From: a virus
Length of the DNA: 39,031 bases
Reading direction: 5' to 3' (one strand)
Virus genome (UHGV): UHGV-0112814
Part shown: positions 1 through 39,031 of the stretch, one piece after another
Position numbering within the stretch: position 1 is the stretch's first letter
How the letters are laid out: each line of letters starts with the position of its first letter
The notes under the pieces: model-generated
Database searches by the model: none
What the model saw: only the letters and a program-made list of their open reading frames with translations
Told to the model about the DNA's origin: nothing
Made by a program: the position numbers and the translations under genes

Positions 1-40
1 CATGGTTCGCGTCAGATCGTTGACAGCCGCACTCCATGAC

Positions 41-85
41 GGGTAAAAAGTGGATAAAATAATTTTACCCACCGGATTTTTACCC
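41..85 (+). repeat. Cluster of GGGTAAAA-type motifs (two direct at 41..49 and 52..60, two inverted ttttaccc at 63..70 and 78..85) directly upstream of the int start codon
   Basis: Same motif family as at the other window end; typical of integrase arm-type binding sites. Confidence 0.5.
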
Positions 86-1467
86 ATGCTCACCGTTAAG
101 CAGATTGAAGCAGCAAAGCCGAAAGAAAAACCATACCGCCTTCTCGATGGTAATGGCCTGTACCTTTATGTCCCTGTATCAGGGAAAAAGGTATGGCAGC
201 TTCGCTACAAGATTGACGGTAAGGAGAAAATCCTGACCGTAGGAAAATATCCGCTAATGACTTTGCAGGAAGCAAGAGATAAAGCATGGACCGCGAGGAA
301 AGACATCTCGGTTGGCATCGATCCGGTAAAAGCGAAAAAGGCTTCGTCTAACAACAATTCCTTTAGTGCCATTTACAAGGAATGGTACGAGCACAAGAAG
401 CAAGTCTGGTCAGTAGGCTATGCAACTGAACTTGCCAAAATGTTTGATGACGACATTTTACCCATCATCGGCGGTCTTGAGATTCAGGATATTGAGCCGA
501 TGCAACTGCTGGAAGTAATCCGCAGATTTGAAGATCGCGGTGCAATGGAGCGAGCAAATAAAGCCCGCAGAAGATGCGGCGAGGTTTTCCGTTACGCTAT
601 TGTCACCGGCAGGGCTAAATATAACCCGGCACCTGACCTTGCAGACGCCATGAAAGGATACCGCAAGAAGAACTTCCCGTTTCTTCCTGCAGACCAGATC
701 CCGGCATTCAACAAAGCACTGGCAACATTTTCAGGAAGTATCGTATCGCTCATTGCGACCAAAGTTTTACGCTACACAGCCCTAAGAACGAAAGAGCTTC
801 GCTCCATGCAATGGAAGAACGTCGATTTTGAAAACAGGATTATCACCATCGACGCCAGTGTGATGAAGGGACGCAAAATTCATGTGGTTCCTATGTCAGA
901 CCGTTTCTTCCTGCAGACCAGATCCCGGCATTCAACAAAGCACTGGCAACATTTTCAGGAAGTATCGTATCGCTCATTGCGACCAAAGTTTTACGCTACA
1001 CAGCCCTAAGAACGAAAGAGCTTCGCTCCATGCAATGGAAGAACGTCGATTTTGAAAACAGGATTATCACCATCGACGCCAGTGTGATGAAGGGACGCAA
1101 AATTCATGTGGTTCCTATGTCAGACCAGGTGGTTGAACTTCTCACTACGCTAAGCTCAATCACCAAACCAGTATCAGAGTTTGTTTTTGCCGGGCGCAAC
1201 GATAAGAAGAAGCCAATCTGCGAGAACGCGGTACTGCTTGTGATCAAACAAATCGGCTATGAGGGTCTGGAAAGCGGTCACGGATTCAGGCATGAATTCA
1301 GCACGATTATGAACGAGCACGAATGGCCTGCTGATGCTATTGAAGTGCAACTGGCACATGCCAACGGCGGATCTGTGCGCGGGATTTACAACCATGCTCA
1401 GTATCTCGATAAGCGCAGAGAAATGATGCAGTGGTGGGCGGACTGGCTTGATGGGAAGGCGGGCTAA
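86..1467 (+). pseudogene. int: P4/IntS-type tyrosine integrase, reading frame broken by an internal 224-bp tandem duplication (N-terminal fragment ends at stop 1007-1009; C-terminal fragment resumes as ORF 1030..1467)
   Basis: ORF 50..1009 and ORF 1030..1467 share the peptide MQWKNVDFENRIITIDASVMKGRKIHVVPMSD; the second ORF continues into a tyrosine-recombinase C-terminus (HGFRHEF ... GIYNHAQY). ATG at 86 (MLTVKQIEAAKP) preferred over the track start at 50. 224 is not a multiple of 3, so the frame shifts. Confidence 0.85.
677..1124 (+). repeat. Perfect direct tandem duplication, 2 x 224 bp (copy 1 677..900, copy 2 901..1124), with 2-bp CC microhomology at the junction
   Basis: The string ccgtttcttcctgcagaccagatcccggc ... 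gttcctatgtcaga occurs twice back to back, identical by eye. Confidence 0.9.
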
Positions 1468-1754
1468 CCAACTTTGCTATATCGCGGACAGCACAACGCC
1501 TGGCAATCCAGTGTAAAGCTTTGTGCGTATGAGTTTTGTATCGTTACGATCCACACTCCCAGAGAACTATACCATATAGCCCACCTACATCGTATAGTTG
1601 CGTTTTAATGTTGCCAATACCTAACGTATTGTGAGATCTTAGTATTCTCTATAGATAAACAAGGTTTAATGATATCATAATTTCAAATTATTATAGTTGT
1701 TTAATTGTTTGATTTTTAAACTCATTATTAAAATACACTATCAAGGTGATTTAA

Positions 1755-2804
1755 TTGAAACTTAATGATATTTTAAAGAAAGAAAATAACAATATAGATA
1801 TATTCAGAGTCATAGCTGCATGTCTGGTTATATGGGGACACGCTTATGTAATATCACCTGAAGTTGGGAAAAGTGATTTTATCACTTACCTTTTACCTCA
1901 CGACACTAGCGGTTCTATTGCAGTTAAAATATTCTTTTTCTTAAGTGGCTTAGTTGTTACTAACTCGATATTAACAACAAATAGTCCAATAAAATTTATT
2001 GCATCGAGATTTTTCAGGATATGGCCTGCTTTATTTTTCACATGTATTATTTGTGCATATATCATAGGGCCAATCGTTTCGACTCTTCCTTTGAAAGAGT
2101 ATTTCAATCCTGAAAACAGGATTTACCTTTATGTGTTTAACAATATATCGATGATAACGCAATACAATCTCCCCGGAGTTTTCTTGGATAATCCACACCC
2201 CATAAGTGTAAACGGTTCTTTATGGACAATTCCTTACGAGGTATATGCATATATAATTCTTTTATGTCTGTTTTGTATTGGGATTTACAAAAAACCGCTG
2301 CTAGTAGCATTTTTGGCTGTGGCAATAACATTTGAGTCTGTTTCTAAAATAAAAATTGTTTTTTTTAGCACACCATCTAACCCAGAAGTGCCAATGCTTG
2401 CGGCATGTTTTGCGTTCGGCTCAGTATTGGCCGCATATAAAAATGTAATTTCAATAACGTTAAAAACCTTTATCTCCCTATGGATATTGTATATTCTCCT
2501 TATTGATAACCCATATTCAATGTATCTATCCTATGCGGCAATCTTTATTGCCATACTATACTTATCAAAAACAAACACACTATTAAAGATTAAGCCAAAA
2601 GCTGACATATCCTATGGTGTGTATCTTTGGGGCTTTCCTGTTCAGCAAATCATAGCAATGTATTTTCTTAATAAAGGGGTGCTTTTTAACCAAATCTTAT
2701 CGATTTTTATATGCATAGTTCTTGGTTGGGCGTCATGGCACTTGGTAGAGAAAAGATTTATAAATCTCGGAAAGTTGGTGGGGAACCGCTTATCAGGTAA
2801 ATAA
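1755..2804 (+). CDS. oac: Integral membrane acyltransferase (acyltransferase-3 family), O-antigen acetylase-like serotype-conversion moron; TTG start
   Basis: 349 aa, highly hydrophobic multi-pass protein with an N-terminal IDIFRVIAACLVIWGHAY-type motif typical of acyltransferase-3 enzymes; very AT-rich by eye; sits between int and tailspike as oac does in Sf6-type phages. RBS aggtga upstream of TTG. Confidence 0.7.
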   Translation: MKLNDILKKENNNIDIFRVIAACLVIWGHAYVISPEVGKSDFITYLLPHDTSGSIAVKIFFFLSGLVVTNSILTTNSPIKFIASRFFRIWPALFFTCIICAYIIGPIVSTLPLKEYFNPENRIYLYVFNNISMITQYNLPGVFLDNPHPISVNGSLWTIPYEVYAYIILLCLFCIGIYKKPLLVAFLAVAITFESVSKIKIVFFSTPSNPEVPMLAACFAFGSVLAAYKNVISITLKTFISLWILYILLIDNPYSMYLSYAAIFIAILYLSKTNTLLKIKPKADISYGVYLWGFPVQQIIAMYFLNKGVLFNQILSIFICIVLGWASWHLVEKRFINLGKLVGNRLSGK

Positions 2805-2855
2805 ATCTACCCCCCCCACACAATTCCTGTGAGAACGTGGTGGTGGGGGTAGGTA

Positions 2856-5126
2856 TTACAAGCAAGCAGTTAACGGGAATGCAGTGTCTCCAATGTTAAG
2901 GACGACAGCAGCGATATCAATAGCAAAAACAGTACCGACAGGAAGGTTAATATTGACAATAACCTTTTCTTGTGTATCTAGAGAAGCACCTGGCGACATT
3001 TGGGCCACCCTGAAGTGAATAAACCTTCTGTAAAAATTCCCATCGTTTGGTATTGATACTACATTGTCACCCGAGCTTGCAAACCCTCCATTAACAGAAA
3101 CTACTGTTCCAGTGATGCCGCCAACTCCGCCAGCAGTAAACGTTTTAGCATAAAAAGAAAGGCACACATTACACCCCTGAATTTTGGCAGGAGAGATATC
3201 TAATTCAAATTGTAGCTGAAGATATGTTTGATCTGTAGCAGGTGATGTGCATAGTAACTGGAATGCATTTCTTTGCATATCTAATCGGTTTCGCTCATAT
3301 CCTCCTGCTGCAGTATTATTAGTAGTCCTTTTAGTTAGAGTAAAGCTACCTCCGGTTCCATCTGAAACGGCAGTCAACCCGCTTATTCCGAAATTACTAT
3401 TTATAGGAGCAGCGCCAACATATCCATTAATAATATCTGATGCATCCGAAATCTTCACTAGATTTTTTACTCTGCTTTTATATGAAGGCTTGTAAACAGA
3501 TGCGTACTCAGGCTCAATAAGATATCCAATATTATTTAAATTACCATCGTATCTAATAGTGCCAATATCCCAGTTTTTGTGACCAATAATTTCAGGAGAT
3601 TCAATTAACGGGTAGTGATAATGCACAAATGTTGCTTTATCAATAGACAAATCCTCTAATGCTAAATTATTTCCAAATATGAAATATCTACTTACGTGTT
3701 CAGTATTACCCATATTTGCATAACTACCATTTACTGTTAATCTTTTTACAAATGTAGATGCACCATTATCAACCATTCCGGCACCGCCATCGGCCTTACT
3801 GCCTGTAAAATATGGGTCATCATCATATGATAGCTGGATGCATTTAATTACCTCCCCTTCCTCTGGGCCAAATGGTTTCTCTGAGTAGAAATTTAGAAGT
3901 GTTACATCTGCACAACCAGCTGAAATGATAACATCAGTAAGCATGCCATTGTTTGCTCCTCCTTCAATAACCGTGCGCCAACCGCTAATCCAGTAAGCTA
4001 TCCCGCCACGCGACCAGCCAACACCTTCCACCTTATTGTTTGTTGCCGTCAACAATGTACTCCAAAGATCAACAACTTTACCAAGAACATGATCTTCGTA
4101 GTAACCAGGGCAGCGCACAAAGTTTCGTGTATTCACCCTATCAGCTATGAAATCGGTATGGGCCTCGAACAAGCAATCCCTTACCGATACCCTCCAGTTG
4201 TTAAATTCGGCATTAACAGCCCAGGAGCCATCTCCGCCAAACGCACGGAATTCGCAATTAGATACATCGCAATAAGTTACCCAATGAGCAAAATTTATTG
4301 CATATCCTGATGTTGCCCCCCCCTTAAAAACAGCACCTTCAATACTGTAGTGCTTATTAAACGGGGTCTTACCAGTAGCTCCGTTGTAGTCTCCGCTTAG
4401 ATCATATGGGCCCATGTTAAAGGCGTTTCCTGAGCCTAAGTAATGGAATACAGTTCCTTCGCAGATAATTCTTACCGGTCTGGTGAAATGCATGTCTTTA
4501 GAATATGAGATTGTACCTGGTGGGAATAGCACTCCAACAGGAATTCCATCAGTATTAGGTATCGCGTTCACATACTCCACGAAAGCGTTGATCGCATCAG
4601 TAGAGTCAGTACCATCCATCTTTACACCAAAGTCCTGTGGTGTGATGAAATCCTGATTTTTATCGTGTTGCGTCCTGTGTATTGCACCAATCGCAGGGAG
4701 GTGAACACCAATCAGCGCATCACCCTTTGTATCGTCATCGATATAACTGCCATCTTGAGCAAGCTGGTCTTTGAAGTCAGGACCAAACTGATCAGGGTCA
4801 TACTTCAGCACGTTAGGGAAATAGAACTGCTGAGCACCGTACGCATCATAAACAGCCATAGAATGGCCTTGCACAGTTACGAACTTGGCAATCTGTCCGT
4901 TATATACGGGGTAACCAGCAGCGTTAATGATGATTGGTTGCGATACAGGAACGTGAGAGCCGTCTTCGTTCTCTACATAAACCTGAATCTGGTTTTCAGG
5001 ATTTACCGGGTCAGTGTCAATTTTACCGATATAAATTTTGCCATTGGCTACGGCTTTAAAAGAACGAGCCATAGTGAAGAGTTGCGAAGGCATGCTGACC
5101 ACAACATTTGCGGTGATATCTGACAT
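2856..5126 (-). CDS. Tailspike protein with P22-type N-terminal head-binding domain and a divergent receptor-binding body
   Basis: N-terminus [59 protein letters not shown] closely matches the P22 gp9 N-terminus. Start moved to ATG at 5126 (the track start at 5174 adds 16 aa). Confidence 0.9.
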
Positions 5127-5151
5127 TTCATTGCTCCAGACGAATGATATG

Positions 5152-5174
5152 ATGCAATCATGATGTGATTGCAT
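5152..5174. promoter_or_regulatory. Candidate operator: inverted repeat atgcaatca-tgatg-tgattgcat between the tailspike start and mnt
   Basis: Perfect 9-bp half-sites with a 5-bp spacer in the 120-bp divergent intergenic region. Confidence 0.4.
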
Positions 5175-5247
5175 ACCGAAATGGTACTATTGAGTATTTA
5201 TCCAGTAGGTTACGATGCCATTCCACCCAACTGGTGAGACATCAAGG

Positions 5248-5508
5248 ATGTACAGCAAATACGACGAGGCGCAGTTTCACTTGAGACTTCCGCATGAACT
5301 CCACGCGAAAATTAAGCAGCGTGCGAAGATGAATAACAGGTCGCTGAACTCAGAGATAATTGCAGCGATTGAAGAATCATTGGCTAAACAAAGCTCTGCA
5401 TCAGTTTACATTGACGATGCAGAGCGTATGGCAGAACAACAATCTGATATGGTTAAGAAAATTGTCTTTGATACGCTCAAGGAGCTATATAAAAAAGACA
5501 GCAACTAA
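5248..5508 (+). CDS. mnt: Mnt-like ribbon-helix-helix repressor
   Basis: FHLRLPHELHAKIKQRAKMNNRSLNSEII ... DDAERMAEQQSDMVKKIVFDTLKELYKK aligns with P22 Mnt; transcribed opposite to the late genes as in P22. Start ambiguous between 5215 and 5248. Confidence 0.8.
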   Translation: MYSKYDEAQFHLRLPHELHAKIKQRAKMNNRSLNSEIIAAIEESLAKQSSASVYIDDAERMAEQQSDMVKKIVFDTLKELYKKDSN

Positions 5509-5597
5509 CCATCCATTACGGAGGATTTATGCAAAGAGATATGATGAATATTGCATTCTACATATTTGGTTTTTGCACTTTCCTGGTGTTTGCAAAG

Positions 5598-7595
5598 CTA
5601 TTCTGACAACGCATCAGACTTAGCCCCCTGAGTCAGAGCGTTAATGGCCTTTTGTGCCTGCTGCATGGCTTTCTCGAACACTGTTGATCCGCGTGGGGTG
5701 TTTGCCATTCGGAGCATTGCATTTCTGAATGGCTCGCTCTCATAGGCGCGAGTAAGAAGTCCGTAGCTTACTGCTGCGCCAGTTGTTGCAGGGTTCATTG
5801 CCGTCCCATACCCAATAATGAACGGGATGGTTTGCTGCCCTGTTGGTGTTGTTACTGCCGCTTTTGCAGCCTGCTGCGTGGATTGAAGGTAGTTTTTCAA
5901 TCCTTTCAGATAAGCGGCTTCCTGACCTTTAAATGTGATGCCAGTCTGGTTTTGCAGGATGTTAAGCTGTCGAAGGAACTGGTCAGGGGAACCACCTGAT
6001 TTCTCCATCGCCTTTCCAATGATGCCATTGCGCATTTGCGCCCTGCCAACACGACCAACTGAGTTATACAGCGTCTTAATTTCCGATTTGTTCTTGCTGA
6101 ATAGCATGTTGTTGACAACTTCCGGCGTCAGGTCGCCTTTCATGAGAACATTCTTCAGCCTTGTATTCTTTAATTTCGCCGCTTCGTCAGCGTAGACGGC
6201 ATTGGCCTGCTGATATTTACGGAGAGTATCGTTGCCAAGATTCTGACCAATGGCACCATTGATATCGTCTGTCATCGCCTTGTAAACGCGCTGAATGGCA
6301 GCATCGGAACGGTTTGGTAACACTGGTCGTTCCCCCTTCACGTCCATTCTGAACTGGCTGCGCAGATCGCTTAATTGCTTCAAGTCCAGATTTACCGGAC
6401 CATCAGGACCAGCATTGCGAATAAGCTCATCACGATAGGATTGAAGTTTTGAAATCGTCTCGTTATCAGCGACCTTACCAAGCTTCTGCAGGTTAGATAT
6501 TTCTGTATCAATCTGCTGAATTGCTCGAGCAGGCTGGATATTGACTCCCGCCATTGCATTCTGAACCTGCTCAAGACGGTTCCCTGCAGCACGACGAATT
6601 CCTGATGTTTTCGCTTTAAGGCTGTCAATAACAACAGCTGGATCATACTCACAGAATTTATCAGCAAATCTCTGCACCAACTGGCTTCTCGCTTCCTGTT
6701 GCGTTGCTCTCATTCCGCTTGTGCCAGCCAGGGGGATATTTTCCGCTGTCGTCTGCGCCATTTTCCCGACGCGGGAAGTTGGTTGTAACAGGTCTGTGGT
6801 GTGCAGAGGGACTCCTTCACGCTCTGCAAATCTGATAGCCTGCTGCGCTTCTGGCGCAATAGCACCGCGAACGCCACGATAAGCAGCACCTAATCCACGT
6901 CCAGCAGCGTTAATAGCGCCGCCTGCCAGAACTCCAACACCTAAATCGGTAGCGAGTGCTTCCGCATCATCTTTCGCACTATTTACAGCAAGTGATCCAA
7001 CTGCGTTTTCTGCTAGAAGGCGAGTTGCCCCATGAGCAATTCGACCAGCAAGTGTTGGTGCCTGTACCGACGCTCTCTCAACGCCAGCAGGAGTGAGGTA
7101 AGGCAATGCTTCAGCAAATACCCTTCCCTCTGTCGTTTGTGGAGTCAGCGCACCTTGCTGAAGGCCAAAGTCCTGCTCTAATCCCTGCGTTGTTACTCGT
7201 GGTGCTGGTTGATATGTACCATCGCCAATGCCGAGTTTACCGCCAGCCCAAGCCGCCGCGCTTGTTACAGCATCGGCAACTGATGCAGGTATGTTTGCCA
7301 CGTTCACGCCAGCCTGCACCAGTCCACGACCAGTCTCTTTTACTGCTTCACCAAGATCAGGCATAAATCCATTTTGCTGTGGTTGTTGCTGTGCTACTGG
7401 TTGTTGTGTCTCCACTGGCTGCACAGATGGCAATGGATAGGCAGCATAGAAAGCTTGCTTAGCCTGCTCTGCATTTTCTCCGGCTTGCGGGGCCACGACT
7501 TCATTGAAGTATTGCTCCTGAGCCTGCGCTTTTTGTTCTGGTGCTAACGCCTGATACTGTGGAGAGGCGATAACATCTTTCCATGCTTTAGCCAT
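5598..7595 (-). CDS. DNA ejection/internal virion protein (P22 gp16-like)
   Basis: 665 aa; position and order (gp7-gp20-gp16 upstream of the tailspike) as in P22; Ala/Gln-rich. Confidence 0.7.
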   Translation of the reverse strand: MAKAWKDVIASPQYQALAPEQKAQAQEQYFNEVVAPQAGENAEQAKQAFYAAYPLPSVQPVETQQPVAQQQPQQNGFMPDLGEAVKETGRGLVQAGVNVANIPASVADAVTSAAAWAGGKLGIGDGTYQPAPRVTTQGLEQDFGLQQGALTPQTTEGRVFAEALPYLTPAGVERASVQAPTLAGRIAHGATRLLAENAVGSLAVNSAKDDAEALATDLGVGVLAGGAINAAGRGLGAAYRGVRGAIAPEAQQAIRFAEREGVPLHTTDLLQPTSRVGKMAQTTAENIPLAGTSGMRATQQEARSQLVQRFADKFCEYDPAVVIDSLKAKTSGIRRAAGNRLEQVQNAMAGVNIQPARAIQQIDTEISNLQKLGKVADNETISKLQSYRDELIRNAGPDGPVNLDLKQLSDLRSQFRMDVKGERPVLPNRSDAAIQRVYKAMTDDINGAIGQNLGNDTLRKYQQANAVYADEAAKLKNTRLKNVLMKGDLTPEVVNNMLFSKNKSEIKTLYNSVGRVGRAQMRNGIIGKAMEKSGGSPDQFLRQLNILQNQTGITFKGQEAAYLKGLKNYLQSTQQAAKAAVTTPTGQQTIPFIIGYGTAMNPATTGAAVSYGLLTRAYESEPFRNAMLRMANTPRGSTVFEKAMQQAQKAINALTQGAKSDALSE

Positions 7596-8983
7596 TAATC
7601 ACCCCATAGTGAAGAAAAGTTACTGCTGGCTGCTGGCTGTGATACCTGTGCAGGTTGAGATTGCTTCCGCTGAGATTTACCAACATTAACGTTATATTGT
7701 TGGTTGTAATTGTTGGTGTATTCCTGAATTTCACGAATCGACTGCTGCATAGCCTCCGGGCTTGAATAGTCAACCTGCGGCATCCCCTGAAAATACATCT
7801 TCGCTTCTGCAACGGTGTTAATACCACTGGCACCCATGTCCCTTGCTGCCGCCACACCCTGATTCTGCATTCTGCCCTGAATACGTTGTGCTGAGTTATA
7901 TAACTGGCGCTGCTCTTTTCCCGTTAATCGGCTGCGAACATCAGCACCAATTGCTGGATTACCTGCACCGCCTGTCATTCCTGTCATGAAATCGAGAGCA
8001 GAAGCGTCTGCATTTGCGATCGCGTCGATATCCTTCTTCATGGCATAGTTTTGTGCTGATGCAGACGATGTTGCAGGCGCAGCGATTGAACTGGCAGGGA
8101 CGCGAACCATATTCCCCTCGTTGTCGATGCCTTCGTAGAACGCATTAGCCCCAGCGCCATGAAGCTTCCCGCCTACCGTTACAGTTCTGCCATCTGATAA
8201 CTGAACTGTACGCTCATCATTCCCAGCGATTCCTCTTGTTGACGCTCGCTGCATTGCCAAATCCTGACCTCGTCGCGCAGTAGAAGCAGATAAGTCCTGA
8301 CCGCGCATCGTGATGTTCTGGCCTCGTGCTGTTAGCGCCTCGCCAGCCTGATTTCTGCGGATTGTCTCTGCAAGTTTCCCGCGATCAATCTCACGACCAG
8401 CCATCTTGTCCTGAACATTGAAGTAATCAATTGGACCAAGAGCAGCCATTCCAAGGTGATCAACAAACTCACCAAATCCTGAAGGGTTCTGCTGATACAT
8501 CTGAGCAACGCTGTTAGGGTCAACACCTACGCGAGTCAGTTCCTTGGCGTTGTTTTGCAGCCATGATTGCATCGCTTCTGGAGACGATGCCGCAAGGCGA
8601 GCGCCAGCCGCTAAGGTACCGATGGAATTGCGCTGGTCTTCATCAATGAATCCCATGCCTTTACGAACGGATTCAATCTGGTCTGGATATTCAGTAGCTA
8701 ACTGACGCAAAGCACCGCGATCACCAGACGCATAAGCATTAGCGTATGCCTGCTGAAATTCTTTCTGCCGATGAGCCTGCTTTTCCTGCTGAAACACCCC
8801 CGCAATACCTGAAAGGCCTTGCAAAGCAGTCAGCCCAACATTGTTAGCGCCTGAACGCTCAATATCATTGTTCTGCCTGATAAGCTGAAGCGTATTGCCG
8901 ATGTCATTTACGTTCGGAGCGTTTGAGTTGACACCACCGATACCAGCCAACAATCCGCCATTTGTTCCTTGCCAAGTAGCCAT
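7595..8983 (-). CDS. DNA ejection protein (P22 gp20-like)
   Basis: 462 aa, Gly/Ala/Gln-rich, synteny with P22 gene 20 (471 aa). Confidence 0.7.
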
Positions 8984-8992
8984 GATTACCCC

Positions 8993-9688
8993 TTAAAACA
9001 ACGATCCAAGCAGGCCAAGTCCGCCGCCAATTGCCGCACCTAATCCAGTGCCAAGTCCTGGAACAATAGAGCCAAGAGCAGCGCCAGTCATAGCCCCTGA
9101 AGCTCCGCCGCTAATTGCTGTCTGAAGACCTGATGGTTTATTGGCATTAGCAGCGGCAAGAGCCGCACTTTGCTGCAAAATCTGACTCATGTTGTTGGCG
9201 TATGTCTGCCCGGCGTTTGCCTGACCTTGCAGAGCACCAAGACCAACGTTTGCCAGATTGTTGTAATTGCTCATCTGGTTTGATAACCAAGACTGACCGA
9301 GTGTCGGCGCGATCGTAGCCAGTTGATTGCTTGTGGCTGTCGAACCAAGTCCGCCAGTCGCTTCAGCAGCAGCAAGACTCTGGTAACGAGCCTGACCTGC
9401 AAGGTCTTTATACTGCTGAGAGTTGTAATACTGATTAAGTGCCTGCCCCTGACCTTCTAAACTGGAAAGGTTCTGAAGCTGGTTAACATACTGCTCCGCA
9501 AGAGGCGTGAACGGAGCAAGGTTTTTCATGATCGTCTGCCACTGCTGATTTTGCAGGTCTGCGTCATACTTCTGGGCTTCTGCTGCATACTTTGCGCTTT
9601 TATCAGAGCTACCACCTTTCCCGCCTTTTTCATGGCACCAAGGTTCCTCGCCGCGCAGTTTTCTGCCCAGCTTAAATGCATATAACAT
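8993..9688 (-). CDS. DNA ejection protein (P22 gp7-like)
   Basis: N-terminus MLYAFKLGRKLRGEEP...EKGGKGGS resembles P22 gp7; 231 aa versus 229 aa. Confidence 0.8.
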   Translation of the reverse strand: MLYAFKLGRKLRGEEPWCHEKGGKGGSSDKSAKYAAEAQKYDADLQNQQWQTIMKNLAPFTPLAEQYVNQLQNLSSLEGQGQALNQYYNSQQYKDLAGQARYQSLAAAEATGGLGSTATSNQLATIAPTLGQSWLSNQMSNYNNLANVGLGALQGQANAGQTYANNMSQILQQSAALAAANANKPSGLQTAISGGASGAMTGAALGSIVPGLGTGLGAAIGGGLGLLGSLF

Positions 9689-9690
9689 GG

Positions 9691-10146
9691 CTATCTCCCG
9701 TGATTCAGGAAGTCGATTAGTTCTTCGCGTGTGGCGCTGTAAAAAGTCACGTCATCCACACCTTTAAAGTATTTCTTGATGGTCCCGACACGCTTAAGGC
9801 CAATCATTGCGCAGTAAATCTGCCCGTGGCGGAATTTGCGTGCGGCGAACGATGTGACGCACTGAACGGTGGTGTTAGTCAGAATGTATCGCCAGAACGC
9901 CAGCCCGATTTCCTTGCTGAAGCCGCGAATCTCTGGCAGGTACATGGCGTGGCAATCGAATGTCAGCGGCTGAATCTCCTGATAGTAAACAATGCCGCCA
10001 AACTGACCGTGCACGTTAACCTCAAAGTAACGGCATTCAGGCTTGTAGTCGTATCCATCACCGTTGTTGCTCCCGGCGATAATGTCAGGGTGATTTCCGA
10101 CTGCTTCTATCAGGTCGATGTTTCGCGTTGGTTTGAATGTAATCAT
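9691..10146 (-). CDS. Virion-associated protein in the P22 gp14 position (assignment by synteny only)
   Basis: 151-aa ORF between tail needle and gp7, translationally coupled to both. Confidence 0.45.
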   Translation of the reverse strand: MITFKPTRNIDLIEAVGNHPDIIAGSNNGDGYDYKPECRYFEVNVHGQFGGIVYYQEIQPLTFDCHAMYLPEIRGFSKEIGLAFWRYILTNTTVQCVTSFAARKFRHGQIYCAMIGLKRVGTIKKYFKGVDDVTFYSATREELIDFLNHGR

Positions 10147-10784
10147 TAATCAATCAACCCATGTGCACGCAAGGCGTCTTCCAAAGCCTTAGTGCGCCGA
10201 CGCTCAGCAATTAGAGCATTGGCTATAGCCTGGATTTCAGATTGCGTGTAAGTATCGCTAACGGTGAATGTCAGGTCAGCATTGAATACGCCTTTATTCG
10301 CCGTACCTGTTGCCGCGGTCCATCCAGTCTGGCGAGCGCCAACAACTTTTGTACCGTTAACAGAATAACTTCCTGATACGTTAAGGGATGAGGCAAGAGT
10401 TTGAGTTCCTGCTCTGCTGAGTGAAACATAATCAACGATTATCTCTGATACCTTACCGTCGATATCCTGAACTTTTATTTTCAGACCATTAACATCATTC
10501 TCTATTTCAAGAAGCTTTACTTTTATTCCTGAAATATCCTCTTCTGTTTTTGCAATTCTTTTTTCGTGCTCATCAAGAATTACATCCTGCTCATCATTTC
10601 TGACCTGCGCATCATAAGCACCGCCTCCTGCCTTATTTGCCTTTTCTGCAATGGAGCCAACATCAGTACCCTGATTTATGACATACAGAAGGTAAGACTG
10701 ACTGAATATGTTGCGAGGGAGAATAGATGCATCAATGCGTGTAGCCTGAACCACGACAGGCTTATTAAGTGACGGGTCTGCCAT
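10146..10784 (-). CDS. Tail needle protein (P22 gp26-like)
   Basis: N-terminus [43 protein letters not shown] matches the gp26 N-terminal tip; coiled-coil heptads follow. Confidence 0.85.
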
Positions 10785-10787
10785 ATT

Positions 10788-12206
10788 TTACTCCAGACGA
10801 ATTTGACACCCGGATAGTGTTACTGGTGACTTCGTGATAACGCGCAATTTGAAGCCGACATTTTTCCTGATGCGCCCGACTCGCTTCCACAAAACACGTT
10901 TGTCGTAAACGAACGGTTCATTCTGTTCAATCATCTGCTCACGCCCGTAATTGATGCCGTCAGTGGTTGCAGAGAGAAAAAGGCGGTCGGCGTACTGCGC
11001 AACGCCAGTTGACGATTCAACCTCAAGATCAAAGCATCTGGCGTTATCTGCTTTGAAGATTGGAGTAAACAGCAGGTGTTCCTGTTGCTTGTCGTACTGG
11101 CTGCTGATATCGAATTGCAATTTCCCGGTCACGGACTCCAGCTTATCGCCGCACGTTATCTGATTGCCTTCGTAAATGAAGTCGATAGCGCGGTACACAT
11201 CGTCATACAGGCCTGTTTTCAACACACACCATTGCGGACCATTAGCGCTTGAAGATGCATCGTATACGAGGACATGGCGCGGAAGATGGATAATCAGCAA
11301 CTCATGCGCATCAAAGCGCAGCGATTCCATCACACCATCAGCCAGTTCATCAGCAGTGTAGGAGCGTAGTATTTTCTCAATGCTCGCGCTGGCGATTGGT
11401 GATACCTGACCTGATCCGATGATGTATACAGACGGCGCACCCGTTGCCGGGTTGCTGATGAAAGCATAGGAATCAGCAAACGGCGTTTTGCAGTAAGTCC
11501 CGGCGATGCCTTTTTGCACCATCAGTGATGGCTGTGCGACATACAAAGCGGCACCAACGGTAGTTGCGCCTGTCAGGGAGAAATATTCAATCGTCGATGA
11601 ACCAAAGCAGACGATGAAGTCTCGCCATGTGCCTATGCCGATGATGCCATCAGGCTGAGATTCTGCGCGATATTGTGCGCTGTATCGGTCAGGATGCGAT
11701 TCGTCTTCAGGGTCAGTGATAAACCATGAATCAGTGCCGTCTTTTGACCACGCATAACGCCCACGTAAGCGCGTAATGTCACGAACAGAACCTAACTCAT
11801 ACTGCGTGAATCCGCTGTCTGTAGGCCAGTTTGAGACGGTTTTAACCGTGCCATCATAGCGATACTCGACCAGTTGACCATTAACGCCTACCGCCTGAGA
11901 TGTTCGACCATGCGCCATTGATACGCGACCACTTCCGGCAACATCACAGACCTCGCTTTCTCCCTTATACAACTTGCCACCGCAAACGCGATAAACAGCA
12001 TTCTGCGCCATGTTGTACTCGACACCGCGCGATACACCGTTCACATCAGAACGTTTGGCAATGCCCGGGAATGAGCGAAGATATCCGCTGCTGTTCAGGA
12101 TTTCTTTGGGTGTAGCCAGCATATTCACTGGCAGATAGTCGATATAGTCGGCGTTTCTAAAGTCTTTGCCGACGCCTTTCATGAGCGGAAGTTGCTGAAT
12201 CGGCAT
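10788..12206 (-). CDS. Tail hub/head-completion protein (P22 gp10-like)
   Basis: 472 aa, same length and position as P22 gp10. Confidence 0.8.
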   Translation of the reverse strand: MPIQQLPLMKGVGKDFRNADYIDYLPVNMLATPKEILNSSGYLRSFPGIAKRSDVNGVSRGVEYNMAQNAVYRVCGGKLYKGESEVCDVAGSGRVSMAHGRTSQAVGVNGQLVEYRYDGTVKTVSNWPTDSGFTQYELGSVRDITRLRGRYAWSKDGTDSWFITDPEDESHPDRYSAQYRAESQPDGIIGIGTWRDFIVCFGSSTIEYFSLTGATTVGAALYVAQPSLMVQKGIAGTYCKTPFADSYAFISNPATGAPSVYIIGSGQVSPIASASIEKILRSYTADELADGVMESLRFDAHELLIIHLPRHVLVYDASSSANGPQWCVLKTGLYDDVYRAIDFIYEGNQITCGDKLESVTGKLQFDISSQYDKQQEHLLFTPIFKADNARCFDLEVESSTGVAQYADRLFLSATTDGINYGREQMIEQNEPFVYDKRVLWKRVGRIRKNVGFKLRVITKSPVTLSGCQIRLE

Positions 12207-12215
12207 TTATTCACC

Positions 12216-12677
12216 TCACGTACTCGGATCATCTTTCTCGATGTAAAACCGATTCCACGTAAACGCGCTTTTGTTACCACTACCGCGAGGCATGTCATTT
12301 CGCCGCTCAAGTGGTGGTATTTTGGTTAAAGCGATACAGATTGTTTGATATGCACTGTCAGCAGCGGTAAGGAGAGCGTCTGACGGCTGAATGACGTTAT
12401 CCATGCACACTTGCACAGCGAGTTTCAAAGCGACGCCATCATTTGCCCATGCAGGGATACCTGAATCATCGTCAGGTAACGGCATGATGCCGTTTTCTGT
12501 ATCAGAAAACTGATACCCAAGCTCGATACCTTTCGCCTGCCATGCTGCCATCATGTCTTCGAGGTCATTAATGGCATCTTCAATTGCCTGAGGGTCAACA
12601 TCTGTCAACGTGGCATTGGAATACAACCCGGCTTTTCGTAAAGCCTTTAGAACGAGATCACCCTTCGTTTTTGCCAT
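12216..12677 (-). CDS. Tail accessory factor (P22 gp4-like)
   Basis: 153-aa ORF between coat and gp10; synteny and size. Confidence 0.65.
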   Translation of the reverse strand: MAKTKGDLVLKALRKAGLYSNATLTDVDPQAIEDAINDLEDMMAAWQAKGIELGYQFSDTENGIMPLPDDDSGIPAWANDGVALKLAVQVCMDNVIQPSDALLTAADSAYQTICIALTKIPPLERRNDMPRGSGNKSAFTWNRFYIEKDDPST

Positions 12678-12846
12678 CTTCTTCCGCCTTAGCCACTTTT
12701 TGCTTCGTTGCGGTTTCTTCAGGAGTTTTTACCCAACCTTTTTTCAGGTGAGATTTAACTTCTTCGTCATCAACAATGACGTAATCGACAGCAAACTGAC
12801 CACAGGTGATCATGTTGCCCGGCTTATAGAGCATTGTTCGTGCCAT
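12658..12846 (-). CDS. Small hypothetical protein between coat and gp4
   Basis: ATG at 12846 preceded by gggagaa RBS, directly after the post-coat terminator hairpin. Confidence 0.4.
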   Translation of the reverse strand: MARTMLYKPGNMITCGQFAVDYVIVDDEEVKSHLKKGWVKTPEETATKQKVAKAEEDGKNEG

Positions 12847-12857
12847 TGTCTTCTCCC

Positions 12858-12880
12858 AATAAAAATGGGGCCGAAGCCCC
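12858..12880 (-). terminator. Intrinsic terminator/attenuator immediately downstream of the coat gene
   Basis: On the minus strand: ggggcuucggcccc hairpin followed by a U-run, 8 nt after the coat TAA. Confidence 0.55.
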
Positions 12881-12887
12881 ACCAAAA

Positions 12888-14141
12888 TTACTGCCCGGCA
12901 ATAACGATGCCCGTATATTCAGGAACAAGTACAGAGCAACCGTACAGAGTGGTGAAACGAGCAGTGGTTACGCCTTTGATGTGGTCGAAGGCGTAAGACA
13001 TGATCAGCGTAGCGCCCTGCTCGGTGGTTGCCGTCATTACCTGTGGCCCCTGACCAGTTGGGAACGCCAGTTTGCCGTACATCAGTTCAACAGAACCATC
13101 AGCCCAGAACAGGTTAGCCGGTGCGGCATTTTTGTTGAGAATGGTGATTGCTGCGCTACTTGCCGCATTAGCATCAACGTTTGCATATGGACGGCTGGCG
13201 ACATCCGCGTTGTCAGGCGGCAGAATTTTCGGGGAGATAGTTACTGTCGTTCCGCTAACTGCCAGAACACGGAATACCTGCGGCTGCCCGGTGGTATCTT
13301 TGGTGATCTGGTGTACGGAATTCACCCCTGCGATGGTAAACGCATCGCCAACCTGCAAACCTTCAGCAGATACCGTAATGGTCCCCTGTCGGTTATCCAC
13401 TGGCATATCGTTAGCATCTTTCGCTTCAACCTTGTGCGCAGGTGCTGCTGCCAGCGTAATGGAAGTTGCTGTACCCTTCGGAACACGACCAGAAATATCG
13501 GTCTTGTAGCTATCAAAGGAAGCAACCGGAGGGATCTGCGCTTTTTCGTATGCTGTCAGGGTTGCGCCCTGAGCATAGGCACGGTGACCAAGCTCGCCAG
13601 CAAGGTCTTTGTAGTTGAAGGGGTTCCAGAAAGAGCGGCGGTTGATACCCTGTGGTACACCAATCGCCGTCATGGTGGCATCAATACCTGCCGCACAGTT
13701 CCACAAATCACGGCCCTGTGAACCAGTGGTTGAGTCAGCCATTGTGATCACGTTAGTAGCACGCTGCGTGACCATGGAAATCAGGTCAGAGTCAATCTGT
13801 GCAGCAAGGCGCATACCTGCGGCGCGACCAGCTTCAGTTTTATGTTCCGGGTCACGCATTTCACGCGCATCCAGAGTGTACAGAATGTTTTTCGGCTCCT
13901 TGAACACAGAAGGAACAAGGCGCTGAACCAGTGCTGTTGGCGTTTTGCTGCTGAGGTCGAGGCCTTCCTCAATATTCATGTGGTAATGCTGCGGACGATA
14001 CAGAACATCACCTGCTCGCTGCATTGCTGTATCACCGGGACGGAATTTTTTAGCGTTACGGGAAACTACGCAGGCGGCCTCAAATCCTTCAACGTAGTTT
14101 TCGAACATGATTTCAAGGTCTTTTGCTAATTGGTTAGCCAT
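12888..14141 (-). CDS. Major capsid (coat) protein, P22 gp5-like
   Basis: 417 aa, in coat position between scaffold and gp4; followed by attenuator hairpin. Confidence 0.85.
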   Translation of the reverse strand: MANQLAKDLEIMFENYVEGFEAACVVSRNAKKFRPGDTAMQRAGDVLYRPQHYHMNIEEGLDLSSKTPTALVQRLVPSVFKEPKNILYTLDAREMRDPEHKTEAGRAAGMRLAAQIDSDLISMVTQRATNVITMADSTTGSQGRDLWNCAAGIDATMTAIGVPQGINRRSFWNPFNYKDLAGELGHRAYAQGATLTAYEKAQIPPVASFDSYKTDISGRVPKGTATSITLAAAPAHKVEAKDANDMPVDNRQGTITVSAEGLQVGDAFTIAGVNSVHQITKDTTGQPQVFRVLAVSGTTVTISPKILPPDNADVASRPYANVDANAASSAAITILNKNAAPANLFWADGSVELMYGKLAFPTGQGPQVMTATTEQGATLIMSYAFDHIKGVTTARFTTLYGCSVLVPEYTGIVIAGQ

Positions 14142-14159
14142 GCTTAATGCTCCGATAGG

Positions 14160-15053
14160 TTATTTTTTTGCCTTTTTAGCGGCGAAATACGGCGTCCAGT
14201 CACCAGTTTCCAGCGCCTTGGCTTTCAGTTTGTCGAGGTTATTGATTACTGCGCCGTTGCTCCCCTTAACTGTCGGGGTTGTGGCTGCCGTGGTTTTTGC
14301 TTTTGGCATGATTTTGGCCTTTGATTCGATACGTTCCAGCAGACGACCAATTGCTACGGGGTTGGTAGCTTCTGCCAGTTGCTTGCGCAGTTCAGCGTTG
14401 CGGCCGAGTGCCAGAACAACGATTTCCGGCTTCTCTGACTCAAACAAGATCGCGTTTTGTGTCTCGATGGGGATTTCCTCGAGTACGGCCTGCTCAGCTT
14501 CCTGATAGCCAGGAACTTTGAGAGCCTTAACACGTTGCTGATATTTGGATAATCGCTCTTGATAGGCAGCCTGAAGCTCCTGCTCCTTCTGCTTGCGAGC
14601 CATCTCCTGTTGCTGGTACTTGCCGTTATCCTCTGCCCACTTAGCCATGCGTTGCTGATAGATTTCTTCATCGAAACCGATGTCCTCATCATCCAGTTTT
14701 GGCATTCGCGGTGGTTGAGTGATTACCGGCTGCTGCTCGACGGGTTTCTGAGACTGACGCATCAGCTCTTTCAGCTCGCGGTCTTTCTCTTTAATCGTCT
14801 TGCGCAGGTGTTTTACCAGTCCATGCTCTGCGCTATCTTCGCTGGTTGGCGAATCCAGCTTTTCTTCACCAAAGTAGAATTCCTGTTCTGATTCGTCGTC
14901 ATCAGTTTCAGTAGCTTCCTCTGCATCATTGCCGGAGGACTCACTGCCATCTTCTGTTTCGACTTCTTCAGCCAGTTCGACATCATCAGGAATCTGCTCT
15001 GACGCGTCGGTTTCGATTTCAACTTCTGGTGTGTTTTCTGCCATCTGGTCCAT
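14160..15053 (-). CDS. Scaffolding protein
   Basis: 297 aa, highly acidic N-terminus, coiled-coil, Lys-rich C-terminal tail; between portal and coat. Confidence 0.75.
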   Translation of the reverse strand: MDQMAENTPEVEIETDASEQIPDDVELAEEVETEDGSESSGNDAEEATETDDDESEQEFYFGEEKLDSPTSEDSAEHGLVKHLRKTIKEKDRELKELMRQSQKPVEQQPVITQPPRMPKLDDEDIGFDEEIYQQRMAKWAEDNGKYQQQEMARKQKEQELQAAYQERLSKYQQRVKALKVPGYQEAEQAVLEEIPIETQNAILFESEKPEIVVLALGRNAELRKQLAEATNPVAIGRLLERIESKAKIMPKAKTTAATTPTVKGSNGAVINNLDKLKAKALETGDWTPYFAAKKAKK

Positions 15054-15143
15054 TTGTTACCCCTGTTTACTCGATGTTCAGCCCATCGGAAGGCAATAGG
15101 GTGCCAGGCCTCATAAAGACAGCCATTGCACGTTATGGGTTAA

Positions 15144-17342
15144 TTACTGCTGTGGTTGTTGCCGGGTTGATTTTTGCAGGATGCTGCTGATGTCCATGCG
15201 CTGCGCATGGCCCTGTGCCTGACTTTTCAGGACAAGCTCTGCATCAGCACGGGCATTGTCTCCTTGCTGTTGCTGGAACTGTCCGAGCAGTTTCAGAGCC
15301 TCGCGGATATCAGATTTCTGCTGGCTATCGGCAGATGCGAGTATTTTCACAACATTTGCCGCTGCAACCTGAGCATCAGTCTGTGCCTGGAATGCTTTAA
15401 CCTGAATGGCTGCCTGTTCGTTCTGCGCTTTCTGCAATTCAGCCTGACCAACAAGAAGCTGACCTTGCGCTGCAACCATAGCCGGATCTGGCTGACTGGC
15501 CTGTTGTTGTTTCGCCTGTTCAACCATCTGCTGTTCTTCAGGCGTTCTCGGCTTGATAACGCCAGACAGAAGCAACTGATTGCGGTTGTATTCTTTCAGA
15601 TCGTCCATCCCTTCGCCGTCCATATTGTCGAGAATCATCGACGATACAAGGTCGTGCTTCGGCGTTCCTGGTGGGATAAGTGCCAGCATGGAAAGTAACG
15701 ACTTAACCGTTGCGTCACGGCGAGTAGCGAACGACTGACCGACATCGACAGTCACTTCATAGTTACCCTGCGAAAGGTCATTAAGCGCGATAACCTGCCC
15801 TGTCTGACGGTCAACCACTTCACCAGTCATCAGCGCCACGTCATCGCTGCCGTCCTCATTAACGATACGCATCGGCGTATCACTGCCATAGACTTCACGA
15901 GCCATAGAAAGCCACACGACGCCAGCACGGCGCATGGATTTAGCCATGTTGTCCATGTAGATATAGGACTGCGTGTCCATCCGGTTAAAGATGCTATCAA
16001 CGGTATCGGTAGCGACGTTGCTCGGCATGTTCTCAAGCTGCGACGCACCTGTAATTTGCTGAATAGCCGTTCCGGTGTACTGCAATAGCCCGGCAAGAGC
16101 TGGAGGCATTTGTGTCTGAGGCGTATAACTGCTGACCTGAGCCTGCGCAGTAATATCTCCGTTTTTGTTTTTCAGACTGACCATCGGCAGGAACGCCGGG
16201 CGCTTTTTGTTGCGCTCCGCCCAATGAGTGGCGAGAGGACCAGGAATCATGTCAACATCAACTACAGGAATGCCATCACCGCCAGCCTGAGTAGAGTTAT
16301 CTGCAATCATGGAAACCATCAGGTTCTCAAGACGCTGTGCATCCATCGCTTTTGCTGCGTGACCTTCGATTCGCTCCTGATTATCAACAAATGAACGACG
16401 CCCATATACCGGGATGAGAGGAATATGTTCGCCCGGAATGCGCTTCGGTTCTTCCAGCCATTCAGCGCCAGACAGAAGTCCACAATAAACGCGGCGTTTC
16501 TTTACTGTCCGCTCGCCAATCAGTTCGAATGCGCCATCGGTCAGCTCGTCAACAATATCTTTGATTTGCTCTTCATCATAGATTGCCGTTTCTCCGCTAA
16601 CAGGGTTGCGCCACGCCGTGAGCTTCACCTTCTCTATGCGAACTTCGTAGTAGCGTCCAACATAGATGGCATCGGGCGTTGACCAGTCATATTGAGTGCC
16701 AGTGCCATCACGAGAAAGGCTTGCCGCGGTGGAATCAGGGTATTCAGCCTCGAACGCTTTAGGCGTCATGGAGAACATTTCCATAGCCCACATAGCATCA
16801 GAGCGGTCATATTGCTTGCTGTCCTGATCAAAGAAGACGCATGTCGCTGGGTCGTAAACAGGGAGAAGGCTTATACGGCGTTGCTCGTTACTCGGATCCA
16901 TTTCATCTTCATAATCGGCACACATGCGGAAACAACCGAATCCGCCCGTTACGGCATCATCAAATGCGTTATCACACGCTTCGCCACCGGATGTTTCCTG
17001 ATAGTCAGCGCGGAATTTGCCGTTCATTTTTTCGGCTAACGCTTCCGATGCCTTGTCATCCTTCGGCCTGAATTTAACGCTGATGCGATTCTGTCGATAC
17101 TCGCCAATGATGCGATCACATTCACGGGCAATCTTATTCAGTTCAAAGCGCGGGTAATGCTCAAACCTGCCTTCATCAAATGAGTAACCAGCGTTTGTGC
17201 TGCCTTCCCACTGTGCGCCGGACACCCGGACGAAACGTTGAGCCTCAATAATCTGCTCACGCATATCCTGAGTTGCTGACCAGGCATTATCAAAGTTGCA
17301 CAGCACCTTGCGATGCCAGTCAGTCATCTTTTTTTCTGCCAT
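15144..17342 (-). CDS. Portal protein (P22 gp1-like, with C-terminal barrel extension)
   Basis: 732 aa; conserved blocks such as GEHIPLIPVYG and a Gln-rich C-terminal helix as in P22 portal. Confidence 0.9.
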   Translation of the reverse strand: MAEKKMTDWHRKVLCNFDNAWSATQDMREQIIEAQRFVRVSGAQWEGSTNAGYSFDEGRFEHYPRFELNKIARECDRIIGEYRQNRISVKFRPKDDKASEALAEKMNGKFRADYQETSGGEACDNAFDDAVTGGFGCFRMCADYEDEMDPSNEQRRISLLPVYDPATCVFFDQDSKQYDRSDAMWAMEMFSMTPKAFEAEYPDSTAASLSRDGTGTQYDWSTPDAIYVGRYYEVRIEKVKLTAWRNPVSGETAIYDEEQIKDIVDELTDGAFELIGERTVKKRRVYCGLLSGAEWLEEPKRIPGEHIPLIPVYGRRSFVDNQERIEGHAAKAMDAQRLENLMVSMIADNSTQAGGDGIPVVDVDMIPGPLATHWAERNKKRPAFLPMVSLKNKNGDITAQAQVSSYTPQTQMPPALAGLLQYTGTAIQQITGASQLENMPSNVATDTVDSIFNRMDTQSYIYMDNMAKSMRRAGVVWLSMAREVYGSDTPMRIVNEDGSDDVALMTGEVVDRQTGQVIALNDLSQGNYEVTVDVGQSFATRRDATVKSLLSMLALIPPGTPKHDLVSSMILDNMDGEGMDDLKEYNRNQLLLSGVIKPRTPEEQQMVEQAKQQQASQPDPAMVAAQGQLLVGQAELQKAQNEQAAIQVKAFQAQTDAQVAAANVVKILASADSQQKSDIREALKLLGQFQQQQGDNARADAELVLKSQAQGHAQRMDISSILQKSTRQQPQQ

Positions 17343-17343
17343 A

Positions 17344-18759
17344 TCAACCTACACCACAAGGAATTGAGTAACTGGAATAGTCGGGTTGCGCAGCCGACTC
17401 CGGGCAATGCATACACATCATCAGCGCATCAGCCAGGTTAGGAGATGGAATACCGAGCTTCTGCTTCATTTCGACCTTAGTCATAAGCTCCAGCTTCCCG
17501 TTATTATTGAATTTGCGCTGAATCTGCGTCAGTTCTGCAAACAGCTTCTCCAGCATCTTCTCGCCTATCGCTTCTTTGTCGAAACTCAGCATGTCGTCGG
17601 GGTCTGCATACTCACCGTAAACAACCGCCCGATATGTCAGATACAGCCTGTCAGCCAGCGCGTAATAGAATTGCGCTCGCTTATTGCGGAACACATCACC
17701 AATAGTGCGAACGTTGTCGCCCTGCACGACTTCATCAGCCCATGCTCCGGCCTGATATGGTGCATCTTCATCGAATGGCGATTCACTGCCCTTGAACATC
17801 GTGGCGGTGATTTTCTTGCCGGAGAACGCTTCCGTTGTCTGTCTGCGTAGCCCCGCACCGACGCCATCACCATCCCACAGGTAATGGTCAGCGCCGTCTT
17901 CAATCGCCAGCGAAGTAGCCCAGTCAGCACCCTCGTTGATGTCCATCAGCAGACCTTCGGCAATGCGCTTAACTACCGAACCGTGACGCGATGCGTAACC
18001 TTTAGCATCTGGCCCTGTATCTGATGGGTCATGCGCAGAGACAACCGCGCCCTTCGCTTTCCATCCGAGTTTCTTGTGCGCATCGGTTGCGGCTTCAAGC
18101 CATTCACGTTTGATGATTGCCATATCACTTGCGCTTACTGGCTCACCAAGCCAGATGTGACGATACAGTGTCGGATTTCTGCGTTTACACTCTTCCATCT
18201 CCAGACGGAGGACTTCAGGAAAATGCGGGTTGTCGGTGTAGTTCACCGTCAGCAGGCAAATATCATCGGGAGGATTTACGACGAATCGCTGATAGGTATC
18301 GTCGAGGATGTTTTTCGGGTTGAAACTTACCCATATTTCAGAGAACGGCTTACGGATGGTTGGAATCAGGATATCCCACGATTCCTTCGTTACCGCTTCC
18401 GCTTCTTCCACCCAGCAGATATCAATGCCTTCGAGCGATTTAATCTTCGTCGGGTTGTTTTTGATGCCGTAGAACATGAATTCAGCATTCGTTCCGAGAT
18501 GACGAATCATGGAACGCTGAATTTCAAACTCAGCCGAATACCCTTCCCGCTCTATGGTGTCTTCAAGCAACCGAATTACCGAATCGCTGATACTGTTTTG
18601 CAGCTCACGAGCGCAAAGTATGCGCACAGGCTGCCGACGCGCCGCTTCAACAAGCAGCCTCGCAATTGCCCATGATTTGCCGCTACCTCGACCGCCTTTG
18701 GCGACTTTGTAGCGATGCGCCTCAATGAACGGTTCAAAGATAGGATTAATCGAGGTCAT
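17344..18759 (-). CDS. Terminase large subunit
   Basis: 471 aa; Walker A-like KGGRGSGKS near the N-terminus; position upstream of portal. Confidence 0.9.
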   Translation of the reverse strand: MTSINPIFEPFIEAHRYKVAKGGRGSGKSWAIARLLVEAARRQPVRILCARELQNSISDSVIRLLEDTIEREGYSAEFEIQRSMIRHLGTNAEFMFYGIKNNPTKIKSLEGIDICWVEEAEAVTKESWDILIPTIRKPFSEIWVSFNPKNILDDTYQRFVVNPPDDICLLTVNYTDNPHFPEVLRLEMEECKRRNPTLYRHIWLGEPVSASDMAIIKREWLEAATDAHKKLGWKAKGAVVSAHDPSDTGPDAKGYASRHGSVVKRIAEGLLMDINEGADWATSLAIEDGADHYLWDGDGVGAGLRRQTTEAFSGKKITATMFKGSESPFDEDAPYQAGAWADEVVQGDNVRTIGDVFRNKRAQFYYALADRLYLTYRAVVYGEYADPDDMLSFDKEAIGEKMLEKLFAELTQIQRKFNNNGKLELMTKVEMKQKLGIPSPNLADALMMCMHCPESAAQPDYSSYSIPCGVG

Positions 18760-19196
18760 TTTCCGAATAGAGTGCTCATCGGTGATGTTTCAATCTGAAT
18801 TGCGCCGCCGTCTTTGCCTGTTAGTTCGTGATCAACCTTGTCGCGCCATTTATCCTTCTGTCGGTTCTTAAGCCAGAAGATGGCGGCGGTTGTATCAGGC
18901 GGGTAATACTTCTCAAGCGGAGTTTCGACAATTCTGTTTTCAATAACACGAATATCGATGTCTGGAGCCACGAAGCCCATAGCGCGTTGATAAAGACGGT
19001 CACTAACTTCTGCATCAGCAACGGCCTTACCCTTTTTTATGGACTCCGAAAACTCAGGATAATCAAGCTTCCACTTGTTAATAGTTGACTCACTGACTTC
19101 GAAGAAATCAGCAAGCTCTGCATCGGTGTAGCCCAGCAAGCACAGTTTGCGTGCCTGTTCGGCGTACGCCTCTTGATACTTTGTTGGGCGCGCCAT
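18756..19196 (-). CDS. Terminase small subunit
   Basis: 146-aa ORF with stop/start overlap onto TerL; HTH-like N-terminal region. Confidence 0.7.
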   Translation of the reverse strand: MARPTKYQEAYAEQARKLCLLGYTDAELADFFEVSESTINKWKLDYPEFSESIKKGKAVADAEVSDRLYQRAMGFVAPDIDIRVIENRIVETPLEKYYPPDTTAAIFWLKNRQKDKWRDKVDHELTGKDGGAIQIETSPMSTLFGK

Positions 19197-19198
19197 GT

Positions 19199-19441
19199 TT
19201 ATGCTCCGGTAGTGAACAGGTCTAACGCTTCCTTCGATTTACGCACCGCTTCAAATGTGCGGATCGTGATATCTGAATTAGCGCCACCTGACTGGAAGTG
19301 AATTTTGAATAGCTCAAGCTTCAGTTCGTCAGTGCCGATGAATTGAAATGCTTCCTCTGCGGCTGCGTTCTGGTTCATGACCAGCTTGTAAATCTCTAAC
19401 TGGAATTTCTGTTCTTCAGTCATGGGAATAATCTCTGCCAT
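19199..19441 (-). CDS. Hypothetical protein upstream of the terminase genes
   Basis: 80-aa ORF with ggag RBS, immediately upstream of TerS. Confidence 0.5.
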   Translation of the reverse strand: MAEIIPMTEEQKFQLEIYKLVMNQNAAAEEAFQFIGTDELKLELFKIHFQSGGANSDITIRTFEAVRKSKEALDLFTTGA

Positions 19442-19668
19442 TGTTGGCTCCGTTTATCCGTTAAAAGGGATATCAGTTAAGTTATCCCGTGCAGGGTATA
19501 AGCCATTGTCGAGACCACTCATTGAATGGCCTCTGCAATAACCGATGTCTTTCCATCAGTCCGCCACCACAAAGAATCTTTTTTGCCATAAGGCAGGAGG
19601 TTCATCTTTCAGTGGCTGCCAGTGTTATTTCCCCACTTACTGGCTTGGGTTGCTTCGTGGTACTGCCG

Positions 19669-20211
19669 TTAACTGGTGAGTCCGGGGATTACGGTTTGCC
19701 CGTGCTGTTCAAGGCGTTCAATTCTCGCCAGTAGCTGAGGCTTCTTAATTTTTCCCCAGCGATTGAGCAGACGACCTGACATGCTGGCAACATCCTTCTC
19801 TTTCATGTACTCCAGCATTACGGCATTTCTCTCTTCTTCAAATTGACGATGACCAACCTGAAGCATGGCGTACATCCAGTTAAATGCGTTGATGTAAGCA
19901 ATTTTGATACGCATTGCTTCTTTTTTGGTGTAGGACATAACCAAAAGCATCAACCCATCCTTACGGAGACGGTAGAATTTTTGCGGCTTACCATTCTGTA
20001 ACTCATTGTTTTTATAGCAAAGCTCAAAGTTGAGCTTTGTATCAAACTCAGGAGGGCAAGCTTCTATGGTTCGCTCAATGTCACGGACTACGTTCTTCGG
20101 CAGCTTTCCAAATGCTTTTGCCACCATAAAAGAATCTGTAACCGGATCGTTGTTTGCTACAAAAATTAGGTCTCTGAAATCTATATCGTTAACAACGGTT
20201 GGGTAGTTCAT
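19669..20211 (-). CDS. rha: Rha-family phage regulatory protein
   Basis: N-terminal region around NNDPVTDSFMVAKAFGKLPKNVVRDI is Rha-domain-like; start taken at MNYPTVV. Confidence 0.7.
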   Translation of the reverse strand: MNYPTVVNDIDFRDLIFVANNDPVTDSFMVAKAFGKLPKNVVRDIERTIEACPPEFDTKLNFELCYKNNELQNGKPQKFYRLRKDGLMLLVMSYTKKEAMRIKIAYINAFNWMYAMLQVGHRQFEEERNAVMLEYMKEKDVASMSGRLLNRWGKIKKPQLLARIERLEQHGQTVIPGLTS

Positions 20212-20352
20212 TGCGTCTTTACCTTTTAGAAAGTGAGCCTGTCTCACAGAAAAGCCGCCCGAGAGAGGTCGCCACCTATAACGGCATTTCTCAGGCTCGC
20301 TTACTGAAAGGCTCTCGTTAATATGCGCGTGAGATGCGCGTTTACTGCGGAC

Positions 20353-20379
20353 ATAAAAAAGCCCCGCATCGCGAGGCTC
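20353..20379 (-). terminator. Intrinsic terminator downstream of Rz
   Basis: Minus-strand hairpin agccucgc-gau-gcggggcu (one G.U pair) followed by uuuuuu. Confidence 0.5.
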
Positions 20380-20409
20380 ATTAAATGGACTTTGTGATTT
20401 GCAAAAAAA

Positions 20410-20877
20410 TTATTTCAGGCACTGAGTCCTGATGTACTCCTGCAGGTAGTTAACCTGCGCGGTTATCTTGTCGATTCCACTTCGGAGACGGTAATAATTG
20501 AGTTCAGCATCTGCTGTAAGTCCTGGGCTTTCTCCATCGCCCATGCCGCCGGCTCCGGTCGTTGACTTTGCACAGGTGGCGGCGACTTGCAGGCGCTTAC
20601 GACCAGCAATGACATCGCTATGCAGACGCTCAATGGTTTCTTTCGCATCAGCCAGTTCTCCGGTGTATTTGGCATCCATTGCAGCGACATCACGCTGGCG
20701 GGTCTGCATGTCTTTAATGGTGGCGGTCGCCAGGAGGAGTTTCTCAGTGGCCTTATCGCGCTGGTCTCTGTAAGTGATGGCGTTGTCGCGGTAGTGGTTC
20801 ACGAAGAAAGCCAGTGCGCCGATTAACGCCAGCACCAGCAACTGCAGCCAGTAACGCTTAACCAGTGCGCTAATCAT
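20410..20877 (-). CDS. Rz: Inner-membrane spanin Rz
   Basis: ALIGALAFFVNHYRDNAITYRDQRDK ... RQRDVAAMDAKYTGELADAK closely resembles lambda Rz. Confidence 0.85.
   Translation of the reverse strand: MISALVKRYWLQLLVLALIGALAFFVNHYRDNAITYRDQRDKATEKLLLATATIKDMQTRQRDVAAMDAKYTGELADAKETIERLHSDVIAGRKRLQVAATCAKSTTGAGGMGDGESPGLTADAELNYYRLRSGIDKITAQVNYLQEYIRTQCLK
20463..20648 (-). CDS. Rz1: Outer-membrane lipoprotein spanin Rz1, embedded in the +1 frame of Rz
   Basis: MRKKPLSVCIAMSLLVVSAC lipobox signal followed by a Pro-rich segment; fully nested in Rz. Confidence 0.7.
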   Translation of the reverse strand: MRKKPLSVCIAMSLLVVSACKSPPPVQSQRPEPAAWAMEKAQDLQQMLNSIITVSEVESTR

Positions 20878-21323
20878 GACAGGAACAGAGCTCGCTCTGC
20901 CTTGCGGCGATTCGTGAGCCCCGGCATCACCTTTCCGCCTGATTTATTCCAGCGCAGAAATTCATCTGCCGCGCCTTTTATATCGCCAGCATTCAGCTTT
21001 TTCAGCAGTGTAGATGTGGAAAGAGCACGCGACCCAACGTTGTAAGCGAACGACACCAGTGCGTCGAACTGGCCTTGTGTCAGCTTCACCCTGACAACTT
21101 TCAGCACGTCATTCTCATAACCAACAAGCCCTGTTTTCAGAAGCCTGTCAGCGGTTTGCTGGTCGATAGTCATACCGCGCTTTACTGGCTTTCCGTCAAC
21201 CGGATGGGTCCAGCCATAGCCGATGGTCCACGGCGCATCTCCCGTTCCGGGGTCGGGGTAAGCAGTCAGCCGACAACCTTCAAATTTTTTTATCAGAGCA
21301 ATTCCGTCAGGACTGGTTTGCAT
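20874..21323 (-). CDS. Endolysin (lysozyme, P22 gp19-type)
   Basis: [10 protein letters not shown] ... TIGYGWTH ... C-terminal [11 protein letters not shown] resembles the P22 lysozyme; start at ATG 21323 overlapping the holin stop. Confidence 0.85.
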
Positions 21324-21630
21324 CGTCAACTCCCGCCTTTTTTGCTGCAAGTTTTTTAATAAGATTGCCGATCGAATCGGTGCCGATGTATCCAATAAAG
21401 ACGCTGGCTATGTAGGCGAGGTTGCTGCTCAGGCCGATAAAGTCCAGAAGGTCACGAACGAACCAGGCAATCATCGCGCACATCAGCGCATCAATTAGCG
21501 TTTTTGTTACCGCGCCGCCGTTATAGCGACCACGCAGATACGCCATGATAAAAGCCAGCATTGCACCAATACCCTGCTCCTTGGCGGCAAGTAGCGCAGC
21601 GATGAAATCTTGTTTGTATGGCATTTTCAT
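21307..21630 (-). CDS. S: Class I holin with dual-start motif (lambda S-like)
   Basis: [40 protein letters not shown] ... closely matches lambda S, including the Met-Lys-Met start. Confidence 0.9.
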
Positions 21631-22012
21631 AGGCCTCACCTCCGATTTTCCGGATGGTGCTGTGTGTGTTTGTAGGGGAAAGGCCGTCAGACTCTGATTG
21701 CTACATGGCATCTGAAAATGATATCTGCGGCCTGCAATAAAAAAGACCACGGCGCGGTGGGCAATAGAGGGTAGTGCGTTGAGCTTTTGCTCTTATGGTC
21801 CTGGTAGGTATTTGGTGTGTGGTGACCGGTGCTGTGTTTTCCGGCATGTAAATGAACTACCCGTCGTCGCCATGGTGAGCCTTTACCTCACCATCTAGCT
21901 GATAAGTTAGCGCATCAGCCTGCGCATTCACCACAACGATAATTGCACTGCGCCTGTTTCGGTTAGCGTAACGGGATTAACCGGTCACCCCAATGCAATT
22001 ATCTGTTGTGCA

Positions 22013-22047
22013 GATACAAAAAAAGCCCCGAGCTATTAACTCAGGGC
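22013..22047 (-). terminator. Intrinsic terminator a few tens of nt downstream of pR' (tR'-like; 6S-like short RNA end)
   Basis: Minus-strand hairpin gcccugag-uuaauag-cucggggc followed by uuuuuuu and then tgtatctgcac, as after lambda tR'. Confidence 0.6.
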
Positions 22048-22083
22048 TTTATTTAACGAGTGCATTTATCCATCGTTGAGTCA

Positions 22084-22112
22084 AATTTACCCAACTTTAT
22101 TCAAAAAGTCAA
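22084..22112 (-). promoter_or_regulatory. Late promoter pR' with Q-utilisation region (lambda-like)
   Basis: Minus strand reads TTGACT-17 nt-TAAATT-tgactcaacgatgg, nearly identical to the lambda pR' region. Confidence 0.7.
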
Positions 22113-22154
22113 TATCATGCCGTTAATATGTTGCCATCCGTGGCAATCATGCTG

Positions 22155-22778
22155 CTAACGTGTGACCGCATTCAAAATGTTGTCTGCGATTGACTCTTCT
22201 TTGTGGCATTGCACCACCAGAGCGTCATACAGAGGCTTAACAGTGCGTGACCAGGTGGGTTGGGTAAGGTTTGGGATTAGCATCGTCACAGCGCGATATG
22301 CGGCGCTTGCTGGCATTCTTGAATAGCCGACACCTTTGCATCTTCCGCACTCTTTCTCAACAACTCTCCCCCACTGCTCCGTTTTGGCTATATCAACCGC
22401 ACGGCCTGTACCGTGGCAATCTCTGCATCTTGCCCCCGGCGTCGCGGCACTACGGCAATAATCCGCATAAGCGAATGTTGCGAGCACTTGCAGTACCTTT
22501 GCCTTAGTATTTCCTTCGAGCTTTGCCACACCACGGTATTTCCCCGATACCTTGTGTGCAAATTGCATCAGATAGTTGATAGCCTTTTGTTTGTCGTTCT
22601 GGCTGAGTTCATGCTTACCGCAGAATGCAGCCATTCCGAATCCAGCTTGTGATTGCGCCATCCCCATAGCAGCCATCACATCAGTACCGGAAAGAGAGTC
22701 AGAAGCCGTGGCCCGTGGTGAGTCGCTCATCATCGGGCTTTTTGGCGAATGAAATTTAGCTACACTTTCGAGTCTCAT
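22155..22778 (-). CDS. Q: Late antiterminator Q (lambda Q type)
   Basis: MRLESVAKFHSPKSPMMSDSPRATASDSLSG ... matches lambda Q over its length; start at M12 of the track ORF. Confidence 0.9.
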   Translation of the reverse strand: MRLESVAKFHSPKSPMMSDSPRATASDSLSGTDVMAAMGMAQSQAGFGMAAFCGKHELSQNDKQKAINYLMQFAHKVSGKYRGVAKLEGNTKAKVLQVLATFAYADYCRSAATPGARCRDCHGTGRAVDIAKTEQWGRVVEKECGRCKGVGYSRMPASAAYRAVTMLIPNLTQPTWSRTVKPLYDALVVQCHKEESIADNILNAVTR

Positions 22779-22920
22779 CGTCTTCCCCTCTATCCTTTGC
22801 AATGACACCACACTTCAAACATTCGTTTCACAACCTCACGGCAGTAGAAACCGCTAATATCGCGGGAAAGATCGTAGCGATTGCCATAACGCTGGCGCAT
22901 ATATCGTTCGAATGCTTTGT

Positions 22921-23283
22921 TCATACGTTCTCCAGTTCGGTGATTTTTATTCCAAGCCGTCCGCCTGGTACTTTCACACCACGAATTACGCGAATGTCAT
23001 CGAATTGCTCGTCGTCTTCCGCAAATCCGGCGTGGATAAGGGAGTCGAGTAAACCTTTCAGGATGTTGTCGAGGTCGCGGCGGCGGGAGTCTGGAACGTC
23101 TGCGATGACTTTGATGCGGAGTCGTGATTTGGTGAAAATGTCTAACTTAAGTTGGCGGATGATTTGCTGAACGTCTTTTCGGTATTTCTGGCCTTTATCG
23201 CTGATGTAGTATTGGCTTCCCCGTCTTCGCCAGTAGGTATTCAGCGACGGTGGGTATGGAAGCACAAACTGATATTCGTTCAT
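22921..23283 (-). CDS. rusA: RusA-family Holliday junction resolvase
   Basis: 120 aa with conserved RRRDLDN block; nin-region position. Confidence 0.8.
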   Translation of the reverse strand: MNEYQFVLPYPPSLNTYWRRRGSQYYISDKGQKYRKDVQQIIRQLKLDIFTKSRLRIKVIADVPDSRRRDLDNILKGLLDSLIHAGFAEDDEQFDDIRVIRGVKVPGGRLGIKITELENV

Positions 23284-23570
23284 GGCTTAATCTTCCCCTC
23301 CTTCAGTAGTATCGCCTGCGTCCTGATCACGCCTTCGAGGTGGTAAAGTCTGGCGTCTTTGTTGTCGAGATTATGGGTGCGTCGGTCGATCTCCGCGTGG
23401 CAGTCACTACAAGCCCATGCGCCGATCAGGTCGTCAGGCTTCATTCCCGTTCCGCAAATTCCAGCCATCCGGTAATGTGCCAGAACTGTAGTTTCAGGAT
23501 TACCATTGCATATGCCGTAAATACGTACCTGGCATTCTCTGCCGCGCGCTTCTTTGCGTAGATTAGCCAT
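23280..23570 (-). CDS. YbcO-like zinc-binding putative nuclease (DUF1364-like)
   Basis: 96 aa, RGRECQVRIYGICNGNPETTVLAH ... CSDCH pattern resembles DLP12 YbcO. Confidence 0.6.
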   Translation of the reverse strand: MANLRKEARGRECQVRIYGICNGNPETTVLAHYRMAGICGTGMKPDDLIGAWACSDCHAEIDRRTHNLDNKDARLYHLEGVIRTQAILLKEGKIKP

Positions 23571-23775
23571 TTACCTTCCCTCGCAATTGAAGAATTGACT
23601 GAAGGTCTTTTTTAATAAATATGCGAGTGCGGATTGAGCAGTAGTTTTCCTTCATTCTGGCGTAGTAATAGTCCTTTCGTTGTTTAAGCTTGTTGGCATC
23701 CGCAGTCATCCAGTCTTTTACAGCAAACTTAATTAACCAGCGGTGGCAGAGATACCATTTCAGGTAATCACTCAT
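23563..23775 (-). CDS. Hypothetical nin-region protein
   Basis: 70-aa ORF with start/stop overlaps on both sides. Confidence 0.45.
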   Translation of the reverse strand: MSDYLKWYLCHRWLIKFAVKDWMTADANKLKQRKDYYYARMKENYCSIRTRIFIKKDLQSILQLRGKVNG

Positions 23776-23938
23776 CGTCTTCTTCCTCGTACATTGAGCT
23801 ATTCGGATCGCTCATCAGTTCTGCGCAGCAATCGGAGCACACGTGAACTTCCAGCACATGCAGCTTCTGACCGCAGTTAGCGCACGTTAAAGCTCGCTCG
23901 ACACTTCCTTGTTCGTAACTTCGATTTTGGTCAATCAC
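23768..23938 (-). CDS. ninF: NinF-like small Cys-rich protein (GTG start)
   Basis: Own translation gives ...[45 protein letters not shown], resembling lambda NinF; below the ORF-track size cutoff. Confidence 0.5.
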
Positions 23939-24117
23939 CTTGTTTTCCTCGCACGTTCTCTAAGCCACCGGATATCCCACAGGTGAGCCGTGTAGTTGAA
24001 GGTTTTTACGTCAGATTCTTTTGGGATTGGCTTGCGTTTATTTCTGGAGCGTTTCGTTGGAAGGTATTTGCAGTTTTCACAGATGATGTCGGTGATACTT
24101 CGTCGCTGTCGTCTCAT
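23935..24117 (-). CDS. ninE: NinE
   Basis: [52 protein letters not shown] matches lambda NinE. Confidence 0.8.
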
Positions 24118-24644
24118 GCCGCCCTCCTGACGCCCTGCCCGATCGCCATCAATGCCGCTTTGGATACGGTAGTAAACATCCGTCGAGGACTGATGAACGG
24201 TCGCCAAATCAGCAGCATGGAGCCTTTGCTGTTTCCCTTCTTCTCCAGCCCTGTCGATGGTTCGATAAAATTAATCCGTCCATCAGTGATAATGCGAACT
24301 TCGTCGACACTCTCCAGAGCCTTGCTGAACCATCCGACAGACATATCCTCTGGCACAAGCATCACTACCGTCTGTCGCTGTTGTATGCACTGCTCAGCTG
24401 CTTTTTCCACCCACGGCCTGATATTGCTGTACGGTGGGTTATTCCAGATTGCACCGTGACTTACCCACTCAGAATTGAGCGCGTCGTCGGCCTCAGTTAG
24501 CCAGTGAGCGCACAGAGCATTTTTGTCGCTCGCTGCCGAATCCAGCCAGAATCCAAACTCAATATCCAGTGCATCAAAAAGCCAGAGCGGCGTTTGCCAG
24601 CAGTCTCTAACTTCTTTTGGTGTTTCTGATTTATGCTTAATCAT
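24114..24644 (-). CDS. Phage-type DNA N6-adenine methyltransferase (Dam-like, orphan)
   Basis: 176 aa with NPPYS catalytic motif; ATGA-type overlaps with flanking genes. Confidence 0.75.
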
Positions 24645-25168
24645 ACAACCTTCGCATATTGTCCGTGATATTTGTTGATAGCCTCACTGGCAACCAAACA
24701 AGCAAGTTCAAGATCTTCATAGAGCCCAAAATACAACCGGCCAAAATCTGTGCGCACTTGAACGGCCCATTTATTTTTTTGCTTGTTCCATAAAACATTT
24801 TTTATTCCAGAACGGCTATTGCACTTAGTTTTCTGATTTCGGCTGTTTGCTATCCGGCCTGCCTCCCTAAGATTTTTTGGGGAATTGTCCAGCCTGTTTC
24901 CGTTAATATGGTCAATATTTTTCAATGGCATTCTTTTGTTGTGCAGCGCAAAAACAACTACGTGAACAAACATCTGAATGCCTGCAAAACACACCTGTCT
25001 ATACCCAGATCCATTTATCGATGTTTTAATTTCATCTCCTGCCCGGTGGCTGTGGTTGGGGTGTTTTAGCGAGTCCTTTTTGTATCTGACTGTATCTCCG
25101 TCTAAATACAGATAATCCTCAATAAGCCGATACCTATCTGACGCTGGCGTATTTGATTTGATAGTCAT
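24641..25168 (-). CDS. HNH endonuclease (homing-endonuclease-like)
   Basis: IDHINGNRLDNSPKNLR HNH motif; AT-rich relative to neighbours by eye; start at ATG 25168 overlapping the NinB stop. Confidence 0.7.
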   Translation of the reverse strand: MTIKSNTPASDRYRLIEDYLYLDGDTVRYKKDSLKHPNHSHRAGDEIKTSINGSGYRQVCFAGIQMFVHVVVFALHNKRMPLKNIDHINGNRLDNSPKNLREAGRIANSRNQKTKCNSRSGIKNVLWNKQKNKWAVQVRTDFGRLYFGLYEDLELACLVASEAINKYHGQYAKVV

Positions 25169-25605
25169 GCAGCCCGATCTCCCCATCGCGCTTTCCATTC
25201 GAGAGCCAGTCGCGCTTCGTCTGACCACTTAACGCCACGCTCTGTACCGAATGCTTGTATAAGCTCTAATAGCTCCGCAAATTCGCCTACACGCATCCTG
25301 CTGGTTGACTGGCCTATTACCACAAAGCCATTCCCGGCAAGGTTAGGAACAACGTCCTGCTGCTTTAATGCTGCGGTAAACACACACTTCCAGCTTTCTG
25401 CATCCAGCCAACGCCCATGCCATTCAACCTGACGAGAGACGTCACCAAGGCAAGCCCAAAGCTTCCGATTCTGGTCTAAGCTGCGGTTGCGCTCCTGAAT
25501 GATCACTACGATTGGCTTGGTTTGGTCTGGAAGGATTTGCTGTACTGCGTGAATAGCGCTTTGCTGATGTGCCGGAGATCGAATTTCAAAGGTTAGTTTT
25601 TTCAT
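25165..25605 (-). CDS. ninB: NinB recombination protein
   Basis: MKKLTFEIRSPAHQQSAIHAVQQILPD ... matches lambda NinB; start at M7 of the track ORF. Confidence 0.9.
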   Translation of the reverse strand: MKKLTFEIRSPAHQQSAIHAVQQILPDQTKPIVVIIQERNRSLDQNRKLWACLGDVSRQVEWHGRWLDAESWKCVFTAALKQQDVVPNLAGNGFVVIGQSTSRMRVGEFAELLELIQAFGTERGVKWSDEARLALEWKARWGDRAA

Positions 25606-25682
25606 GACTTCCCTCTCCCCCAAATAAAAAGGCCTGCGATTACCAGCAGGCCTGTTACAAGCTCAGTGATGTAGATGGTCAT

Positions 25683-27563
25683 TTAATACTCCGTCACGTT
25701 TTCCTGTCGCCACGCCTCGTCATATTCCGATTTCGGCATATTGGCGATGTAGCTATAAGGCGATCCTGATTCAAGTTGCAGGAACTGGTGCGATTGCTCG
25801 TCAAGGAACAACGGGACACCACCTTCCCAACCTTCGCCGTTACGTTGTTTTTCAAGCATCAAAACAGATGCCGGAGATGCCAGTAGCTGTTCGTCCTTCT
25901 CTGACATCTTTTCACCACTCTGAACTCTCTGTAACGCTCTCTCGCGAGCCTTGTTACGCCAGATGATAAAAAGGTTGTCTGTCAGGTCTGTTATCGCTCC
26001 AGAGCCTTTTACGTCCATTTTCCCGGTTGGTTTTTCTTCGCTATCTCCTTTTCTGGAGTGAGTAACGAGAATGACGTGGGAGTTTGTTTTGTTTTTGAAG
26101 TCACAAATCGAGTCAACAAATGCTTTCTGCCCGTTATAGTCATCGTCACCTATGCCGCATTTCATCAGGCTGTCGATGATGAATAACTGGATGCCGTATC
26201 GGCGGCGAGCGTAGTCGAATATTTCGATCAGCCTGTCGGCTTTCGCCGTTCCAGTCAGGCCAAACACCCAAAATCTTTCGTCATAAAATTTAAATGCAGA
26301 GTCAATTTCCAGCACTGGCGGCATCTTGCAGCACGTCGCCTGACGGGTAAGGCGCTTAAGGAGAATACCAGGCTTCAGCTCAAGTGACGCGATGCACGTC
26401 TTCACACCCTGACGCATTGCCTCAAGTGCCATATGCCCGACAACCTCCGTTTTTCCGTGACCGTTCACACCATTGACCAGCGTCAACTCGGCCTCACGGA
26501 ACTGGAATTTATCTGCCAGAGATTCCCACGGTGGATTAAACAGATACTGCTGCTTGCCGTAGAAAGCGTTGATAGTGTCCTGGTAAAACTCTCGCGCGCT
26601 GTAGAGTTCTTCAGGATCGAAGTAGGATGCCGTGCCGATGTACTGCCAGATTTCATCCTCGGTAACACCGTTCATCAGGCATTCGTTGATGTCTTTGTAC
26701 GGCAGAGTAACAAGACGGCAACGATGTTCACCGAGTCGGCTTGCGATTTCCCTTGCGGCTTCACGACCAACATCATCAACGTCCATCGAGATGAATATTT
26801 CCTCAAACCTGTCGAGGTTGTGATACTCAAACTCAATCCACTGTTGCTTAGCGCCTTTCCCGCCACCAAACGGCACGGATAACGCCGAGATGCCGTATTG
26901 CGCATAGCTCATACAATCAATTTCGCCTTCGCAAAGTACAACCGCCCTCACGCCAGCGTCCAGAGCCTGCCATCCAAACAGACAAGGTTCGCAATCACCT
27001 TCTGCCATAATGACTTTCTTCCCGTCCGGTCGCTCAGTGCTGATTCGCTTGACCTGCAACAACTCACCATCGCGTTTGTACGGAAGCACCAGTGCATCAA
27101 GTTCTCGTTCTCCATTCCACACCTTGCCGCTGACAACCTCGTAGCGCTTTACGACTTCTGGCGATATGCCACGCGATTGCAGGTACTCAAGATGGGATTC
27201 TGTTCTGGTAACGTAGCGGGCGATTTTCTTGCGGTCAGGTCTGGAGAATTTCTTCTCACGTTTGGCATCGAAATGGTGATCGTCATCCTTGATTCCGAGA
27301 AAGGCTTTCGCTTCCTGCATAGCCTGATGCAGGTTAATTCCACGACATGCCATCCACAAATCAAGCATGTCACCGCCGTCTCCCTCAGCGAAATCAGCCC
27401 ATTTTTTCTTGCCGCTAAGGTTGACCTTAAGGCTGTTTCCCTTGTCACCGTTGACGTTACCGGCAACCCACTCATGCCCCTCTTTCTTGCCGTTTGGCAA
27501 CAGGTGCGGAGCCACCCTGTCAACCTGCGCCCAAAGCAGGTCACTGAGTTCACTTGGAGTCAT
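25683..27563 (-). CDS. Bifunctional primase (TOPRIM)/DnaB-like helicase replication protein
   Basis: 626 aa; TOPRIM-like VVLCEGEIDCMSYAQYG segment and Walker A-like VNGVNGHGKTEV segment. Confidence 0.8.
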   Translation of the reverse strand: MTPSELSDLLWAQVDRVAPHLLPNGKKEGHEWVAGNVNGDKGNSLKVNLSGKKKWADFAEGDGGDMLDLWMACRGINLHQAMQEAKAFLGIKDDDHHFDAKREKKFSRPDRKKIARYVTRTESHLEYLQSRGISPEVVKRYEVVSGKVWNGERELDALVLPYKRDGELLQVKRISTERPDGKKVIMAEGDCEPCLFGWQALDAGVRAVVLCEGEIDCMSYAQYGISALSVPFGGGKGAKQQWIEFEYHNLDRFEEIFISMDVDDVGREAAREIASRLGEHRCRLVTLPYKDINECLMNGVTEDEIWQYIGTASYFDPEELYSAREFYQDTINAFYGKQQYLFNPPWESLADKFQFREAELTLVNGVNGHGKTEVVGHMALEAMRQGVKTCIASLELKPGILLKRLTRQATCCKMPPVLEIDSAFKFYDERFWVFGLTGTAKADRLIEIFDYARRRYGIQLFIIDSLMKCGIGDDDYNGQKAFVDSICDFKNKTNSHVILVTHSRKGDSEEKPTGKMDVKGSGAITDLTDNLFIIWRNKARERALQRVQSGEKMSEKDEQLLASPASVLMLEKQRNGEGWEGGVPLFLDEQSHQFLQLESGSPYSYIANMPKSEYDEAWRQENVTEY

Positions 27564-27667
27564 GATTCCCTCAGATTGAGATTTTTAAACCAGAAATCGA
27601 CAAACGAAATACTTAACCAGCCGTGGTTATAACCAGCGACCAGTAGCGATTTGATTTTTGATTTCAT
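27560..27667 (-). CDS. Small ORF (35 aa) translationally coupled between the O-like gene and the primase-helicase gene
   Basis: Own translation MKSKIKSLLVAGYNHGWLSISFVDFWFKNLNLRES; its ATG lies 3 nt after the O-like stop and its stop overlaps the primase ATG. Confidence 0.3.
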   Translation of the reverse strand: MKSKIKSLLVAGYNHGWLSISFVDFWFKNLNLRES

Positions 27668-27670
27668 GGT

Positions 27671-28531
27671 TCACCTGTCGAAAAACACGTAGCCAGTTTT
27701 CGATACGGTGATTGCGGATGATGGTTTGGATTGTGGTTGAATAGTTTCTGGCTTCTCGTCGTTCCAGCGCTGACCGTTCAGGTAGCTCGATGGTAACAAC
27801 CTGTCGAATCCGAACTGCTTACCATTCCTGCATGCGATGTCTTCTGCCAGCATCGTGGCAAACTCGCTTGCCGTACCCCTGGTAGTTTTACGCCATTCCC
27901 TGAACTGTGTTCTGAATGCCGAAGCTGCGTTTTTCTTCCCGGCTTTCCGCATGCCTGCACACCAGAATATTTCCTCGAATGCCTTGTCGGTTTCTTCGTG
28001 ACGGTCAGGTGATTTTTCACACTCCGTCCGAACACTTTCGGACATAGTGTTTTTATTATTTCTTTTTTCTTTTGTAATAGTTTCTTTTGTGTGTCCCTGT
28101 TTTGGTGACAGCGCTGTCACCGTTTTGGTGACACTTTTTGTCACCAATGCAGTGACATTATCACCAGAGTAGTGACACCCTTCGATTTGCCATTCTTCGA
28201 TGTTCTTGTTAGGCCCGATTTGCTGGCCTTCGCGAAGGATAACCTTCATCGCGATAAGCTCATTCTTGGCCTTGTTTACCTTCTGTCTTGGCAGCCTGGT
28301 AATTTGAGCTAACTGACTATCAGAAATGCGATCCATCTTTTTACCGTAGCCGTATGTTTTACGGCATATGGCGTGGGCAACCTTGCTCTGATTTTTCGTT
28401 AAATCTGCGCCGATAAGCTCTTCATACAGGGCATTTGCAAGACGGGTATAACCATCTTCAACTTCTGCCACACGACGCTCCACAGGCCGTTGTGAAGGCC
28501 TTAAATGTGTTACGGTTGCAAGATTACTCAT
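27671..28531 (-). CDS. Replication initiator with lambda O-like N-terminal domain
   Basis: N-terminal [37 protein letters not shown] resembles the phage O N-terminal domain; ori iterons lie inside the gene. Confidence 0.75.
28100..28180. repeat. Candidate replication origin iterons (GTGACA/TGTCAC core repeated about 6 times in both orientations) next to an AT-rich stretch at 28050..28095
   Basis: tttggtgacag / ctgtcaccg / ttttggtgacac / tttttgtcacc / agtgacatt / agtgacaccc inside the O-like gene, as lambda ori lies inside O. Confidence 0.55.
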
Positions 28532-28679
28532 GACCTTTCTCCTTCTGCATCAGCTTCACTTTTTCCAACTCAGCCCGGAATCGACCAGGCTGCTTGAAGC
28601 TGGACAGGAAGCGATCACGTAGTATGTGTTTGTGAATTTTGTCTGGTAAGGACTGAGTTGTTTTGTCATAATGACTCCT

Positions 28680-28757
28680 GTTGATAGATCCAGTAATGAC
28701 CTCAGAATTCCATCTGGATTTGTTCAGAACGCTCGGTTGCCGCCGGGCGTTTTTTAT
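28680..28757 (+). ncRNA. oop: oop antisense RNA (lambda-like), overlapping the 3' end of cII
   Basis: gttgatagatccagtaatgacctcagaa(t)tccatctggatttgttcagaacgctcggttgccgccgggcgttttttatt is near-identical to lambda oop, including its terminator. Confidence 0.75.
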
Positions 28758-28995
28758 TGGTGAGAATCGAAGCAACTTGTCGTGCCAATCGAGCCATGTC
28801 GTCGTCAACGACCCCCCATTCAAGAACAGCAAGCAGCATTGAGAACTTTGGAATCCAATCCCTCTTCCACCTGCTGATCTGCGACTTATCAACTCCCACA
28901 GCTTCCGCTGTCTTCTCAGTTCCAAGCATTGCGATTTTGTTAAGCAACGCACTCTCGATTCGTAGAGCCTCGTTGCGTTTGTTTGCACGAACCAT
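28702..28995 (-). CDS. cII: CII transcriptional activator (lambda CII)
   Basis: [62 protein letters not shown] ... is essentially lambda CII. Confidence 0.95.
28973..28986 (+). promoter_or_regulatory. pRE -35 region with CII-binding TTGC-N6-TTGC direct repeat
   Basis: ttgcgtttgtttgc inside the 5' end of cII, oriented toward cI as in lambda. Confidence 0.6.
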
Positions 28996-29074
28996 ATGTA
29001 AGTATTTCCTTAGATAACAATTGATTGAATGTATGCAAATAAATGCATACACCATAGGTGTGGTTTAATTTGAT

Positions 29075-29106
29075 GCCCTTTTTCAGGGCTGGAATGTGTA
29101 AGAGCG
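29075..29106 (-). promoter_or_regulatory. nutR (boxA cgctctta at 29099..29106; boxB gccctgaaaaagggc at 29075..29089), followed by tR1-like sequence
   Basis: Minus strand reads cgctcttacacattccagccctgaaaaagggcatcaaattaaacc..., matching lambda nutR. Confidence 0.85.
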
Positions 29107-29114
29107 TTGATAAC

Positions 29115-29345
29115 TTAAGCAGCCATTAATTCAGGCCAGATGCTTTCCCAATCAACCGGATGAAGGTCTTTGCGAGTCACTTCACCATTGCTGAACTTCT
29201 CAATCAGAACACAAAGTGCTGCGCCCAATTCATGATTACGGCTAAGTGCTTTCCTCAAATAGCCGATAGAAGTTCCGCACTTGGTGGCAAATTCTCTCTG
29301 CTCTTCCAGTGAAAGGGAGTTCAGATACAAGCGGAGTTCTTCCAT
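29115..29345 (-). CDS. cro: Cro-like repressor (non-lambda specificity)
   Basis: 76-aa ORF divergent from cI across the operator region, RBS aaggag; HTH-like segment TKCGTSIGYLRKAL. Confidence 0.7.
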   Translation of the reverse strand: MEELRLYLNSLSLEEQREFATKCGTSIGYLRKALSRNHELGAALCVLIEKFSNGEVTRKDLHPVDWESIWPELMAA

Positions 29346-29377
29346 TTGCTATCTCCTTCCCGTTGTTGAATAAGGTG

Positions 29378-29406
29378 AGTTTACCTGCAGGTAAAAAACA
29401 AATCAA
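29378..29406 (-). promoter_or_regulatory. Putative pR promoter (-35 ttgatt, -10 taaact) overlapping operators
   Basis: Minus strand: ttgatt-17 nt-taaact upstream of the cro RBS. Confidence 0.5.
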
Positions 29407-29433
29407 TACCCACAGGTTATTTACCGATAGGTA
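29382..29433. promoter_or_regulatory. oR: three operator sites (29382..29393 perfect TACCTGCAGGTA; 29407..29418 and 29422..29433 variants)
   Basis: 12-bp palindrome and two degenerate copies in the cro-cI intergenic region. Confidence 0.6.
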
Positions 29434-29453
29434 ATCAAAGATAGAATTAAATC

Positions 29454-30140
29454 ATGGATAAATACGAACAAAGACGACTAAGGCTGATAGAGATAAGAGA
29501 CCGATTCTGTAATGGAAAGGCCTCAGAGTTGGCTCGTCGAATAGAAAGGGAACCATCATACGTTTCCAGAATGCTGTATCCGGAAGGAAAAAGCGGAAAA
29601 AAACGCATTGCTGACGATATGATGGAACTAATTGAAAAATCTTTTAATCTCCCACGCGGATGGATGGACATGCTTGCAGATAGCAAAGTTGGATCTGCAG
29701 ACCATCTTGAGTTTGCGGGTAACGTTCGTGCGGGTTTTGTTCCGGTAATTGGTGAAGCCGTTTTGGGAGTTGATGGCTCAGTGGATATGATTGAATTCAG
29801 ATCCGGTTGGTTAAGCATCTACAGTGGCGATAAAGATGCTTACGGTCTGAAGGTTAAGGGTGACAGCATGTGGCCAAGGATTCAGTCAGGAGAATATGTT
29901 GTTATTGAACCAAATACGCCAGTACATCCAGGTGATGAAGTCTTTGTAAGGACCAAAGATGGTCATAACATGATAAAGATCATGAACAAAACAAGAGACG
30001 GAGACTATCAGTTTAGTAGTATAAACAGCGATCACCGTCCAATCACTCTTCCTGTTGAAGAAGTTGATAAAATGCATTTTGTTTCAGCTATTGTGAAACA
30101 CACTAGGTACGTAGACCAGGACGATCTGCCAAAATTTTGA
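29454..30140 (+). CDS. cI: CI-type prophage repressor with C-terminal S24 (LexA-like) autopeptidase domain
   Basis: 228 aa; C-terminal GDSMWPRI ... GDEVFVR ... IKI is a LexA/S24 Ser-Lys dyad pattern; divergent from cro. Confidence 0.9.
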   Translation: MDKYEQRRLRLIEIRDRFCNGKASELARRIEREPSYVSRMLYPEGKSGKKRIADDMMELIEKSFNLPRGWMDMLADSKVGSADHLEFAGNVRAGFVPVIGEAVLGVDGSVDMIEFRSGWLSIYSGDKDAYGLKVKGDSMWPRIQSGEYVVIEPNTPVHPGDEVFVRTKDGHNMIKIMNKTRDGDYQFSSINSDHRPITLPVEEVDKMHFVSAIVKHTRYVDQDDLPKF

Positions 30141-30451
30141 GGATAAAGCAGCAAATGTTTATACCAGGTATAGTGGTCGCTGTTGTAATCATCTGCTTCA
30201 TATGGGCAAAGTTATCTCCTGTAAGCTCTAAGCATACAGCTGAACTCATGAAGAAGAAGCATCTTATACATGAGGCAGAAACGATAATTAAGAAGTTCAA
30301 AGGCATGTCATATGACGACATGTCATCAGATCAGATTGCTATGTATAAATGCGCCATTGAGCGTCTTGACCACTTAAACGGACTCAAACCCAAACACACC
30401 CCGGTAGAATCAAAATTGCCGCAATGGCCAAGCAATCCAAATAGCTTCTGA
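30137..30451 (+). CDS. Small membrane-anchored protein co-transcribed with cI (candidate lysogen-expressed exclusion function)
   Basis: 104 aa; N-terminal TM helix MFIPGIVVAVVIICFIWA; start overlaps the cI stop; followed by a strong terminator. Confidence 0.6.
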   Translation: MRIKQQMFIPGIVVAVVIICFIWAKLSPVSSKHTAELMKKKHLIHEAETIIKKFKGMSYDDMSSDQIAMYKCAIERLDHLNGLKPKHTPVESKLPQWPSNPNSF

Positions 30452-30462
30452 CATCTCCTTTC

Positions 30463-30486
30463 AGCCCGCAAAGCGGGCTTTTTTAT
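30463..30486 (+). terminator. Intrinsic terminator ending the cI operon
   Basis: agcccgc-aaa-gcgggct perfect stem followed by ttttttata. Confidence 0.75.
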
Positions 30487-30548
30487 ATCAATCCAAAAAA
30501 TTAATTACCTGAAAATTCAAACAGGTAAACTCTCACACCAATTTTATT

Positions 30549-30585
30549 TACCTGCAGGTATAGACAACAGTTTTACCTGCAGGTA
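30549..30585. promoter_or_regulatory. oL: two perfect TACCTGCAGGTA operators (30549..30560, 30574..30585) overlapping pL
   Basis: Same 12-bp palindrome as in oR, centre-to-centre spacing 25 bp. Confidence 0.6.
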
Positions 30586-30589
30586 TATT
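30561..30589 (+). promoter_or_regulatory. pL promoter (-35 tagaca, -10 tatatt), predicted +1 near 30597
   Basis: 17-bp spacing; downstream leader atcagcaggacgcac... matches the lambda pL transcript start. Confidence 0.55.
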
Positions 30590-30630
30590 TTAAGCCATCA
30601 GCAGGACGCACTAACCACCATGAAGGTGAT

Positions 30631-30660
30631 GCTCTTAAAAATTAAGCCCTGAAGAAGGGC
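30631..30660 (+). promoter_or_regulatory. nutL (boxA gctcttaaa, boxB gccctgaagaagggc at 30646..30660)
   Basis: gctcttaaaaattaagccctgaagaagggcagca matches lambda nutL. Confidence 0.85.
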
Positions 30661-30858
30661 AGCATTCAAAGCAGAAGTCTTTTGGATTGGATGAATGCGC
30701 AGGCTGATGCTCGACCAATGTATAAACAGCGCTCATGGCAAGCAGTAACCAATCTGCGCCTCAAGACAGCGTCACTGGTAGTGCGGGCGCTCTAACCAGT
30801 AAGCCGGAGTTCAGCGCCGGCCATCCAATCACCAAAGCTAACTGACAGGAGAATCCAG

Positions 30859-31185
30859 ATGGATGCACAAACACGCCGCCGCGAACGTCGCGCAGAGAAA
30901 CAGGCTCAATGGAAAGCAGCAAATCCCCTGTTGGTTGGGGTAAGCGCAAAACCAGTTAACCGCCCTATTCTCTCGCTGAATCGCAAACCGAAATCACGAG
31001 TAGAAAGCGCACTGAATCCGATAGACCTTACGGTGCTGGCTGAATACCACGAACAGATTGAAAGCAACCTGCAACGTATTGAGCGCAAGAATCAGCGCAC
31101 ATGGTACAGCAAGCCACGCAGTGAAATGGGTGTGACTTGTGTTGGTCGCCATAAAACGAAGGGCAAATCCATCGCATTAATCTGA
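30859..31185 (+). CDS. N: Antiterminator N (lambda N)
   Basis: MDAQTRRRERRAEKQAQWKAANPLLVGVSAKPVNRPILSLNRKPKSRVESALNPIDLTVLAEYH ... is lambda N, including the Arg-rich boxB-binding motif. Confidence 0.95.
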   Translation: MDAQTRRRERRAEKQAQWKAANPLLVGVSAKPVNRPILSLNRKPKSRVESALNPIDLTVLAEYHEQIESNLQRIERKNQRTWYSKPRSEMGVTCVGRHKTKGKSIALI

Positions 31186-31193
31186 GGTGGCCC

Positions 31194-31295
31194 ATGAAGA
31201 ACAGCATCAAGTGCCCGGTATGCGGTCGTGACTTCGATCCACGCACTCCGGTCTGCCACATCAGCAAGTATCACCAGTCAGCGAAGAACTGCTAG
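31194..31295 (+). CDS. Small Cys-rich (zinc-ribbon-like) ORF just downstream of N
   Basis: Own translation MKNSIKCPVCGRDFDPRTPVCHISKYHQSAKNC; RBS gaggtgg; below track cutoff. Confidence 0.3.
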   Translation: MKNSIKCPVCGRDFDPRTPVCHISKYHQSAKNC

Positions 31296-31354
31296 CTGGA
31301 GAAGATACGCGATGCCCGGCGGCAATATTTCAAAGTAACAGCGAGTGAGGTTCG

Positions 31355-31696
31355 GTGATGGAAAATAAAACGGCTAACGGGATGTACGTACTGCGTGGTG
31401 AGCTGAAAAAGGGACTGATAGCGGAGCTGGTAAAGGCATACGACCAGCTGACTCAGGAGTCAGAAAAATTAAAGATCCTCGGACTCAGGTATAACACCCC
31501 TCGACGCATTGTTTATGGCTTTATGTATGAGGTTGCAGCATTAACCGTCAAGGAAATTATGTTTAAAACTGAGGGTGGCTTTTACATCCCACAGGATGAC
31601 TTCGAATCGAGCGACGATATCGATTCATTAGCCAAAGAGATCATCGATGTAATTGACTGTAATGGCGCATTCCTTGAGCGCCTTCTTAAGGAGTAG
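31355..31696 (+). CDS. Hypothetical early-left protein (acidic C-terminus)
   Basis: 113-aa ORF with no recognisable motif; first sizeable gene after N. Confidence 0.55.
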   Translation: MMENKTANGMYVLRGELKKGLIAELVKAYDQLTQESEKLKILGLRYNTPRRIVYGFMYEVAALTVKEIMFKTEGGFYIPQDDFESSDDIDSLAKEIIDVIDCNGAFLERLLKE

Positions 31697-31697
31697 C

Positions 31698-31836
31698 CAT
31701 GAAAAAACTGTATGAAAAACTCCCGTTCGTAGTGCAGGGGGTCATTTTGGGTCTGCTTATCACTGCGGCCATTCTTCTGTCTACCCCGCCAGTCGTCATG
31801 TTTCTTCGTTGGTGGTTCAGAGTTTGGGGTGTCTGA
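31698..31836 (+). CDS. Small hydrophobic membrane peptide (46 aa), translationally coupled to the upstream gene
   Basis: Own translation MKKLYEKLPFVVQGVILGLLITAAILLSTPPVVMFLRWWFRVWGV; strong aaggag RBS; ATG 2 nt after the upstream stop. Confidence 0.4.
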
Positions 31837-31911
31837 TCGGCGCAAGCATTACGCACAGAACGAATCGAGCGGGTCGAGTGGCCTGCGGTGAATAAACAAA
31901 GGGGTGAGGGT

Positions 31912-32094
31912 ATGGAAAATTTGGACAATGAACTGAAAAGAGTAGTTCAGGAACTGGCCAATGAAGAAGGCATCAGTTTTGCCGATGCCGTGGACGTTTC
32001 GATTAAGACGCTTCGTTACGAAATTCAGCACAGAAAGTCTTTTAATGGGTCGCCTGACCCCGATGGAGGCGCATCAGGAGTAGAGGTACGCTGA
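31912..32094 (+). CDS. Hypothetical small protein
   Basis: ORF-track 31888..32094; internal ATG at 31912 (MENLDNELK) preferred. Confidence 0.4.
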   Translation: MENLDNELKRVVQELANEEGISFADAVDVSIKTLRYEIQHRKSFNGSPDPDGGASGVEVR

Positions 32095-32233
32095 CCAAAT
32101 ATCGAAGCGGCAAACAAAAATCGCTGGGGTTTGACGATTGGTGTAACTGGATAGATACGGAACTTGGTGGGATAAATAACAGGTAACTTAAGCGTATTTA
32201 CTTTCGCAGCAAACCACTTATTTGAGGTGATAT

Positions 32234-32683
32234 ATGGAAGAACAAGCAAACAAGATTCTCGTAGAACTACTGCAAAAAGCCAGTAATGGAATAGACGCGG
32301 CTGTTTCATTCAGCCAGGCACAGATTCCTGATGTTGTTCATCAGTTGCTGCTATGGAATATGGTTGACAGTCTGATTAAAACATTAATGGCCATTCTAAC
32401 AATCCCACTGGTTTTCTGGTTTATGAAGAAGCAGTGCCAAAGAGTTGAGACAGGTAAAATCGGTGATGAAGGATATTCATGGGAGAAAGGAAATCCCAAA
32501 TACATGCCGACAATGGTTTGGGATAGCAAAGGTGATATTAATCTTCTTATCATGCCATTGGTTGTAGTTTTGACTCTGTGGGGGATTTTTATTATTGGTG
32601 TAGTAACCAATATGACTTGGTTAAAAATTTGGCTGGCCCCAAAGCTTTACCTTATCGAATATGCAGCATCATTGGTTAAGTAA
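32234..32683 (+). CDS. Two-TM membrane protein, moron-like (candidate superinfection exclusion/abortive infection)
   Basis: 149 aa with two hydrophobic segments (LIKTLMAILTIPLVFWFM; INLLIMPLVVVLTLWGIFIIGVV); preceded by a 139-bp gap with a possible promoter and followed by a terminator. Confidence 0.6.
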   Translation: MEEQANKILVELLQKASNGIDAAVSFSQAQIPDVVHQLLLWNMVDSLIKTLMAILTIPLVFWFMKKQCQRVETGKIGDEGYSWEKGNPKYMPTMVWDSKGDINLLIMPLVVVLTLWGIFIIGVVTNMTWLKIWLAPKLYLIEYAASLVK

Positions 32684-32688
32684 TTTCA

Positions 32689-32712
32689 GGCCGCATAGTC
32701 GGCCTTTATTTT
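32689..32712 (+). terminator. Intrinsic terminator after the membrane-protein moron
   Basis: ggccg-catagt-cggcc stem followed by tttatttt. Confidence 0.5.
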
Positions 32713-32729
32713 GGGCATAAACAACAGAG

Positions 32730-33026
32730 GTGAATATGAAATATACGCCAGGTCCATGGAAGTGGTGGACAAGTAACAGCTTCCTGCGATTAAGCAGCCA
32801 GGCTACAGGTAAAGATGGTGGAGTAATTGACTCTTATGTGATGCGTGATGGTCATCCTTCACTGCGCGTTAGCAAAGAAGATATGGCTCTAATAGCTGCA
32901 GCTCCAGATTTACTCGAAGCTCTGCAAGATTTGCTTATTCGTGTCGCTGATGATGAAGAGTATGGGCCTGAACATGCAATTACTCGGGCTCGCGCAGCAA
33001 TCAGTAAGGCTCTTGGGGAGGAGTGA
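32730..33026 (+). CDS. Hypothetical protein
   Basis: 98-aa ORF; stop overlaps the next start. Confidence 0.5.
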   Translation: MNMKYTPGPWKWWTSNSFLRLSSQATGKDGGVIDSYVMRDGHPSLRVSKEDMALIAAAPDLLEALQDLLIRVADDEEYGPEHAITRARAAISKALGEE

Positions 33027-33280
33027 TGGGTAATTTAGATAACGGTGGTTATGCATTCCCTATTCCGAATGCAGATTTTCAGACGTTTGCACCACACACT
33101 GTTGATGAATATAGGCGCATTCAATCAGGAATGACATTACGTGATTACTTCGCGGCAAAGGCTATGCAAGCAATGATTAGCAATCCATCGATTATCGATA
33201 ATGATTCTGATGGAGCTGTTAATTATGCAGCAAGCGCTGCATATAAGTTTGCAGACGCAATGCTCAAAGCTCGCGAATAA
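33023..33280 (+). CDS. Hypothetical protein
   Basis: 85-aa ORF, translationally coupled to the upstream gene. Confidence 0.5.
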   Translation: MMGNLDNGGYAFPIPNADFQTFAPHTVDEYRRIQSGMTLRDYFAAKAMQAMISNPSIIDNDSDGAVNYAASAAYKFADAMLKARE

Positions 33281-33375
33281 GCACTGTGTATTCATTCCAA
33301 CGAGTGAATACACGGAGCAATGTCGCTCGTAACTAAACAGGAGCCGACTTGTTCTGATTATTGGAAATCTTCTTT

Positions 33376-33401
33376 GCCCTCCAGTGTGAGGGCCTTTTTA
33401 T
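33376..33401 (+). terminator. Intrinsic terminator in the early-left operon, upstream of the cIII-like gene
   Basis: gccctc-cagtgt-gagggc perfect stem followed by ctttttatat. Confidence 0.55.
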
Positions 33402-33465
33402 ATGCATACCAATAACGCTTCACTCGAGGCGTTTTCGTTATGCAATCAAACAGAAGGAGCATCCT

Positions 33466-33636
33466 ATGCAACAGTTCGCTATTGCAGGGGCGGCATCGGT
33501 TCGCCCTTTCAACCCGATTTTATCGGTGCAGCATTCACGAAAAAATATTTTAACCGGAGCAGACTTTAAACAACCTCGCGTTAAGAGCTTGCTGGATCGT
33601 CTTGTTGAGTTTCTGAATCAAAAGGTACAGCCATGA
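33466..33636 (+). CDS. cIII: CIII-like small protein (possible FtsH inhibitor)
   Basis: 56 aa, MQQFAIAGAA ... KSLLDRLVEFLNQ loosely resembles lambda CIII; RBS aaggag. Confidence 0.45.
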   Translation: MQQFAIAGAASVRPFNPILSVQHSRKNILTGADFKQPRVKSLLDRLVEFLNQKVQP

Positions 33637-33797
33637 AAAAACCAACTTACGAGGAACTGGAAGAAGCCCTGAAAGAGCTTAGAAGAATAGCTTTCGCCAG
33701 ACGCACTAACTCTCACAACTGCGGCCCATTTCAGTACTCGGATTTATGCGAGGACATCATTGAGGTAACTCAACTGATTAAGGTCGTTAAGCAATGA
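33633..33797 (+). CDS. Small hypothetical protein (54 aa)
   Basis: Own translation MKKPTYEELEEALKELRRIAFARRTNSHNCGPFQYSDLCEDIIEVTQLIKVVKQ; start overlaps the cIII-like stop. Confidence 0.35.
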   Translation: MKKPTYEELEEALKELRRIAFARRTNSHNCGPFQYSDLCEDIIEVTQLIKVVKQ

Positions 33798-33878
33798 GTA
33801 TTGCGGATACATGGTCAGACGAAGAATTCATTCGTCAGATGAACAAAATGCTCAATCAGCACAAAGAACAGGATAAAG

Positions 33879-34190
33879 ATGATGATTCTGACTCTGAATG
33901 ATAAGCGTGAAATATCGCAAATAATCGCAAGTTTTACTGATGAAGATTACGAACGAATCAACAGTGAAGTTGATCGCCTCTGCAAACGTTGCGACCCAAT
34001 AAGCGAAATGCTTCGCTCATATAAACCAGATGAACACACTAAGGACGCTATCGACTGGCTGGAAGATGATGACTGTAACTATCAGGAAAAAGCCGCTGAA
34101 TGGTTCTGGGATGCAATAACCGAAAGAGTTAAGGCTGAATATGCCTTCGCAATATTCAAACGCAGACACATTTTTGGAGAAGCAGCATGA
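33879..34190 (+). CDS. Hypothetical protein
   Basis: 103-aa ORF immediately upstream of recT with stop/start overlap. Confidence 0.5.
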   Translation: MMILTLNDKREISQIIASFTDEDYERINSEVDRLCKRCDPISEMLRSYKPDEHTKDAIDWLEDDDCNYQEKAAEWFWDAITERVKAEYAFAIFKRRHIFGEAA

Positions 34191-35098
34191 GCAATATCGT
34201 TGAATTCGTTAAACAGCAAGAGCAGTTATTCTGCGGAGCATTGACTGAACAGACGGTGACATGGGCTAAGGAAAGCCAGTTTGCAATTCAGTATTTCCAG
34301 AAAAATGATTACCTGGCTAAAACTGCACTGGCAAATCCAACCAGCGCACAGAACGCCATCATCAATGTTGCGGCGATCGGCATCACCTTAAACCCGGCTA
34401 GCAAACTGGCTTATCTGGTTCCGCGCGACGGCATGGTGTGCCTTGATATCAGCTATATGGGATTACTACATATTGCAATGGAGTCTGGTGTTATCTCATG
34501 GGGTCAGGCAAAGCTTGTTCATGCTAACGATACTTATGAGTCAAACGGACTTGATAAAGCACCAACCCATAAATACAACGCCTTCGGTGATCGTGGCGAT
34601 ATCGTTGGTGTTTACTGCACAGTTAAGACGCCAGCAGGTGATTATCTAACGGAAGAGATGAGTCTGGCTGAAATTGAGGCTGTAAGGAAAACAAGCAAGG
34701 CGGCATTCAGCGATAAAGGACCATGGGTAAATCACTGGAATGAGATGGCGCGAAAGACGGTCGTAAAGCGTGCAAGCAAGTATTGGCCTAAGGCATCACG
34801 TCTTGATAGTGCTATTCACGTACTAAACGAAGAAGAAGGTGTATGGACTGAACCAGTTATGCCGCACAAATCAGAGGAAGATATACGCGAAGATGAACGG
34901 AAACGCCAGCAGGAAATAACGGATAAAGCACAACTTCTTTGTGATGAAATGGCTCAGGCTGAAAACATGGATGATTTGAAGAGATATTTTGCAGAAGCAT
35001 ATCGCCTGACATCTGGAATGAAATTGCAGCAGAACATACAAGCCATTTACATAGAATGCAAAGCGAAACTGGAGGTTGCCAGTGAGCAAACTATATGA
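34187..35098 (+). CDS. recT: RecT-family single-strand annealing recombinase
   Basis: 303 aa; pattern INVAAIGITLNP ... LAYLVPRDG ... ISYMGLLHIA ... WNEMARKTVVKR typical of RecT/Redbeta proteins. Confidence 0.8.
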   Translation: MSNIVEFVKQQEQLFCGALTEQTVTWAKESQFAIQYFQKNDYLAKTALANPTSAQNAIINVAAIGITLNPASKLAYLVPRDGMVCLDISYMGLLHIAMESGVISWGQAKLVHANDTYESNGLDKAPTHKYNAFGDRGDIVGVYCTVKTPAGDYLTEEMSLAEIEAVRKTSKAAFSDKGPWVNHWNEMARKTVVKRASKYWPKASRLDSAIHVLNEEEGVWTEPVMPHKSEEDIREDERKRQQEITDKAQLLCDEMAQAENMDDLKRYFAEAYRLTSGMKLQQNIQAIYIECKAKLEVASEQTI

Positions 35099-35564
35099 AA
35101 TTGCCAATGAATACGCAAAATTGATGGATTCAGATTTAGAACCAGAGATGATTGCTGACACAATAGAAGGCATGGAAGGAGAATTTACCGATAAAATAGA
35201 ACAACTTCTTTCCGTCATTAAAAATGAATCTGGTTATGCCGAACGCCTCAAGGAAGAGGCAAAGTCACTGAATGAGCGAGCCGCAGTAATTCAAAATAAG
35301 ATTGACAGCATCAAATCATATATAGCGTCATCGCTTGAAATGGTTGGCAAGAAAAATATTCGAGCAGGTATTCACCAGGTAACAATCCGCAAACCGTCAG
35401 AAATTGTAGAAATAATCGACTCAAGCGCCCTTCCTCCTGAATACGTTGAGTTTGAAACGACAATTAAAGCCGACAAACTGGCAATCAAGCACCAACTAAA
35501 AGCAGGAATAAATATTCCCGGTGCTCAACTCAAGGTTGGGAAACCTTCACTTCTTATCAAATAA
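35082..35564 (+). CDS. Gp157-family protein (accessory to recombination genes); GTG start
   Basis: ORF-track 35076..35564; GTG at 35082 has the better ggagg RBS spacing. Confidence 0.55.
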   Translation: MSKLYEIANEYAKLMDSDLEPEMIADTIEGMEGEFTDKIEQLLSVIKNESGYAERLKEEAKSLNERAAVIQNKIDSIKSYIASSLEMVGKKNIRAGIHQVTIRKPSEIVEIIDSSALPPEYVEFETTIKADKLAIKHQLKAGINIPGAQLKVGKPSLLIK

Positions 35565-35575
35565 CGGTATCGCCT

Positions 35576-35890
35576 ATGAAAAAGACTCCATGGGAGAAAT
35601 GGGAAGTCGATTTCTTGCGCGAAGTAGCGGCGACAATGCCAGTTGAAGTTATCGCTGAAAAACTGGGAAGGACTGAAAAAGCAGTAATGGCGAAAGCAAC
35701 AAGGATTGGCGCTGACATTGTTAGCCGACTTCGTGGAAGACGATGGACAAGAGCCGAAGTATCACTTTTCGGTAAGTTCTCCGCAGAAGAAATAGCAATT
35801 GCAACCTGCCGCTCAATTTATTCAGTAAGAGCTATGCGATACAAGCTAAAAAAACTCGATGAAGAAAGAGCAGGCATACGAATAAATTAA
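35576..35890 (+). CDS. Hypothetical protein with two internally similar ~40-aa segments
   Basis: 104-aa ORF; the two halves share W..EV..L...EEIA..R..AV.A pattern. Confidence 0.5.
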   Translation: MKKTPWEKWEVDFLREVAATMPVEVIAEKLGRTEKAVMAKATRIGADIVSRLRGRRWTRAEVSLFGKFSAEEIAIATCRSIYSVRAMRYKLKKLDEERAGIRIN

Positions 35891-35906
35891 CATGGAGTAA
35901 TTAACA

Positions 35907-36188
35907 ATGAAGCTAAACATCGACCTCGGAAAATACGTTATTACCGGAACCAAACACGACCTGATTCTTAGCGAAAGAGGAATTATCAAAGAAGGCGAGA
36001 ATGCAGGGAAAGAAACACTAAGTCGTATCGGTTATTACAGCAAGTTTGAGCATCTGGTTAAAGAGTTATGCAACCGTGAAATCCTGTTATCTCAGGCGCA
36101 GACGCTACAGGATATTCAGCAGCATATCGAAACTTTAGGTATGTCACTTAGCATGGCTGTTGACCAGTTCGTGGAGAGTAAATCATGA
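35907..36188 (+). CDS. Hypothetical protein
   Basis: 93-aa ORF in the early-left operon. Confidence 0.5.
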
Positions 36189-36349
36189 GAGGACTTGCAT
36201 ACAATCCCGGCATTCTTCCGGCAGAAATGATTATTCGCCAACGCGTAAAGCCAATGCCATCGAGAGAGGAATTGCTTAAGAGAAAGAGTTTCGGTTCTGT
36301 TAATGACAACAAATATCTGAATGCTATGTGGCGGAGTGGGAAGAAATGA
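36185..36349 (+). CDS. Small hypothetical protein (54 aa)
   Basis: Own translation [54 protein letters not shown]; ATGA overlaps on both sides. Confidence 0.3.
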
Positions 36350-36936
36350 AACAAATGACACTAATTGAGATGGATGGCTTTCTGAAAGGTAAATGCATCC
36401 CACGAGATTTAAAGGTTAACGAAACAAACGCTGAATATCTGGTGCGTAAATTTGCTGAAGCGGAGGCCAAGTGCGCGGCGCTGGCTTCGGAGAATGCGGG
36501 GCTGAAGGCTGCGTTTGACAAGCCTCAAGCCTATCTATCCTGGCACACTATCCCGCCAACATGGGAAGACCCTCTCCCGTGCGGTGAGTATCTTGATGTT
36601 CACGATGATGCTGGCCACAAGAATTCCGACGGTACTGATTGCTGGCCGGTATATGCCAAGCCAGAAATCAACACCCCGGCCACCGACGCTTTCCTGGCTG
36701 AAGTACGGGCGCAAGCCCACAAGGAAGGCGCTCACTTTGTTGCCAACCGAACGCTGGCTGCATGGGAGGCTGGTTTTATTGATGATACTGCGAAGAACGC
36801 CGCTGATATTGCCCGGATGATTCTTACCTCTACTGAGTTTATGGCTAATGCGCCGGAAGGCGATTTCGATCGCTCGTTCGCTGATGGTGTACTCGAAGAC
36901 ATCGCCGCCCAGCTTCGCAAAGGAGCCTCGCTATGA
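36346..36936 (+). CDS. Hypothetical protein
   Basis: ORF-track 36328..36936; ATG at 36346 overlaps the upstream stop. Confidence 0.5.
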
Positions 36937-37145
36937 GAAAATATCCGAGAGTTGAAGGTGTCTTGTCTAAAAAGAAAAACACTTCCGCGAAATGTCGTTG
37001 TGGCGCAGTGGCTAAATATAAAACCACGGTGCAGGTAGATATTTTTCGTGGCGATGATGAGGTTTTCTGGTCATGTGCCGAACACAAAAATGACTGTGTG
37101 TTTCTGCTAGATGGCGCAGTCGAGAGCAAAGGAGCATCCCAATGA
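36933..37145 (+). CDS. Small Cys-rich hypothetical protein
   Basis: 70-aa ORF with CRCG ... C ... H ... C spacing suggestive of a zinc-binding fold. Confidence 0.5.
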   Translation: MRKYPRVEGVLSKKKNTSAKCRCGAVAKYKTTVQVDIFRGDDEVFWSCAEHKNDCVFLLDGAVESKGASQ

Positions 37146-37423
37146 CAGCACTCAACAAACAGGCGCTGCGCCAAACAGCTGAGAAAGCTCAAGAGCATGG
37201 CGTGTTCAACATGGATATACATTCACAAACCGTTCTGGCGCTGCTGGATGAGCTGGAAGCCGCAGAGAAGCGGATTGCTGAGCTGGAGCGTAAAGAACAG
37301 CACAGTGACCGACAGTCAGTAATTGATGCGTTGGCTAGTTCGGGTGAGGAATGGAGTGATATCGAAGAATACATGCAGAAGTGGGACGCGGAACGCGCCG
37401 CCGCAGCCGGTAAAGGAGAGTGA
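37142..37423 (+). CDS. Hypothetical coiled-coil protein
   Basis: 93-aa ORF; heptad-like LLDELEAAEKRIAELERKE. Confidence 0.5.
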   Translation: MTALNKQALRQTAEKAQEHGVFNMDIHSQTVLALLDELEAAEKRIAELERKEQHSDRQSVIDALASSGEEWSDIEEYMQKWDAERAAAAGKGE

Positions 37424-37424
37424 A

Positions 37425-37706
37425 ATGGCTAAATTTACAGACGTACACGACCTGTTAACTGCTTATCAAAAACAGGCCCGAAAAGTACCGCCTAAGGGAG
37501 TTTACGCATCAAAGCAGCGACAACAGGAAGTCCAGGCGGCGCACACGAGAAAGGTAATGCGCCAGCGTAAGCGCTCTGTTGGAAAGTCTAACAAATTAGG
37601 ATTTCGTCGCCGGGCAGAAACTACGGCGGCGCTGATTTGCGAAATGAATTTTTGGGCGCTGGTGTGTCGTTCAAACCGCAAGAATTCCATCCAGGGTGAG
37701 GGATAA
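37425..37706 (+). CDS. Hypothetical basic protein
   Basis: ORF-track 37323..37706; internal ATG at 37425 has RBS aaaggagag and starts 2 nt after the upstream stop. Confidence 0.45.
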   Translation: MAKFTDVHDLLTAYQKQARKVPPKGVYASKQRQQEVQAAHTRKVMRQRKRSVGKSNKLGFRRRAETTAALICEMNFWALVCRSNRKNSIQGEG

Positions 37707-37708
37707 CC

Positions 37709-38455
37709 ATGAGCACTATTACCAAAGAATTAACCAAAGAGCAGTTACAGCAAATTATCGAAACTGACCACGTTCAATGCGGTGAGGCTTCGGCGCTGGC
37801 GCGTATCGCGCTGGCATCGCTCGAAGCGGAGCCTGTGGCGTGGGCGCACAGATTAATCAACAAGCGTAACGGAGTCGTTCACCCTTGGGTTTACGGTAGC
37901 GCAGAGGCGTGTCCAAGCGAGGGGGATATCTTCAATATTGAGGTAATGCCGCTCTACACCGCCCCGCCAGCGCCGGTATCTGTGCCCGCTACGATGGAAA
38001 TTGATGATGACTTTGACAGCGCGTTTGAACACGGAAAAGCTGTCGGCTGGAACGCCTATCGCGCCGCCATGCTTCAGGCCGAACCTGTAAGTAATAGTGA
38101 TGAGTTACCGCTGGACTATCTGCAAGGTCACAAAGACGGCCTTGAATGGGCTGCACAATTGGCAGAAGCCAATCATCCGCAAACAGGTGACTGGTTGTAC
38201 GACGACCAAATCGATCTTGCCAGGGCGATTCGCAAAGGTCCGGATATGCCTACTGTTCAGGGTGGCAACTCTCCGGTGATTCCAGATGGTTGGGTGATGG
38301 TGCCGGTTGAGCCTACGATAGCCATTCTAGACGAATTCGATTCGATTATTGATTACGGCGCTGAGGATTCTAAGGATGCGTGGAGTCGTCTTCTGGCAGC
38401 CGCTTGGATTAAATCGCTGCCAGCAGCGCCGCGGCAGGAGGTTAACCGTGGCTAA
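37709..38455 (+). CDS. Hypothetical protein
   Basis: 248-aa ORF, acidic, Pro/Ala-rich linker. Confidence 0.55.
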   Translation: MSTITKELTKEQLQQIIETDHVQCGEASALARIALASLEAEPVAWAHRLINKRNGVVHPWVYGSAEACPSEGDIFNIEVMPLYTAPPAPVSVPATMEIDDDFDSAFEHGKAVGWNAYRAAMLQAEPVSNSDELPLDYLQGHKDGLEWAAQLAEANHPQTGDWLYDDQIDLARAIRKGPDMPTVQGGNSPVIPDGWVMVPVEPTIAILDEFDSIIDYGAEDSKDAWSRLLAAAWIKSLPAAPRQEVNRG

Positions 38456-38555
38456 CCTGCAACTTGCCGTCAAAGGTGAATAACAATCCTCGCACTCGCG
38501 GGGATTTCTTTTATCTGAACTCGCTACGGCGAGTTTTGCTTTATGGAGATGATAA

Positions 38556-38723
38556 ATGCACTTCCGAGTCACAGGTGAATGGAATGGAGAACCATTCAAC
38601 AGAGTTATCGAAGCAGAGGACATCAACGACTGCTATGACCACTGGATGATATGGGCGCAGATAGCACATGCAGACGTAACCAATATTCGAATTGAAGAAC
38701 TGAAAGAACACCAAGCCGCCTGA
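38556..38723 (+). CDS. Small hypothetical protein (55 aa) ending inside a terminator hairpin
   Basis: Own translation MHFRVTGEWNGEPFNRVIEAEDINDCYDHWMIWAQIAHADVTNIRIEELKEHQAA. Confidence 0.3.
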   Translation: MHFRVTGEWNGEPFNRVIEAEDINDCYDHWMIWAQIAHADVTNIRIEELKEHQAA

Positions 38724-38737
38724 TGGCGGTTTTTTAT
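38714..38737 (+). terminator. Intrinsic terminator upstream of xis
   Basis: agccgcc-tgat-ggcggtt stem (one G.U pair) followed by ttttttatt. Confidence 0.55.
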
Positions 38738-38780
38738 TGCCTGATTTGCAGGTTCGATTCCCTATTCGGAGATAGCACTC

Positions 38781-38981
38781 ATGCAACACGAACTACAACC
38801 TGATTCACTGGTTGATTTGAAATTCATCATGGCTGATACTGGCTTCGGTAAGACCTTCATCTATGACCGGATTAAGTCCGGCGACCTGCCTAAAGCCAAA
38901 GTTATCCACGGACGAGCAAGATGGTTATATCGTGACCATTGTGAATTCAAAAATAAGCTCTTAAGCCGCGCCAATGGGTAA
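38781..38981 (+). CDS. xis: AlpA-family excisionase / DNA-binding protein
   Basis: 66 aa; TGFGKTFIYDRIKSGDLPKAKVIHGRARWLYRD fits the AlpA/Xis HTH pattern; last gene before the int end of the element. Confidence 0.6.
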   Translation: MQHELQPDSLVDLKFIMADTGFGKTFIYDRIKSGDLPKAKVIHGRARWLYRDHCEFKNKLLSRANG

Positions 38982-38998
38982 AATAGCGGGTAAAATAT
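38977..38998 (+). repeat. Two direct GGGTAAAATA repeats with 12-bp period, immediately after xis (candidate Int arm-type sites)
   Basis: gggtaaaatagc-gggtaaaatatt; the first overlaps the xis stop codon. Confidence 0.5.
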
Positions 38999-39031
38999 TT
39001 TTCACATCTAAAAAACACCATTCCAATCAAT

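Follow-up and report, generated by a model that had tools for sequence, protein, structure and literature searches.

In the Salmonella phage ES18, genes 59, 60 and 61 encode, in that order, a replication initiator, a 35-residue protein (gp60) and a primase-helicase (gp61), and the same gene order recurs in phage epsilon34 (genes 50-52), in phage g341c and in others; the ES18 record places the origin inside gene 59 ('rep_origin, similar to lambda ori') and describes the downstream enzyme as a 'putative primase/helicase; similar to phage T7 gene 4'. In T7 itself the primase-helicase acts at a transcription-opened origin, and gp4 needs a Cys4 zinc ribbon for template recognition. The ori-O-P region of lambda, which follows cII in the operon read from pR, deploys an O initiator with four in-gene, dyad-symmetric iterons of about 19 bp and an adjoining AT-rich region, and depends upon the hijacking of host DnaB. 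Genes 18 and 12 of P22 combine an O-like initiator containing internal iterons with a helicase that the phage encodes itself, in place of a loader (PMC8022706); that helicase (gp12) is a DnaB homologue devoid of a primase domain (PMC10307801).

The window analysed here, the whole 39,031-nucleotide stretch of virus genome UHGV-0112814, exhibits the ES18 gene order between positions 25683 and 28531, with an ES18-like initiator C-terminal domain followed by homologues of gp60 and gp61. Very probably a P22-like lambdoid coliphage here carries an intact replication module of the ES18/mEp043 type, installed in place of lambda O-P-ren, a reading based on the observed architecture, iterons, near-identity to functional phages, covariation, linkage and recombination boundaries. 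Modules of this type are already known, documented in the literature, common and annotated in other phages, and constitute an ordinary alternative replication cassette of lambda-like phages; the region is of interest chiefly as a clean textbook example and not as a discovery. The initial annotation had identified a non-lambda module in a lambda-type context: the replacement of O, P and ren was confirmed, with the correction that the type is a catalogued one (ES18 gp59-gp61) and not unusual. A literature search located no experiments on this module type.

Coliphage mEp043, which is plaque-forming, and Shigella phage Sf101 carry practically the same module (99.4% and 99.3% DNA identity, respectively, over all 2849 bp), the initiator proteins of mEp043 and the window being identical; only the flanks differ, those of mEp043 comprising a non-lambda cII region and an intact small upstream ORF, and lacking an HNH gene between ninB and dam. 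Identity with ES18 is 88% at the DNA level from 25679 to 28104, i.e. from the AT-rich region to the stop codon, whereas the N-terminal domain of gp59 is of the lambda type (93.5% identical to lambda O, and accompanied by lambda iterons) and that of the window is 49% identical to it, with iterons of the form TGTCACC-N5-GGTGACA.

Layout of the module and its lambda-like flanks

All three module genes lie on the minus strand and are full length: the initiator (27671-28531, 286 aa), a 35-aa ORF (27560-27667, sequence MKSKIKSLLVAGYNHGWLSISFVDFWFKNLNLRES) homologous to ES18 gp60, and a T7-gp4/Twinkle-like primase-helicase (25683-27563, 626 aa). The open reading frame list reproduced exactly the coordinates and the three-gene arrangement initially proposed. 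Upstream of the initiator ATG stands a strong Shine-Dalgarno sequence, AAGGAG. The genes are tightly packed, the 35-aa ORF starting 3 nt past the initiator stop and overlapping the primase-helicase start at its own end (ATGA); translation of this ORF, initially described as coupled, probably is so.

On the left, positions 28662..29106 (minus strand) correspond to lambda 38249-38693 with 98.9% identity and span rutA-nutR-rutB and cII together with the oop region and O up to its eighth nucleotide; on the right, positions 25165..25682 (minus strand) correspond to lambda 40567-41084 with 94.8% identity and hold the final 4 nt of ren, an intergenic segment and ninB, for which a NinB Pfam match provided confirmation. 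Both boundaries fall at gene edges, the left at 28662, 8 nt into O, and the right 1 nt past the primase-helicase stop codon. No lambda homology was found within 25683-28661, and no P-type DnaB-loader gene was found downstream of the initiator. The recombination boundaries are accordingly as sharp as had been claimed, lambda identity stopping at 28662 and resuming at 25682, and the reported local identity of cII, oop, nutR and N to lambda was likewise upheld (98.9% across nutR-cII-oop; N 93%); a further 95.6% identity was recorded in the nutL region. Rfam, scanned over 24000-33000 at E<=0.1, yielded no match, and hence neither an oop nor a nut family from its curated set; confirmation of oop and nutR came instead from the lambda alignment, from an exact match to the nutR boxB (29075-29089) and from a terminator scan that placed the oop terminator at 28726-28753.

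Between cII and the initiator lies a small ORF (28524..28669, minus strand) of the P22 orf48/DUF2740 type (phrog_1913), the stop codon of which normally overlaps the initiator start. In the window its frame is shifted by a deletion of 1 nt, as seen by comparison with the copies of mEp043, 720R6, SEN22 and PhiR12_2_star.

The two halves of the initiator

The initiator consists of an N-terminal lambda-O-type DNA-binding domain (aa 1-~155), a linker encoded by the AT-rich region, and a non-lambda C-terminal domain (aa ~157-286). Phage_rep_O (PF04492), a winged-helix origin-binding domain, matched only aa 20-114 (coding region 28190..28474, minus strand; E=1.2e-37, 128.8 bits against a cut-off of 28.7), TIGR01610 phage_O_Nterm also matched (1.7e-30, 105 bits against a cut-off of 45.5), and the 49% identity to lambda O was confined to aa 1-157. 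P22 gp18, which resembles the window system in logic, is 46% identical to the same domain. This specificity type occurs with at least 99% identity in 13 phage records, the next relative being that of phiEt88 at 55%.

By way of contrast, the C-terminal domain (aa 157-286; coding region 27674..28063, minus strand) is unrelated to that of lambda O. It matched phrog_33384 (1.7e-88), and none of its PHROG families (33384, 270, 9327 and 9474) recurs among those assigned to the C-terminus of lambda O (2357, 391 and 2514), so that the earlier assignment of O-likeness to the N-terminal domain only was fully substantiated. Past aa 157, BLASTP against lambda O yielded nothing significant, and a lambda-type P-binding C-terminal domain is thus missing from this initiator. 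Searches of the C-terminal domain against Pfam at E<=10 and of the entire initiator against PDB sequences at E<=0.1 gave no match. Co-inheritance with the primase-helicase suggests that this domain may serve as a docking domain for that enzyme, and it is on co-inheritance that the predicted contact rests.

Iterons and the putative origin

Within the region encoding the N-terminal half are four 19-bp dyad-symmetric iterons, TGTCACC-N5-GGTGACA (28092..28177; individually 28092-28110, 28115-28133, 28139-28157 and 28159-28177). Their start-to-start spacing in the direction of the gene, 20, 24 and 23 bp, is that of lambda ITN1-4 (lambda positions 39034, 39054, 39078 and 39101), and they align column by column with those of lambda and ES18, although the lambda half-sites are TCCCTC/GAGGGA where those of the window are TGTCACC/GGTGACA. 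Six exact GTGACA/TGTCAC hexamers are present at 28105-28177, against 15 across the entire 39-kb window; when up to two mismatches were allowed, these four iterons were the only matches in the window, a count reached in none of 100 shuffles. Among 56 IMG/VR loci only 3 of the 76 iteron positions were variable, and the window iterons represent the majority form.

After the iterons comes a 47-bp AT-rich region (28045..28091; 81% AT compared with 53% overall) that is nearly identical to the AT-rich region of the lambda ori and is a putative DNA-unwinding element, and directly after that an inverted repeat (28019..28050) with 14-nt arms, 86% complementary, and a 4-nt spacer. ES18 shares the inverted repeat, which is therefore assigned to the part of the module that goes with the C-terminal domain.

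The iteron sequence was found to covary with the initiator N-terminal domain across the lambda/ES18, window, phiEt88 and Min27 types. The phiEt88 domain (52-55% identical to that of the window) is accompanied by TGTTACC-N5-GGTAACA iterons, in which both half-sites carry the same one-base substitution in mirror image, and Min27-type initiators combine an unrelated HTH N-terminal domain with GGGGCAGGAGCTGCCCC repeats at the same place. This covariation across four specificity types supports the prediction that the initiator binds these iterons and that the origin fires here. With respect to the initial annotation, the AT-rich stretch proved to be as described, and an origin inside the gene was borne out at the level of sequence by the lambda-equivalent position and spacing of the repeats followed by a near-lambda AT-rich block; the 'about six' GTGACA-core iterons are real as repeats but were miscounted, there being four iterons comprising eight half-sites, six of them perfect. 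Loss of the iterons from homologues, which that annotation would have taken as refutation, was not observed: homologues retain iterons that change with the N-terminal domain.

The primase-helicase

As judged from its sequence, the 626-aa protein combines in one chain a TOPRIM primase and an SF4 (DnaB/T7-gp4-type) helicase, and the earlier description of it in these terms was confirmed both by its Pfam domains and by its best solved relatives, T7 gp4 (4e-24) and Twinkle (1.8e-13). Toprim_2 matched aa 209-296 (3e-12; nt 26676-26939), while the SF4 RecA-type helicase region (aa ~357-594; nt 25782-26495) was covered by AAA_25 at aa 357-507 (27.5 bits, cut-off 27) and by a DnaB_C match at aa 497-594 that lay under its cut-off (23.8 bits, cut-off 27); the protein also matched phrog_239 (1e-171). 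Catalytic motifs shared with T7 gene 4 and mitochondrial Twinkle are conserved: the acidic metal ligands of the TOPRIM domain are retained (EGEID, DVDD and KDINE, compared with EGEID, DMDE and KDANE in T7 gp4), and the Walker A (GHGKT), Walker B (IIDS) and H-motif (THS) sequences align with those of T7 gp4. The arginine-finger position, however, which is Arg in T7 gp4 (DLRGSGA), is Lys in the window enzyme (DVKGSGA).

Unlike T7 gp4, the enzyme has no cysteines in aa 1-72, and the N-terminal Cys4 zinc ribbon is missing; because of this, primase activity is not assured. It is further distinguished from T7 gp4 in that it is predicted to act downstream of a dedicated iteron-binding initiator, and from the P22 enzyme in that a gp4-type primase-helicase is not homologous to gp12 (PMC10307801). 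Residues 26-143 matched positions 27-155 of a dnaG model, corresponding to the DnaG N-terminus (9e-10), whereas Pfam gave no match to aa 1-204 at E<=10.

Linkage of the initiator C-terminal domain, the 35-aa ORF and the primase-helicase

The three elements that define the ES18-type order travel together. In IMG/VR loci selected by their primase-helicase, the 35-aa ORF was present in 80 of 80, and the initiator C-terminal domain lay upstream in all 79 of those with upstream DNA, whatever the N-terminal domain. The 35-aa ORF (phrog_21848, 4e-26) also occurs in 39 phage records, and each of the 30 that were listed carries the primase-helicase. The Min27 allele, 71% identical, retains the same frame, start and stop, and differs by four synonymous changes across the AGYNHGWLS core.

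Alternative readings

The frameshifted ORF just upstream of the initiator could be taken to mark the module as the inactive remnant of a defective prophage, which is nevertheless very improbable given three full-length ORFs, an initiator identical to that of mEp043, module DNA 99.4% identical to that of viable phages and iterons of the majority form. Slightly less probable still is the proposition that the GTGACA repeats are a mere by-product of a repetitive peptide, the true origin lying elsewhere and being recognised, for example, directly by the primase-helicase, in the manner of the alpha protein of satellite phage P4. The repeats do lie within coding sequence and encode a VT(K/A)-rich peptide; every repeat unit is, however, a DNA palindrome, which repetition of a peptide does not require, and in number, position and 20/24/23 spacing the units correspond to the lambda iterons, with the AT-rich block following as in lambda. 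Moreover, the repeat sequence switches with the type of N-terminal domain while the C-terminal domain and helicase remain constant, and Pfam detected no extra DNA-binding domain past the helicase.

A vestigial primase half, comparable to that of metazoan Twinkle, would leave the enzyme as a self-loading helicase only, with priming by host DnaG or by transcription. The loss of all four zinc-ribbon cysteines, the blank Pfam result over aa 1-204 and the significance of Twinkle as a relative are each compatible with such an outcome, which is considered unlikely: the metal-binding residues of the TOPRIM domain (E in EGEID, DxD and D in KDIN), which are not known to be conserved in metazoan Twinkle, are retained here as in T7 gp4, the DnaG model is still matched, and the full-length architecture is kept with 88-100% identity across many phages.

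Proposed course of initiation

On the preferred reading of an intact module, iteron binding, unwinding, contact between the C-terminal domain and the helicase, primase activity and independence of host factors are predicted by analogy with lambda O/P and T7 gp4. Following derepression, transcription from pR, antiterminated by N at the lambda-identical nutR, would lead to expression of the operon. The lambda-O-type N-terminal domain of the initiator would then bind the four iterons within its own gene, and thereby destabilise the adjoining 47-bp AT-rich element, whereupon the non-lambda C-terminal domain would recruit the hexameric T7-gp4-like primase-helicase of the phage and not a P-DnaB complex, possibly aided by the co-inherited 35-aa protein. 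As the enzyme would both unwind and prime, host DnaB, DnaC and DnaG should all be unnecessary for replication, as should the DnaK/DnaJ/GrpE remodelling imposed by lambda P. A more specific version, in which the 35-aa protein is a micro-adaptor joining the C-terminal domain to the zinc-ribbon-less primase-helicase, giving loader-free, chaperone-free and host-DnaB/DnaC/DnaG-independent initiation with the first primer site set by the initiator and not by a zinc finger, is offered as a rather doubtful conjecture.

Domain exchange and distribution

PhiR12_2_star combines a window-type N-terminal domain and iterons with the C-terminal domain, P and ren of lambda. All four N/C combinations are consequently represented in nature, by lambda, ES18, PhiR12_2_star and the window/mEp043, with crossovers located in the common AT-rich spacer. 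This two-by-two set of recombinants portrays the lambdoid initiator as two exchangeable halves, the N-terminal domain travelling with the iterons and the C-terminal domain with its helicase or loader partner, and marks the conserved AT-rich spacer as a likely unwinding element and recombination joint. A frame difference in the Min27 'O' was considered as a sign that the C-terminal domain is dispensable, and rejected: IMG/VR loci carry the same HTH N-terminal domain fused in frame to the C-terminal domain, and the Min27 record therefore differs by a 1-nt indel.

Of 5426 complete E. coli genomes, 298 (~5%) were found to carry the module, and its carriers include some Stx2 phages. By analogy with lambda O/P and T7 gp4, phages and prophages so equipped probably replicate without host DnaB, DnaC or DnaG, which bears upon the prediction of host-factor dependence and the interpretation of Stx-phage induction. 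Assignment of the module to one of the 'Eru' non-lambdoid replication types of Stx phages was rejected: Eru1 consists of a DEAH helicase alongside a distinct Toprim protein of 323 aa, and the remaining types differ as well.

Organisation of the replication module

ORF calls placed a 286-aa initiator (27671-28531), a 35-aa ORF (27560-27667) and a 626-aa primase-helicase (25683-27563), all on the minus strand, at exactly the positions claimed in the initial annotation. The 35-aa ORF lay between the two larger genes as described there and is probably translationally coupled: it begins 3 nt past the initiator stop, and its end overlaps the start codon of the gene that follows (ATGA). Likeness of the initiator to lambda O was, as claimed, confined to its N-terminal part, Phage_rep_O (Pfam) covering only residues 20-114 (E = 1.2e-37), with phage_O_Nterm (NCBIfam) recognised at the same terminus. 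The proposed fusion of a TOPRIM primase to a DnaB-type helicase was supported by the domains that Pfam found in the 626-aa protein, Toprim_2 (209-296), AAA_25 (357-507) and DnaB_C (497-594), together with a sub-threshold DnaG match (NCBIfam) at residues 26-143; the nearest solved structures were the T7 gp4 primase-helicase (4e-24) and Twinkle (1.8e-13).

Iterons and AT-rich region

The initial annotation envisaged about six GTGACA-core iterons and an AT-rich stretch, of which the latter was confirmed and the former count revised to four. Six of the 15 exact GTGACA/TGTCAC hexamers in the whole 39-kb window fell within 28105-28177, and proved to be half-sites pairing into four 19-bp units of the form TGTCACC-N5-GGTGACA (28159-28177, 28139-28157, 28115-28133 and 28092-28110). 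These carried 0-2 mismatches, every other site in the window having at least three, and the observed number was reached in 0 of 100 shuffles. Their start-to-start spacing in the direction of the gene (20, 24 and 23 bp) was identical to that of lambda ITN1-4 (39034, 39054, 39078, 39101), and DNA alignment matched the four units column for column with the iterons of lambda and ES18. Directly downstream lay a 47-bp stretch of 81% AT (28045-28091; ACACAAAAGAAACTATTACAAAAGAAAAAAGAAA), almost the same as the AT-rich sequence of lambda, followed by an inverted repeat with 14-nt arms (28019-28050).

Co-inheritance of initiator domains with iterons and downstream partners

As a general rule, an O-type protein binds the iterons that lie within its own gene (PMC8022706). 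Across the initiators compared, the N-domain (residues 1 to ~155) and the iterons travel together. ES18 gp59 combines a lambda-type N-domain (93.5% identical to lambda O) and lambda iterons with the C-domain (residues ~157-286) of the window; Erwinia phage phiEt88, with an N-domain 52-55% identical, carries TGTTACC-N5-GGTAACA repeats, in which the same base of the window iteron is changed symmetrically in both half-sites; and Min27-type initiators, with an unrelated HTH N-domain, carry GGGGCAGGAGCTGCCCC repeats at the same position. Iteron variants occurred at only 3 of 76 positions in 56 IMG/VR loci whose N-domain is of the window type, a figure that adds little because those loci are all ~99% identical. 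Within the Min27-type HTH initiators, the number of a 21-bp GGGGCAGGAGCTGCCC repeat varied, giving one to ~five GGAGAA(R/L) peptide units (IMG/VR loci L011, L027, L029, L039, L044, L066 and others); these differences constitute iteron copy-number variation among otherwise near-identical prophages.

Comparison of loci likewise indicated that the C-domain and its downstream partner travel together. The C-domain (phrog_33384) had no PHROG family in common with, and no BLASTP-detectable similarity to, the lambda O C-terminus, and lay upstream of the primase-helicase in all 79 IMG/VR loci having upstream DNA (57 with the window-type N-domain and 22 of HTH type, 18 with full and four with short upstream DNA). 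In PhiR12_2_star (PV340551, 3501-5391) the N-domain and iterons of the window (98.7% over 159 aa) are joined to a C-domain of lambda type, and P and ren come next. This phage is a natural reciprocal recombinant, fused in the AT-rich spacer, and would provide an ideal isogenic reference for dependence on host factors. With ES18, PhiR12_2_star, lambda and window types all found, all four N/C combinations are thus natural, the junction in each falling in the shared AT-rich spacer.

The 35-aa ORF was present in 80 of 80 loci and in 39 phage records, each of the 30 listed being a primase-helicase carrier. In an allele of 71% identity the frame, start and stop were kept, and the AGYNHGWLS core showed four synonymous substitutions. 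The ORF probably encodes a real protein.

Lambda homology and genome setting

BLASTN comparison with lambda 34000-44000 matched window 28662-29106 to lambda 38249-38693 at 98.9% identity (rutA/nutR/rutB, cII, the oop region and the first 8 nt of O) and window 25165-25682 to lambda 40567-41084 at 94.8% (the last 4 nt of ren plus ninB), while no lambda homology was found within 25683-28661. O-P-ren has thus been replaced precisely, with boundaries at gene edges that are as sharp as the initial annotation stated. The lambda identity in places that it claimed for cII, oop, nutR and N also stood: the nutR boxB (29075-29089) was an exact match, the oop segment, with its plus-strand terminator hairpin (28726-28753), differed by one base, N (30859-31185, plus strand) was 93% identical, and the nutL region was 95.6% identical, with the nutL boxB variant of lambda at 30646-30660. 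The immunity region (cI, cro) was not of lambda type.

A short conserved junction, ACTGGATC(A/T)ATC(A/C)ACAGGAGT(A/C)ATTATG(A/C)C, was noted at 28674-28700 and at the same site in compared loci L001, L002, L005, L006 and L007 (PhiR12_2_star). It precedes the first post-cII gene in lambda, mEp043, ES18, SEN22, 720R6 and PhiR12_2_star, and is kept even between unrelated flanks. The Shine-Dalgarno sequence and start codon are part of it, as is the point where lambda homology ends, and it resembles a linker between modules that favours recombination. For the lambda oop promoter, the -35 region would fall outside this boundary, where the DNA is non-lambda.

Taken as a whole, the window is a coliphage or prophage of mosaic, P22-like/lambdoid make-up. 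The late region (1-24000) is P22-like (portal, terminase, DNA-transfer/ejection proteins, tailspike), with best matches to the virion modules of CUS-3, 720R6, Sf101, Kapi1, phiKp_30 and phiv205-1. The early region matches mEp043 and is inverted relative to the lambda map, the cI-like repressor (29454-30140) lying on the plus strand, and cro, cII, the replication genes, ninB and the remaining early genes on the minus strand. The window thereby joins a lambda-like nutR-cII-oop/N segment to immunity and replication genes of the mEp043 type and to a virion of the P22 type. Between ninB and a Dam methyltransferase gene, a 195-aa HNH_3 endonuclease gene (24641-25228, minus strand; Pfam 6e-10) lies in a low-GC patch (0.39-0.42) and is missing in mEp043 (homology gap 24606-25142); it is probably a mobile homing-endonuclease insertion.

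Proposed mechanism and alternatives

The module most likely couples lambda-like origin recognition to a T7-like replisome core. Transcription from pR would express the replication operon; the initiator N-domain would bind the four iterons and distort the AT-rich element; the C-domain, perhaps together with the 35-aa protein, would recruit the primase-helicase of the phage; and this enzyme would unwind and prime with no need of host DnaB, DnaC or DnaG, or of P-release chaperones. What is seen directly of this scheme is sequence anatomy and covariation, and we infer binding, unwinding, recruitment, primase activity and host-factor independence from the biology of lambda O/P and T7 gp4.

With no cysteine in the first 72 residues of the primase-helicase, its gp4/DnaG zinc ribbon is degenerate. 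The chief doubt within the scheme is that a zinc-less primase domain might be inactive, which is considered unlikely because the TOPRIM ligands are conserved. Residue alignment located the TOPRIM acidic residues, Walker A (GHGKT), Walker B and the H-motif, while the arginine finger of T7 gp4 was replaced by Lys. Alternative readings of the GTGACA repeats as mere coding repeats, or of the module as a dead relic, are poorly supported.

Relatives and occurrence

The 2849-bp module shared 99.4% identity with mEp043, 99.3% with Shigella phage Sf101, 98% with 720R6 and 91% with Salmonella phage SEN22. For the part that starts at the AT-rich region, identity was 96-98% with several Stx2 phages (24B, Min27, F403 and others) and 88% with the Salmonella phages ES18, epsilon34 and g341c. 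It is a near-identical copy of the mEp043/Sf101 module and a domain-shuffled sibling of ES18 gp59-61. In the ES18 record, gene 59 is already described as lambda-gpO-like, with a 'rep_origin ... similar to lambda ori', gene 60 is the 35-aa ORF, and gene 61 bears the label 'putative primase/helicase; similar to phage T7 gene 4'. As the module was also present in 298 of the 5426 complete E. coli genomes, with 292 relatives of the primase-helicase among IMG/VR viral contigs, it is a known, common replication-module type. The initial observation was confirmed and its interpretation supported, save for the iteron count and for the type being already catalogued.

Between cII and the initiator, mEp043, 720R6, SEN22 and PhiR12_2_star carry a 48-aa gene whose stop overlaps the initiator start. 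The window equivalent (28556-28669) has a 1-nt deletion near 28641 (CCAGGACAAA to CCA-GACAAA), which leaves an out-of-frame product of 37 aa; the deletion may be a genuine mutation or may reflect a sequencing error at a run of GG. RefSeq calls this family 'tail protein', apparently a misannotation.

The Stx2-phage primase-helicase homologue (phage Min27, L004 2827-5409; others) contains a ~342-aa insertion inside the Walker A loop (GHGK/ACPLNEP...VATHN/TEVVGH in Min27), identified as an intein by its Hint and LAGLIDADG homing-endonuclease domains (Pfam); the window enzyme lacks the intein. Frame breaks are also present in the Min27 record, both in O and close to the 3' end of P.

Follow-up and report, generated by a model that had tools for sequence, protein, structure and literature searches.

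The stretch of DNA analysed here (the window) comprises 39,031 nt of the virus genome UHGV-0112814, and it carries at 28662..29106 a lambda-type cII gene together with the control elements that surround it. Elsewhere, the window is similar to P22-like podoviruses, among them HK620, CUS-3, Sf101, and 720R6. The lambda map runs from right to left in the window, with the lambda rightward strand corresponding to the window minus strand, and coordinates are converted by the relation window = 67355 - lambda. The following features are found at this locus:

28556..28669, minus strand: remnant of orf48/DUF2740, 37 aa, frameshifted by a 1-bp deletion and holding the P22-type upstream half of pO
28662..29106, no strand assigned: lambda-allele cassette, containing the pO -10, oop, cII, pRE, and tR1/nutR, to boxA
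28664..28672, plus strand: extended -10 of pO (TGTCATAAT), identical to lambda and the complement of the orf48 start-codon context
28677..28692, plus strand: CTG-N10-CAG, LexA-box-like, spanning the oop start; direct reading, identical to lambda
28680..28756, plus strand: predicted oop antisense RNA, 77 nt, identical to lambda 38675..38599 at 76 of 77 positions without a gap
28702..28995, minus strand: cII, 97 aa, Pfam Phage_CII with E = 1.7e-48, identical to lambda at 96 of 97 residues
28726..28756, plus strand: tO intrinsic terminator from the terminator scan, with a 12-bp stem at 28726..28753, a 4-nt loop, and U6A
28973..28986, plus strand: CII-binding repeats TTGC-GTTTGT-TTGC (TTGCGTTTGTTTGC) of pRE, identical to lambda 38382..38369
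29000..29005, plus strand: pRE -10 AAGTAT, identical to lambda, 13 nt downstream of the second TTGC
29012, plus strand: equivalent of the pRE start site, which we take to be 38343 in lambda
29074..29090, minus strand: nutR boxB (nutR is 38265..38281 in the lambda annotation)
29099..29106, minus strand: nutR boxA (TAAGAGCG complement), the left boundary of the cassette

Global alignment and blastn of the whole lambda genome showed that 28662..29106 corresponds to lambda 38693..38249, with 440 of 445 positions identical, five substitutions, and no gaps. One substitution changes CII (A76S), and the other four are synonymous. Lambda identity ends at 29106, just beyond the end of cro, and on the other side at 28662, 18 nt upstream of the oop start. 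It comes back in the blastn comparison at 30596, which is the pL start and nutL, and continues into the N gene. The right-hand joint falls within a 33-bp island (28662..28694) that is common to lambda, P22, BTP1, HK97, and Stx phages and contains the pO -10, the oop start, and the CTG-N10-CAG sequence. The window has the lambda base at each of four diagnostic positions in this island, and other loci show different crossover points inside it. The same block is present in 192 phage records. At least 19 complete E. coli genomes share the arrangement, and 80 IMG/VR loci encode the same CII (99-100% identical).

A laboratory lambda hybrid or a contamination was also considered as the source of this DNA. 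It was rejected in view of the five substitutions in the block, the natural P22/mEp043-type flanks, and the similar arrangements in the 80 metagenomic or prophage loci and in at least 19 E. coli genomes.

The cII gene starts with an ATG at 28995..28993 on the minus strand, and the direct CII repeats of pRE, which flank the -35 position, are located in its codons 4-8. The initial annotation had reported a TTGC-N6-TTGC motif in the 5' end of cII, and the motif is indeed there, as in lambda. The pRE -10 and start site fall just outside 28680-28995. Bare TTGC-N6-TTGC is not enriched in the window (seven occurrences against 3.6 expected, with 10 of 100 shuffles reaching seven); therefore, the case for pRE is made by homology, not by the statistics of the motif. 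What marks the CII motif as real is its position inside a lambda-identical block, at the lambda spacing to AAGTAT. The cognate CII activator is encoded in the same genome. The promoter points toward the plus-strand repressor gene, which begins 442 nt downstream of the pRE start, and it is antisense to the minus-strand cro-like gene. A terminator scan of the plus strand over 29012..29454 found no terminator-like site except one inside the lambda-identical part.

The 5' end of lambda oop has been placed at 38,675 (PMC5869508), which by coordinate conversion puts the start of oop in the window at 28680. The sole mismatch to lambda, a C-to-T change at 28708, is placed in a loop of the predicted fold, and the cII codon that it affects changes synonymously (GAG to GAA). 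The predicted RNA is antisense to the 3' end of cII, with an overlap of 55 nt that includes the stop codon, plus 22 nt of spacer. It folds with -28.5 kcal/mol (z = -4.4) into the same structure as lambda oop. It had been proposed that oop and its terminator are recognizable antisense to the cII 3' end, and the alignment to lambda bears this out, since the identity of oop is not low but nearly complete. The tO helix is 90.8% paired over 10 lambdoid alleles, and two of its pairs are changed on both sides, inside the cII coding sequence. Conservation of this helix, over ten related sequences only, supports oop without proving it. The predicted stem I at the 5' end of oop is not conserved between alleles (68.7% paired in the 10 lambdoid phages), and therefore no structural claim is made for stem I. 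A search of the whole window against Rfam at gathering thresholds gave no matches, and permissive scans of 28500..29200 and 33300..33700 gave sub-threshold chance matches only. Rfam holds no oop family, and its lambda cIII thermometer model did not match the leader region of the CIII-like gene described below even at E <= 10; thus, Rfam neither confirms nor refutes these elements. Expression of oop from this phage is likely. Through its pairing with the 3' end of cII, oop RNA stimulates decay that depends on RNase III (PMC5869508, PMC12197685). In work on SOS induction, oop contributed little or nothing to the removal of CII (PMC2327240), which suggests that the physiological weight of oop is modest even in lambda, where it is debated.

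Downstream of pRE, the DNA changes to another immunity type. Over 29107..30595, the window shares 96.9% identity with the phage mEp043 immunity region, and this part contains the following features:

29115..29345, minus strand: cro-like gene, 76 aa, mEp043 type, to which the pRE transcript would be antisense
29381..29434, no strand assigned: three OR operators of the form TTACCnnnnGGTAA, non-lambda
29454..30140, plus strand: repressor, 228 aa, Peptidase_S24, mEp043 type, into which the pRE transcript would read

The TTACCnnnnGGTAA operators number three at OR and two at OL. The operator pattern has 23 matches in all against 10.4 expected, and the five best are all at OR and OL. A different immunity type had been recognized by the initial annotation, and the non-lambda repressor, cro, and operators agree with this; the identity to mEp043 now gives the type a name. 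A candidate pRM (TTTACC-16 nt-TAGAAT, 29420..29454, plus strand) has its end 7 nt upstream of the start codon of the repressor (ATG at 29454), and the maintenance transcript would thus be leaderless, as for lambda cI. Directly after the repressor, in the position of lambda rex, lies a 104-aa ORF (30137..30451, plus strand) of PHROG 10450, a family of unknown function. This ORF is followed by a strong hairpin and a T-run at 30462..30486.

On the other side of the cassette, a P22/mEp043-type orf48-O-primase/helicase module takes the place of lambda O/P. Its replication genes (25683..28531, minus strand) encode an O-like protein, a 35-aa ORF, and a 626-aa primase/helicase. The O-like protein has the Phage_rep_O N-terminal domain only, the 35-aa ORF belongs to PHROG 21848, and the 626-aa protein has Toprim and DnaB-like domains. 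The end of orf48 normally overlaps the start of the O-like gene. In the window, a deletion near 28645 (TGTCCTGG to TGTCTGG) shortens orf48 to 37 aa instead of the normal 48. The gene is intact in all 19 IMG/VR loci that carry it, as well as in 720R6 and mEp043. The frameshift may come from a sequencing error, or orf48 may truly be a pseudogene here.

Three further parts of the CII circuit are located away from the cassette:

22478..22510, plus strand: paQ (TTGCGAGCACTTGC, 13 nt, TAGTAT), identical to lambda from 44186 and antisense inside the Q gene
33466..33636, plus strand: divergent CIII-family gene, 56 aa, PHROG 550 with E = 5.9e-19
38737..38749, plus strand: pI-like TTGC-N5-TTGC, in the same place as the lambda pI box and upstream of an AlpA/TorI-type xis

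The Q gene that contains paQ is 96.8% identical to lambda Q. The pI-like site has N5 spacing against the canonical N6 and a poor -10 (TATTCG). It follows a terminator shared with lambda, the AlpA/TorI-type xis is at 38781..38981, and int lies beyond the end of the window. In the HK620 record AF335538, the same 13 nt are annotated as a 'cII protein' binding site and integration promoter. The sequence at 38737..38749 is a candidate CII site, not a canonical pI. The CIII-like gene is located in the pL operon downstream of N (30859..31185), and its leader shares 79-83% identity with that of lambda/Stx cIII. Over 33360..33636 (plus strand), the lambda/Stx-like leader and the first codons (MQQFAIAG) are kept and the remainder is divergent. 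No Pfam or NCBIfam match to this ORF was found at E <= 0.01, and BLASTP against lambda CIII aligned two short segments only. Judged by its family assignment, 33466..33636 is probably a divergent CIII allele with a putative CIII function (FtsH inhibitor). The earlier suggestion that the full lambda lysis-lysogeny circuit is retained holds for CII, oop, and paQ and needs to be qualified for the rest: CIII is divergent and recognized through PHROG 550 only, the pI-like site has N5 spacing, and only the -10 of pO is lambda-type. Because paQ is intact, the circuit is also more complete than the initial annotation had claimed.

Comparison with known phages shows where each part belongs. Lambda has the same sequence, order, and orientation across 38249..38693, including oop, the terminator, the CII boxes, the pRE -10, nutR, and CII. 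Lambda differs in having its O gene upstream of oop -18, with the pO -35 and the 45-94 nt region, where the window has a P22-type orf48 flank. It also has its own cro, cI, and operators downstream of pRE, whereas those of the window are of the mEp043 type. The oop RNAs of P22 and BTP1 have the body and terminator of the c1 allele, with about 50% identity past the first 15 nt, and are shorter; the body in the window is that of lambda. Phage mEp043 (NC_019706) is colinear with the window, with 99.2-99.4% identity in the O-like gene and orf48 and 96-97.5% in cro, cI, the operators, and pL. However, its orf48 is intact, and it carries a P22/ST64T-type c1 (93 aa) with its own TTGC-N6-TTGC in place of the lambda cII cassette. 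In a segmentwise comparison, identity between the window and mEp043 is 50-71% across 28695..29106, because mEp043 has the P22/ST64T-type c1 there. By this comparison, the early region of the window is mEp043-like except for the cII cassette, the only part of lambda type. The laboratory hybrids lambda imm434 and lambda imm21 are like the window in that lambda cII, pRE, and oop serve a heterologous repressor, and their immunity substitution is likewise bounded by the pL start and the end of cro. In contrast to the window, which is a natural P22-like genome, these hybrids keep lambda O/P and lambda virion genes.

The analysis shows the identity to lambda, the geometry of the parts, the fold of the terminator, a cognate CII protein, and an immunity region that is heterologous; from these we infer transcription from pO and pRE and the regulatory effects of both, as follows. 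The pR transcript on the minus strand would pass nutR/tR1 and express CII. CII would then bind the TTGC repeats and activate pRE, and the pRE transcript, starting near 29012 on the plus strand, would cross the heterologous cro in antisense orientation and reach the repressor gene, which is heterologous as well. CII would also activate paQ and possibly the variant pI. The convergent promoter pO would make the 77-nt oop RNA, which is complementary over its whole length to the final 55 nt of cII and the 22-nt spacer and would lower CII via RNase III-dependent decay of cII mRNA. When lambda CII is provided in trans, cI434 expression from pE is activated on lambda imm434 cII- phages that infect the cell (PMC5869508), which indicates that the lambda CII/pE cassette can serve a foreign immunity region.

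Because lambda homology stops 18 nt upstream of oop, only the -10 of pO is lambda-type. The -10 is CATAAT (28667..28672) with a TG extension at 28664-5, and it sits 8-13 nt upstream of the oop 5' end, as described for lambda (PMC5869508). The lambda -35 (TTGAGT) and the O-gene region at 45-94 nt are absent from the alignment, and P22/mEp043-type orf48 sequence is present instead. These lambda sequences are treated as a property of the lambda pO allele, not needed for membership of the oop family. The upstream flank of pO is 88-90% identical to P22 and BTP1. The P22 oop RNA has been sequenced and is 63 nt long, with its start 3 nt from the lambda-equivalent position (PMC13397905), and OOP RNA has been seen in BTP1 transcriptomics (PMC7067206); the supplements of the BTP1 paper give no OOP coordinates. 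In the P22-pbi record, a promoter and a terminator are annotated at the place of pO/oop. A LexA site has been cited in oop-pO (PMC5869508), and it may be the CTG-N10-CAG at 28677..28692. In the 80 IMG/VR loci, about seven different genes occur downstream of near-identical cII, via three sequence-independent classes of junction. In every class, a -10 (TGTCATAAT, GCATATAAT, or TGCCATAAT) arises at the same spot as the complement of the sequence around the downstream start codon. Among lambda start codons, 5 of 71 have such an antisense -10, which gives the base rate.

The retention of this -10 before every type of downstream gene could also be read in another way, in which the main job of pO would be transcriptional interference with the rightward pR transcript into the replication genes (the 'dual promoter' model), not cII antisense. 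In lambda plasmids, it is the activity of pO, and not oop RNA, that modulates replication and how much pR transcription gets past pO (PMC3985674). However, this model derives from ori-lambda with its O and P proteins, and the replication module here differs. We regard interference as an unlikely main function of pO, and it is not mutually exclusive with an antisense role.

A less probable explanation, and one that we doubt strongly, is that oop is a passenger. In this view, its sequence is kept because cII coding sequence makes up 55 of the 77 nt and the ribosome-binding region of the following gene makes up the remainder, and the hybrid pO is too weak for RNA to be made in useful amounts. Lambda pO45, with 45 nt upstream, is almost inactive, and pO94, with 94 nt reaching into O, is required (PMC5869508); the 45-94 nt region is missing here. 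The -35 is poor as well, since direct reading gives TGGTAA at the -35 spacing, which matches TTGACA at three of six positions. In addition, the -10 of pO could simply be the complement of ATTATG at the downstream start codon, and stem I varies freely between alleles. Against these points, P22 and BTP1 make detectable oop RNA with the same type of upstream flank, and the -10 of pO has its TG extension. An antisense -10 recurs in the three junction classes before about seven downstream genes, against the base rate of 5 of 71, and the terminator hairpin is kept by two-sided changes inside coding sequence. Finally, that the TTGC-N6-TTGC motif and the hairpin are chance matches and not homologues of pRE and oop has next to no probability: the bare motif is not enriched, but both elements lie at the exact lambda positions within a 445-bp block that is 98.9% identical to lambda, and the alignment has already refuted this explanation.

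In the preferred reading, the lysogeny-establishment cassette is present here as its lambda allele. It is very probably a 445-bp mosaic block in a P22-like (Lederbergvirus-type) genome, with a working that is probably lambda-like. The elements themselves are textbook parts of lambda, newly combined in a mosaic, and this is already known, ordinary mosaic phage biology. A more tentative idea, which we hold to be possible at best, is that cII-oop-pRE-nutR is a self-contained exchangeable cassette bounded by regulatory islands, namely boxA (29099..29106) and the 33-bp island (28662..28694), with the -10 of pO kept by selection. If this were true, pO would serve a function where the lysogeny and replication modules meet, whatever the module. 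The practical gain of the analysis is the right labels for oop, pRE, and paQ, which were missed by automatic annotation and Rfam, and its significance beyond annotation is small. The locus offers a clean natural case in which a regulatory cassette of 445 bp has been exchanged, and both joints fall in control sequences that are short and conserved. In this case, a P22-like genome would use the CII, pRE, paQ, and oop of lambda to drive a heterologous repressor of the mEp043 type when it establishes lysogeny.

Follow-up and report, generated by a model that had tools for sequence, protein, structure and literature searches.

The 108-bp gap between the divergent cro and cI genes of the phage genome UHGV-0112814 (29346-29453) holds related copies of a palindrome that recurs beyond the cI operon, which raises the question of whether these copies are repressor operators, which protein reads them and which of their bases decide the immunity of the phage. 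The initial annotation had proposed that a 12-bp palindrome family defines immunity specificity here. We analyzed the whole 39,031-nt stretch, hereafter called the window, which represents a mosaic lambdoid phage. Its first 24 kb are virion DNA similar to that of P22, Sf6 and CUS-3 and not to that of mEp043.

The early region and its counterpart in phage mEp043

The gene order of the early region reads from right to left in the window. The minus strand carries the genes for a primase/helicase (25683-27563), an O-like protein (27671-28531) and a lambda-type CII (28702-28995; Pfam Phage_CII, E=1.7e-48), followed by cro (29115-29345), an ORF for a 76-aa protein with a YdaS-like helix-turn-helix. 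The cI ORF on the plus strand (29454-30140) encodes a 228-aa repressor matching Pfam Peptidase_S24 (E=1.4e-17). We read a CII-binding sequence of the TTGC-N6-TTGC type (TTGCGTTTGTTTGC; 28973-28986, plus strand) as part of a lambda-type pRE directed towards cI, and the same site is annotated in mEp043 (JQ182734). Within the cI operon, a small conserved ORF (30155-30451, plus strand) whose product has a hydrophobic N-terminus occupies the position of lambda rex; it matches PHROG 10450 of unknown function (E=6.6e-55) and had zero matches in a Pfam search. The operon is closed by an intrinsic terminator (30463-30479, plus strand), which the terminator scan identified as a 7-bp stem with six G-C pairs followed by TTTTTT. 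The nutL site (30593-30660, plus strand), composed of boxA and a boxB hairpin (GCCCTGAAGAAGGGC, 30646-30660), is 95-97% identical to nutL as annotated in lambda, 434 and HK542 and lies 5′ of a lambda-type N gene (30859-31185; Pfam N36, E=1.6e-26). We found cro, cI and the hexamer TAGAAT (29442-29447) where the initial annotation had placed them.

The segment 29100-30660 is 97% identical to mEp043 (JQ182734 / NC_019706 / PV340537) over all 1561 bp, and the other phage records matched no more of it than its nutL end. The homology to mEp043 also covers the replication genes and N (26588-30685; 30817-31156). The CI proteins are 98.2% identical, the region 29429-29681 encoding the CI N-terminal domain has zero nucleotide differences, and the cro genes differ at 2 nucleotides. 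As mEp043 is reported to form an immunity group of its own among the lambdoid phages compared (PMC3442831), the switch of the window is, judged by its sequence, of this already known mEp043 immunity type and not a new one.

This immunity type is common. The full region was found in 52 of 5426 complete E. coli genomes, and the CI cluster at 98% identity is present on 743 contigs. The mEp043 records annotate a putative pL and the CII site but contain no operators. We found no operator description for the mEp043 type in the literature searched on mEp043 and on immunity group plus operator, nor any report of binding, footprints or transcript starts for this phage or mEp043 in the searchable literature; a full-text search for the 12-mer TACCTGCAGGTA matched only an unrelated cloning primer. 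Operators of this type thus appear undescribed so far.

Five operator-type sites over three predicted promoters

Exact copies of the palindrome TACCTGCAGGTA occur three times in the window, at 29382-29393, 30549-30560 and 30574-30585. As approximately 0.002 copies of a single palindromic 12-mer are expected per window (39031/4^12), three exact copies, all of them where lambdoid operators lie, are far beyond chance. Two further copies with three mismatches are located at 29407-29418 (TACCCACAGGTT) and 29422-29433 (TACCGATAGGTA). We thus recovered the one perfect and two degenerate palindromes that had been noted in the cro-cI gap, and also the two perfect ones noted at oL. Copies with up to three mismatches number 20 in the window against 11.5 expected, so that the degenerate copies alone are not significant; they are convincing because of their conservation, as their outer arms are intact and their positions are kept in all relatives. 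When the window was rescanned for TTACC-N4-GGTAA with up to one arm mismatch, five sites were found against 1.15 expected, four of which lie in OR or OL.

To define the sites by phylogenetic footprinting, we gathered relatives by protein alone, using the full-length CI for viral and genome collections and the 75-residue N-terminal domain for metagenomes. This yielded 116 loci with 70 distinct upstream regions, whose N-terminal domains are 61-100% identical to that of the window, and the 70 regions bear sites of the TTACC-N4-GGTAA type. The layout OR1-25 bp-OR2-15 bp-OR3 was matched by a strict pattern in 39 of the 70 regions. Loci encoding a 139-aa short form were missed by this pattern and have the same OR layout by eye, while a subgroup with a 233-aa protein has two sites only, at a different spacing. 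In the 39 strict-pattern regions, information content is close to its maximum in the arms and in the pR −35 complement (TCAATACC) but low in the four central columns; the arms of OR2 are weaker (ATACC…GGTTA). On the OL side, each of 38 distinct contexts has two sites 25 bp apart within TAGACA-N17-TATATT. The footprint across the relatives indicates that the operator is a 16-bp site, TTTACC-N4-GGTAAA, of which the perfect palindrome of the window is one instance.

Three such 16-bp sites lie in the cro-cI gap. OR1 (29380-29395; TTTACC-TGCA-GGTAAA) has perfect arms and a pyrimidine-purine-pyrimidine-purine (YRYR) centre, and overlaps the spacer and −10 of a putative pR on the minus strand (29378-29406). 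In the reverse complement, this promoter reads as −35 TTGATT (29406-29401), a 17-nt spacer and −10 TAAACT (29383-29378); it matches the consensus at 8/12 positions, just below the threshold of the promoter scan, and was not called. OR2 (29405-29420; AATACC-CACA-GGTTAT) also has a YRYR centre, but weaker arms, the outer of which merges with the overlapping pR −35 and is constrained by it. OR3 (29420-29435; TTTACC-GATA-GGTAAT) has perfect arms around a non-YRYR centre; its left arm doubles as the −35 of the putative pRM called by the promoter scan (29420-29447, plus strand; TTTACC, 16 nt, TAGAAT at 29442-29447). The centres of OR2 and OR3 are 15 bp apart, and the two sites have one base in common. 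Simultaneous occupation of both may thus not occur, and the occupancy logic of lambda might not carry over.

Beyond the cI operon, OL2 (30547-30562) and OL1 (30572-30587) both read TTTACC-TGCA-GGTATA. The right arm of OL2 runs into the −35 of pL, and OL1 overlaps the pL spacer and −10. The promoter scan called pL at 30561-30589 on the plus strand (TAGACA, 17 nt, TATATT; 10/12 match), where mEp043 carries an annotation of a putative PL. The geometry of pR is identical to that of pL: the 12-mer of O1 starts 7 nt past the −35, its last two bases are also the first two of the −10, and O2 directly adjoins the −35.

The distance from the pRM −10 to the cI ATG is 6 nt, the same as in lambda (TAGATT, TAACGT, ATG). 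A TAnnnT hexamer is placed 6-7 nt before the cI ATG in 63 of the 70 distinct regions against a background of 5%, and a Shine-Dalgarno sequence before this ATG was found in 0 of 70. The cI mRNA is therefore most likely leaderless from a pRM with the −10 TAGAAT, and the earlier suggestion of a nearly leaderless cI from this hexamer agrees with both the lambda-like spacing and the conservation. The centre of OR2 is 41.5 bp upstream of the cI ATG, the presumed start of pRM; by annotated coordinates, lambda OR2 is 42 bp from the pRM start.

Upstream of OL2, we noticed a conserved split repeat (30504-30531; ATTACC-N14-GGTAAACT, in full ATTACC-TGAAAATTCAAACA-GGTAAACT), in which operator-type half-sites are 14 bp apart instead of 4, that is, with one extra helical turn. 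It is kept in 37 of the 38 distinct OL contexts, in which the N-terminal domains are 71-100% identical and of the enterobacterial type, and is absent only from Paraburkholderia. Bases outside its arms are kept as well and its distance to OL2 is fixed, with unrelated sequences flanking it upstream. TTACC-N17-GGTAA occurs once more within the O-like gene (28276-28302), which we attribute to chance (0.29 expected). The split repeat might represent an OL3 lengthened by one helical turn, or else be bound by some other protein; read as a third OL site, it would accommodate one CI dimer with a flexible linker, or a tetramer, whose DNA-binding domains lie one helical turn further apart. It could also be a weak upstream promoter, ATTACC-16-TAAACT, sharing its −10 with pR and having an A-tract before it. 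As RNA, the repeat is predicted to form a modest hairpin of 7 bp (−6.8 kcal/mol, z = −3.1), and an Rfam search of 28900-31000 with E up to 1 gave sub-threshold chance matches only. Judged by eye against the consensus sequences, the spacing does not fit an IHF site or an ARG box.

The proteins that may read the arms, and a possible role of the centres

The CI protein consists of a four-helix HTH domain (residues 1-73), a disordered linker (74-93) and an S24 domain with Ser138 and Lys175. Residues 1-75 had no Pfam match up to E 10, and a PDB sequence search was also empty; because neither search recognized this domain, its fold was taken from structure prediction. The AF2 model of the N-terminal domain alone (pLDDT 95) has four helices, with the HTH formed by helices 23-29 and 34-40, and the full-length model (pLDDT 80) shows the helical N-terminal domain, the disordered linker and a beta-rich C-terminal domain. 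The solved structure closest to the N-terminal domain is Rep of Salmonella phage SPC32H (5d50; TM 0.87-0.88, rmsd 1.3-1.6 Å over 72-73 residues, 26% identity); XRE/C-protein domains come next. For the C-terminal domain, the best structural matches are the cleavable fragment of the lambda repressor (2hnf/2ho0), LexA and UmuD. Ala88-Gly89 in the linker is a candidate cleavage site, and G89, S138 and K175 are invariant across 37 CI homologues. Ser138 and Lys175 are separated by 37 residues, the same gap as between Ser119 and Lys156 of LexA. CI had been described as an S24 autopeptidase unlike lambda CI: the S24 assignment stands, and the difference applies to the DNA-binding domain and the sequence but not to the catalytic domain, for which lambda CI, itself an S24 protein, is the best match.

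The cro product matches Pfam YdaS_toxin under the family cut-off (E=8e-6) and PHROG 35, a transcriptional repressor family (E=7.5e-16). A Cro homologue (45-100% identical, with CGT(S/T)IGYLRKA kept) is encoded divergently, approximately 100-110 bp from cI, in every locus with a three-site OR.

The relatives allowed us to compare the arms with the protein domains. Five CI relatives of approximately 64% identity have a different N-terminal domain, and their sites are TTTAGC-N5-GCTAAA or TTTATC-N5-GATAAA; arms resembling the TTTATC type are also seen in H-19B. Paraburkholderia xenovorans and the 139-aa short forms share the N-terminal domain alone, their C-terminus being different and non-S24, and keep TTTACC-N4-GGTAA sites at both the OR and OL positions. 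Family-wide, the region of the recognition helix, PSY(V/I)(S/T)RMLY, shows little or no variation. This covariation suggests that the arms are read by the N-terminal domain of this CI, presumably also by Cro, and we infer that immunity specificity resides in the arms TTTACC/GGTAAA together with the matching recognition helix PSYVSRMLY.

Between the window and mEp043, the operators differ only in their centre, at positions 6 and 7 of the 12-mer, with unchanged arms: TGCA becomes TGTA in OR1 and OL1 and TATA in OL2, CACA becomes CATA in OR2, and GATA becomes GGCA in OR3. Among 36 near-identical sequences, 10/20 positions of the operator centres vary, in each case through transitions, which leave the order of pyrimidines and purines intact, and 0/59 arm positions segregate. 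The corresponding numbers are 22/304 for third-codon (synonymous) positions (Fisher p = 2e-6 against the centres) and 18/192 for other non-coding positions, all of these counts being of segregating sites and not of independent events, with recombination uncontrolled. The excess at the centres is thus a lead towards selection, not proof of it. The unconstrained pL spacer at 30567-30571 is likewise saturated with polymorphism. We also considered Dcm methylation (CCWGG) behind the C/T changes and discarded it, as the sites contain no CCWGG.

A YRYR centre, expected by chance in 1/16, was found in 37/39 OR1, 37/39 OR2 and 0/39 OR3 sites, the OR counts resting on the 39 of 70 regions matched by the strict pattern, which missed the 139-aa short-form loci, and in 36/38 OL2 and 28/38 OL1 sites. 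The OR3 centre opens with a purine in 39/39. In OR1, OL1 and OL2, good arms thus surround a YRYR centre; OR2 shares this type of centre but has weak arms, and OR3 has perfect arms without YRYR. This pattern suggests that the central tetranucleotide tunes affinity site by site through DNA shape. Alternatively, the opening purine of OR3 could reflect a constraint from the pRM promoter, whose −35 is the left arm, and not repressor affinity. The 434 and P22 repressors are known to sense central bases that they do not contact (indirect readout). The sites of the window resemble theirs in that the arms are conserved, the centres vary and the centres of strong sites differ systematically from those of OR3; however, the proteins have no detectable sequence relation, and the YRYR rule is a statistical regularity of 39 sequences, not a measured affinity.

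The variable centres could instead mean that the operators are real and that the whole 12-bp TACCTGCAGGTA, including its centre, sets specificity, in which case the window (TGCA) and mEp043 (TGTA/TATA) would have different sub-specificities. The changes between the two phages do look coordinated, with C to T at position 7 in OR1, OR2 and OL1, GC to AT in OL2 and a change the other way in OR3, and the excess of polymorphism over synonymous sites would also fit such a divergence. Yet the DNA-binding domain of CI is encoded by identical nucleotides in both phages and cro is only 2 nt apart, the centres are mixed within single genomes (OL2 TGCA with OL1 TGTA in one, OR1 TGTA with OL1 TGCA in another), and a pattern of transitions only suits shape readout better than base-specific contact. 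We therefore consider specificity set by the whole palindrome improbable, and the earlier claim is to be modified accordingly: the palindrome family keeps its operator role, but the specificity element would be the arms of the 16-bp site and not the 12-bp palindrome, whose TGCA centre varies. The window phage and mEp043 are predicted to be homoimmune, though 7/20 central operator bases differ between them.

The palindromes might also be bound mainly by another regulator, such as Cro alone or a host factor, or be restriction motifs (SbfI recognizes CCTGCAGG, PstI CTGCAG) or hairpin motifs without a repressor role. The Cro homologue is tied to the sites no less strictly than the CI domain, so that by sequence alone either protein could be the reader. 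Nevertheless, the placement of the sites across three promoters is the classic one, and the half-site shifts when the N-terminal domain of CI shifts. A loopless 12-bp palindrome would form no useful hairpin, and the Rfam search was empty in the region. The restriction-site explanation was rejected as the SbfI/PstI core is exactly the non-conserved part. Taken together, these alternatives seem to us very improbable, and the operator interpretation of the repeated palindrome is very probably right.

A probable CI/Cro switch of the lambda type and its relatives

We hold it to be highly likely that the five sites are OR1-3 and OL1-2 of a lambda-type bistable CI/Cro switch of the mEp043 immunity type. 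The locus has divergent cI and cro genes with putative operators, which lie over pR, pRM and pL as defined by consensus matches; a repressor with an HTH, a linker holding the candidate cleavage site and an S24 domain; putative pL operators located 5′ of nutL and N; and a predicted CII-dependent pRE. It has the same CI DNA-binding domain, Cro and operator arms as the mEp043 group. What we observed are conserved sites that covary with the protein domain and overlap the predicted promoters, as well as the protein folds; binding, the order of occupancy, activation and cleavage are what we infer.

In this switch, a CI dimer, and also Cro, would bind each 16-bp site with one helix-turn-helix per TTTACC arm. 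In the lysogen, CI would occupy OR1 and OL1/OL2, where the arms are perfect or nearly so and the pyrimidine-purine centre is flexible, and would also fill OR2, which has weaker arms and lies 25 bp from OR1, probably in a cooperative manner. This cooperativity is an assumption, given that the repressor of 933W, a 49% relative, is reported to bind adjacent sites without cooperativity (PMC3317979). The bound CI would block pR (TTGATT-17-TAAACT) and pL (TAGACA-17-TATATT), and on OR2, centred at −41.5 bp as in lambda, it would be positioned to activate pRM. Transcription from pRM would start at or beside the A of the ATG and produce a leaderless cI mRNA. OR3, whose left arm is the pRM −35, would serve negative autoregulation by CI and would probably be the first site of Cro. 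Upon induction, RecA would stimulate self-cleavage at Ala88-Gly89 by the Ser138/Lys175 S24 domain.

The arrangement resembles that of lambda in the divergent cI/cro around a three-site OR, in the lambda-type cII, pRE, N and nutL, and in the S24 fold of the CI C-terminal domain (2hnf/2ho0, TM to target 0.72-0.74). In contrast, the lambda operators are 17 bp long and unrelated in sequence to the 16-bp sites of the window, the operator spacings are 24 and 23 bp in lambda but 25 and 15 bp here, and lambda has an OL3 whereas the window has only two canonical OL sites. As the OR sequences differ and the CI proteins can be aligned over only 55 residues of the S24 core (31% identity), the window falls outside imm-lambda.

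A further related system is 933W, whose CI is approximately 49% identical to that of the window overall. The repressors of 933W and H-19B have HTH N-terminal domains that Pfam does not recognize and that can be aligned with that of the window CI. The five operator sites of 933W (PMC3317979), three in OR and two in OL, parallel those of the window, and phi24B is annotated with OR1-3. Nevertheless, the 933W-type OR1 is CGTACTTTCAGTACG, and the 933W sites are 15 bp with an odd centre (PMC3317979), while those of the window are 16 bp with an even centre; relatives of the H-19B type have 17-bp TTTATC- or TTTAGC-N5 sites. The recognition helices also differ, PSYVSRMLY in the window and SKGVSKWF or PSQLTQVS in the 933W/H-19B comparison set. 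The sites of the window lack the G, A/T, A, C at positions 2-5 of each half and the odd centre that mark 933W-type immunity, and by these sequences the protein family is related and the specificity is different. In the comparison with known lambdoid operators, which the initial annotation had called for, both the lambda and the 933W operators differ from TTTACC-N4-GGTAAA. The Rep protein of SPC32H is described in PMC9638917 as a tetramer on DNA that is inactivated by an antirepressor. In the fold search, only a weak match linked its C-terminal domain to the window CI, which has an S24 self-cleaving domain instead.

Two readings go further: the centres would be an affinity code under diversifying selection, with YRYR for strong sites and anything else for weak, OR3-like ones, and the split repeat would be a third OL site in a geometry new for lambdoid repressors. 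We regard these readings as possible but rather unlikely. If the affinity code were true, phages with identical repressors would quickly diverge in the set-point of their switch.

The general understanding of lambdoid switches is unchanged by this locus, which is an ordinary switch organized like those of lambda and 933W. The analysis supplies an operator map, absent from the current records, for a common immunity type of E. coli prophages, along with a proposed rule for the family, in which the arms TTTACC/GGTAAA would set specificity and the centre would tune strength, OR3 always being the exception. The series of half-sites, TTTACC-N4, TTTATC-N5, TTTAGC-N5 and CGTAC-N5 (933W), could help to predict immunity groups from sequence and could be used to map the rules that link recognition helix to base in a repressor domain for which there is no Pfam model.

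Mosaic genome and polymorphism of regulatory positions

The phage genome is a mosaic in which positions 1-25000 and 26588-31156 differ in affinity. The virion genes in the former resemble those of P22, Sf6 and CUS-3, whereas the replication, immunity and N genes in the latter are shared with mEp043 (genus Aguilavirus), and cII, pRE and N are of the lambda type.

We compared the regulatory regions (29380-29435 and 30547-30595) with the loci L005-L040, L085 and L109-L114. Among the near-identical phages, unconstrained regulatory positions are far more polymorphic than the synonymous sites of adjacent genes: counted as segregating sites rather than independent events, 10 of the 20 positions in the operator centres vary, as against 22/304 synonymous sites. 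All changes at the centres are transitions. The pL spacer (30567-30571) and positions 29397-29399 are likewise unconstrained and highly polymorphic in this comparison.

Elements between cI and N

A split inverted repeat of operator-type half-sites, ATTACC-N14-GGTAAACT, lies at 30504-30531, with an A-rich tract ahead of it. The separation of its half-sites exceeds that in the operators by one helical turn, and the repeat, including bases beyond the arms, is kept throughout the family at a constant spacing upstream of OL2. It could be a variant OL3, an upstream promoter or a site for another protein. A hairpin at 30646-30660, scored as terminator-like on the minus strand in the scan, was rejected as a terminator; it is the boxB stem-loop (GCCCTGAAGAAGGGC) of nutL, which is 95-97% identical to the nutL of lambda and 434.

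A conserved 98-aa ORF (30155-30451, + strand), cotranscribed with cI and upstream of the operon terminator, occupies the position of lambda rex. Its product has a hydrophobic N-terminus and matches PHROG 10450, annotated as of unknown function, while a Pfam search returned no match. This ORF is a candidate exclusion or conversion gene expressed in the lysogen.

The CI DNA-binding domain in other contexts

CI residues 1-73 (29454-29672) are confidently modeled as a helix-turn-helix domain, which is widespread. The domain is included in PHROGs 27486 and 5736 and falls outside every Pfam family (best match MarR, E=0.085).

In a 233-aa subgroup (L143, L162, L166, L168, L170, L175, L176, L180, L182, L186 and L187), the N-terminal domain is 72-73% identical. 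Only two sites, ATTACC-YRYR-GGTAAT and GATACC-TGAT-GGTAAA, are located upstream, their spacing differs, and a divergent cro was not found near these loci. Here the CI-type domain stands in a different regulatory context.

At L102 (Paraburkholderia xenovorans LB400, NC_007951 1511063-1514278) and L146-L184 (139-aa forms), the domain, Cro and TTTACC-N4-GGTAA operators accompany a C-terminal part that is short and not of the S24 type (111-139 aa). L102 extends the range of the DNA-binding module outside Enterobacterales. Because the same domain, Cro and operators are associated with both types of C-terminal part, the module has been exchanged between repressors that cleave themselves and repressors that do not.

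What the first reader, a model, noticed from the sequence alone, without database searches (positions are those of the whole stretch)
30137..30486. Membrane protein co-transcribed with the repressor: candidate prophage-encoded exclusion or defence gene
A 104-aa protein with an N-terminal TM helix starts at the cI stop and is followed by a strong intrinsic terminator, so it would be expressed in lysogens from pRM. This is the position lambda uses for rexA/rexB. No homolog is recognisable by eye.
Basis: inference. Interest (0 to 1): 0.7.

Follow-up and report, generated by a model that had tools for sequence, protein, structure and literature searches.

The report
Small membrane gene behind prophage repressor
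A real, conserved 98-residue inner-membrane protein gene sits directly behind the prophage repressor gene, and its relatives fill the sieA exclusion slot of P22-like phages, so it is a good but untested candidate for a new phage-exclusion protein.

Summary
The gene most likely starts at ATG 30155 (98 aa), 14 nt after the cI stop, not at TTG 30137 (104 aa). It has an N-terminal transmembrane helix, no terminator separates it from cI, and a strong intrinsic terminator (30463-30486) follows it ahead of OL/pL and N. This is the lambda rexAB position.

It is a true coding gene. Only this frame is open in nine homologues, and dN/dS is 0.16-0.27. It belongs to phrog_10450 (function unknown), a small enterobacterial family with no match in Pfam, PADLOC, NCBIfam or the PDB, and no similarity to SieA, SieB or RexB.

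The new finding concerns position. Relatives at 33-41% identity occupy one of two slots. Some lie directly after an mEp043-type cI. The rest, 36 of 36 other loci, lie convergent with and abutting P22 gene 16, which is the slot of the injection blocker sieA. Both slots are known homes of lysogen-expressed anti-phage genes.

The cI-gene module occurs in a long-tailed phage (mEp043) and in P22-like prophages, including this window.

My best reading (about 0.4) is a membrane-level superinfection-exclusion protein. Neither function nor expression has been tested. Interest is moderate.

The parts
28973..28986 (+). TTGC-N6-TTGC, a lambda cII-type binding site (PRE-like) inside the start of the cII gene. 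It points toward cI and the ORF.
   Evidence: Read from the sequence. The equivalent site is annotated in mEp043 record JQ182734. The cII gene (28702-29055, minus strand) matches Pfam Phage_CII, E 3e-48.
29382..29433 (.). Rightward operator region with three 12-bp sites of the form TACC-N4-GGTA/T (29382-29393, 29407-29418, 29422-29433), between the cro-like gene and cI.
   Evidence: Read from the sequence. The same sites occur in L008 and L009.
29420..29447 (+). PRM-like promoter (TTTACC, 16 nt, TAGAAT). The -10 hexamer ends 7 nt before the cI ATG and cI has no Shine-Dalgarno, so the cI mRNA is probably leaderless, as at lambda PRM.
   Evidence: Promoter scan. Anti-SD pairing upstream of cI is only -0.9 kcal/mol. 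The function is inferred.
29454..30140 (+). cI-type repressor, 228 aa, with an S24 autopeptidase domain. It is 98% identical to mEp043 cI.
   Evidence: Pfam Peptidase_S24, E 1.4e-17; phrog_4; mEp043 annotation; identity.
30139..30143 (+). Shine-Dalgarno GAGGA, overlapping the cI stop codon and 11 nt before ATG 30155.
   Evidence: Anti-SD duplex of -6.0 kcal/mol.
30155..30451 (+). The gene under study: a 98-aa bitopic membrane protein of family phrog_10450.
   Evidence: phrog_10450, E 6.6e-55. Homologues. Only open frame in nine homologues. dN/dS 0.16-0.27.
30158..30214 (+). Transmembrane helix, residues 2-20. There are no Lys/Arg before it and five in the 18 residues after it, which predicts N-out/C-in topology.
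   Evidence: Hydropathy and charge counts. Same pattern in all 22 distinct members. The AlphaFold model shows a continuous helix over residues 4-47.
30463..30486 (+). Intrinsic terminator ending the cI-ORF operon (AGCCCGC-AAA-GCGGGCT plus a T run).
   Evidence: Terminator scan. dG -12.6 kcal/mol. An analogous terminator follows the L009 homologue.
30506..30527 (.). Inverted repeat TACCTG-N10-CAGGTA: operator half-sites with unusually wide spacing, between the terminator and OL.
   Evidence: Read from the sequence. The same arrangement is present in L008 and L009. The function is unknown.
30549..30589 (+). Leftward operators (TACCTGCAGGTA at 30549-30560 and 30574-30585) interleaved with a pL-like promoter (TAGACA, 17 nt, TATATT).
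   Evidence: Promoter scan, 10 of 12 matches. A putative PL is annotated at the equivalent place in JQ182734.
30630..30660 (+). nutL: boxA-like TGCTCTTA and boxB hairpin GCCCTGAAGAAGGGC.
   Evidence: Read from the sequence. Hairpin found. 97% DNA identity to the lambda nutL/N region.
30859..31185 (+). Lambda-type antiterminator N, the first gene of the pL operon. It marks the far edge of the rex-equivalent slot.
   Evidence: Pfam N36, E 1.6e-26. Annotated as N in related phages.

Best explanation
Window 30155-30451 encodes a 98-residue bitopic inner-membrane protein. Its transmembrane helix starts at the N-terminus. A C-terminal domain of about 75 residues, predicted to face the cytoplasm, forms a helical hairpin followed by a conserved Trp-Pro tail.

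The gene is the second and last gene of the repressor operon. It would therefore be made whenever cI is made: from the PRM-like promoter in lysogens, and from the cII-dependent promoter during establishment of lysogeny.

It is accessory cargo of the prophage, not part of the repressor switch. Its most likely job is to protect the lysogen from superinfecting phages at the inner membrane, probably by interfering with genome entry. On this reading it is a non-homologous functional analogue of P22 SieA, with P22-like short-tailed phages as the most likely targets.

Shown: gene reality, family, architecture, operon anatomy and the two conserved genomic slots. Inferred: expression in lysogens, topology, the anti-phage function and its mechanism.
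For: 1. It is a real, constrained gene. Only this frame is open in nine homologues. dN/dS is 0.16 against mEp043 and 0.27 for L008 against L019. Ten residues are invariant in 23 sequences. Intact 98-aa variants are seen on more than 900 contigs.

2. The operon anatomy fits. There is a 14-nt gap after cI with a Shine-Dalgarno overlapping the cI stop, no terminator before the gene, and a -12.6 kcal/mol terminator after it.

3. It sits in the rex-equivalent slot between cI and OL/pL/N. That interval is a known hotspot holding rexAB and bstA (PMC8585504).

4. The link to cI is conserved. It holds in 52 of 52 E. coli genomes that carry the gene, in phage mEp043, and in three divergent lineages (L008, L009, L019). 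In those lineages cI is 83-84% identical to the window's cI while the ORF is 33-41% identical to the window's.

5. All other family members examined (36 of 36 loci) lie convergent with and 1-17 bp (275 bp in one locus) from the P22 gene 16 homologue. This is exactly where P22 carries sieA. None of these loci contains a SieA homologue. [quoted passage not shown]

6. It evolves fast for a constrained protein. Its dN is about 6-fold (deep comparisons) to 18-fold (L008 vs L019) higher than that of cI next door. This is compatible with an arms-race gene.

7. It is kept intact in a decayed prophage. In E. coli D7 the gene 16 and Q genes are pseudogenes, but cI and the ORF are intact.

8. The module travels between virion types. 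It is found in the long-tailed phage mEp043 and in P22-like prophages (window; D7). This fits cargo rather than a virion or replication function.
Against: - No experiment, transcript data or phenotype is available, and no paper on this family was found.
- The protein matches no known exclusion or defence family: PADLOC gave nothing; PHROGs gave only an unknown-function family; hhalign probability against SieA, RexB and SieB was below 1%.
- Fold searches returned only generic helical hairpins.
- Its architecture (one TM helix plus a cytoplasmic hairpin) differs from SieA, which has several TM helices.
- The sieA slot also holds other unrelated genes of unknown function (phrog_6067, 6823, 24865, 4293). 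Slot occupancy therefore argues for 'lysogen-expressed cargo' more strongly than for 'injection blocker'.
- The simple promoter scan found no consensus promoter upstream of two stand-alone sieA-slot members.
- A predicted cytoplasmic domain is an unusual place from which to block entry. Against that, the most conserved SieA motif is also predicted to be cytoplasmic.
Confidence: 0.4

Rival explanations
1. It is lysogen-expressed cargo with a function other than defence. A membrane-tethered cytoplasmic hairpin could modulate a host inner-membrane machine, for example FtsH/HflKC proteolysis, a transporter or an envelope-stress sensor. That could tune host physiology or the prophage's own stability and induction.
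For: The anatomy and the two lysogeny-linked slots fit any prophage cargo gene. The sieA slot holds diverse unknown cargo. The protein matches no defence family. The predicted cytoplasmic orientation suits binding to a host cytoplasmic or membrane partner. It always sits beside a maintenance repressor (cI or Mnt) or alone, and never inside lytic operons.
Against: The characterised occupants of both slots that were checked here are anti-phage: rexAB and bstA and sieA. The high dN relative to its neighbours is less expected for a protein that binds a conserved host machine. The family is rare (about 1% of E. coli genomes per allele type) and confined to phage genomes.
Confidence: 0.25
2. It is a single-component abortive-infection effector, RexB-like in logic. 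The small membrane protein would oligomerise and depolarise or permeabilise the inner membrane when an infecting phage triggers it, killing the cell before phage release.
For: It occupies the same slot as lambda rexAB, whose membrane component RexB is described as an ion channel (PMC8585504; lambda map). It is a small, strongly hydrophobic single-TM protein expressed with cI.
Against: It shows no similarity to RexB (hhalign probability 0.7%), and there is no sensor partner gene in the operon. One TM helix plus a soluble hairpin is a weak basis for a regulated channel. Constitutive expression from the repressor promoter would require tight post-translational control.
Confidence: 0.12
3. It is functionally tied to the ejection protein gp16 in the phage's own life cycle, for example as a helper or immunity factor matched to the resident gp16 allele, rather than acting against foreign phages.
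For: In P22-like prophages the gene abuts gene 16. The stop codons are 1-17 bp apart, and its alleles co-diverge with the gene 16 alleles (Spearman 0.86 over 120 pairs, which are not independent). The mnt and tailspike genes upstream are mosaic by contrast.
Against: It is transcribed convergently to the late operon. The cI-linked branch lies about 22 kb from gene 16 in this window. It also occurs in mEp043, whose listed virion genes are lambda-type long-tail genes with no P22-type ejection-protein genes. Physical linkage alone can explain the co-divergence.
Confidence: 0.08
4. It is a spurious or non-expressed ORF. NCBI's annotation pipeline leaves it unannotated in most RefSeq E. coli genomes.
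For: No feature is annotated under the match in most of the 52 RefSeq genomes. The Shine-Dalgarno spacing of 11 nt is long.
Against: The frame is conserved down to 33% identity and all five other frames are closed. dN/dS is well below 1. There are invariant residues. The start-codon position is conserved. The gene is annotated in phage records and in the sieA-slot copies.
Confidence: 0.03

Closest known systems
[quoted passage not shown]
   Same: Most family members occupy exactly the sieA position, between mnt/tailspike and gene 16 and convergent with gene 16. Both are small inner-membrane proteins carried by temperate enterobacterial phages. In both, a conserved motif is predicted to lie on the cytoplasmic side.
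   Different: No sequence similarity was found (hhalign probability 0.7%; BLAST found nothing in any locus). It has one TM helix and 98-114 aa, against 164 aa and several predicted TM helices for SieA. The copy in this window is in the repressor operon, not the sieA slot. Its function is untested.
Lambda RexA/RexB (abortive-infection exclusion system in the cI operon)
   Same: The operon position is identical: downstream of cI, transcribed with it, terminated before OL/pL and N. RexB is also a membrane protein.
   Different: This is one gene rather than two, with no RexA-like sensor. It shows no similarity to RexB. It has a single TM helix, whereas RexB is multi-pass (my own knowledge).
BstA of Salmonella prophage BTP1 (abortive-infection protein encoded downstream of cI)
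   Same: The genomic logic is the same: the gene lies immediately downstream of the repressor, presumably shares its promoter, and has its own Rho-independent terminator (PMC8585504).
   Different: BstA is reported to localise to sites of phage DNA replication (abstract of PMC8585504). It is also much larger and carries a self-immunity DNA element, aba. Here the protein is 98 aa and membrane-anchored, and PADLOC gave no hit.
phrog_10450 (PHROGs family of unknown function; includes mEp043 gp049 and phage N7 ORF14)
   Same: Full-length match, E 6.6e-55. N7 ORF14 matches the same family at 3.2e-52.
   Different: Nothing differs: this is the family the gene belongs to. It carries no functional annotation.

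Membership tests
phrog_10450 (unknown function) | Full-length significant match to the family profile | tested here: met
   E 6.6e-55 over residues 1-98 of a 98-position profile. Phage N7 ORF14 matches the same profile at 3.2e-52.
phrog_10450 (unknown function) | Shared architecture: TM helix at the extreme N-terminus, conserved K..LI.EA and CA..RL motifs, and W-P near the C-terminus | tested here: met
   Alignment A3 has invariant K34, I38, E40, A41, M56, C66, A67, L71, W91 and P92. The TM helix lies at residues 1-19 in all 22 distinct members.
SieA (P22 superinfection exclusion A) | Sequence homology to SieA types A, B or C, including the FxRYPxEAxxFNK motif | tested here: not met
   hhalign probability 0.7%. 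tblastn with P22 SieA found nothing in 42 loci. The motif described in PMC10883804 is absent from the alignment.
SieA (P22 superinfection exclusion A) | Inner-membrane protein with several transmembrane helices | tested here: not met
   Only one hydrophobic segment, residues 2-20; the rest is hydrophilic. The AlphaFold model shows a TM helix plus a soluble hairpin.
SieA (P22 superinfection exclusion A) | Gene located between the homologues of P22 genes 16 and 9 | tested here: inconclusive
   Met by 36 of 36 non-cI-linked relatives. Not met by the copy in this window, which lies after cI. The window's own slot (5175-5597) holds an mnt-like gene and a 25-aa ORF.
SieA (P22 superinfection exclusion A) | Blocks DNA injection by P22-like phages, with escape mutations in gp16/gp20 | not testable with these tools
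   Requires plating, potassium-efflux and escape-mutant experiments like those in PMC10883804.
Lambda RexAB | Two-gene system (sensor RexA plus membrane RexB) with homology to either protein | tested here: not met
   A single gene lies between cI and the terminator. hhalign against RexB gives probability 0.7%. No PHROG or PADLOC Rex hit.
Lambda RexAB | Position downstream of cI in the PRM operon, upstream of OL/pL | tested here: met
   Window layout compared with the lambda map. Co-transcription is inferred, not measured.
Known anti-phage defence systems (PADLOC-DB v2.0.0) | Match to any defence-protein profile | tested here: not met
   No families matched at E up to 10.
Cor-type exclusion lipoproteins | Lipoprotein signal peptide with a conserved lipobox cysteine | tested here: not met
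   There is no positively charged N-region. Cys14 sits in the context V-I-I-C and is replaced by Phe in P0002. No PHROG Cor hit.
SieB (P22/lambda) | Sequence homology | tested here: not met
   hhalign probability 0.1%.

The most novel reading that the evidence does not exclude
phrog_10450 is a previously unrecognised family of superinfection-exclusion proteins that is unrelated to SieA. It would block genome delivery by P22-like phages from the cytoplasmic face of the inner membrane by engaging the gp16/gp20 ejection conduit, and it would co-evolve with gene 16. One branch has been captured by the mEp043-type repressor operon, so the same exclusion function now travels with an immunity module between short-tailed and long-tailed phages.
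Probability: 0.2. Interest if true: 0.6.

Novelty: new variant of a known kind. Interest (0 to 1): 0.45.

Why it matters
Prophage genes expressed alongside the repressor have been a good source of anti-phage functions such as rexAB and bstA. This family has no annotation, and most RefSeq E. coli genomes that carry it do not even call it as a gene. Even so, each of its two allele types is present in about 1% of complete E. coli genomes.

It occupies two separate slots in which known lysogen-expressed anti-phage genes sit. That makes it one of the better-justified small-protein candidates for a new exclusion mechanism. It is cheap to test: 98 codons, and phage mEp043 grows on K-12.

If it does act on genome entry, it would give a second, structurally simple probe of the poorly understood P22-type ejection conduit. 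It would also account for part of the observation that only 22 of 66 sequenced P22-like phages carry sieA. If it does not, it is an ordinary prophage cargo gene of unknown role.

Tried and rejected
**Profile and homology searches**
- Pfam, NCBIfam, PADLOC and PDB sequences: nothing significant.
- PHROGs: only the unknown-function family, plus sub-threshold hits to phrog_10423, 30710 and 1077.
- hhalign against P22 SieA, lambda RexB and P22 SieB: no relationship.

**Structure**
- The AlphaFold model built with the family alignment has pLDDT 80.5.
- The AFDB library was unavailable.

**Other searches that gave nothing**
- Rfam over 28500-31500: no hit reached its gathering score.
- tRNA scans: none found.
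- Both scans of GTDB species-representative genomes found no relatives, so the hosts of L008, L009 and L019 remain unidentified.
- The first alignment was too divergent for a locus scan.
- The simple promoter scan found no consensus promoter upstream of two stand-alone sieA-slot members. This is inconclusive.
- The clear-plaque mutant mEp043 c-1 and the other mEp043 record (PV340537) are identical across 4.9 kb of the immunity region, so the c-1 lesion says nothing about this gene.
- Literature searches for mEp043, sieA, P22-like exclusion and genes downstream of cI found no study of this family.

**Readings rejected**
- The TTG 30137 start.
- A lipoprotein (Cor-like) reading.
- A non-coding or antisense reading.
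- Positive selection overall: dN/dS is below 0.3.
Full report
**What the window is.** The window is a P22-like (Lederbergvirus-type) prophage.
- Its virion genes match CUS-3, Sf101, Kapi1 and relatives at 94-96% DNA identity.
- It has a tailspike (2856-5174, minus strand) and homologues of the P22 ejection-protein genes: gene 16 (5598-7595), gene 20 (7595-8983) and gene 7 (8993-9688).
- Its immunity region comes from elsewhere. The stretch 29100-30900 is 96.6% identical to the long-tailed lambdoid phage mEp043. mEp043 has a tape-measure protein and lambda-type tail genes.

**Checking the observation.** On the + strand the order is as follows:

| Feature | Coordinates | Strand |
|---|---|---|
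| cII | 28702-29055 | - |
| cro-like gene | 29115-29345 | - |
| three 12-bp operators, TACC-N4-GGTA | 29382-29433 | . |
| S24-type cI repressor | 29454-30140 | + |
| the ORF | 30155-30451 | + |
| G+C-rich hairpin with T run | 30463-30486 | + |
| two more operators interleaved with a pL-like promoter | 30549-30589 | + |
| lambda nutL | 30630-30660 | + |
| lambda-type N | 30859-31185 | + |

This is the lambda arrangement with the ORF where rexA-rexB sit (lambda map). The terminator has 7 bp, 6 of them G-C, with dG -12.6 kcal/mol. The transmembrane helix covers residues 2-20 with a mean hydropathy of 2.5.

- TTG 30137 has no Shine-Dalgarno, whereas ATG 30155 has GAGGA at 30139-30143.
- The homologous codon is GTG in mEp043 and L008 and ATG in L009. 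In L009 an in-frame TAA directly precedes it.
- The PHROG profile and almost all database members are 98 aa long.

cI itself has no Shine-Dalgarno, and a promoter-like TAGAAT ends 7 nt before its ATG. This suggests a leaderless PRM-type transcript, as in lambda. A TTGC-N6-TTGC cII site at 28973-28986 points the same way. No terminator or promoter-like site lies in the 14 nt between cI and the ORF. Co-transcription is therefore the natural reading, but it is an inference.

**Is it a gene?** Yes.
- The frame is the only one of six without stops in nine homologues spanning 33-100% identity.
- Against mEp043 there are 6 synonymous and 4 non-synonymous changes, giving dN/dS 0.16.
- Between two moderately diverged relatives, L008 and L019, dS is 0.60, dN is 0.16 and dN/dS is 0.27.
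- Ten residues are invariant in a 23-sequence alignment: K34, I38, E40, A41, M56, C66, A67, L71, W91 and P92.
- Intact 98-aa variants are recorded on more than 900 contigs, all named 'hypothetical protein'.
- RefSeq annotation skips the gene in most of the 52 complete E. coli genomes that carry it.

**The family.**
- The protein matches phrog_10450, function unknown, at E 6.6e-55. It matches nothing in Pfam, NCBIfam, PADLOC or the PDB.
- An exhaustive HMMER scan of 1.84 billion representative proteins found 9 at E <= 0.001 (8 full or partial family-length relatives and one marginal hit to a 1301-aa protein).
- A profile search of 5.8 billion proteins found 26 clusters. All named members come from E. 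coli, E. fergusonii or Salmonella.
- The AlphaFold model built with the family alignment (pLDDT 80.5) shows one long helix (residues 4-47: the TM segment continuing into the soluble part), a loop, a second helix (58-75) packed as a hairpin, and an extended tail carrying the invariant Trp-Pro.
- In all 22 distinct members there is no Lys or Arg before the TM helix and one to four in the 15 residues after it. The positive-inside rule therefore predicts N-out/C-in, with the conserved domain in the cytoplasm.
- Fold searches gave only generic hairpins.

**Where relatives sit.** This is the main new result. Family members occupy two positions and no others among the loci examined.

*After cI.*
- The closest non-trivial relatives, P0006 and P0007 (41% identical; in L008 and L009), and L019 each lie immediately after a cI that is 83-84% identical to the window's cI. 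In L008 and L019 a downstream N-type gene was also seen; the L009 contig ends before one.
- Their operators are of the same type.
- In complete E. coli genomes the gene and this cI are always found together, in 52 of 52 cases.

*Next to gene 16.*
- Every other member examined is in a P22-like prophage. This covers 36 loci from phage N7, NCBI, Logan and IMG/VR.
- Each is on the strand opposite gene 16, with the two stop codons 1-17 bp apart (275 bp in one locus). It lies downstream of an mnt-type gene where one is present.
- This is exactly where P22 carries sieA.
- None of these loci has a SieA homologue. The family profile is unrelated to SieA, RexB or SieB.
- The N7-type allele is in 57 of 5426 complete E. 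coli genomes.

**What the positions mean.**
- Leavitt et al. [quoted passage not shown] It blocks DNA injection by P22-like phages, and escape mutations map to gp16 and gp20. Only 22 of 66 sequenced P22-like phages carry it.
- Owen et al. (PMC8585504) describe the cI-N interval as a mosaic hotspot that holds rexAB in lambda and bstA in BTP1, both anti-phage.
- One protein family in both slots is good circumstantial evidence for a lysogen-expressed accessory function, with protection against phages as the leading candidate.
- The evidence has limits. The sieA slot also contains other unrelated genes of unknown function (phrog_6067, 6823, 24865, 4293). Position therefore supports 'cargo' more firmly than 'injection blocker'.

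**Other evolutionary observations.**
- Across the deep cI-linked comparisons, synonymous sites are saturated for cro, cI and the ORF alike. The ORF's dN (0.55-0.63) is about six times that of cI or cro (about 0.10).
- In the shallower L008-L019 pair the ratio is 18-fold.
- The gene is constrained but evolves fast. This is compatible with an arms-race role or with looser constraint. There is no overall signal of positive selection.
- In the sieA slot, the family's alleles co-diverge with the adjacent gene 16 alleles (Spearman 0.86 over 120 non-independent pairs). The mnt and tailspike genes upstream vary freely against the same allele. This could reflect co-adaptation with the ejection protein or simply tight linkage.
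- The E. coli D7 prophage has lost intact gene 16 and Q genes but keeps cI and the ORF intact.
- The cI-ORF module occurs with both long-tailed and short-tailed virion gene sets. It is therefore not needed for a particular virion.

**Verdict.**
- The analogy with the rex position is correct.
- The function remains untested.

I put about 0.4 on membrane-level superinfection exclusion, with genome entry as the most likely step. I put about 0.12 on an abortive-infection membrane effector, about 0.25 on a non-defence lysogenic-conversion or regulatory role, about 0.08 on a gp16-linked role in the phage's own cycle, and about 0.03 on a spurious ORF.

The kind of thing is familiar: a cargo gene in the repressor operon. 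The protein family and its architecture are new for that kind. Interest is moderate.

Noticed in passing
window 5529-5606 (+): A 25-codon, strongly hydrophobic ORF (MQRDMMNIAFYIFGFCTFLVFAKLF) has a GGAGGA Shine-Dalgarno 5 nt upstream. It lies directly after the mnt-like gene (about 5248-5508) in this prophage's own sieA slot and overlaps the 3' end of gene 16 by 9 nt. The DNA is 97% conserved in phage IME10, where it is unannotated. It has no PHROG match. It may be a membrane mini-protein.
   Followed up: partly
window 30506-30527: An inverted repeat TACCTG-N10-CAGGTA lies between the ORF terminator and OL. It uses the operator half-sites with wide spacing (TACC-N14-GGTA), whereas the five ordinary operators are TACC-N4-GGTA. 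The same arrangement is present in the diverged relatives L008 and L009. Its function is unknown. It could be a third OL site with unusual spacing or a site for another protein.
   Followed up: partly
window 29420-29456: cI appears to be translated from a leaderless mRNA. The promoter-like -10 hexamer TAGAAT ends 7 nt before the ATG and there is no Shine-Dalgarno, as at lambda PRM.
   Followed up: partly
window 50-1009 and 1030-1467 (+): The integrase is split into two adjacent ORFs of 319 and 145 aa. Both match phrog_1 integrase over overlapping, roughly consecutive parts of the profile. This suggests a disrupted integrase or a sequencing error, so the prophage may be unable to excise.
   Followed up: no
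window 1755-2804 (+): An O-antigen O-acetyltransferase-like gene (phrog_3333, E 1e-35) lies next to the tailspike. It is a second probable lysogenic-conversion or exclusion function in this prophage.
   Followed up: no
RefSeq E. coli genomes, e.g. L018 20001-20630: RefSeq annotation leaves the cI-linked ORF unannotated in most of the 52 complete E. coli genomes that carry it. The sieA-slot relatives, by contrast, are annotated as hypothetical proteins.
   Followed up: yes
loci L003-L006, L010-L016, L020-L044: In P22-like prophages the family gene and gene 16 behave as one inherited block. The stop codons are 1-17 bp apart and the alleles co-diverge, while the mnt and tailspike genes on the other side are mosaic.
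   Followed up: partly
L018 (E. coli D7 prophage), 693-1732: The sieA slot of this P22-like prophage holds two other unknown-function genes. One is phrog_6823, with a weak, sub-threshold match (E 0.0044) to the first 20 residues of the Cor exclusion-protein family. The other is phrog_6067 (161 aa). This shows that the slot is a general cargo hotspot.
   Followed up: partly

Follow-up and report, generated by a model that had tools for sequence, protein, structure and literature searches.

The window, that is, the whole 39,031-nucleotide stretch of DNA analysed here, is the virus genome UHGV-0112814, a lambda-like E. coli phage, in which positions 30549-30660 lie between a repressor gene and a gene for an N antiterminator. 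The features of the locus, whose early-left operon is read rightward, are collected in Table 1. A cro-like gene is transcribed divergently from the repressor gene across an operator-bearing intergenic region, and its product gave a weak match to a YdaS-type HTH (26 bits, under the Pfam cut-off of 30). The repressor carries a LexA-like autocleavage domain (Peptidase_S24; E 1.4e-17, 63.9 bits against a cut-off of 23.3), and is 98.2% identical in amino acids to the repressor of mEp043. The next phages among the matches listed, which are Stx phages, stand at 49%, and just 7 other records fall in the 60-80% identity band. A Pfam search with the small ORF located 3' of the repressor returned no match, and a feature analogous to the Timm-like terminator is annotated in the record of HK544.

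Table 1. Features of UHGV-0112814 from nutR to the end of N (positions are those of the window)
Feature	Position	Strand	Remarks
nutR	29075..29106	-	boxA CGCTCTTA 29106-29099; boxB GCCCTGAAAAAGGGC 29089-29075; first lambda-identical sequence on the pR side
cro-like gene	29115..29345	-	ORF; unalignable to lambda cro
oR operators	29381..29434		TTACCTGCAGGTAA 29381-29394; TTACCGATAGGTAA 29421-29434; degenerate copy between; same type as oL
cI-type repressor, putatively of mEp043 immunity type	29454..30140	+	Peptidase_S24
small ORF 3' of repressor	30155..30451	+	position of lambda rex; mEp043 homologue annotated hypothetical
intrinsic terminator, Timm-like	30463..30485	+	7-bp GC-rich stem followed by a T run; closes the immunity transcript
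split palindrome TTACCTG-N10-CAGGTAA	30505..30528		upstream of oL2; read from the sequence
oL2	30548..30561		TTACCTGCAGGTAT; last base is the first base of the -35 hexamer
pL	30561..30589	+	-35 TAGACA 30561-30566; 17-nt spacer; -10 TATATT 30584-30589
oL1	30573..30586		overlaps the pL spacer and -10
CATCAGCAGGACGC	30596..30609	+	pL positions -1 to +13; common to lambda-, P22-, 21-type and other nutL leaders
lambda-type leader block	30596..30685	+	nutL boxA TGCTCTTAA 30630-30638; boxB GCCCTGAAGAAGGGC 30646-30660
leader insert, variant V3, non-lambda	30686..30829	+	144 nt, 31% to lambda
N antiterminator gene	30859..31185	+	N36 domain, E 1.6e-26, 91.9 bits

Two copies of TTACCTGCAGGTA are present at oL, one in oL2 and one in oL1. 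The pL hexamers match the consensus at 10 of 12 positions, and a 'putative PL' is annotated at the same place in the mEp043 record. When the 39 kb were scanned with the operator motif TTACCTNNAGGTA, allowing at most one mismatch, only the two oR and the two oL sites of Table 1 were found, amounting to 8 strand hits against 0.32 expected by chance. Because the motif is confined to these places, the sites represent genuine oL and oR of a non-lambda immunity type, as the original prediction had supposed for the operators upstream of the joint, where identity to lambda is also low (see below). The half-sites of the split palindrome upstream of oL2 are set apart, instead of being contiguous as in oL1 and oL2. 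This palindrome is kept in related immunity types, and may act as a distal third operator or be bound in a different mode.

UHGV-0112814 was aligned pairwise with lambda (J02459) in segments covering 30440-31185, the check that had been proposed together with the claim of an abrupt joint near 30596. Over 30440-30595 the two are 44% identical, a value that comes from an optimised alignment of A/T-rich promoter DNA. A 17-nt exact run begins at 30596, and from there 80 of 82 positions are identical through nutL (30596-30677; 97.6%), or 86 of 90 when the comparison is taken to 30685. Match counts in 10-nt steps sliding across the joint are 5, 5, 6, then 9 and 10. The change of identity at 30595/30596 is thus a step and not a decay, and the claimed abruptness was confirmed, gradual decay not having been seen. 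C30596 occupies position -1, and A30597 aligns with +1 of lambda pL as well as with the A marked as the 5' nucleotide of pL RNA in the curated HK544 and P22 records. Judging by this homology and by the promoter spacing (A30597 is placed 7 nt after the -10), A30597 is the putative pL +1. Identity to 434-like relatives starts about 10 nt further upstream (ATTTTAAGCC), from which it follows that the true boundary lies where oL1 and the -10 element end downstream, and that the joint falls at -1 against lambda because the lambda discriminator differs. The break at -1/+1 is valid against lambda itself.

A mirror joint is found at 29106/29107. On the pR side, identity to lambda starts at 29106, exactly at nutR boxA and 9 nt after the stop codon of the cro-like gene, and persists with hardly a break across nutR, the pRE region and cII. 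The two joints together delimit an exchangeable unit of 1.49 kb (29107-30595), which has nut sites on both flanks and contains three reading frames (cro-like gene, repressor and small ORF) together with oR, oL/pL and the terminator.

The sequence downstream of pL +1 is itself a mosaic, in which the 14-nt universal start passes into a lambda-type nutL block, followed by a variable insert and then by N, whose 5' part and variable 3' end are separate pieces. In nutL, boxB (GCCCTGAAGAAGGGC) is identical to that of lambda, while boxA is TGCTCTTAA versus CGCTCTTAA in lambda. The first base of this boxA, at 30630, is C, G or T among relatives; it is T in UHGV-0112814, giving UGCUCUUAA, which is presumably closer to the rrn boxA than is CGCUCUUAA of lambda. 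From boxA on, nutR is identical to lambda, which matches the lambda-type nutL. Two G-to-T changes, at 30678 and 30683, occur only in UHGV-0112814 (0/89 relatives), and weaken a small CAAAGC..GCTTTG hairpin directly after boxB. Past the insert, 283 of 286 positions agree with lambda over 30830-31115, a segment that spans the Shine-Dalgarno sequence and N codons 1-86. These codons are 99% lambda at the nucleotide level, and encode the arginine-rich boxB-binding N-terminal peptide. The last ~21 codons of N (31116-31185) have diverged, with 51% identity to lambda. Hence, the earlier description of the leader, nutL and N as essentially lambda sequence applies to 30596-30685 and to N codons 1-86, and fails for the insert and for the last ~21 codons of N.

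The insert belongs to a larger collection. Among relatives (L001-L123), at least seven unrelated inserts of 81-239 nt occur between nutL and the N ribosome-binding site, and these assort freely with immunity type. Each is closed by a covarying long-range helix of 14-16 bp, with duplex z-scores of -3.5 to -6.4; in UHGV-0112814 this helix is formed by about 30679-30693 with 30822-30838. Its strands are GGGGUGUGUG/CACACACC-A-CC in lambda, GAGUAGCGCG/CGCGUUACUC in another insert variant, and GGGAUUGGAUG/CAUCCAAUC-A-CC in the UHGV-0112814 type. The closing helix is probably the stem that RNase III processes in the leader of lambda N. A 154-nt insert variant (L005, about 7900-8045, and L082) ends in ...GCTGGTTCGACTCCAGC-CACCACACC-ACCA, an end that recalls the 3' end of a tRNA: what looks like a T-arm, its loop being UUCGACU, comes first, then the closing helix contributes its 3' strand, and ACCA stands last. 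A tRNA-like element in this insert was rejected, as ARAGORN found none and Rfam gave only an 11-bit match to a tmRNA T-arm (E 0.19). An Rfam scan of 29000-31400 of UHGV-0112814 yielded no match above threshold.

The closest known counterpart is mEp043 (JQ182734), which has the same TACCT..AGGTA operators, promoter, repressor and junction, and is 96.8% identical in nucleotides over the aligned 82% of 29400-31400. It differs in its leader insert, a 239-nt variant versus the 169-nt type of UHGV-0112814, and in its virion module, UHGV-0112814 being a P22/Sf6/CUS-3-like podovirus. In the virion half (1-25000), P22/Sf6/CUS-3-like podoviruses match at 94-96% in patches, and no phage record covers 80% of that half. 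UHGV-0112814 thus combines modules in a new way, its early region around cII and N being lambda-like.

Joints at these two places are classical in the imm434, imm21 and lambda immunity substitutions, where the left bound is the start of pL RNA and the right bound lies just before nutR. In HK544 (EF120455), a wild phage of lambda immunity, the record annotates the '5' nt of sequence similar to lambda early leftward transcript'. In other loci, 434-like operators meet this leader at the position where those of UHGV-0112814 do. These classical cases and HK544 differ from UHGV-0112814 in that they carry another repressor/operator family. A parallel to the N gene is found in phages L and P22: nutL and the first 75 residues of gp24 are common to both, and their gp24 C-termini are unrelated and their immC regions divergent (PMC8022706); N of UHGV-0112814 likewise is 99% lambda over 86 codons and then diverged. 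P22 and L differ from UHGV-0112814 in having a P22-type boxB and gp24, not the lambda type, and a Salmonella host.

To see how far the joint is spread, two panels of loci were compared. Panel 1 consisted of IMG/VR loci with a lambda-type leader, from which shortened loci had been removed, and held 103 sequences including UHGV-0112814, lambda and mEp043. Upstream of one conserved leader, its members display six unrelated operator sets: 434-like (ACAA..TTGT) in 34, GTAC-type in 30, lambda in 22, the mEp043/UHGV-0112814 type in 14, and two rarer sets in 2 and 1. The ACAA-N6-TTGT operators are those that we attribute to 434. All six sets converge on ...AGC(C/A)CATCAGCAGG. In 89 heteroimmune loci, which represent the five other operator types, identity to UHGV-0112814 is 1.0 from 30596, and per-site identity over 30559-30595 ranges from 0 to 0.75, save for T30590 at 0.99. 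The leader block 30596-30685 is near-invariant in these 89 loci by construction, since panel 1, like the matches of the IMG/VR pattern scan described below, was retrieved with sequence from that block; how diverse the loci are upstream, and at which nucleotide that diversity ends, is independent of this retrieval.

Panel 2 was chosen by the repressor protein, and thus independently of the leader. The identical junction was present in all 27 loci that had both a repressor at least 98% identical and a readable pL-side sequence. The junction to the lambda-type leader is likewise identical in mEp043, and occurs in at least 25 distinct IMG/VR sequences. Parts of a 321-nt query across the joint were found in 910 of 5426 complete E. 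coli genomes, and at least 80% of it in 22. Loci with repressor homologues at 55-64% (L166-L203) were uninformative, most of them having no leader of nut type within 3 kb. The boundary is old and common across the phage population, and was not formed in UHGV-0112814.

Markers on the two sides of the joint have been shuffled. In 96 distinct sequences, nearly every combination of immunity type, insert type and the SNPs 30613 and 30630 occurs, which calls for repeated recombination within or beside the ~90-nt shared block. The nearest cassettes, from several prophages, are 99.7-99.9% identical to that of UHGV-0112814 over 1.49 kb, and adjoin the lambda-type insert instead; the insert of UHGV-0112814 is, in turn, 98.6% identical to inserts behind other immunities. 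As near-identical cassettes are followed by a different insert, the latest exchange to have affected UHGV-0112814 appears to lie downstream of the joint, in shared sequence, and exchange most likely proceeds by recombination between the homologous flanks. The joint itself represents the limit of homology, and crossovers probably fall inside the shared flanks and not at the joint. The modular exchange of immunity regions put forward in the original prediction is borne out by the six operator sets before one leader, by the mirror joint and by the free assortment of markers. Our reading, to which we assign a probability of about 0.85, is that 30549-30660 comprises oL2, oL1 and pL of an mEp043-type immunity cassette joined to a lambda-type leader with nutL, and that this cassette can be swapped between shared flanks.

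Such an exchange might work as follows. The parts recognized by the repressor, namely the operators over the -35 and -10, would travel with the repressor and cro, and the parts transcribed from +1, namely the leader start, nutL and the RNA-binding part of N, would travel with the antitermination module. With near-identical DNA on both sides of heteroimmune cassettes, homologous recombination could replace one cassette by another as a whole, when phages co-infect a cell or when a prophage is resident, perhaps through Red/Erf-type or host RecA functions. Such a swap would leave intact the pairs repressor-operator, N-nut and cII-pRE, and the position of the boundary may be fixed by selection for such co-adapted pairs. 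What appears as a sharp step would be unrelated operator/repressor sequence beside a ~98% identical flank. Consistent with this scheme, Martinsohn et al., citing earlier work, state that modules can be exchanged by way of short conserved flanks, and their own experiments show that Red efficiently recombines diverged phage DNA (PMC2327257). In mEp phages, cI and cro were reported by Kupczok et al. to be co-transferred as modules (PMC9836094).

Other origins of the joint are conceivable. A joint free of any shoulder is usually taken as a sign of illegitimate recombination (discussed in PMC2327257), and no shoulder of intermediate identity is seen against lambda, as would be expected if a single illegitimate event in the lineage of UHGV-0112814 itself had fallen at +1 by chance and, being harmless, had been kept. 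Nonetheless, the same junction nucleotides recur in mEp043 and in many prophages, five other immunity types meet the same leader at the same base, and a short discriminator shoulder does exist against the 434-like and other types, with identities of 0.63-0.99 at 30590-30595. Recent clonal descent of the carriers is argued against by their different virion and leader modules. An event of this kind is largely refuted by the recurrence of the junction, and we regard it as most improbable. An assembly chimera or another artefact at 30596 verges on the incredible, as the same junction is present in the independently sequenced mEp043, in IMG/VR prophages and in the 22 complete E. coli genomes where at least 80% of the query was found.

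It could also be argued that no exchange took place, and that a fast-evolving repressor and its operators, under diversifying selection, simply diverged in place beside slowly evolving flanks. All cassettes do have the same architecture, with two or three operators over the -35 and -10, and the A/T-rich promoter consensus accounts for 44-50% identity once the alignment is optimised. Divergence in place is difficult to reconcile with the occurrence of markers on both sides in nearly all combinations, with flanks that are 97-100% identical around cassettes that cannot be aligned, and with near-identical cassettes (99.8%) beside different leader inserts. The repressor, moreover, is 98% identical to that of mEp043 and 49% to the next group among the phage matches listed. 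We consider this explanation very unlikely, and exchange of the cassette between shared flanks remains the preferred one.

The first 14 nt of the shared block deserve separate consideration, for they extend beyond lambda-type leaders. Relatives of the repressor at 78-85%, and other lambdoid loci, have different nutL leaders, among them some with a P22-type boxB (GCGCTGACAAAGCGC) and some with a 21-like boxB, and these leaders too start with CATCAGCAGGACGC. In a set of 108 distinct pL regions, this 14-mer links 21 operator clusters to 9 nutL leader clusters. For example, both lambda operators and 434-like operators stand before a P22-type nutL via the 14-mer (L243, L288). A pattern scan of IMG/VR with 15 positions (14 fixed bases and one degenerate) gave 114 usable matches; a boxA lay downstream in just 16 of these, and the rest were treated as chance. 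The pL RNA of P22 (BK000583) starts with the same CCATCAGCAGGACGC and its record annotates homology to lambda, so the similarity over the 14-mer is already known.

Why the 14 nt are kept can be explained in more than one way. They may be under functional constraint as the first nucleotides transcribed, through promoter escape or a protective 5'-terminal RNA hairpin, and so be retained in lambdoid pL transcripts, with any role in crossover being incidental or absent; we think this possible, at rather less than an even chance. The 14-mer is indeed kept behind the 21 operator clusters and before the 9 nutL leader clusters, including that of P22 (L324, 700-714), and a 5'-terminal hairpin, AUCAGC-AGGAC-GCUGGU, is predicted to form from it in leaders of P22 and 21 type. 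The lambda-type leader, that of UHGV-0112814 included, keeps the 14 nt without the 3' arm of this hairpin. The hairpin therefore cannot be the general reason for them, and was rejected as such. Pairing of the ITS with boxA was rejected on similar grounds, as it is predicted in lambda-type leaders only, with a summed pair probability of about 4.8 versus 0.03-2.7 in the other types. Covariation within the 14-mer is not obtainable because the sequence hardly varies. Constraint on the 14-mer is compatible with cassette exchange and does not exclude it.

A bolder proposal is that the 14-mer serves, lambdoid-wide, as a universal and functionally constrained linker between the exchangeable immunity cassette and nutL/N specificity, acting both as an initial-transcribed or 5'-hairpin element and as a micro-homology for re-pairing. 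We consider this unlikely. For RecA to recombine efficiently, 14 nt of homology are by themselves too few, so that a crossover within the 14-mer, where leader types differ, is no more than plausible. The idea that a short constant sequence between unrelated modules mediates their exchange goes back to the modular theory of Susskind and Botstein and to Clark et al. (2001), so far as these are cited in PMC2327257; as in that case, the constant sequence here is short and its flanking modules assort independently. The homology of the 14-mer is already annotated in GenBank, and only its reading as a two-sided linker and its breadth might be new.

Thus, the joint is real, sharp and a module boundary, and as such is an already known, classical feature of phages that have been sequenced and annotated. 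It leaves the general understanding of lambdoid immunity exchange unchanged. Its use for annotation is that pL +1 and both ends of the cassette are fixed by it, and it provides a nucleotide-level case of temperate phages reshuffling regulatory specificity without breaking co-adapted protein-site pairs.

Follow-up and report, generated by a model that had tools for sequence, protein, structure and literature searches.

The window is the whole 39,031-nucleotide stretch of virus genome UHGV-0112814. It belongs to a P22-like temperate podovirus, whose structural genes share 94-96% identity with their counterparts in CUS-3, Sf101, Kapi1, and Klebsiella phage phiKp_30. Its early-left (pL) operon lies on the + strand, where a cI-like repressor gene is followed by an ORF of 104 aa that has an intrinsic terminator, by a pL-like promoter, by the antiterminator gene N, and then by three small open reading frames, called here ORF-A, ORF-B, and ORF-C (Table 1), with RecT downstream of them. 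An earlier note on this DNA had placed three ORFs directly after N, and that arrangement was confirmed at the stated coordinates, with all three on the + strand, N itself being recognized by its Pfam family. The genes are tightly packed. The stop codon of N (TGA, 31183-31185) overlaps the SD sequence of ORF-A (GAGG, 31184-31187), the TGA that ends the full ORF-A frame and the ATG of ORF-B have one A in common (TGATG), and 2 nt separate the stop of ORF-B from the start of ORF-C.

Table 1. Features in and around the three small ORFs that follow N (positions are those of the window)
Feature	Position	Strand	Basis
cI-like repressor	29454-30140	+	Peptidase_S24
pL-like promoter	30561-30589	+	consensus scan
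N antiterminator gene, 108 aa	30859..31185	+	Pfam N36, E 1.6e-26; phrog_271, E 6e-23
ORF-A, form present in the window: N-terminal fragment of 33 aa, putative ligands C7, C10, H22, and H27 kept	31194..31295	+	
Full ORF-A frame: 54 codons and TGA, phrog_20899, C2H2-like zinc finger	31194..31358	+	intact in relatives
Amber codon TAG (GAG, Glu34, in 19 of 22 related loci)	31293..31295	+	alignment of related loci
CGGCG microhomology, left copy; bounds the 521-bp B+C segment in comparison with A-only loci L005-L008	31317..31321		
ORF-B module: 364 nt where A-C loci L023 and L024 have 12 nt (CAGGATCGCATC)	31334..31697	+	
ORF-B: 112 aa, predicted all-helical, orphan	31358..31696	+	
ORF-C: 45-aa single-pass membrane peptide (predicted), TM at about residues 10-28	31699..31836	+	prediction, allele comparison
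G5 run in ORF-C, indel hot spot	31737..31741	+	locus alignment
21-nt unit; the 52-aa allele has two in-frame copies of it (ITAAILL-INAAILL) and thus a longer TM segment	31756..31776	+	
CGGCG microhomology, right copy	31838..31842		
Remnant of the A-only 3' end (KHYAQNESSGSSGLR, then stop), behind ORF-C and unjoined to ORF-A	31844..31891	+	

Consensus scans detected no terminator-like site on the + strand from 30480 to 32688, and pL was the sole promoter-like site in 30300-33000. Given the order of the genes and the lack of a predicted terminator or promoter between them, the three ORFs would belong to the N-dependent early-left transcript, initiated at pL in the early phase of lytic growth. 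The region 30300-32900 gave no match to Rfam, and shuffled versions of 31180-31360 reach a fold energy as good as its own (z -0.19).

The idea that the position after N serves as a slot for accessory or takeover genes is sound, as the interval from N to cIII/kil is variable in relatives of the phage and holds Ral, Nmad5, HNH endonucleases, or SieB. In P22, the same interval contains sieB/esc, ral, orf78, orf87, and gene 17. ORF-A, ORF-B, and ORF-C resemble these lambda and P22 genes in operon, interval, small size, and pattern of replacement: they are on the strand of N, they lie between N and the cIII/kil/recombination genes with no terminator between, and other genes take their place in relatives. 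They do not resemble them in sequence; BLASTP comparison with P22 ral, orf78, orf87, 17, sieB, c3, kil, and arf gave no similarity to any of the three.

The first of the three ORFs had been described as a 33-aa zinc-ribbon peptide. It is instead a nonsense-truncated copy of a 54-aa gene. Past the amber codon, the frame stays open for another 21 codons and ends in a TGA (31356-31358), and the four closest public copies all have GAG where the window has TAG. Amongst the 22 loci with a readable amber site, the 54-aa form is intact in 19; the amber is found in the window, in a gut-metagenome scaffold (L013), and in a metagenome contig (L038). These three loci all share the Phe10 allele of ORF-C and can therefore be considered a single lineage. 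Since the window has no tRNA gene, the phage itself carries no amber suppressor.

The full-length protein matches the HMM of phrog_20899 with an E-value of 2.6e-7 (profile positions 10-51), the 33-aa fragment only with 1.4e-3. The best-scoring member of phrog_20899 that was found is phiKp30_030 of phage phiKp_30, a protein of 97 aa rather than 54, encoded directly after an N of the P22-gene-24 type. ORF-A and this homologue, both first after N in a P22-like phage, have in common the pattern CX2CX11HX4H and a helix EL..IRD..R. The two are 37-45% identical over the core. In prophages of Superficieibacter, Leclercia, and Yokenella, too, the gene that comes first after N is a homologue of ORF-A, and the type of N varies. 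The four residues C7, C10, H22, and H27 are invariant among the homologues, including the 37%-identical protein of phiKp_30, and C21 and C33 are not conserved. On these grounds, ORF-A appears to be a C2H2-like zinc-finger protein, with the four invariant residues as putative zinc ligands.

Comparison with known domains points in the same general direction, at scores that fall short of thresholds. Across Pfam, PHROGs, NCBIfam, and PADLOC, phrog_20899 and weak zinc-finger hits were all that ORF-A drew. Pfam zf-Di19 gives 22.7 bits on ORF-A (E 1.2e-4), under its gathering cut-off of 27.5, and zf-C2H2 was seen only for the phiKp_30 homologue (14 bits against 25.2). The ligand spacing of ORF-A resembles that of these classical C2H2 fingers, and ORF-A would form a single finger. 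Rad50_zn_hook scores 22.1 bits (E 1.4e-4), below its cut-off of 24.3. In the Rad50 zinc hook, however, the CxxC sits at the apex of an antiparallel coiled coil, and ORF-A has only six residues before its CxxC, hence no N-terminal arm. A sequence search of PDB returned a consensus C2H2 finger with an E-value of 6e-5 (summed over repeats) and otherwise generic resemblance to C2H2 fingers and the Rad50 hook. An AlphaFold2 model of a homologue (P0007), of low confidence (mean pLDDT 57.9), folds residues 5-14 into a beta hairpin and residues 30-51 into a helix.

The amber codon leaves the four ligands in place and removes this predicted helix, including the conserved ELEKIRDARR. With the helix lost from codon 34 on, ORF-A is probably inactive in this phage lineage. 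Residues 1-44 form a conserved core, and the tail past DARR differs from locus to locus, marking a recombination boundary there. ORF-A is the usual first gene after N (54-58 aa) in a set of enterobacterial lambdoid prophages, a presumed zinc-finger binder that has been disabled in the lineage of the window.

ORF-B was reported in the earlier note as a 113-aa protein with an acidic C-terminus. The acidity holds (the C-terminal half has a net charge of -9, the N-terminal half +4, and the whole -5, with a pI of 4.84), but the length probably does not: 113 aa is obtained by counting from a GTG at 31355, and both PGAP and Prodigal call the 112-aa form, which starts at the ATG at 31358, 7 nt past GAGG (31347-31350). 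Relative to the phage's own codon usage, the ORF-B frame scores +0.375 bits per codon, the best in the neighbourhood, the other five frames being negative, and it is uninterrupted in each of 23 loci.

ORF-B has no discernible relatives. Pfam, PHROGs, NCBIfam, and PADLOC gave no match to it, nor to ORF-C. An indexed search of 5.8 billion clusters retrieved copies of ORF-B at least 99% identical and nothing else, and an exhaustive phmmer search of 1.84 billion representatives retrieved, besides ORF-B itself, only a eukaryotic repeat protein (P0012), a spurious hit, and no relative. Identical copies of the protein are present on 360 contigs and a single variant of it on 289; most of these contigs come from E. 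coli, a few from Salmonella. The single-sequence AlphaFold2 model is all-helical and of low confidence (pLDDT 53.5), and a Foldseek comparison of it with viral models gave a best E-value of 1.2; both this model and that of the ORF-A homologue are too poor for a fold to be assigned. ORF-B also does not resemble a DNA-mimic anti-restriction protein like Ocr or ArdA, or Ral: it matches no PHROG or Pfam family, its BLASTP E-value with P22 Ral is 0.32, and its net charge is only -5, whereas such mimics have a very high density of negative charge.

Polymorphic codons in ORF-B comprise two synonymous and five non-synonymous among 17 copies. Selection on the gene is not measurable from such figures, because all copies are nearly identical and there are no diverged relatives. 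Judging from its frame and its distribution, we take ORF-B to be a real gene, young or fast-evolved and restricted to a lineage. It sits exactly between ORF-A and ORF-C, starting on the stop of the one and holding the ribosome-binding site of the other in its last codons. As such, it presents a clean case of an orphan gene: it lies precisely between two genes that are coupled in translation, is found on several hundred contigs from enterobacteria, and has no detectable ancestry.

The third ORF had been described as a 46-aa hydrophobic peptide. It encodes 45 aa, not 46, and the hydrophobicity stands: the predicted TM segment has a Kyte-Doolittle value of 2.41. Its SD sequence (AAGGAG, 31688-31693), 5 nt before the ATG, lies inside the last codons of ORF-B. 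The frame is intact in 17 of 23 loci, either in the form seen in the window or as an allele of 52 aa, the commoner of the two, found on 248 contigs. Alleles differ in the TM segment, which can accommodate a duplication of seven residues, but all keep the invariant tail STPPxVMFLRWWFxVWGV.

Diverged alleles of ORF-C, 75-80% identical in DNA and 78-84% in protein, make it possible to ask what has been conserved. Between the window and one of them (L021), there are 7, 3, and 28 differences at the first, second, and third codon positions. Values of dN range from 0.08 to 0.14 and of dN/dS, where computable, from 0.05 to 0.15, synonymous sites being saturated. Furthermore, the frame of ORF-C is the only one open across all alleles. 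From the pattern of third-position substitution, the low dN/dS, and the unique openness of the frame, ORF-C is a protein-coding gene under strong purifying selection. It is thus a real gene that has been overlooked by NCBI PGAP, which annotates it in none of the four complete genomes. The family is narrow. Members were found on only three contigs of IMG/VR, and there were no relatives among 185,579 species-representative genomes. Identity with ydaG or ydaF of the K-12 Rac prophage was considered and rejected upon translation.

The six loci in which the frame of ORF-C is not intact all differ at the G5 run. The run is G6 in L001, L003, and L037, G4 in L004 and L031, and G6 with an additional GGGG in L002, each a frameshift, and two of the three alleles were each seen in more than one independent record. 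The runs of A5 or A6 in ORF-B and ORF-C do not vary in length. Neutral decay of prophages, selection against ORF-C, or a systematic sequencing artefact could each give rise to the G-run indels. Four complete genomes are among those with the broken frame, and the difference raised the question of whether ORF-C is a spurious ORF. That notion was rejected in view of the 17 intact loci and the diverged alleles.

More broadly, one might suspect that some of the three ORFs are not genes: that they are small frames open by chance, that ORF-B is non-coding filler, or that the segment acts as RNA. PGAP skips ORF-C in the four complete genomes and annotates ORF-A in just one of them, ORF-B is without relatives, and ORF-A, besides being interrupted in the window, has a slightly negative codon-usage score (-0.14). 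Against these considerations, the third-position pattern of ORF-C is decisive, ORF-B combines the best local codon-usage score with a well-placed SD sequence and a frame of 112 codons that is open in every one of 23 loci, and ORF-A has homologues that keep both its ligands and its position at 37-45% identity. A role as RNA is disfavoured by the lack of an Rfam match and by the unremarkable fold energy mentioned above. We therefore regard the suspicion as highly improbable for any of the three.

The comparison of related loci shows how the genes have been assembled. The order A-B-C is found in the window and in 21 other loci. ORF-A occurs alone in L005-L008, where it ends in the tail KHYAQNESSGSSGLR and is followed by Nmad5 or other genes. 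In L023 and L024, ORF-A is joined directly to ORF-C, its TGA overlapping the ATG of ORF-C (ATGA). ORF-C occurs with neither ORF-A nor ORF-B in L021 and L022, where it adjoins a divergent sieB, and in L020, in another context. All told, ORF-C is found without ORF-B in at least five other contexts (L020-L024), and ORF-B is found with ORF-C downstream in 23 of 23 loci. In one of these (L027), ORF-B is 99% identical to that of the window, and from the ATG of ORF-C onward the sequence is that of a C allele only 75% identical.

The junctions can be located closely. Compared with the A-C loci, the window has the ORF-B module in place of 12 nt, and the module holds both its own SD sequence and that of ORF-C. 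Compared with the A-only loci, the window has a 521-bp segment containing ORF-B and ORF-C, bounded by two copies of CGGCG, and the former 3' end of the A-only allele persists as a relic behind it (Table 1). Either insertion of these segments in some lineages or deletion (by way of the microhomology) in others would account for the differences. The L027 mosaic marks the border between ORF-B and ORF-C as a recombination joint, and the existence of the arrangements A, A-C, A-B-C, C alone, and B with a foreign allele of C indicates that ORF-A, ORF-B, and ORF-C are three separate modules. Mosaicism at gene boundaries is usual among lambdoid phages, and it argues against a co-adapted unit of three genes. 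The word "cassette" used in the earlier note is misleading, as the three occur separately in other phages.

The same note had suggested that ORF-B and ORF-C might form an anti-defence or toxin-like pair. In such a scheme, ORF-C would be a membrane toxin and ORF-B its neutralizer, or the two would make up a two-component anti-defence device. The idea has some appeal. The two genes are only 2 nt apart, the SD sequence of the second lies within the last codons of the first, and ORF-C follows ORF-B in every one of the 23 loci. The frameshifts, found in ORF-C in 6 of 23 loci and in ORF-B in none, are what one would expect if ORF-C were harmful and ORF-B protective. Finally, type I toxins such as Ldr, Hok, and TisB are small peptides that have a single TM segment and an end rich in Trp and Arg, and ORF-C, with its 45 or so amino acids, single TM segment, and aromatic/basic tail, has the same general design.

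The pair is not obligate, however, in light of the loci in which ORF-C does without ORF-B, coupled to ORF-A or adjoining sieB instead, and of the recombining border in L027. ORF-C matches no family of type I toxins, no promoter-like site was detected on either strand within the gene, and Rfam gave no antisense RNA; it would be translated in an operon from a strong SD sequence and expressed in the lytic programme. Genes expressed only in lytic growth, and repressed in the lysogen, require no antidote. In searches of Pfam, PHROGs, NCBIfam, and PADLOC, neither ORF-B nor ORF-C was similar to a known family of toxins, antitoxins, defence proteins, or anti-restriction proteins, and of the features by which a toxin-antitoxin system might be known, joint inheritance, an own promoter or autoregulated operon, and family homology, none was found. 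A functional pair therefore seems to us very unlikely.

Perhaps ORF-C acts by itself, as an early membrane effector in conflicts between phages, for example by superinfection exclusion or by permitting escape from abortive infection by membrane proteins (SieB or RexB, for instance), with ORF-A and ORF-B as unrelated neighbours. It is in keeping with this possibility that ORF-C directly adjoins a divergent sieB in L021 and L022, that the corresponding interval of P22 contains sieB/esc and gene 17, which are related to exclusion, and that ORF-C is under strong purifying selection with an invariant tail. The association, though, is one of position only, and the window has no recognizable sieB. 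ORF-C has no meaningful similarity to Esc, SieB, or other P22 proteins; a BLASTP E-value of 0.01 to the TM region of SieB, calculated without composition correction, reflects hydrophobic bias. Moreover, expression from the prophage is the rule for exclusion genes, and ORF-C lies in the repressed pL operon. We consider a role of this kind unlikely.

The reading that we prefer, and think probable, is that recombination at gene boundaries has brought together, in the pL operon of a P22-like phage, ORF-A, ORF-B, and ORF-C, three small accessory genes that are separate from one another and not a functional unit. By analogy with ral, gene 17, and sieB/esc of P22, our best guess is that they are dispensable and serve early functions aimed at the host or at rival phages. 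In this reading, ORF-C is an older gene that moves independently. Its product would insert into the inner membrane, and the invariant tail, rich in Trp and Arg, would likely be its working part, in contact with a target in the membrane.

There are two observations that this reading does not dispose of. If all three genes were neutral cargo, one would not predict frameshifts of ORF-C in 6 of 23 loci with ORF-B always intact. Also, while ORF-C evidently has no need of ORF-B, the converse may be true, since ORF-B has never been seen without ORF-C downstream. A more elaborate conjecture, which we rate as quite unlikely, would accommodate the first: ORF-C would represent a family of early inner-membrane peptides, the tail of which binds or disturbs a membrane machine of the host or disarms an abortive-infection protein of the membrane, SieB for example, and ORF-B would be a very recent recruit that counters defence or modulates ORF-C. 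With ORF-B in such a role, it would make sense that it is always intact and that ORF-C is repeatedly frameshifted at G5.

Searches by homology, fold, and literature yielded no functional lead for any of the three genes, and no published study of them was located. Among 50,697 phage records, the only one to contain them is an unannotated genome, that of Wanchaivirus PDP110P2, and the A-B-C segment is carried by just 3 of 5,426 complete E. coli genomes.

For the present, the main value of these results lies in the correction of annotation, a zinc-ribbon peptide having become a broken gene and a cassette three independent modules. The three ORFs are a further example of a known feature, the uncharacterized accessory genes of the lambdoid early-left operon, and neither ORF-B nor ORF-C is likely to overturn current views. 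If ORF-C were followed up, the few early peptides known from lambdoid phages, such as Kil and CIII, might be joined by a small conserved protein of the membrane. Kil and CIII are peptides of about 45-55 aa from the pL operon that act on FtsZ and FtsH, respectively. ORF-C is of similar size and belongs to the same operon, but Kil and CIII do not span the membrane and have no similarity to it. Genes for Kil and CIII are present further downstream in relatives of the phage.

The last of the three small genes directly after N, ORF-C, encodes a 45-residue single-pass membrane peptide. The G5 run of ORF-C is an indel hot spot, with three distinct frameshift alleles found in 6 of 23 loci that are otherwise about 99% identical, and two of the three were seen again in independent records. 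The A5 and A6 runs of ORF-B and ORF-C show no such variation, and the preceding orphan gene, ORF-B, is intact in all 23 loci. Further along, a 21-nt unit is in some copies duplicated in tandem and in frame, giving a 52-aa ORF-C with a longer transmembrane segment. In public assemblies the duplicated allele outnumbers the two 45-aa forms, with 248 contigs against 129 and 19.

Directly 3' of ORF-C lies an acidic ORF of 60 codons. Several hundred contigs carry it; its product is called hypothetical in the annotation of relatives and matches no family. Beyond it lies the gene for a predicted membrane protein, with a homologue at the equivalent position in L033, a Leclercia prophage, and in several E. 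coli relatives. The P22 orf78 homologue lies downstream of the variable block and shows that some of P22's early-left genes are retained in the window.

Upstream, the 104-aa ORF between the repressor gene and pL occupies the rexAB position. It shares bases with the stop codon of the cI-like repressor gene, and its product has a hydrophobic segment at the N-terminal end. The same slot in relatives holds very different cargo: proteins of 345-348 aa, a HigB toxin with two ORFs, or a DUF1828 protein. [quoted passage not shown]

Features flanking and within the variable block (window coordinates unless a locus is named)
Feature	Position	Strand	Remarks
104-aa ORF	30137-30451	+	phrog_10450, E 8e-55, function unknown
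Strong intrinsic terminator	30463-30479		at end of 104-aa ORF
G5 run	31737-31741		within ORF-C
21-nt unit	31756-31776		within ORF-C
60-aa ORF	31912-32094	+	pI 4.61
149-aa predicted membrane protein	32234-32683	+	phrog_3054, E 3e-64, function unknown
Terminator-like hairpin	32688-32705		after 149-aa membrane-protein gene
P22 orf78 homologue	32730-33026	+	equivalent gene of related locus L013 is Pfam Phage_P22_Y8K6
HNH_3 endonuclease gene, 138 aa	L005 4554-4970		between repressor gene and ORF-A (first of the three small genes) or sieB
HNH_3 endonuclease gene, 138 aa	L022 2455-2871		between repressor gene and ORF-A or sieB (exclusion gene)

Follow-up and report, generated by a model that had tools for sequence, protein, structure and literature searches.

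A two-helix membrane-protein gene as probable exchangeable cargo of the N-proximal early-left operon in a P22-like phage genome

The 149-aa gene described here probably occupies an exchangeable cargo slot of the N-proximal PL operon, being driven by PL together with N rather than by a promoter of its own, and its product plausibly acts at the envelope during lytic growth. The gene lies in UHGV virus genome UHGV-0112814, a stretch of 39,031 nucleotides that was analysed as a whole (hereafter the window) and that is a P22-like (Lederbergvirus-type) lambdoid phage genome with its early-left operon on the + strand. A preliminary description had portrayed the gene as an autonomous moron, i.e., a promoter-gene-terminator unit expressed from the prophage, whose product could be a SieB-like exclusion protein. 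This portrayal did not survive comparison with relatives, as the proposed promoter is a chance-level match, the mobile unit starts 9-28 nt before the ATG, and the sequences found upstream of it are heterogeneous. The features on which our argument rests are collected in Table 1.

Table 1. Coordinates of the features in and around the early-left operon (positions in the window).
Feature	Position	Strand	Remarks
cI-type repressor gene	29454-30140		
ORF in rex position	30137-30451	+	104 aa; strong terminator behind it (30463-30479)
PL-like promoter	30561-30589	+	TAGACA-17-TATATT amid repeated operator-like TTTACCTGCAGGTAT motifs
nutL-like site	30630-30660	+	boxA-like tgctcttaa and boxB GCCCTGAAGAAGGGC; boxB hairpin also found by a scan
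Lambda-type N antiterminator gene	30859-31185	+	1,049 nt upstream of the target gene, same strand
Small co-oriented ORFs	31194-32094	+	33, 113, 45 and 68 aa
Gap	32095-32233	+	139 bp from the stop of the 68-aa ORF
Gap, part 1	32095-32132		unique to the orf68 lineage
Mosaic joint with the orf68 lineage	~32131-32135		inside the proposed -35
Candidate promoter	32131-32157	+	ttgacg 32131-32136, tagata 32152-32157, 15-nt spacer
Gap, part 2	32133-32177		5'-truncated, frameshifted 3' remnant of an Sf6-gene-36-type ORF; 4-nt deletion
Gap, part 3	32178-32233		spacer that precedes orf28/ral in Sf6 and others, and a 60-aa ORF in mEpX1
Left boundary sequence	32206-32245	+	3'-end-of-N-like stretch, Shine-Dalgarno GAGGTG 32224-32229, ATGGAAGAACAA
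Target gene	32234-32683	+	149 aa, two TM helices, phrog_3054
Hairpin and T-run	32688-32713	+	6-bp G+C-rich stem, terminator-like
Right boundary sequence	32695-32728	+	3' arm of the hairpin, T-run, ggcataaacaacag
Co-oriented ORFs after the target gene	from 32730	+	98 and 85 aa, then others
GCCCTCCAGTGTGAGGGC and T-run	33376-33400	+	equivalent to Sf6 tL2A and to an annotated rho-independent terminator of mEpX1
Recombination module	34187-35098 (RecT)		RecT and a Mu-Gam-like gene

The early-left region runs in the order PL-like promoter, boxA/boxB, N, co-oriented ORFs and target gene, and no divergent promoter or gene is found between them. The boxB element is one that we take to be identical to the lambda nutL boxB, and the target gene, being downstream of PL and nutL on the strand of N, has the position of an N-antiterminated PL-operon gene. 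The PL-like promoter is the likely source of its transcription. The earlier placement of a 149-aa gene with two TM segments inside the early-left operon was confirmed, with respect to the ORF, to its two hydrophobic segments and to the PL and N elements upstream. Its Shine-Dalgarno sequence is located 4 nt ahead of the ATG, and its G+C content amounts to 39.3% compared with 47.4% for the window.

Several neighbouring ORFs are worth recording in their own right. The ORF in rex position overlaps the stop of the cI-type repressor gene, probably starts at the ATG at 30155, encodes an N-terminal hydrophobic segment and matches phrog_10450 (function unknown), and the terminator behind it consists of a strong 7-bp G+C hairpin and a T-run. 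As this ORF takes the place of lambda rexAB, it outranks the target gene as a candidate for a lysogen membrane protein that is co-transcribed with the repressor. A 33-aa Cys-rich ORF (MKNSIKCPVCGRDFDPRTPVCHISKYHQSAKNC; 31194-31295, + strand) begins 8 nt past the N stop and has the appearance of a zinc-ribbon mini-protein, its match to phrog_6332 being weak (E = 9e-4), while a 45-aa ORF of the same operon (31699-31836, + strand) encodes a single hydrophobic helix (MKKLYEKLPFVVQGVILGLLITAAILLSTPPVVMFLRWWFRVWGV) and gave no family match. On the other side of the target gene, the 98-aa (phrog_1273) and 85-aa (phrog_2201) ORFs at 32730-33280 (+ strand), neither with an assigned function, are insertions when compared with lambda and sit between the right boundary of the slot and the conserved cactgcactgtgtattcattcc, which is found directly 3' of ral in lambda.

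The unusual gap ahead of the target gene does measure 139 bp when counted from the stop of the 68-aa ORF, as had been noted, and alignment with Sf6, mEpX1 and two E. coli prophages resolved it into the three parts given in Table 1. The complete gap was found in only 3 of the 5,426 complete E. coli genomes, and the part that comprises the gene 36 tail and the spacer in about 130. As the gap is assembled from joined pieces and is whole in three genomes, we regard it as a recombination scar rather than a control region. Folding of both of its strands yielded z-scores of +0.5 and -0.8, which speaks against a structured RNA in the gap, and an Rfam search of 30400-33500 returned nothing above chance and no match in the gap itself.

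The hexamers of the promoter suggested within this gap, and the 15-nt spacer between them, are located as described, yet the status of a promoter could not be upheld for them. TTGACG agrees with the -35 consensus at five of six positions, but TTGACG-15-TAGATA as a whole matches the consensus at only 8 of 12, the spacer is short and the last T of the -10 (the -7 T) is missing. The + strand of the window contains 572 matches of this grade (at least 8/12, spacer of 15-19 nt), a density of 14.7 per kb. A scan for closer matches (at least 9/12, spacer of 16-18 nt) detected no promoter in the 139-bp gap, thus missing the candidate, and over 29000-36000 it retrieved 8 sites, fewer than the 13.2 in shuffled sequences. 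In relatives with an intact gene 36, TCGATG stands in place of TTGACG, and the proposed -10 is part of the gene 36 coding sequence. Upstream of nearly all relatives of the target gene the candidate promoter is missing. From these comparisons, it appears to be a chance-level match that was created at the mosaic joint.

What moves with the gene was deduced from where similarity starts and stops. Phage records and E. coli genomes resemble the target region from window positions 32206-32225 up to 32728, and these breakpoints define a mobile unit composed of ribosome-binding site, gene and hairpin (~32206-32728), the start of which lies just 9-28 nt ahead of the ATG. Upstream sequences were compared in about 90 close relatives (80 IMG/VR loci and annotated records), where the unit is preceded by the end of N, by the hairpin and T-run that close off another cassette, such as that of ral (34 loci), or by a lambda-like spacer; a gap like that of the window is present in only five loci, the window included. 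Wherever N was found in a locus, it is upstream of the target gene and on the same strand, at a distance of 9-1280 nt from the ATG, and in 12 loci the N stop is 9 nt ahead of it. This constant polarity argues against a self-sufficient unit, which would not need it.

The edges of the unit are shared with cassettes of other content. The left boundary sequence is also found ahead of lambda orf28, Gally gene 31 and mEpX1_037, and the right boundary sequence is common to the region just 3' of lambda ral and to the mEpX1 slot. The cargo enclosed is orf28 and ral in lambda, a 60-aa ORF in mEpX1, ral and a divergent allele of the target gene in Sf6, and other genes in Gally. Besides, tandem cassettes between N and cIII were seen to reuse both the left boundary (3'-end-of-N-like sequence, Shine-Dalgarno sequence and ATGGAAGAA) and the right boundary GGCCTTTATTTTTGG in the regions compared (window 32206-32245 and 32695-32728; L004:2672-2960; L002:3080-3440; L012:2570-2815), so that the array of small N-cIII genes looks like a series of repeated slots. 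The Sf6 record annotates 'bsq' boundary elements, and the exchange of genes through boundary sequences has already been described for HK620 and Sf6-type phages.

The target gene is thus accessory rather than core, as the preliminary description had supposed: it was found at a coverage of at least 80% in 130 of the 5,426 complete E. coli genomes, and the same slot is filled otherwise in lambda, mEpX1, Sf6 and Gally. In the looser sense of the term, in which any inserted gene qualifies (PMC2629481), it may be called a moron. In the stricter sense, a sigma-70 promoter of its own would have to travel with the gene, and none that does so was found. That the gene is nonetheless transcribed in lysogens from a sigma-70 promoter in the gap, ends at its own terminator and encodes a SieB-like exclusion protein is, in our judgement, very unlikely. 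Its accessory nature, its lower G+C content, the good -35 hexamer and the terminator-like hairpin behind it all agree with such a reading, as does the looser definition. On the other hand, the candidate promoter is of a kind met by chance and was overlooked by the consensus scan, its -35 falls on a joint, the full gap is confined to 3 of the 5,426 E. coli genomes, the cassette travels without the gap promoter and often abuts N, and homologues occur in virulent phages. The proposed SieB likeness was also discarded. An hhalign comparison of the target with P22 SieB gave a probability of 0.4%, i.e., no similarity, and the one with P22 SieA a probability of 0.1%, i.e., no homology; moreover, the orientation is the opposite one, and genuine sieB genes co-occur with members of the target family, beside which they were found in Oslo, SPN9CC and 10 further loci (12 loci).

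The hairpin downstream of the target gene was picked up by a terminator scan. It comprises AGGCCGcatagtCGGCCT at 32688-32705 (arms AGGCCG and CGGCCT, loop catagt), with TTATTTTG directly behind, and has a free energy of -9.7 kcal/mol (z = -2.1) that was matched by 9 of 200 shuffled sequences. The complete hairpin also follows the unrelated gene mEpX1_037, and its 3' arm together with the T-run follow lambda ral. As it is common to unrelated cargo, the hairpin belongs to the slot and not to the target gene; hence, the terminator-like structure reported after the gene is indeed present, but it is not specific to that gene. Among 89 relatives, 68 have it in strong form and 18 have it weakened or lost, and a few variants either maintain the pairing through G-U changes or have rebuilt the stem, in one case to 7 bp and with a better T-run. 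The ral gene of Sf6 has at its end a 9-bp hairpin and T-run of its own, which overlaps the ral stop codon, and the gp34 allele begins 48 nt past this hairpin and carries a second one.

Whether this hairpin terminates transcription can be argued in two ways. It might be no terminator but a recombination boundary, or a 3' element that stabilises or processes mRNA, in which case the unit would lack its own terminator as well as its own promoter. We consider this possible but rather doubtful. The stem is of just 6 bp with the modest energy given above, the T-run is interrupted, the sequence is shared by unrelated cargo, the hairpin has degraded in the 18 relatives although these retain the gene, and the Sf6 and mEpX1 records annotate the downstream GCCCTCCAGTGTGAGGGC hairpin as the terminator instead; in the window, the latter belongs to a second terminator-like cluster at 33376-33433, the counterpart of Sf6 tL2A. 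Against this, the hairpin conforms to the intrinsic-terminator consensus, the variants preserve or rebuild its pairing, and the Sf6 ral cassette terminates in an analogous 9-bp hairpin and T-run.

We return to the reading of the gene as exchangeable cargo of the PL operon, as which it is best described from sequence comparison: it appears as a swappable accessory operon cassette, and a promoter of its own finds no support. The left edge of the slot would be formed by a short stretch that stems from the end of N, the Shine-Dalgarno sequence and ATGGAAGAA, and the right edge by the hairpin/T-run sequence; homologous recombination at these boundaries would swap the cargo, which in the window would be the 149-aa gene alone. 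The gene would be transcribed from PL together with N. The hairpin at 32688-32713 is the first canonical hairpin with a T-run downstream of PL, no other being found between PL/nutL and 32688, and the target gene is apparently the last one before the first intrinsic terminator, which may place it on the N-independent immediate-early transcript, with the proviso that Rho-dependent terminators between N and the gene are invisible to sequence. N-modified polymerase would then pass the hairpin and go on to transcribe the recombination genes. It counts against this reading that a terminator-like hairpin immediately precedes the target gene in 34 relatives, where the gene must need N or an unrecognised promoter, and that the hairpin behind the gene is degraded or missing in the 18 relatives mentioned.

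The target protein matches the phrog_3054 profile over its full length (E = 3.2e-64; residues 1-149 against profile positions 1-137 of 137), as do all of 57 diverse relatives. Searches of Pfam, NCBIfam and PADLOC with the target protein gave no match, and neither did the holin families in Pfam and PHROGs nor the defence and anti-defence resources searched; Pfam scans of the 57 relatives produced scattered noise only, and a PDB sequence-profile search returned only chance GPCR matches (E ~0.9). Hydrophobic segments span residues ~46-64 and ~103-125. AlphaFold2 models from alignments of 57 and 134 sequences had a mean pLDDT of 66 and 67, respectively, and were confident only in the TM helices, confidence being low at the conserved termini. 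With such a low-confidence model as query, Foldseek retrieved from BFVD only uncharacterised members of the family (e.g., from Pseudomonas phage Bjorn). Literature searches by PHROG id, conserved peptide motifs and the terms early-left operon, moron and RNA-seq yielded no functional or transcript data on phrog_3054.

Conservation in this family is concentrated at the ends (residues 1-44 and 126-149), the TM1-loop-TM2 core being variable: mean column identity is 0.64 for the N-terminal 44 residues and 0.78 for the C-terminal 24 residues, compared with 0.23-0.34 for the TM helices and loop. Gln37, Ala135, Pro136 and Lys137 are invariant in the alignment of 134 sequences, as are Phe26, Pro32 and Trp41 in that of 57 sequences, and a C-terminal helix of the pattern W-x-K-I-W-x-A-P-K-L-Y-L-x-E-Y is constant in phrog_3054. 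Lys and Arg residues average 6.5 in the loop and 2.2 in the N-tail, the net charge of which is -3.4. According to the positive-inside rule, a loop rich in Lys/Arg and an acidic N-tail would place the loop in the cytoplasm and the termini in the periplasm, suggesting that the product is probably an inner-membrane hairpin protein that exposes its acidic N-tail and its aromatic C-terminal helix to the periplasm.

The family is large, with 516 clusters when sequences are grouped at 90% identity and, among matches with an E value of 0.001 or better, 1,846 representatives at 50%, and tblastn detected it in 179 phage records, among them Pseudomonas and Rheinheimera phages. Virulent carriers include N4-like phages (FSL SP-076 and the Vibrio Pariacacavirus) and the rV5-like Justusliebigvirus. 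In these various genomes the gene sits in early or middle regions. When the family profile was run against the regions of lambda, P22 and N4 that were compared, no homologue was obtained. N4 gp18 (L097:3669-3983), for its part, is a clear homologue of P22 gp17 (L015:2915-3226; E = 5e-42), and according to the annotation of the P22 record, gene 17 lets the phage grow on Fels-2 lysogens. At least two accessory early families, gp17 and phrog_3054, are hence common to lambdoid phages and virulent N4-like phages. Within the target family, alleles of 149 aa (window 32234-32683), 140 aa (Sf6 gp34, L002:3432-3854) and 121 aa (SPN9CC, L014:2525-2890) show intragenic mosaicism. Nucleotide identity among these three is ~97% in the initial ~125 nt and again in the final ~75 nt plus the hairpin, while their central TM1-loop-TM2 parts cannot be aligned. 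Near-identical ends around non-alignable cores imply that recombination took place inside the gene.

The features that bear on the role of the protein are its early position, its presence in virulent phages and its membrane location, and from these it plausibly acts at the envelope during lytic development. We do not think that it is a conversion gene expressed from the prophage. By analogy, superinfection exclusion in the manner of T4 Imm would be the most likely role, followed by counter-defence.

The latter alternative would keep the gene as a PL-driven cassette but make its product a counter-defence factor against membrane-acting Abi or exclusion effectors of prophages or of the host; we deem it unlikely. 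The gene does reside among N-cIII anti-defence genes such as ral, and in BEN2908 it is directly ahead of a homologue of P22 gp17. N4-like phages carry it in the post-RNAP region, and the same region of N4 itself includes the gp17 homologue and rIIA-like genes. Virulent phages, in which the gene is found, gain from counter-defence, and a hypervariable core between constant, recombining ends is suggestive of an arms race. Nevertheless, the case is one of guilt by association: a gp17 homologue adjoins the gene in only one of ~95 loci, the defence and anti-defence resources searched gave no match, and the variable core can also stem from weak constraint on TM segments.

Small proteins with two TM segments have the topology of class II holins, and it could be asked whether the target is a component of lysis timing, either holin/antiholin-like or membrane-permeabilising. 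In addition to the topology, the occurrence in virulent as well as temperate phages would be compatible with such a function. We regard it as exceedingly improbable, since the gene is encoded in early regions, far from lysis cassettes, no holin family of Pfam or PHROGs matches it, and conservation falls on the soluble or interfacial termini and not on the TM helices. For the family as a whole, we offer only the tentative suggestion that phrog_3054 might constitute a large, unrecognised class of early inner-membrane proteins with a new mechanism of superinfection exclusion or counter-defence, the specificity of which would reside in the variable core.

Had the gene proved an autonomous moron, it would have been a further lysogenic-conversion or exclusion gene under regulation of its own; the evidence points instead to routine mosaic cargo in the early-left operon. 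Nearly identical copies are already deposited and annotated as hypothetical proteins, and the findings make no long-standing question testable. Only two points are mildly unusual, namely that so large and widespread a family is uncharacterised and that its alleles are mosaic within the gene. As phrog_3054 is large, broadly spread and functionally blank, and as its combination of conserved ends with a variable core is out of the ordinary, it is a reasonable candidate for a functional screen.

Among characterised systems, T4 Imm, an early protein of small size, sits in the inner membrane with two hydrophobic segments and blocks DNA entry. The target shares with it the small size, the probable inner-membrane location, the two hydrophobic segments and the early position, but no homology was detected, and exact size and conserved motifs differ; hence, the parallel is a functional analogy only. 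SieB of P22 and lambda resembles the target as a membrane-associated accessory protein of the N-ral neighbourhood; however, sieB runs antisense to PL in lambda, P22, Oslo and SPN9CC, and a promoter of its own has been mapped for it, whereas the target gene is on the PL strand. Lambda orf28-ral and mEpX1_037 occupy the same slot as the target gene, between the same left boundary (ribosome-binding site and ATGGAAGAA) and right boundary (GGCCTTTATTTTTGGCATAAA...). Their cargo is unrelated to it, Ral being a soluble restriction-alleviation protein, and the lambda slot, unlike that of the window, does not contain the complete hairpin. Closer to the target are the Sf6 gene 34 protein (AAQ12224.1) and the 121-aa allele of SPN9CC, N7 and HK633, which belong to the same family (profile E = 8.6e-46 and 1.5e-42) and share slot and hairpin with it, although they consist of 140 and 121 aa compared with 149 aa, overall identity is 48-57%, and in Sf6, unlike in the window, the gene comes after orf28 and ral. 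Finally, HF4s_0037 (QOI58141.1, 'TM helix-containing protein'), GALLYPH_30 and the prophage proteins of the WP_000392425 type represent the same gene at 96-99% identity. The 139-bp gap of the window is absent from HF4s, Gally and similar prophage copies, the gene beginning 9 nt after N in HF4s and following the hairpin of another cassette in Gally, whereas the ribosome-binding site, the downstream hairpin and the location in the PL operon are the same in HF4s, Gally, the E. coli prophages and the window.

Follow-up and report, generated by a model that had tools for sequence, protein, structure and literature searches.

The segment at 33281-33465 of the window, by which we mean the whole 39,031-nt stretch of virus genome UHGV-0112814, is very probably a composite leader. 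It comprises a gene for the small RNA PreS that ends at the terminator tL2a, a second terminator, tL2b, and an upstream hairpin (hairpin 1), all within a pL operon that lacks ea10. Judged by its sequence, the leader is the literal homologue of the ral-ea10 and ea10-cIII spacers of phage lambda and no new cIII control element. The terminators tL2a and tL2b and the small RNA PreS (LPR1) are already known, also in the ea10-less arrangement. The residual novelty is modest and consists of a covarying hairpin at the 5' boundary of PreS and of a longer, 'type II' relative of this RNA. For the annotation of the window, a speculative "cIII leader" gives way to three named elements. In addition, the window gains an sRNA gene, PreS, which is unannotated in the phage records inspected and missing from Rfam 15. 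The elements of the leader and the gene that follows are:

33281-33393, + strand: conserved mosaic block ('bsq4'), hairpin 1 plus PreS through the tL2a stem
33284-33315, + strand: hairpin 1, a 14-bp stem with a CAAC loop and a perfect 9-bp core (33286-33294 / 33305-33313)
33315-33401, + strand: PreS homologue, made up of a 5' stem-loop, a single-stranded seed and the Rho-independent terminator tL2a
33350-33376, + strand: PreS seed region, with the 18-nt delta-seed at 33350-33367, M1 at 33354-33356 and M2 at 33364-33366
33376-33401, + strand: tL2a, stem 33376-33381 / 33388-33393, then C, U5 (33395-33399) and AU; 3' end and Hfq-type tail of PreS
33404-33443, + strand: tL2b block, core AACGCTTC-ACTC-GAGGCGTT (33414-33433), tail TTCGTTAT, outer stem GCATAC / GTTATGC
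33454-33459 and 33466-33636, + strand: Shine-Dalgarno sequence AAGGAG and cIII-family gene (ATG at 33466, stop ending at 33636, 56 aa)

The earlier note on this DNA described a perfect 9-bp stem with a 10-nt loop at 33286-33313, an intrinsic terminator at 33376-33401 and a cIII-like reading frame 3' of it. All of these are present. The stem is formed by GTGTATTCA (33286-33294) and TGAATACAC (33305-33313), and the terminator, GCCCTC-CAGTGT-GAGGGC (33376-33393) followed by C-TTTTT-AT, matches a terminator scan. The reading frame belongs to the CIII family (phrog_550), with its start at the ATG at 33466 and not at 33467. Besides this ATG, the earlier description lacked a second terminator-like hairpin at 33414-33433 and a stem-loop at ~33315-33354. 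Folding with RNAfold (ViennaRNA) gives the leader (33281-33466, 186 nt) a free energy of -66 kcal/mol, compared with -41.7 +/- 3.8 kcal/mol in dinucleotide-shuffled sequences (z = -6.4; 0/200 shuffles). All z-scores reported here are relative to shuffled sequence, with 200 shuffles for the leader and for hairpin 1.

Most of the leader is found unchanged in lambda. Positions 33281-33393 equal lambda 34045-33933 on the complement strand (113/113 identical), and the whole leader is 100% identical to phage mEpX1 and also occurs in about 368 records of lambdoid phages. In BLAST searches of phage genomes, homology to about 330-370 lambdoid phage records starts abruptly at 33281, immediately behind the stop codon of the preceding, unrelated gene, with downstream end points that vary. 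The leader sequence of lambda, 434, 933W and many Stx phages is split by ea10 (ssb) into two pieces about 560 bp apart. In the window, the ral-ea10 and ea10-cIII spacers of lambda are fused and ea10 is cleanly absent, an arrangement shared with HK620 and mEpX1. Taken as a whole, the window represents a P22-like (Lederbergvirus) podovirus mosaic of E. coli, with kinship to CUS-3, HK620 and Sf101.

PreS (LPR1) was found in lambda as an Hfq-bound RNA by RIL-seq during infection (Silverman, Nashef, Bruner, Noy and Melamed; 10.1101/2024.10.31.621285, preprint) and is reviewed in PMC12197685. According to the preprint, lambda PreS lies between ral and ea10, has tL2a as its 3' end and appears as a band of ~88 nt and a stronger processed band of ~68 nt. 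It is made in the lytic and not in the lysogenic state, depends on Hfq and pairs with host mRNAs through an unpaired seed. PreS opens the ribosome-binding site of dnaN and so activates its translation, and it represses alaS, both proven by compensatory mutations, and deletion of the seed or of the full RNA lowers phage DNA replication and yield in an Hfq-dependent manner. The 88-nt LPR1 begins with GAGCAATGTCGCTCGTAACT and ends with ...CCTCCAGTGTGAGGGCGATTTTTTA (Table S5 of 10.1101/2024.10.31.621285). Its ends were set here by the primers P810/P1103/P1107 and P1104/P1108, and the seed, M1 and M2 sites by P970/P971, P838/P839 and P888/P889, all of that table. The same authors claim that PreS is widespread among lambdoid phages, counting as homologues sequences with at least 92% identity and at most 3 gaps.

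The window carries a single copy of PreS. Aligned without gaps, it agrees with lambda LPR1 at 85 of 88 positions (96.6%), which is above the 92% of the preprint. The two RNAs are identical (79/79) from +1 through the last nucleotide of the terminator stem; the only differences, at 33394, 33395 and 33400, all fall in the tail after the stem. The 5' part folds into a stem-loop at ~33315-33354 (z = -4.0). The delta-seed region TGTTCTGATTATTGGAAA (33350-33367) and the triplets M1 (CTG) and M2 (GAA), which in lambda pair with dnaN and alaS, respectively (10.1101/2024.10.31.621285), are all identical to lambda. Two colinear blocks of the seed region, TGTTCTGATTA (33350-33360, 11 nt) and AAATCTTCTTTG (33365-33376, 12 nt), are exact Watson-Crick complements of the dnaA-3'/dnaN leader of MG1655; within the Enterobacteriaceae, the sequences they target are conserved (E. 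coli, Shigella, Klebsiella, Enterobacter and others). Thus, the likeness to lambda PreS extends over the sequence, the seed, M1 and M2, the dnaN-complementary blocks, the place in the pL operon downstream of N and the upstream hairpin. The differences are the tail (C-U5-AU) and the neighbours, which are tL2b/cIII at 20 nt and an 85-aa ORF in the window versus ea10 and ral in lambda. In addition, the host genome of the element is a P22-like podovirus mosaic and not lambda. From the 79/79 identity over the functional part, we infer that the window phage would make the PreS RNA and that this RNA would depend on Hfq and regulate dnaN and alaS. A P22-like E. coli phage would then possess the means by which lambda boosts the host sliding clamp, which fits the claim of the preprint that PreS is widespread.

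Other searches bear on this assignment in different ways. At the gathering threshold, Rfam 15 has no match anywhere in the window, and at E <= 10 over 33150-33700 it returns only noise, such as RyhB at 15 bits against a threshold of 55 bits. PreS is not in Rfam 15, and the assignment therefore comes without independent model-based confirmation. The sequence of LPR2, a lambda late-operon RNA proposed as a sponge or partner of PreS, is absent from the window at up to 3 mismatches to the probe sequence. If the interaction of PreS with LPR2 is important in lambda, the window phage lacks an equivalent. A full-length RNAduplex calculation of PreS with the dnaN leader was dropped as evidence; it gave -50 kcal/mol, shuffled sequences reached -48 kcal/mol, and the type II RNA scored even lower. 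Two other sRNA names were rejected for this locus: svsR (PMC12803456), located at the 3' end of cI, and the Pas sRNA, whose preprint names none of ral, ea10 and cIII.

The seed region at 33350-33376 as a whole reads as a nearly continuous antisense of the codons with which host dnaA ends (EDFSNLIRTL). A third block, ATTGGAAA, also pairs with the PreS seed in Klebsiella-type dnaA sequences. This suggests that the seed may have been derived from, or have converged on, the antisense of the end of host dnaA.

The 3' end of PreS, tL2a, has a 6-bp GC stem (-10.7 kcal/mol, z = -3.0) that is identical to lambda 33950-33933. Its tail is C-U5-AU in the window versus GA-U6-A in lambda. With this U-tract being one residue shorter, termination or Hfq binding at tL2a could be weakened. 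The short tail is shared by ea10-less phages: in the window, mEpX1, HK620 and others it reads C/T-U5-AUAU, shorter than the GA-U6 of ea10-containing phages. If transcription continued past tL2a to tL2b, 40 nt on, PreS would have an isoform of ~126 nt. In the window, tL2b follows tL2a at a spacing of 20 nt, just upstream of cIII. Its core hairpin (33414-33433) together with TTCGTT matches the terminator scan and is identical to lambda 33512-33493, and the extended stem at 33404-33443 has ~14 interrupted base pairs (z = -4.75). With its interrupted tail, UUUUCGUU, tL2b is probably a weak terminator.

Both hairpins have been annotated before. In the HK620 record (AF335538) they are the terminators tL2A and tL2B, directly upstream of cIII; the Sf6 record (AF547987) has a terminator with 'homology to phage lambda; tL2A'; and the records of 434 and mEpX1 have a terminator at the same site. 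The hairpins of the window are identical to the tL2 cluster of lambda and stand in the same order and the same N/nutL context. In lambda, 434 and 933W, ea10 separates the two terminators by about 400 bp, whereas in the window they stand back to back, exactly as in the ea10-less HK620 and mEpX1. Sf6 differs in having another gene (gene 33) inserted, so that tL2b falls outside the match. By analogy with older lambda literature and these database annotations, termination at tL2a and tL2b would be expected to occur in vivo.

The operon around the leader is of the lambda type in its control elements:

30561-30589, + strand: pL-like promoter, TAGACA-17-TATATT, from a promoter scan
30630-30638 and 30646-30660, + strand: boxA and boxB of nutL, from alignment with lambda nutL
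30859-31185, + strand: gene N (Pfam N36, E = 1.6e-26)

These lie 2.1-2.7 kb upstream of PreS on the same strand. The boxB of nutL is identical to that of lambda, and boxA has one C->T change. The gene directly upstream of the leader is an unrelated 85-aa ORF, and downstream of it are cIII, small ORFs and the RecT recombinase. With lambda-type pL, nutL and N in the operon, transcription is expected, by analogy, to pass tL2a and tL2b by N-dependent readthrough and so to reach cIII. In this respect the earlier reading of the leader as a cis-acting control site holds in part: the leader is a structured, terminator-bearing portion of an N-antiterminated leftward operon upstream of cIII. The part that does not stand is the analogy with RNase III control of cIII.

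The alternative that survives best, although we regard it as unlikely, is that the leader is a cis-acting control region of cIII, serving as an RNase III processing or attenuation site. The leader adjoins cIII, is strongly structured and has two terminators, and RNase III is known to affect the translation of lambda cIII (PMC5371410). However, the lambda element in question is not found here. Rfam family RF01804 (Lambda_thermo), which concerns expression of the same gene family, maps in lambda to 33418-33476, across the cIII start codon, with 88.5 bits (positive control); in the window, it has no match at the gathering threshold, nor at E <= 10 over 33150-33700. The window cIII allele has another translation-initiation region, which diverges from lambda just after the Shine-Dalgarno sequence, and the segment around the cIII start (33440-33520) has no excess structure (z = 0.15). 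With no RF01804 match and a diverged initiation region that shows no excess structure, the analogy to RNase III control of cIII fails. In addition, the leader lacks the long duplexes typical of RNase III substrates; its longest helices are the 14 bp of hairpin 1 and the ~14 interrupted bp of the extended tL2b stem, shorter than classical E. coli RNase III substrates, although these helices may still be cleaved. The trans function of PreS demonstrated in lambda (10.1101/2024.10.31.621285) also stands against this alternative.

The arrangement of the elements across phages divides the cis-acting question in two. A scan of IMG/VR with the conserved PreS 5' motif gave 120 loci, 102 of them with enough flanking sequence. 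Two separable modules emerge, one comprising hairpin 1, PreS and tL2a as a unit and the other the tL2b block with the cIII start. The distance from PreS +1 to tL2b is ~101-121 nt in 29/102 loci (the ea10-less form; 24 of these have 101-103 nt, like the window), ~500 nt in about 27/102 (the lambda form with ea10 present) and takes other values in about 10/102. No tL2b/cIII block lies within 1.6 kb of PreS in 36/102 loci. Ea10 or other DNA is inserted between the PreS module and tL2b/cIII in about 35 other loci. The PreS module is thus often apart from cIII, and this separability speaks against cis-regulation of cIII by the PreS part.

The tL2b block behaves differently. The block, GCATACCAATAACGCTTCACTCGAGGCGTTTTCGTTATGC, is nearly invariant and always stands directly before the cIII start, whichever of at least five cIII alleles follows, which makes a cis role plausible for this block. 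It makes up a conserved 5' UTR of cIII. Its near-invariance also means that there are no compensatory changes, and covariation therefore speaks neither for nor against a structure. The block is conserved in lambda and in E. coli and Salmonella phages, more tightly than PreS, and a weak terminator alone is no explanation for this.

The cIII reading frame itself matches phrog_550 'CIII' (E = 5.9e-19), has no Pfam match and has weak BLASTP similarity to lambda CIII in the N-terminus and the central helix. In mEpX1 (JQ182727), a 91-aa 'putative cIII protein' is annotated from a TTG inside PreS through both terminators; the equivalent frame in the window is 33361-33636. This is almost certainly a mis-annotated start, as the ATG at 33466 with its good Shine-Dalgarno sequence gives a 56-aa CIII. 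RefSeq names the product 'CIII anti-termination', which is wrong for an FtsH inhibitor.

The free energy of hairpin 1 is -18.8 kcal/mol in RNAfold (z = -7.0; 0/200 shuffles), and its last nucleotide (33315) is the first nucleotide of PreS. Lambda has the same hairpin upstream of PreS, and the primer arm for the full deletion in the preprint stops right after it (Table S5). Among related phages, hairpin 1 occurs in at least four unrelated sequence classes, each a perfect hairpin of 11-14 bp at the same distance from GAGCAAU:

Lambda-type: arms GTGTATTCA/TGAATACAC
Epsilon34-type: arms AATGACCA/TGGTCATT
SEN22-type: arms AATGCGGA/TCCGCATT
Fourth type: arms TATAGCAGA/TCTGCTATG

In a non-redundant alignment of 19 sequences, standard pairs fill 94% of the hairpin 1 cells, compared with 27-51% when the partners are slid by 1-3 columns, and both sides have changed in 8/14 pairs. 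The covariation score is 0.62, against at most 0.15 in the slid controls and 0.19 in shuffles; none of 500 shuffles reaches 0.62. The pairing is kept through full replacement of the sequence, which indicates that hairpin 1 is under selection for RNA structure and not for DNA identity. U-G pairs recur in the stem. On the opposite strand these would be C-A mismatches, and the selected structure is therefore that of the RNA in the pL (+) sense.

Hairpin 1 is not a terminator, since no U-run follows the stem, and its helix of 14 bp is short for E. coli RNase III. In a promoter scan of the + strand, neither hairpin 1 nor the sequence directly before it yielded a sigma-70 promoter that could serve PreS, so the 5' end of PreS more likely arises by processing. 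Hairpin 1 may mark the processing boundary at which PreS is released from the pL transcript, and it may protect the 3' end of the upstream mRNA. We found no nucleotide-resolution 5' end, promoter or RNase for PreS given in the preprint (10.1101/2024.10.31.621285), and a role for the hairpin therefore has to be inferred. A covarying hairpin beside PreS +1 provides a testable handle on the release of this sRNA from the pL transcript, a matter the preprint left open.

The covariation also bears on a second alternative, in which the leader is purely a boundary sequence, a homology patch for lambdoid recombination without any RNA function (the bsq4 model of the HK620/Sf6 genome papers). In the Sf6 record, the 113 nt in question are marked as a misc_feature, 'bsq4; boundary sequence', likewise at a junction of non-homologous modules, and a general boundary-sequence model for lambdoid phages exists (PMC3233612). 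The abrupt start of homology at 33281, the varied downstream ends and the flanking modules, which differ among phages as they do around a boundary sequence, agree with this concept. However, the concept has no RNA function in it, and the block in the window is mostly the PreS gene plus a covarying hairpin. Recombination would not account for the pairing of hairpin 1 that is kept with 8/14 compensatory pairs and strand-specific U-G wobbles, for a terminator stem that in Salmonella phages has changed in sequence and not in structure, or for the reduced phage yield and DNA replication of the seed and full deletions in lambda (10.1101/2024.10.31.621285). As a complete explanation, the boundary sequence is thus very improbable. 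The two views are compatible, as a functional sRNA gene can double as a recombination linker.

At 33275-33285, many phages share a GAATAA that closes upstream genes otherwise unrelated to each other, just ahead of the block (…CGAATAA-GCAC… or GAATAAACACTGCAC). This places the mosaic junction inside the shared stop codon or directly in front of it.

That the functional product is instead a small protein, encoded by the 31-codon ORF at 33320-33415 (MSLVTKQEPTCSDYWKSSLPSSVRAFLYAYQ), can practically be dismissed: the ORF has a GGAG just upstream of its ATG, but this lies only 2 nt before it, the frame runs through tL2a, the ATG becomes ATA in diverged Salmonella-phage versions that keep the RNA features, and the lambda RNA acts by base-pairing, as compensatory mutations demonstrate (10.1101/2024.10.31.621285).

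These diverged versions form the second type of PreS. In the Salmonella P22-like phages epsilon34, SF3, SEN22 and UPF_BP1, the same position upstream of c3/cIII is occupied by a type II PreS of 101-106 nt. In the extracted loci, it is found at:

1201-1305: type II PreS of epsilon34
1201-1307: type II PreS of SEN22
576-680: type II PreS of UPF_BP1
SF3: type II PreS also present

Compared with type I, to which the window and lambda versions belong, the first 19 nt are the same and the flanking hairpin is kept, and the seed region has an insert of 13 nt and several substitutions. The terminator stem differs in sequence (GCCGCUC/GGGCGGC) and keeps its structure. Hybrids of types I and II exist, and the consensus fold of both retains the terminator and two further stems, one GAGC/GCUC and the other with one compensatory pair. 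Type II PreS has no Rfam family. It lies below the identity cut-off of at least 92% used in the preprint and would thus have been missed there (10.1101/2024.10.31.621285).

Taken with the composite leader, these observations allow a joint reading that we put forward as tentative, and as possible rather than probable. Hairpin 1 would be a dedicated, structure-selected signal for the biogenesis of PreS, setting the endonucleolytic cut at its 5' end and capping the upstream mRNA at its 3' end. In phages without ea10, a single transcript would have its branch point at tL2a, where termination yields a lysis-promoting sRNA and N-mediated readthrough a lysogeny-promoting cIII mRNA. This reading also takes the longer type II PreS of Salmonella P22-like phages as a relative not described before.

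The composite leader held above as very probable would itself work as follows. Transcripts from pL, modified by N at nutL, would read through tL2a and tL2b into cIII and the recombination genes downstream. PreS would arise from transcripts that terminate at tL2a, or are shortened to this site, and in which a cut falls directly 3' of hairpin 1. The PreS seed would then pair with the dnaA-3'/dnaN leader and open the dnaN ribosome-binding site, leading to more beta-clamp, and alaS would be repressed; phage DNA replication would be supported, as shown in lambda.

Further observations concern the surroundings of the pL operon. BoxA reads TGCTCTTAA in the window and CGCTCTTAA in lambda, and boxB and N are lambda-type. 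The immunity region is not that of lambda, having repeated TTACCTGCAGGTA operators and an S24 repressor at 29454-30140. Two strong terminator-like hairpins are found on the + strand, one at 30463-30479, just upstream of pL and after ORF 30137-30451, and one at 32688-32705 within the pL operon, between ORFs 32234-32683 and 32730-33026, in a tL1-like position.
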